From positions 1 to 7,691 of the forward strand of contig CAYXAY010000035.1 of assembly GCA_964463155.1 (NCBI GenBank): a DNA stretch of 7,691 bases. Reading direction: 5' to 3'. This document shows, in pieces, positions 1-7,691 of this stretch; within the stretch, counting starts at the first letter, position 1, and every line of letters begins with the position of its first letter. This DNA is from an uncultured archaeon (GTDB lineage Archaea > Iainarchaeota > Iainarchaeia > Iainarchaeales > CSSED10-239). The notes under the pieces are model-generated. The model worked only from the letters and a program-made list of their open reading frames with translations, was not told the origin of the DNA and searched no databases. A program made the translations under genes and the position numbers.

Positions 1-1534
1 TCATTGTATATTGGTTAGCAGAAGTTAATGCTTGGAACCTGATTAATGGATTTTGTATTCCGCTATAGGAACGAGTTGTTGTGTCAAATAATCTTCCTGG
101 ACAGGTGTGTTGGTTTTCATCAAAATAACCATAATAACAATTATTGACTGTATTATTAAAATAAAAATCGGCATTATTAGGTAACTCTGTATAATTATAC
201 AATGTGTTTTGTTCATATACTAATCCTGGATGGCTTATTGTATCATCCCACCAATTTCCGTCAGGATCCCATTGTATCCAATTATTTGGATAATGTGCTT
301 CTATCTTGTTTTCATCAACATGATAGATTGCAAAACCACTCCAATTCTGTGATGCGTTATTAAACATACAAGAATCTAAGTTTGAAGCCCCACCACCAGT
401 ATATCTATTTTCAATTATGAAAAATTCTCTTGAGGTTAGATTGCTGTTTTTTAGAATTACGACATCTGGATAATCGTTTGCGCTTCTTAGACTTATTTGC
501 TTGTTACTGTCTGTTGTTAAGATTGTTGGACTGGTCCAGCCAAAGAAATATCTGGACCAAGCATCAAGATTGATTGGTTTATTAAGACAAAAAGGACCAT
601 CTTGGAAATCCATCATTGTAAAATCTGCTAATGGGCCATTACCCGCACCTGTCGGAGTATTATAATATAAATCAGGAAGACCGAGAACATGTGCAAACTC
701 ATGTGTTGTTACTGGCATTTCAAAAGAATTTCTGTCTGAAAGATGTCCAAAAGGACCTCTGTCTGGGACTAAGGCAAAGTTGCCTAGGAATTTGCCATCT
801 ACTGAAACTGTGCTTTGTCTTAAAATTCGTGCCTGGGGCCAAACACCATATGGCGGATATCCAGCAGTACCGGTATAAATTATTACAAAACCGTCTATTC
901 TTCCATCATTGTCATTGTCATATTGACTGAAGTTGATGTGGGGATTGAAGGTGTTTATGGTGTCTATTCCGAGAGTATATGCTCTACCGCTTGTTGCTGA
1001 GTAATAAGCATAGGTGTTTGGAGCTTGTCTCCAATCATAGACATCAAAGATTATGTTTAGTTGATTGTAGGATTGCTTAGCAAAGTATCTGCTTACACTT
1101 ATTCCTTGACCGTTTAGGTAGTTTGGGCTGTTAAAGGCGTCGTTCATAAAACTTTGAGTGTAAGTGGAAGGAGCGTCGCTAAATCTTATTAACAAAACTG
1201 GTATTCTTACGGTGCCGGTTAAGGGACTAGTCCCCCAGATGTTTGCAACAGTTGTTGCTCTTGGATCGTTGTTCTTTGGAGCATTCTTGACTAAGGATTT
1301 TTTGTATTGCTCTAAAGTAGTTCCTTGCTTTCTTAACTCTATGTCGGGAGGATAGAAAACATCATTATAGACTTTACCGTCTTCAGAAACTATTAGCTTT
1401 TCTTCAACTATTGGCGGTTGCTTGATATTAAATCTTTCAAAAAGATTATCAGAAAAAACAAAATTTAAAAGAAAGATAAATGAGATGATTACTAATGAAC
1501 TTACAACTATTTTAGATAAACTAGGCTTTAGCAT
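1..1534 (-). CDS. Secreted M6-family (immune inhibitor A / InhA-like) zinc metalloprotease; 5' complete, C-terminus runs off the left window edge
   Basis: I hand-translated the minus strand from ATG 1534-1532, checking every 60-nt line. It stays open for 511 codons to the window edge, leaving nt 1 over. It has no stop in the window, which explains its absence from the ORF track. The N-terminus MLKPSLSKIVVSSLVIISFIFLLNFVFS looks like a signal peptide or anchor. HEFAH (nt 703-689) is followed by VLGLPDLY, giving the HExxHxxGLPDxY zinc-binding signature of peptidase family M6. The upstream block RIPVLLIRFSD is also typical of the M6 domain. Confidence 0.85.
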   Translation of the reverse strand, partial: MLKPSLSKIVVSSLVIISFIFLLNFVFSDNLFERFNIKQPPIVEEKLIVSEDGKVYNDVFYPPDIELRKQGTTLEQYKKSLVKNAPKNNDPRATTVANIWGTSPLTGTVRIPVLLIRFSDAPSTYTQSFMNDAFNSPNYLNGQGISVSRYFAKQSYNQLNIIFDVYDWRQAPNTYAYYSATSGRAYTLGIDTINTFNPHINFSQYDNDNDGRIDGFVIIYTGTAGYPPYGVWPQARILRQSTVSVDGKFLGNFALVPDRGPFGHLSDRNSFEMPVTTHEFAHVLGLPDLYYNTPTGAGNGPLADFTMMDFQDGPFCLNKPINLDAWSRYFFGWTSPTILTTDSNKQISLRSANDYPDVVILKNSNLTSREFFIIENRYTGGGASNLDSCMFNNASQNWSGFAIYHVDENKIEAHYPNNWIQWDPDGNWWDDTISHPGLVYEQNTLYNYTELPNNADFYFNNTVNNCYYGYFDENQHTCPGRLFDTTTRSYSGIQNPLIRFQALTSANQYTM

Positions 1535-1555
1535 TAATATATTAAGAAACAATAG

Positions 1556-1563
1556 TATTTAAA
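1556..1563 (-). promoter_or_regulatory. Candidate archaeal TATA box (TTTAAATA on minus strand) for the M6 protease gene; spacing implies a leaderless mRNA
   Basis: Plus-strand tatttaaa reads TTTAAATA on the minus strand, matching the archaeal TTTAWATA consensus. Its centre is about 25 nt upstream of ATG 1534. No SD-like sequence lies between them. Confidence 0.4.
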
Positions 1564-1737
1564 TTGTTGTCATTATGATTAACTGGACAAAGTTATTTGT
1601 TGCGGTCTTGGAGGAGAAATTTGTGCATTATTTCTTAGATATGGATAACCGCTGTTTCTGGAAAGATAAAGATCCCAACTGTTTGTAAAATTCCAATTAA
1701 TATATGTGTTTGTTATCACATTGGTTCTGTAGAAATC

Positions 1738-1782
1738 CTTTTACAATAATAATATTGTAAAAGAAACAACTTTTTTGTTTCT
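1738..1782. repeat. Two adjacent, partly overlapping inverted repeats (11-bp stem 1738-1748/1753-1763, loop ataa; 8-bp stem 1762-1769/1775-1782, loop ctttt) just downstream of the transposase remnant stop
   Basis: I checked the base pairing position by position. Both stems are perfect. The function is unknown; a terminator or an IS-end structure are both possible. Confidence 0.6.
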
Positions 1783-1791
1783 ACTTAATTT

Positions 1792-2342
1792 TTAAAGATT
1801 ATAGGTTAATACTTTTAGCAGAACCTGCTTTTGCTGGTTATCTTGCTTTGTTGCGGTTACAAAACCGCCTGTTGTTCGCTTGATTGCTGATATTACTGAT
1901 TCAACACCCATCTTTTATTACAAGATTTAATTTTAAATCGCTTCATGGCCTTTATTCTGTTATCAGATACTGTCTGATAACTCTGCGATTTTCTAAATGG
2001 TATGTGAACAATATGTTGTTGTCTTAACAATATTCTAGTTTTTGTAAAATGTCTTTACTAATCTTGCTTACAAATTTTTGTAAGGTTGTAAAGTGCGGTA
2101 GTCTCTGGATACCAATCATTCGCATAACATTAATGTCAGTTAATAGCTCTGTTAAACGACGATAAGAACATTTGTGTCGTTCTTTTAATATAAGCAAATA
2201 TACATGAACGAAGTTATTGTAAAGCTTGTTAGAATATTTAGAAAAATGAAAAGGCAATCTTACTTCACCAAAAACTCGTTTAACTTGCTTATAGAAACTA
2301 TTAAAAGATATTGGTTGTAATATATTTATCCTGAAAAATCAT
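1792..2342 (-). pseudogene. DDE transposase pseudogene (IS4/IS5-superfamily-like): N-terminal HTH part and C-terminal end present, central catalytic region deleted, at least two frameshifts
   Basis: N-terminal piece: track ORF 2024-2257 (TTG start), with the frame open upstream to 2338. It reads ISFNSFYKQVKRVFGEVRLPFHFSKYSNKLYNNFVHVYLLILKERHKCSYRRLTELLTDINVMRMIGIQRLPHFTTLQKFVSKI, which resembles N-termini of archaeal IS4/IS5-type transposases as I remember them. A possible original ATG at 2342-2340 is in another frame. C-terminal piece: QQHIVHIPFRKSQSYQTVSDNRIKAMKRFKIKSCNKR (2021->1911). After a frameshift it continues GVESVISAIKRTTGGFVTATKQDNQQKQVLLKVLTYNL* (1911->1792). This has the E-x6-K/R end of a DDE domain, and the stop is TAA at 1794-1792. 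Confidence 0.7.
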
Positions 2343-2372
2343 AATATATAGGTCGTAAGACCTATATATTAT
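2341..2372. repeat. Perfect 14-bp inverted repeat with 4-nt loop (ATAATATATAGGTC gtaa GACCTATATATTAT)
   Basis: Arms 2341-2354 and 2359-2372 are exact reverse complements. On the minus strand the hairpin is followed by GATTTTTC. It lies about 90 nt downstream of the 977-aa gene stop and abuts the possible original transposase ATG (2342-2340). Confidence 0.7.
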
Positions 2373-2449
2373 TTATGTTATAATTAAGGAATTATAACTG
2401 GTTCTATAACCCCTTATATTTATGCAATCTGTTTTTAGGTTTTCCCTTT

Positions 2450-2464
2450 AAAAAAAAAGAAAAA
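2450..2464 (-). terminator. Oligo-T termination signal (T5-C-T9 on minus strand) immediately after the 977-aa gene stop
   Basis: The plus strand has A9 (2450-2458), g, then A5 (2460-2464), abutting the TAA stop at 2467-2465. Archaeal RNA polymerase terminates at oligo-T tracts. Confidence 0.55.
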
Positions 2465-5398
2465 TTATTTTTTCTTTTTAAAGATTAGAATTAGAGCTAT
2501 TATGATTATTATTCCAAGAATTACTAAACCTGTGTTTGCTAAAGTAAAGAAAGCACTTAATGGCGATACTCCTGATTGAAGGGTTAACTTTTGATTTGTT
2601 ATTTCTTGACCTGTTGTTTTGTCTTTTATCTTTATGTTTAGAGTCGTGTCTTCCTTTAATAATGTTGGAGAAACAATCTTATAGATCTTTGTTATCTCCT
2701 CTCCTGGTAGGATGTTTAGTTCTTTGTCTCCATCAATAACATAGGTTTCGGAAAGGCCAAAGTCAACTATTGTGTTTTGTAAGATTTTTGTGTTGTTCTT
2801 TAATGTTAATGTTAGCTTGTAGGTCCTGTCTTGGGTTAATACCTTTTCTGCTTTAGAATTTATTGTTATTGCCTGTGTTTCTGGTGAAAGATTTATTGTT
2901 ATTGGATATTTGTTTAGAAGTTTGTTGTTTGAATAAAGTTCTATGTGACCTTTGTATTCTATTTTTTTTGCATTCTCTGGAATGTTTATTTCAAGTGATA
3001 TGTTTTTTGTCTCATGTGCTGAAAGAGTTGTTGATTTGGGGCTTGTCATAAAATCGCTTGGGAAGCCAGATAGTTTTATTGTGACATCTTTGTTTCTTGT
3101 AAAGCTGTTGTTTATGCTTGTTATAATTGCCACGTTGTTTGTGACTGGACTTATTAATGTTGGATAGCTTACAAGACTTATTCTTTCTGAAACAGAAATG
3201 TTACTAACTATGTTTGTGAAAGTTCTTGTGCTTGGACAGTTGTTTAACATTACTGTGTAATAGACTGCTGAAGGATTATTGAAATTTGAAAGAGTAATGT
3301 TTTTAGTGAAATTATCAAAACCGCTTAAGAAGATTATGCTTGGGTCTGTGATTAAACCACTGCCTGTTATCTCTATTCTTCCGTTCTTGCTTGTGTTATT
3401 CTTGAAGGTTGCTGATATTGTTTCTTGGCTGTTGTTTATCTCTATTGCTGTTGGGGCAATCACTTGGAAATCACAATCAGTTGGCAAAAGAGTTCCTTGG
3501 TTTGCTCTTGTTGTCAAAATACCAGAAACCGTGTCAACAAAAGTACATTGTTTGCCGTCTTCAAATCTTCCAGAAACTAACATCTCAAGACTTCCTGTTC
3601 CTGTTATCCCTATTATCATTTGGGAATTGTTGTTTGCTGGGATTGTTAGTTGCTTGTTACTTGCATTTGCTGACAAGCCGTATTTGTTTTGGAACAACAC
3701 ATCATTAACATAGAATTTTTTGTTTGAGGAATTGTAGATTGAGACTTGGTTGTTTCCAAAAGCTACTGTCTTTGAATCAACCTTTATTGCTGAACAGGAC
3801 TTGTTTGTTGGCTCAGAGATTGTCAAATCAAAATATTTTGTGTCAATGTTTGAATAGCTACAGGTTTTACCATCTGTAAATCTTCCTGAAACAGAAATTG
3901 TTCCTCTGGGGTTTTGGGTTGAGCTTACATTGTTTGTTGATAGGGTAAAATTTATTGAACCTGTTGCTCTTGAAGTAAGTGTTTGTGGAAAAGAAAGGTT
4001 GCTTATTGAAGCATAGTTTGTGTTGTCGTTGATTGAAAGGTTTGTTATTGTAAATGTTGAGTTGGAGTTGTTAAGTATAAAAAAACCATCCTCCCTTGAA
4101 TAGCTTTTTGTTGTTTCCTCTTCTTGGTTGATGTTCTTGGCATAGATTAAAATGTTTTTACAGCTTGTGGTTGCTATGCTGTCTGGATAATAATAACCGT
4201 TGTTTTCAATAGTTACCGCAAGGTTTACTTTTCTTGTACATTCTTTGTCATCATGTCCTGACCTTGTAAAGTTTCCTGTAATCTCCAATGGCAAATATTT
4301 TATTGTTGTATAATCAAAATCATCTGTTTCAAATTCTATTTCTAGTGACTCGGAATCATCTGCAGATATCTCGTCAGGCTCATTAACAATTCTTGCAGTT
4401 ATTCCTGACCGGTCATCAATTATTATGTCATCAATCTCAAAATCATAATCATCTGAATTGTTTTCGAGAGTAATTGTTTTTCTTAGACTGTAGTTGCTTG
4501 GGATTGTAAAGCTTGTGTTTCTAATAACCAAATCTGAACAGCTCGCATCATTGTCACTATCCTTTTCATCTATGTGATATTCTACTGTGTAGGTTTTTGT
4601 GCAGACTTGTGTATTTGCATATTTTGCACTTACTGTTATATCAAAGCTTGAATCATAATCATCACTTACTGAATCTGCTTCAACATACACTCTTATTGTT
4701 CTTACTGAGTTTGATGGTACTGTGCTTGGATAATCTATGTCATCAATATCAAGGTTTGAAGGATTTGTCGTATCAACATCAAGAATTGAAAGAGGATCAT
4801 TTGTTTCGTTTTCAACATATAGGTTGTAGGTTTTTGACTCGCCTTCATCTAGATAAATGTCACGCATTCCTGAAAGAAAGAAATCCGAACAATCTGTTGT
4901 GTTATCTTGAGAGTCGTTTGTTTCGGAATCGTTTGTGTCATCTATAAAATAATAATAAGGCGCGGTGTTTACTGGATAAACATATGCTTGAGAATATGTG
5001 CTGTAGACTACCCCAAAAGACTCAGCATAAATTTTTACCATGTATCCGTAATAGTTTGGATTGATGTAAAAAACATTTGGATAAACATAATCATAAGCAG
5101 AAGAATATGCGTAGTTGGTTGTGCTTGGCACAGAATAAAGATAGGCTAGTTGTCCGTTGTCTAAAATCCCATATACCTTTAGAGAAACAATTACTGGAAC
5201 ATTTGTGTAGCCGTTTGTTGCTTGTAGTCTTAGTTTTAAACTAACGTTATCCTGAAAATGACCATATTGAATGTTTAGGTATTCTGGTTGTGAATCTGTG
5301 TTTGCATAGAAATAATTTATTGCAAAGGGGGCAGCAAAGACTGCTTGAATAGATACTGCAAAGAAAAATAAAATTGTTATTAAATATTCTTTTCTCAT
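2465..5398 (-). CDS. 977-aa secreted, modular, sequon-rich cell-surface protein (S-layer/adhesin-like) with C-terminal TM-plus-basic sorting/anchor signal; putative archaeosortase substrate
   Basis: Track ORF. ATG 5398-5396 is preceded by GGAG (5410-5407) with an 8-nt spacer. The stop is TAA. Signal peptide: MRKEYLITILFFFAVSIQAVFA/AP. Residues 95-151 are Tyr-rich. Residues 153-363 are strongly acidic. Exactly 10 Cys form five regularly spaced pairs that bracket modules of about 80-100 aa. Two further Cys-free modules look like beta-sandwich (CARDB-like) domains. I hand-counted 29 N-x-S/T sequons. The C-terminus reads GVSPLSAFFTLANTGLVILGIIIIIALILIFKKKK. Confidence 0.9.
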   Translation of the reverse strand: MRKEYLITILFFFAVSIQAVFAAPFAINYFYANTDSQPEYLNIQYGHFQDNVSLKLRLQATNGYTNVPVIVSLKVYGILDNGQLAYLYSVPSTTNYAYSSAYDYVYPNVFYINPNYYGYMVKIYAESFGVVYSTYSQAYVYPVNTAPYYYFIDDTNDSETNDSQDNTTDCSDFFLSGMRDIYLDEGESKTYNLYVENETNDPLSILDVDTTNPSNLDIDDIDYPSTVPSNSVRTIRVYVEADSVSDDYDSSFDITVSAKYANTQVCTKTYTVEYHIDEKDSDNDASCSDLVIRNTSFTIPSNYSLRKTITLENNSDDYDFEIDDIIIDDRSGITARIVNEPDEISADDSESLEIEFETDDFDYTTIKYLPLEITGNFTRSGHDDKECTRKVNLAVTIENNGYYYPDSIATTSCKNILIYAKNINQEEETTKSYSREDGFFILNNSNSTFTITNLSINDNTNYASISNLSFPQTLTSRATGSINFTLSTNNVSSTQNPRGTISVSGRFTDGKTCSYSNIDTKYFDLTISEPTNKSCSAIKVDSKTVAFGNNQVSIYNSSNKKFYVNDVLFQNKYGLSANASNKQLTIPANNNSQMIIGITGTGSLEMLVSGRFEDGKQCTFVDTVSGILTTRANQGTLLPTDCDFQVIAPTAIEINNSQETISATFKNNTSKNGRIEITGSGLITDPSIIFLSGFDNFTKNITLSNFNNPSAVYYTVMLNNCPSTRTFTNIVSNISVSERISLVSYPTLISPVTNNVAIITSINNSFTRNKDVTIKLSGFPSDFMTSPKSTTLSAHETKNISLEINIPENAKKIEYKGHIELYSNNKLLNKYPITINLSPETQAITINSKAEKVLTQDRTYKLTLTLKNNTKILQNTIVDFGLSETYVIDGDKELNILPGEEITKIYKIVSPTLLKEDTTLNIKIKDKTTGQEITNQKLTLQSGVSPLSAFFTLANTGLVILGIIIIIALILIFKKKK

Positions 5399-5406
5399 AA
5401 TATTTT

Positions 5407-5410
5407 CTCC
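5407..5410 (-). promoter_or_regulatory. Shine-Dalgarno (GGAG) of the 977-aa gene
   Basis: Plus-strand ctcc reads GGAG on the minus strand, with an 8-nt spacer to ATG 5398. Confidence 0.6.
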
Positions 5411-5412
5411 AA

Positions 5413-5466
5413 TTTTTTTTTTTGAAAAAAAGATTAAGCCTTTTTTTCTTTTTTTTGGGGGGCCGC
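5413..5466. repeat. Cluster of homopolymer tracts in the 5' leader/promoter-proximal region of the 977-aa gene: T11, A7, T7, T8, G6 followed by CCGC (plus-strand reading)
   Basis: Plus-strand tracts: T11 5413-5423, A7 5425-5431, T7 5441-5447, T8 5449-5456, G6 5457-5462, ccgc 5463-5466. The G6-CCGC is the most GC-dense spot in the intergenic region. Confidence 0.8.
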
Positions 5467-5538
5467 ATTAACTTTGTCTAATTAATAAATATATTGTGTG
5501 GCAAAACCTTTAAAAAGATAATGACTAGGGATTTCTTT

Positions 5539-5554
5539 AAAAACAATTGTTTTT
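5539..5554. promoter_or_regulatory. Perfect 16-bp palindrome AAAAACAATTGTTTTT in the divergent intergenic region; candidate operator for a dimeric regulator
   Basis: I checked the pairing position by position, with the centre between 5546 and 5547. The palindrome overlaps a TTTTTAAATA TATA-like element (5551-5560). It lies about 50 nt upstream of ATG 5603. Confidence 0.4.
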
Positions 5555-5572
5555 TAAATATTTCAAACATTT

Positions 5573-5580
5573 ATTAAATA
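5573..5580 (+). promoter_or_regulatory. Candidate TATA box (ATTAAATA) for the 128-aa gene; spacing implies a leaderless mRNA
   Basis: Its centre is about 26 nt upstream of ATG 5603, and no SD-like sequence lies between them. Confidence 0.35.
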
Positions 5581-5602
5581 TATTCTAATAATTTGATTAT
5601 TT

Positions 5603-5989
5603 ATGGTTGAAGACAATTCCGGAGTTTCGCAGGACATCAAGGCATTACAGTCAAGCATATTGGTGTTGTCTGAGAAAATAAAATATCTTGTGCATAATGA
5701 AAAGATACTTAGTAGAAATATACTTGTTCTTAATAAGAAAGTCGCCGCTAAAGGAGACGGCATGTCTGGAATTAATGCTGCAACCACTCAACAGTTTAAG
5801 GACTTACAAGACGAGATTAAGGAACTAAAGATAAAGATTAAGGGACTTGAATCGACTTTAGAGACCTTTTCTAAGAGATATGCAAAAGCAGAAGACCTAA
5901 AGGAAATGAAATATATCGTTGACAATATCAATCCTTTAGAATACACTACTGTTTCACAAGTAAAGAAATTGATTAAAGAGAACAAATAA
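5603..5989 (+). CDS. 128-aa hypothetical coiled-coil protein (two long heptad-like helices joined by a Gly/Ala/Thr linker); function unknown
   Basis: Track ORF with an ATG start and a TAA stop followed by oligo-T. The composition is coding-like and rich in K/E/L/I, with no hydrophobic segment. The minus-strand track ORFs 5563-5787 and 5788-5985 that overlap it are low-complexity, Phe/Ser/Ile-rich shadows. I do not recognise a family. Confidence 0.7.
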   Translation: MVEDNSGVSQDIKALQSSILVLSEKIKYLVHNEKILSRNILVLNKKVAAKGDGMSGINAATTQQFKDLQDEIKELKIKIKGLESTLETFSKRYAKAEDLKEMKYIVDNINPLEYTTVSQVKKLIKENK

Positions 5990-6593
5990 TTTTTTCTTTT
6001 ATTTCTAACCCTTGTTTTGAAAACAAATCAAACATTTCTGGTCTTAGATCAGAGGCTTGTTTTATTGTCAAATGGGTTTTGTTATTAATAAGTACTAGAT
6101 TGTAGTTTATTAACTCGTTTATTTTTTGCGGTTCTTTTTTTGCTAAACGATTATAATTTTTTATCTTTTAAAGAATTGATCTTTTAATAATTGAGTTTCT
6201 CACAAACTGGTTTTGCTTTTTTGTTTCTGAGATTAGTTCTTTTAATATCCCTCTCGTATATCCTGCAATATCGAATTTCTTGTGATCATCCATTCCTTCT
6301 AGATAGGTTGCTAAAAGTTTTTATTCTATGTATTCTACGATTTGCTTTTTAGTTTTGTGGTTTAGGCTAGCAAGTTCGTTTTTAGAATCTATGTTTTTAT
6401 ATACTTGTTTTGCAGGTTTGCGAATCTCTGACTTTACTTTGTTTAAGTTAGCATATCTTTCTTGAATCTCTTTTTCGTTCTTTAGGGCTTATATCTTTCT
6501 TATTGTAGAGGCAACTTTTCTAAAGATTTGTGTGTTTTTTTCCGGAAGATAGATCATTGGGTTTCTGTTTGTGTGTATCTTTATCTTTGGCAT
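5973..6593 (-). pseudogene. Third gene of the rps8e operon: 206-codon Lys-rich frame interrupted by three in-frame TAA codons (pseudogene, or readthrough candidate); possible C-terminal HTH
   Basis: ATG 6593-6591 lies 5 nt after the archaeosortase TGA. It is preceded by AGGTGA (6604-6599), which matches the archaeal SD. In-frame TAA codons are at 6491-6489 (codon 35), 6323-6321 (codon 91) and 6170-6168 (codon 142). There are no other stops or frameshifts before the terminal TAA at 5975-5973. Translation, verified line by line: MPKIKIHTNRNPMIYLPEKNTQIFRKVASTIRKI*ALKNEKEIQERYANLNKVKSEIRKPAKQVYKNIDSKNELASLNHKTKKQIVEYIE*KLLATYLEGMDDHKKFDIAGYTRGILKELISETKKQNQFVRNSIIKRSIL*KIKNYNRLAKKEPQKINELINYNLVLINNKTHLTIKQASDLRPEMFDLFSKQGLEIKEKIICSL*. 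The 55-codon second segment contains no ATG, GTG or TTG, so it cannot be an independent ORF. Confidence 0.6.
5990..6004 (+). terminator. Oligo-T tract (T6-C-T4-A-T3) immediately after the 128-aa gene stop
   Basis: Read directly from the sequence. This is the archaeal oligo-T termination type. Confidence 0.4.
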
Positions 6594-6598
6594 CTTTT

Positions 6599-7153
6599 TC
6601 ACCTTGTGTTTATCCTAAACCAAAAGTAATAGATTCCTATAACTATTATTACCAAAAATGTTCTAAAAAGAAAACCATGAATGAAATTTGCAAAAGAAAT
6701 ATTGCCATTAATTATTATTAGAGAAGTTATAACTATTCTTGTCAAATTGAAAAAAACAATTATTGGCACTGAAATTAAAAAGCCAATAACTCTTTTGTTT
6801 ATTGCTATTCCTGCAGAAGAAAAGATTGCAGCAGACAATAGACAAAACTCTAATATCCCAGAACACATAAAGCTAATTATTATTGGTTCTTTTAGGCTTG
6901 GAACTAGAATTATTGATATCTTTGCTATGCTGTCAAAAGAAAAGTAATTTGCTATTCCAAACAAAGACAATATTTGGCTTGTTAATAAACCATAGAAGTA
7001 ATTAATGTAATTTGCTATCTGAGTTTTACCAAAAACAAGATAAAATACTGAGAAAAAAAAAATAAACAAAAAGAGGAAAAAAAGAACCTTTTGGTATTCT
7101 CTTTTGTCCTTTATGTCTTTTTTGAATTGTTTAAAAAAAGATTTTTTTTTCAT
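6599..7153 (-). CDS. Exosortase/archaeosortase-family integral membrane protein, minimal 184-aa form (subfamily not assignable from sequence alone)
   Basis: Track ORF. It is polytopic, with about 5-6 hydrophobic segments after a basic N-terminus. Cys97 sits in FMCSG (nt 6865-6863). Asn136-x-x-Arg139 sits in FFNLTRIV (Arg at nt 6739-6737). His159 is in FIHGF, and Arg180 is near the C-terminus. These correspond to the conserved Cys and Arg positions of the family. The Cys-to-Arg spacing is 42 residues, against 41 in Haloferax volcanii ArtA (Cys173/Arg214, recalled from memory). The start ATG overlaps the rps8e TGA stop. Confidence 0.75.
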   Translation of the reverse strand: MKKKSFFKQFKKDIKDKREYQKVLFFLFLFIFFFSVFYLVFGKTQIANYINYFYGLLTSQILSLFGIANYFSFDSIAKISIILVPSLKEPIIISFMCSGILEFCLLSAAIFSSAGIAINKRVIGFLISVPIIVFFNLTRIVITSLIIINGNISFANFIHGFLFRTFLVIIVIGIYYFWFRINTR

Positions 7154-7545
7154 TTAACTAGTACACCAGTAATTTGTCCTGATTGGCCTGGTCTTGATGT
7201 CACTCTTACTTTTGCCTCTTTTCCGTCAACATCAACTTTTAGGATTGCGCCTTTAGTTATTATCTTTTGTCTAACGAAATGTTTGTTTGCTGGGTTTTCT
7301 GTAACATCAATTACTTTTGCTTTTACTGTCTTGTTGCCTTGAGAGATTAGAACTGTTTGGGCATGAGAAATCTTTACTTTTCTTGTGCCGCCTACTTTTC
7401 TTGTCTTATATCTCTTGTCCTCTTTTGAGACAGACGTCTTTGAAAACTTTCCGCCTTTCTCGCTTAATGTCTTTGTCTTTGCATTAACTGCATTGTTTAT
7501 TCCACCGGTTTTCTTTCTTCTTGAAACTCTTTTCCATTCAACCAT
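7150..7545 (-). CDS. rps8e: 30S ribosomal protein S8e
   Basis: Track ORF of 131 aa. The N-terminal MVEWKRVSRRKKTGG matches the S8e signature (W-x-x-x-S-R-R-K-x-T-GG). The protein is basic and Lys/Arg-rich, and its C-terminal part resembles S8e (ITKGAILKVDVDGKEAKVRVTSRPGQSGQITGVLV). Length is typical of archaeal S8e. The stop is TGA at 7152-7150. Confidence 0.9.
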   Translation of the reverse strand: MVEWKRVSRRKKTGGINNAVNAKTKTLSEKGGKFSKTSVSKEDKRYKTRKVGGTRKVKISHAQTVLISQGNKTVKAKVIDVTENPANKHFVRQKIITKGAILKVDVDGKEAKVRVTSRPGQSGQITGVLVK

Positions 7546-7550
7546 TGTTT

Positions 7551-7555
7551 ATCAC
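7551..7555 (-). promoter_or_regulatory. SD-like GTGAT upstream of rps8e
   Basis: Plus-strand atcac reads GTGAT on the minus strand, part of the archaeal GGAGGTGATC SD consensus. The spacer to ATG 7545 is 5 nt. AT-rich TATA-like sequences lie further upstream (about 7571-7612), but I cannot pick one. Confidence 0.35.
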
Positions 7556-7691
7556 TTATTTTTTTAAAATTAGAAATATATCATAAATATATGTCTTATA
7601 TAATAAATATAATTATAGAAAACTATTTAAAAAGAACTAATCTGGATAGTAAAATATATGTATTAAACCCGAAGTCATCAAAGATTGACAA

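What the first reader, a model, noticed from the sequence alone, without database searches (positions are those of the whole stretch)
2468..2578. C-terminal tripartite sorting signal lacking the named PGF/PEF/VPXXXP motifs: candidate substrate of the nearby mini-archaeosortase
The 977-aa protein ends KLTLQSGVSPLSAFFTLANTGLVILGIIIIIALILIFKKKK. That is a short Gly/Ser/Pro motif region, a hydrophobic helix of about 22 residues, and a KKKK tail at the extreme C-terminus. This is the architecture recognised by exosortases and archaeosortases, and by sortases. None of the archaeal motifs I know (PGF-CTERM, PEF-CTERM, VPXXXP-CTERM) is present; the closest string is SPLSAFF. An archaeosortase-family gene lies 1.2 kb away on the same strand. 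The combination of a Sec signal peptide, a body with 29 sequons and a C-terminal signal parallels the Haloferax S-layer glycoprotein/ArtA paradigm. Here the motif is different and the enzyme is much smaller, so this may be an undescribed enzyme/signal pairing.
Basis: partly seen in the sequence, partly recalled or inferred. Interest (0 to 1): 0.72.

Follow-up and report, generated by a model that had tools for sequence, protein, structure and literature searches.

The report
Candidate archaeosortase signal on surface protein
A large surface protein of a tiny DPANN archaeon ends in a conserved "TGF/SAF" motif, a membrane helix and a lysine tail, and a small archaeosortase gene always lies nearby, so this is probably a one-enzyme, one-target version of the known archaeal lipid-anchoring system, though that is unproven.

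Summary
Window 2465-5398 (- strand) encodes a 977-aa secreted protein built from a string of beta-sandwich domains. It ends ...SPLSAFFTLANTG-LVILGIIIIIALILIF-KKKK. The 184-aa gene 1201 bp upstream on the same strand passes the exosortase/archaeosortase signature model and has invariant Cys97, Arg139 and His159.

The lineage is Iainarchaeota/Diapherotrites (DPANN). In all 22 related contigs with enough flank, the order S8e, archaeosortase, coiled-coil gene, big protein is kept. The sequence just before the membrane helix is a near-invariant [ST]-[GA]-F-[FL]-[ST]-[LF]. The family consensus is TGF, one residue from PGF. No curated CTERM model reaches its cut-off.

Three points weaken the reading:
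- The tail was found only in this one orthologous family. The neighbouring M6 peptidase family lacks it.
- The whole gene block is syntenic, so adjacency is not specific evidence.
- Deep-branching orthologues carry 55-95 more residues after the helix, with their own conserved end motif. This fits a permanent membrane anchor.

Small DPANN archaeosortases are already curated (pacearchaeosortase).

Verdict: a plausible dedicated one-to-one archaeosortase/substrate pair (about 0.5) and an uncatalogued variant of a known kind, of moderate interest. It needs whole-genome profiling and C-terminal proteomics.

The parts
2465..5398 (-). Gene for the 977-aa secreted surface protein, a candidate S-layer-like glycoprotein. 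It has a Sec signal, about eight beta-sandwich domains, a juxtamembrane motif, a transmembrane helix and a KKKK tail.
   Evidence: ORF. Identical to P0016. 19 homologues at 21-66% identity. AF2 mean pLDDT 77, all-beta with a final helix at 956-975. Foldseek matches only generic arrays of Ig/MG/ASH domains. 29 sequons.
5333..5398 (-). Signal peptide, residues 1-22 (MRKEYLITILFFFAVSIQAVFA). Cleavage after VFA is inferred.
   Evidence: Read from the sequence. Orthologues keep the same n/h/c pattern, for example VYA|DPF and VSA|VPF. AF2 helix 3-17 with low pLDDT.
2528..2566 (-). Signature-motif region, residues 945-957 (SPLSAFFTLANTG). The core [ST]-[GA]-F-[FL]-[ST]-[LF] is S948-L953 at 2540-2557. 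This is the proposed archaeosortase recognition and cleavage site.
   Evidence: Residue classes in 25 non-redundant orthologues: T15/S10, G18/A7, F24/L1, F15/L10, T13/S8, L20/F5. Low-confidence linker between the last beta strand (ends at 940) and the helix. No CTERM model above cut-off.
2480..2527 (-). Hydrophobic transmembrane segment, residues 958-973 (LVILGIIIIIALILIF).
   Evidence: Mean hydropathy 3.25 over 18 residues. AF2 helix 956-975.
2468..2479 (-). Basic cluster KKKK at the extreme C-terminus, followed by stop TAA at 2465-2467.
   Evidence: Close orthologues end in RKK, RRR, KKR or RKR.
6599..7153 (-). 184-aa exosortase/archaeosortase family protein, the candidate sorting enzyme. 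Cys97 = 6863-6865, Arg139 = 6737-6739, His159 = 6677-6679.
   Evidence: TIGR04178 34.2 bits, cut-off 23. C97, R139 and H159 invariant in 15 homologues. AF2 pLDDT 83. Four clear hydrophobic spans with basic N-terminus, NKR loop and C-terminus. Below cut-off for ArtA, ArtB, ArtD, pacearchaeosortase and heimdallarchaeosortase.
7150..7545 (-). Ribosomal protein S8e gene. Its stop codon overlaps the archaeosortase start (ATGA), so the two are probably co-transcribed.
   Evidence: Pfam Ribosomal_S8e E 7e-21. Overlap shown. S8e lies directly upstream of the archaeosortase in all related loci.
5603..5989 (+). Conserved 128-aa coiled-coil gene, head-to-head with the surface-protein gene. It is a constant member of the block and its function is unknown.
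   Evidence: Present in every related contig at 60-86% identity. No significant family or PDB match.
6003..6593 (-). Remnant of the variable gene between the archaeosortase and the coiled-coil gene. One reading frame is kept but there are three in-frame TAA codons. Probably not part of the system.
   Evidence: tblastn E 3e-47 to L001:10566-11162. Stops at codons 35, 91 and 142. Absent in L015, L017, L020 and L106.

Best explanation
The 977-aa protein is the main surface (S-layer-like) glycoprotein of an Iainarchaeota/Diapherotrites archaeon, and its C-terminus is a dedicated sorting signal for the 184-aa archaeosortase encoded 1.2 kb upstream. The proposed sequence of events is as follows.
1. 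Sec export, with removal of the N-terminal signal peptide.
2. N-glycosylation of the chain of beta-sandwich domains.
3. Transient anchoring in the membrane by the C-terminal helix, with the KKKK tail in the cytoplasm.
4. Recognition by the membrane-embedded archaeosortase of the [ST]-[GA]-F-[FL]-[ST]-[LF] stretch that abuts the outer end of the helix. The enzyme cuts there with its Cys97/Arg139/His159 site and, by analogy with Haloferax ArtA, moves the new C-terminus onto a membrane lipid.

Shown here: the tail architecture, the motif conservation, the enzyme's family membership and intact triad, and the constant gene proximity. Inferred: cleavage, the lipid attachment, the S-layer role and the enzyme's topology.
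For: 1. The enzyme is real and intact. TIGR04178 scores 34.2 bits against a cut-off of 23 and is matched by all 15 homologues. Cys97, Arg139 and His159 are invariant. Hydropathy and charge distribution place all three near the outer leaflet (inference).
2. The tail meets attributes 1 and 3-6 of Haft's published list for tripartite sorting signals. It sits at the extreme C-terminus in this clade. Six motif positions are conserved by class, each at 84-100% in 25 non-redundant orthologues. It has a helix, a basic cluster and an N-terminal signal peptide.
3. The motif abuts the helix without a spacer. The same paper says this holds for PGF-CTERM, PEP-CTERM and GlyGly-CTERM, which deeply membrane-embedded enzymes cleave. 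The majority form TGF/SGF differs from PGF only at the first residue.
4. The motif persists while the rest of the protein drifts to 21-30% identity: TALISLGN in P0035 and TGFLTF in L005.
5. The one-to-one criterion is met. In all 22 contigs where both positions can be seen, the big gene lies 590-3233 bp downstream of the archaeosortase on the same strand, with no exception. The gene between them varies or is missing.
6. AF2 places the motif in a low-confidence linker between the last beta-sandwich and the helix, so it should be accessible.
7. Other proteins in these loci that end in a helix and a basic tail lack the motif: the L001 498-aa beta-helix protein and the L007 193-aa protein. The motif is therefore not a generic feature of membrane anchors in this lineage.
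Against: 1. The tail was found only in one orthologous family. A profile search of 1.84 billion representatives returned only orthologues, a truncated orthologue and one junk repeat. A local HMM search of 4796 ORFs from 104 loci gave at least 33 bits for orthologues and 12 bits for the next best hit. Attributes 2 and 7 are therefore unmet.
2. Adjacency is confounded. The helicase, ERCC4, S8e, archaeosortase, coiled-coil and big-protein genes form one conserved block. The two genes of interest are separated by a gene on the opposite strand, so they are not one operon.
3. In seven deep-branching orthologues, including Ca. Forterrea, the helix is followed by 55-95 charged residues. These end in a conserved K-Q-[IV]-T-L-x-E-L-D-like motif. 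That suggests a functional cytoplasmic tail and a lasting type I anchor.
4. The motif 7-mer is above average in conservation (0.67 against a protein mean of 0.53) but is not the most conserved stretch.
5. There is no experimental data for any member, and no whole proteome of the lineage could be scanned.
Confidence: 0.5

Rival explanations
1. The tail is a permanent type I membrane anchor. The C-terminal helix stays in the membrane and holds the surface protein to the cell, as in Sulfolobus SlaB-type anchoring. The [ST]-G-F-F-[ST]-L stretch is then a conserved juxtamembrane or helix-start element of this one family. The archaeosortase acts on other proteins, not yet identified, encoded elsewhere in the genome.
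For: - Deep-branching orthologues have a 55-95 residue cytoplasmic extension with a conserved terminal motif, which makes sense only if the C-terminal part has a function.
- The tail is unique to one family.
- Neighbourhood conservation is explained by block synteny with housekeeping genes.
- The motif is not the most conserved part of the protein.
- The FEMS review notes that some archaeal S-layer proteins are anchored by a transmembrane segment where no archaeosortase exists.
Against: - It leaves a catalytically intact archaeosortase, conserved across the phylum, without any candidate substrate.
- A G-F motif abutting the helix is what ArtA substrates carry, and other helix-anchored proteins of the same loci lack it.
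- ArtA is known to process a tripartite signal that is not C-terminal. This is HVO_0405, cited in PMC6098224. So long extensions do not exclude cleavage.
Confidence: 0.33
2. Mixed history. The protein is cleaved at an internal site in the long-tailed lineages, giving a lipid-anchored ectodomain and a separate membrane and cytoplasmic fragment that has its own function. The window's clade has lost the extension and kept a classical C-terminal signal.
For: - The motif, helix and basic cluster are kept in both forms.
- The archaeosortase triad is kept in both groups.
- The terminal motif is conserved in the long form.
- There is a precedent for ArtA cutting a non-terminal signal and yielding two detectable fragments.
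Against: There is no direct evidence. It needs two functional products from one gene. It is indistinguishable from the main explanation for the window's own protein.
Confidence: 0.12
3. The pairing is coincidental and the tail is a chance feature of no special significance.
For: A C-terminal helix with lysines is common, and AT-rich genomes are rich in Ile, Leu, Phe and Lys.
Against: Six motif positions are conserved by class across orthologues down to 21-30% identity. There are 22 of 22 co-occurrences.
Confidence: 0.05

Closest known systems
[quoted passage not shown]
   Same: - A Sec-exported, N-glycosylated surface protein made of Ig-like domains.
- A tripartite tail whose x-G-F motif abuts the helix and is followed by a basic cluster.
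- A polytopic membrane enzyme of the exosortase/archaeosortase family with conserved Cys, Arg and His.
   Different: - No Pro in the motif (T/S-G/A-F).
- The tail and the enzyme both fail the PGF-CTERM and ArtA models.
- The enzyme has 184 aa and four clear hydrophobic spans, against about 300 aa for ArtA (figure from my own knowledge).
- Lys rather than Arg in the basic cluster.
- Apparently one substrate per genome, encoded nearby.
- Some orthologues have long extensions after the helix.
Pacearchaeosortase (NCBIfam NF033505) and archaeosortase D (TIGR04175): small archaeosortases
   Same: Short enzymes (models of 167 and 150 positions) of the same superfamily. Pacearchaeosortase also comes from DPANN archaea. 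Weak matches extend over almost the full length.
   Different: Scores are far below the cut-offs. ArtD scores 13.8 bits for the window protein against a cut-off of 125, with a best E of 3e-4 among relatives. Pacearchaeosortase has a best E of 0.0015 against a cut-off of 80 bits. The Iainarchaeota family is therefore a separate, unnamed subfamily. I could not find their cognate signals in the held literature.
Dedicated one-to-one sorting systems, for example JDVT-CTERM with its myxosortase-like protease MrtJ (Haft 2023 bioRxiv)
   Same: One target per proteome. Enzyme and target genes are regularly near each other. The targets are homologous along their full length, not only in the signal.
   Different: That enzyme is an Rce1-like glutamic protease and the signal has an invariant Cys. 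The genes are directly adjacent in 16 of 17 cases. Here 1-3 genes intervene, including one on the opposite strand.
Surface proteins anchored by a transmembrane segment without sortase-type processing, for example Sulfolobus SlaB
   Same: A C-terminal helix holds a large secreted beta-rich protein at the membrane.
   Different: Those organisms lack an archaeosortase. Here a conserved archaeosortase and a G-F motif are present.

Membership tests
Exosortase/archaeosortase superfamily (the 184-aa protein) | Match to the signature model TIGR04178 above its curated cut-off | tested here: met
   34.2 bits against a cut-off of 23, covering residues 92-182. All 15 family members match, best E 6.5e-13.
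Exosortase/archaeosortase superfamily (the 184-aa protein) | Conserved Cys, Arg and His putative catalytic residues in a polytopic membrane protein | tested here: met
   C97, R139 and H159 are invariant in 15 sequences and kept in L013, L016 and L104. Four hydrophobic spans. AF2 helices 17-43, 100-112, 118-148 and 152-183. Spatial clustering of the three residues was not checked because no coordinates were available.
Named archaeosortase subfamilies (ArtA, ArtB, ArtD, pacearchaeosortase, heimdallarchaeosortase) | Score at or above the subfamily model's curated cut-off | tested here: not met
   For the window protein, ArtD scores 13.8 (cut-off 125) and pacearchaeosortase 9.2 (cut-off 80). The best E-values among 15 relatives are 3e-4, 1.5e-3, 1e-4 (ArtA), 1.5e-7 (ArtB) and 6e-3 (heimdallarchaeosortase). 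These matches are to 1-12 members and are weak.
Tripartite C-terminal sorting signal (attributes of Haft 2023) | [quoted passage not shown] | tested here: inconclusive
   Met in the window protein and its close relatives, where the tail ends 3-4 residues after the helix. Not met in seven deep-branching orthologues, which have 55-95 further residues.
Tripartite C-terminal sorting signal (attributes of Haft 2023) | [quoted passage not shown] | tested here: not met
   Only the orthologous family carries it, both in 1.84 billion representatives and in 4796 ORFs of 104 loci. M6 peptidase orthologues lack it. Caveats: no complete proteome could be scanned, and the global profile search also returned none of the seven long-tailed orthologues other than P0034, which was in the query alignment. 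Their clusters may be represented by P0034, so sensitivity for diverged tails is uncertain.
Tripartite C-terminal sorting signal (attributes of Haft 2023) | [quoted passage not shown] | tested here: met
   [ST] 25/25, [GA] 25/25, F 24/25, [FL] 25/25, [ST] 21/25 and [LF] 25/25. Only F is invariant as a single residue.
Tripartite C-terminal sorting signal (attributes of Haft 2023) | 4) Hydrophobic helix, 5) basic cluster, 6) N-terminal signal peptide | tested here: met
   Helix 958-973, KKKK and signal peptide 1-22. The basic cluster is Lys-rich rather than Arg-rich.
Tripartite C-terminal sorting signal (attributes of Haft 2023) | [quoted passage not shown] | tested here: met
   22 of 22 informative contigs, same strand, 590-3233 bp apart. 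Weakened because the whole block, including S8e, is syntenic.
PGF-CTERM / PEF-CTERM / VPXXXP-CTERM / Loki-CTERM / Heimdall-CTERM / LPXTG signals | Score at or above the curated cut-off of the signal's HMM | tested here: not met
   For the window tail, LPXTG_anchor scores 15.8 (cut-off 15.9), Loki-CTERM 13.6 (cut-off 19.9) and Heimdall-CTERM 8.6 (cut-off 24). Across 23 tails the best E-values are 0.0053 (Loki-CTERM), 0.018 (Heimdall-CTERM) and 0.031 (PEF-CTERM), and the matches shown cover the helix and basic tail only.
Archaeosortase substrate (functional definition) | Enzyme-dependent removal of the C-terminal helix and lipid attachment | not testable with these tools
   This needs proteomics or genetics, and no cultured member is known to me.

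The most novel reading that the evidence does not exclude
Across the DPANN phylum Iainarchaeota, a minimal archaeosortase of about 184 aa, co-transcribed with ribosomal protein S8e, serves a single client: the cell's main Ig-domain surface protein. It acts through an uncatalogued 'TGF-CTERM' signal. In the deep-branching members the signal is internal. Cleavage there would split a transmembrane protein into a lipid-anchored ectodomain and a separate membrane and cytoplasmic fragment that carries a conserved K-Q-I-T-L-x-E-L-D end motif. This would be a natural two-product archaeosortase substrate.
Probability: 0.2. Interest if true: 0.6.

Novelty: new variant of a known kind. Interest (0 to 1): 0.42.

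Why it matters
Almost nothing is known about how DPANN archaea build their cell envelope, which is their interface with host cells. If the pairing is real, three things follow.

- It would extend archaeosortase-type lipid anchoring to the main surface protein of a whole DPANN phylum.
- It would define a new signal model (TGF-type) and a new enzyme subfamily for genome annotation.
- It would offer a very small archaeosortase of 184 aa with a single client. That is an attractive minimal system for structural and mechanistic work on a family that has no solved structure.

The long-tailed orthologues would also give a natural test of whether these enzymes cut internal signals. If the pairing is wrong, the finding is an ordinary membrane-anchored surface protein next to an orphan archaeosortase.

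Tried and rejected
- Exact look-up of the window's two proteins in the contig index found nothing. Relatives were used instead.
- A word-indexed search with the 23-tail alignment was wasted. Low-complexity helix words swamped the 8000 candidates, and not even the orthologues came back.
- I considered a degenerate DNA pattern for the 6-residue motif and dropped it. About 10^4 chance matches would be expected in the metagenome collection.
- The exhaustive profile search of 1.84 billion representatives found only orthologues. Apart from P0034, which was in the query, it returned no long-tailed orthologue. I therefore do not treat it as proof that the tail is unique.
- The PDB sequence search and Foldseek search with the archaeosortase model found nothing, so no solved relative is available. 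Foldseek with the 977-aa model gave only generic multi-Ig arrays, such as hydin-like ciliary proteins and alpha-2-macroglobulins. I do not read these as homology.
- The sigma-70 promoter scan is irrelevant for archaea and was not above background.
- The literature search found no paper on archaeosortases in Diapherotrites/Iainarchaeota or on pacearchaeosortase. Haft 2012 is not held in the library.
- I rejected membership of the tail in PGF-CTERM, because the models fail.
- I rejected the idea that the M6 peptidase shares the signal.
Full report
**Observation**

The window is AT-rich, about 30% G+C. It carries these genes on the - strand:
- An M6-like peptidase ORF that runs off the left end (2..1558; Pfam Peptidase_M6 23.2 bits against a cut-off of 22).
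- A 77-aa DUF772 transposase fragment (2024..2257).
- A 977-aa ORF (2465..5398).
- A 184-aa ORF (6599..7153).
- Ribosomal protein S8e (7150..7545).

A 128-aa coiled-coil gene lies on the + strand (5603..5989).

The 977-aa protein ends KLTLQSGVSPLSAFFTLANTG-LVILGIIIIIALILIF-KKKK. The finding's span 2468-2578 is residues 941-977. The protein has an N-terminal signal peptide. It has 29 sequons, against 19.5 +/- 3.8 expected from shuffling, and 13 of 1000 shuffles reach 29.

The 184-aa protein lies 1201 bp upstream on the same strand. It scores 34.2 bits on the exosortase/archaeosortase signature TIGR04178, cut-off 23.

**Known classes**

No curated C-terminal sorting model reaches its cut-off on this tail or on 22 orthologous tails. 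The nearest are LPXTG_anchor and Loki-CTERM, matched over the helix and basic cluster only.

The enzyme fails every named subfamily model. For the window protein, ArtD scores 13.8 bits (cut-off 125) and pacearchaeosortase 9.2 bits (cut-off 80). A few relatives give weak hits to ArtA, ArtB, XrtG and XrtH.

NCBIfam already holds small archaeosortase models. One of them, pacearchaeosortase, comes from DPANN. A small enzyme is therefore not new in itself.

**Lineage and context**

A scan of one genome per species with the enzyme alignment A1 gave 17 loci. All are from uncultured archaea labelled Diapherotrites, Iainarchaeum or 'ainarchaeum', and they include the complete genome of Ca. Forterrea multitransposorum.

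The enzyme family has invariant Cys97, Arg139 and His159. Hydropathy and charge suggest four membrane spans, with both ends and the NKR loop inside the cell. This would place the three residues near the outer leaflet (inference). The AF2 model is confident (pLDDT 83), but it has no solved structural relative.

The gene order is S8e, archaeosortase, an optional variable gene, the coiled-coil gene on the opposite strand, then the big protein. This order holds in every one of 22 contigs where it can be judged. The distance from the archaeosortase to the big gene is 590-3233 bp.

In the window the variable gene is present only as a remnant with three in-frame TAA codons.

**The tail in orthologues**

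All orthologues, from 66% down to about 21% identity, keep the same design. In 25 sequences non-redundant at 80%, the six positions before the helix are:

| Position | Residues |
|---|---|
| 948 | T15 / S10 |
| 949 | G18 / A7 |
| 950 | F24 / L1 |
| 951 | F15 / L10 |
| 952 | T13 / S8 / other 4 |
| 953 | L20 / F5 |

The family signature is (L/I)-T-G-F-F-T-L, one residue away from P-G-F. The window's S-A-F is a minority form.

The motif is above average in conservation (0.67 against a protein mean of 0.53), but several N-terminal stretches are more conserved.

AF2 models the protein as about eight beta-sandwich domains, with the last strand ending at residue 940. A low-confidence linker at 945-956 holds the motif, and a helix follows at 956-975. 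Foldseek matches only generic arrays of Ig-like domains. This is compatible with an S-layer protein or an adhesin, but it does not identify either.

**Is the tail shared by unrelated proteins?**

This is the classical test, and it came out negative within the limits of the tools.
- A profile of the tail searched against 1.84 billion representative proteins returned only orthologues, a truncated orthologue and one junk repeat.
- A local HMM search of 4796 ORFs from all 104 fetched loci gave at least 33 bits for the orthologues and 12 bits for the next hit.
- Five full-length orthologues of the neighbouring M6 peptidase end without any helix.
- Other proteins in these loci that end in a helix and a basic tail lack the motif.

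The global search returned no long-tailed orthologue other than P0034, which was in the query alignment. No complete proteome could be scanned either. Uniqueness is therefore likely but not proven.

**A complication**

Seven deep-branching orthologues (L005, L012/L014 Forterrea-type, L019-L022) have 55-95 charged residues after the helix. These end in a conserved K-Q-[IV]-T-L-x-E-L-D-like motif. In those lineages the signal is internal and the cytoplasmic end appears to be under selection. This fits a lasting type I anchor.

It does not exclude cleavage. The FEMS review reports ArtA-dependent processing of a Haloferax substrate whose tripartite signal is not C-terminal, with both fragments detected.

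**Weighing the explanations**

Haft's published attributes allow one exception. In a dedicated one-to-one system, regular proximity of enzyme and target can replace multiple occurrence and unrelated carriers. On that rule the pair qualifies:
- The motif, helix, basic cluster and signal peptide are all present.
- The motif abuts the helix, as in signals cut by membrane-embedded enzymes.
- Enzyme and target are near each other in 22 of 22 contigs.

An intact archaeosortase conserved across a phylum must have a substrate, and this protein is the only candidate seen.

Three points count against the pairing:
- Proximity is confounded by synteny of the whole block, which includes housekeeping genes.
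- The two genes are not in one operon.
- The long-tailed forms look like true transmembrane proteins.

I put the dedicated-substrate reading at about 0.5 and the permanent-anchor reading at about 0.33. A two-product variant gets about 0.12, and coincidence about 0.05.

**Novelty**

The kind of system is known: an exosortase/archaeosortase with a tripartite signal, in the dedicated one-to-one form. The specific enzyme subfamily and the T/S-G/A-F signal are not covered by current models. I also found no paper on them in the library. I rate this a new variant of a known kind, resting on in-silico evidence only, and of moderate interest.

Noticed in passing
window 6003-6593 (- strand): This is the orthologue of the ~190-aa gene that lies between the archaeosortase and the coiled-coil gene in relatives. 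It is 48% identical to L001:10566-11162. It is kept in one frame without indels but has three in-frame TAA codons (codons 35, 91 and 142). Orthologues have Q, S and S at those positions. It is probably a young pseudogene, and some relatives lack the gene altogether.
   Followed up: partly
L005, L012, L014, L019, L020, L021, L022 (C-terminal ~100 residues of the big protein): Deep-branching orthologues carry a 55-95 residue charged extension after the transmembrane helix. It ends in a conserved K-Q-[IV]-T-L-x-E-L-D-like motif. This may be a docking site for a cytoplasmic partner, and none has been identified.
   Followed up: partly
window 5603-5989 (+ strand): A 128-aa coiled-coil protein is transcribed head-to-head with the surface-protein gene in all related contigs. 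It is 60-86% identical across them, as conserved as S8e. It has no Pfam, NCBIfam or PDB match.
   Followed up: partly
window 2024-2257 (- strand): A 77-aa fragment of a DUF772/IS5-type transposase N-terminal domain (Pfam E 4e-4) lies between the surface-protein gene and the M6 peptidase gene. A relative of this lineage is named 'multitransposorum'.
   Followed up: no
window 2341-2372: A perfect 14-bp inverted repeat with a 4-nt loop (ATAATATATAGGTC..GACCTATATATTAT) lies about 95 bp downstream of the surface-protein stop codon. It could be a terminator or a mobile-element end.
   Followed up: no
window 2-1558 (- strand); L015:5578-7106; L023-L036: An M6-like (immune inhibitor A type) secreted metallopeptidase also lies directly downstream of the big gene in L015. 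Full-length orthologues are 780-1044 aa and have no C-terminal helix. This part of the window is at about 40% G+C, against about 30% elsewhere.
   Followed up: partly
L001:16559-20555, L002:14771-20558, L106:9014-9475: In relatives, the genes downstream of the big protein encode large proteins with class III (type IV pilin-like) signal peptides (MNKKGQ...) and with CHB_HEX_C_1, Fn3_assoc or Glug domains. The neighbourhood is therefore a cell-surface gene cluster.
   Followed up: no
window 7150-7153: The S8e stop codon and the archaeosortase start codon overlap (ATGA). This suggests translational coupling of a membrane protease gene to a ribosomal protein gene. The adjacency holds in all related loci.
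   Followed up: yes
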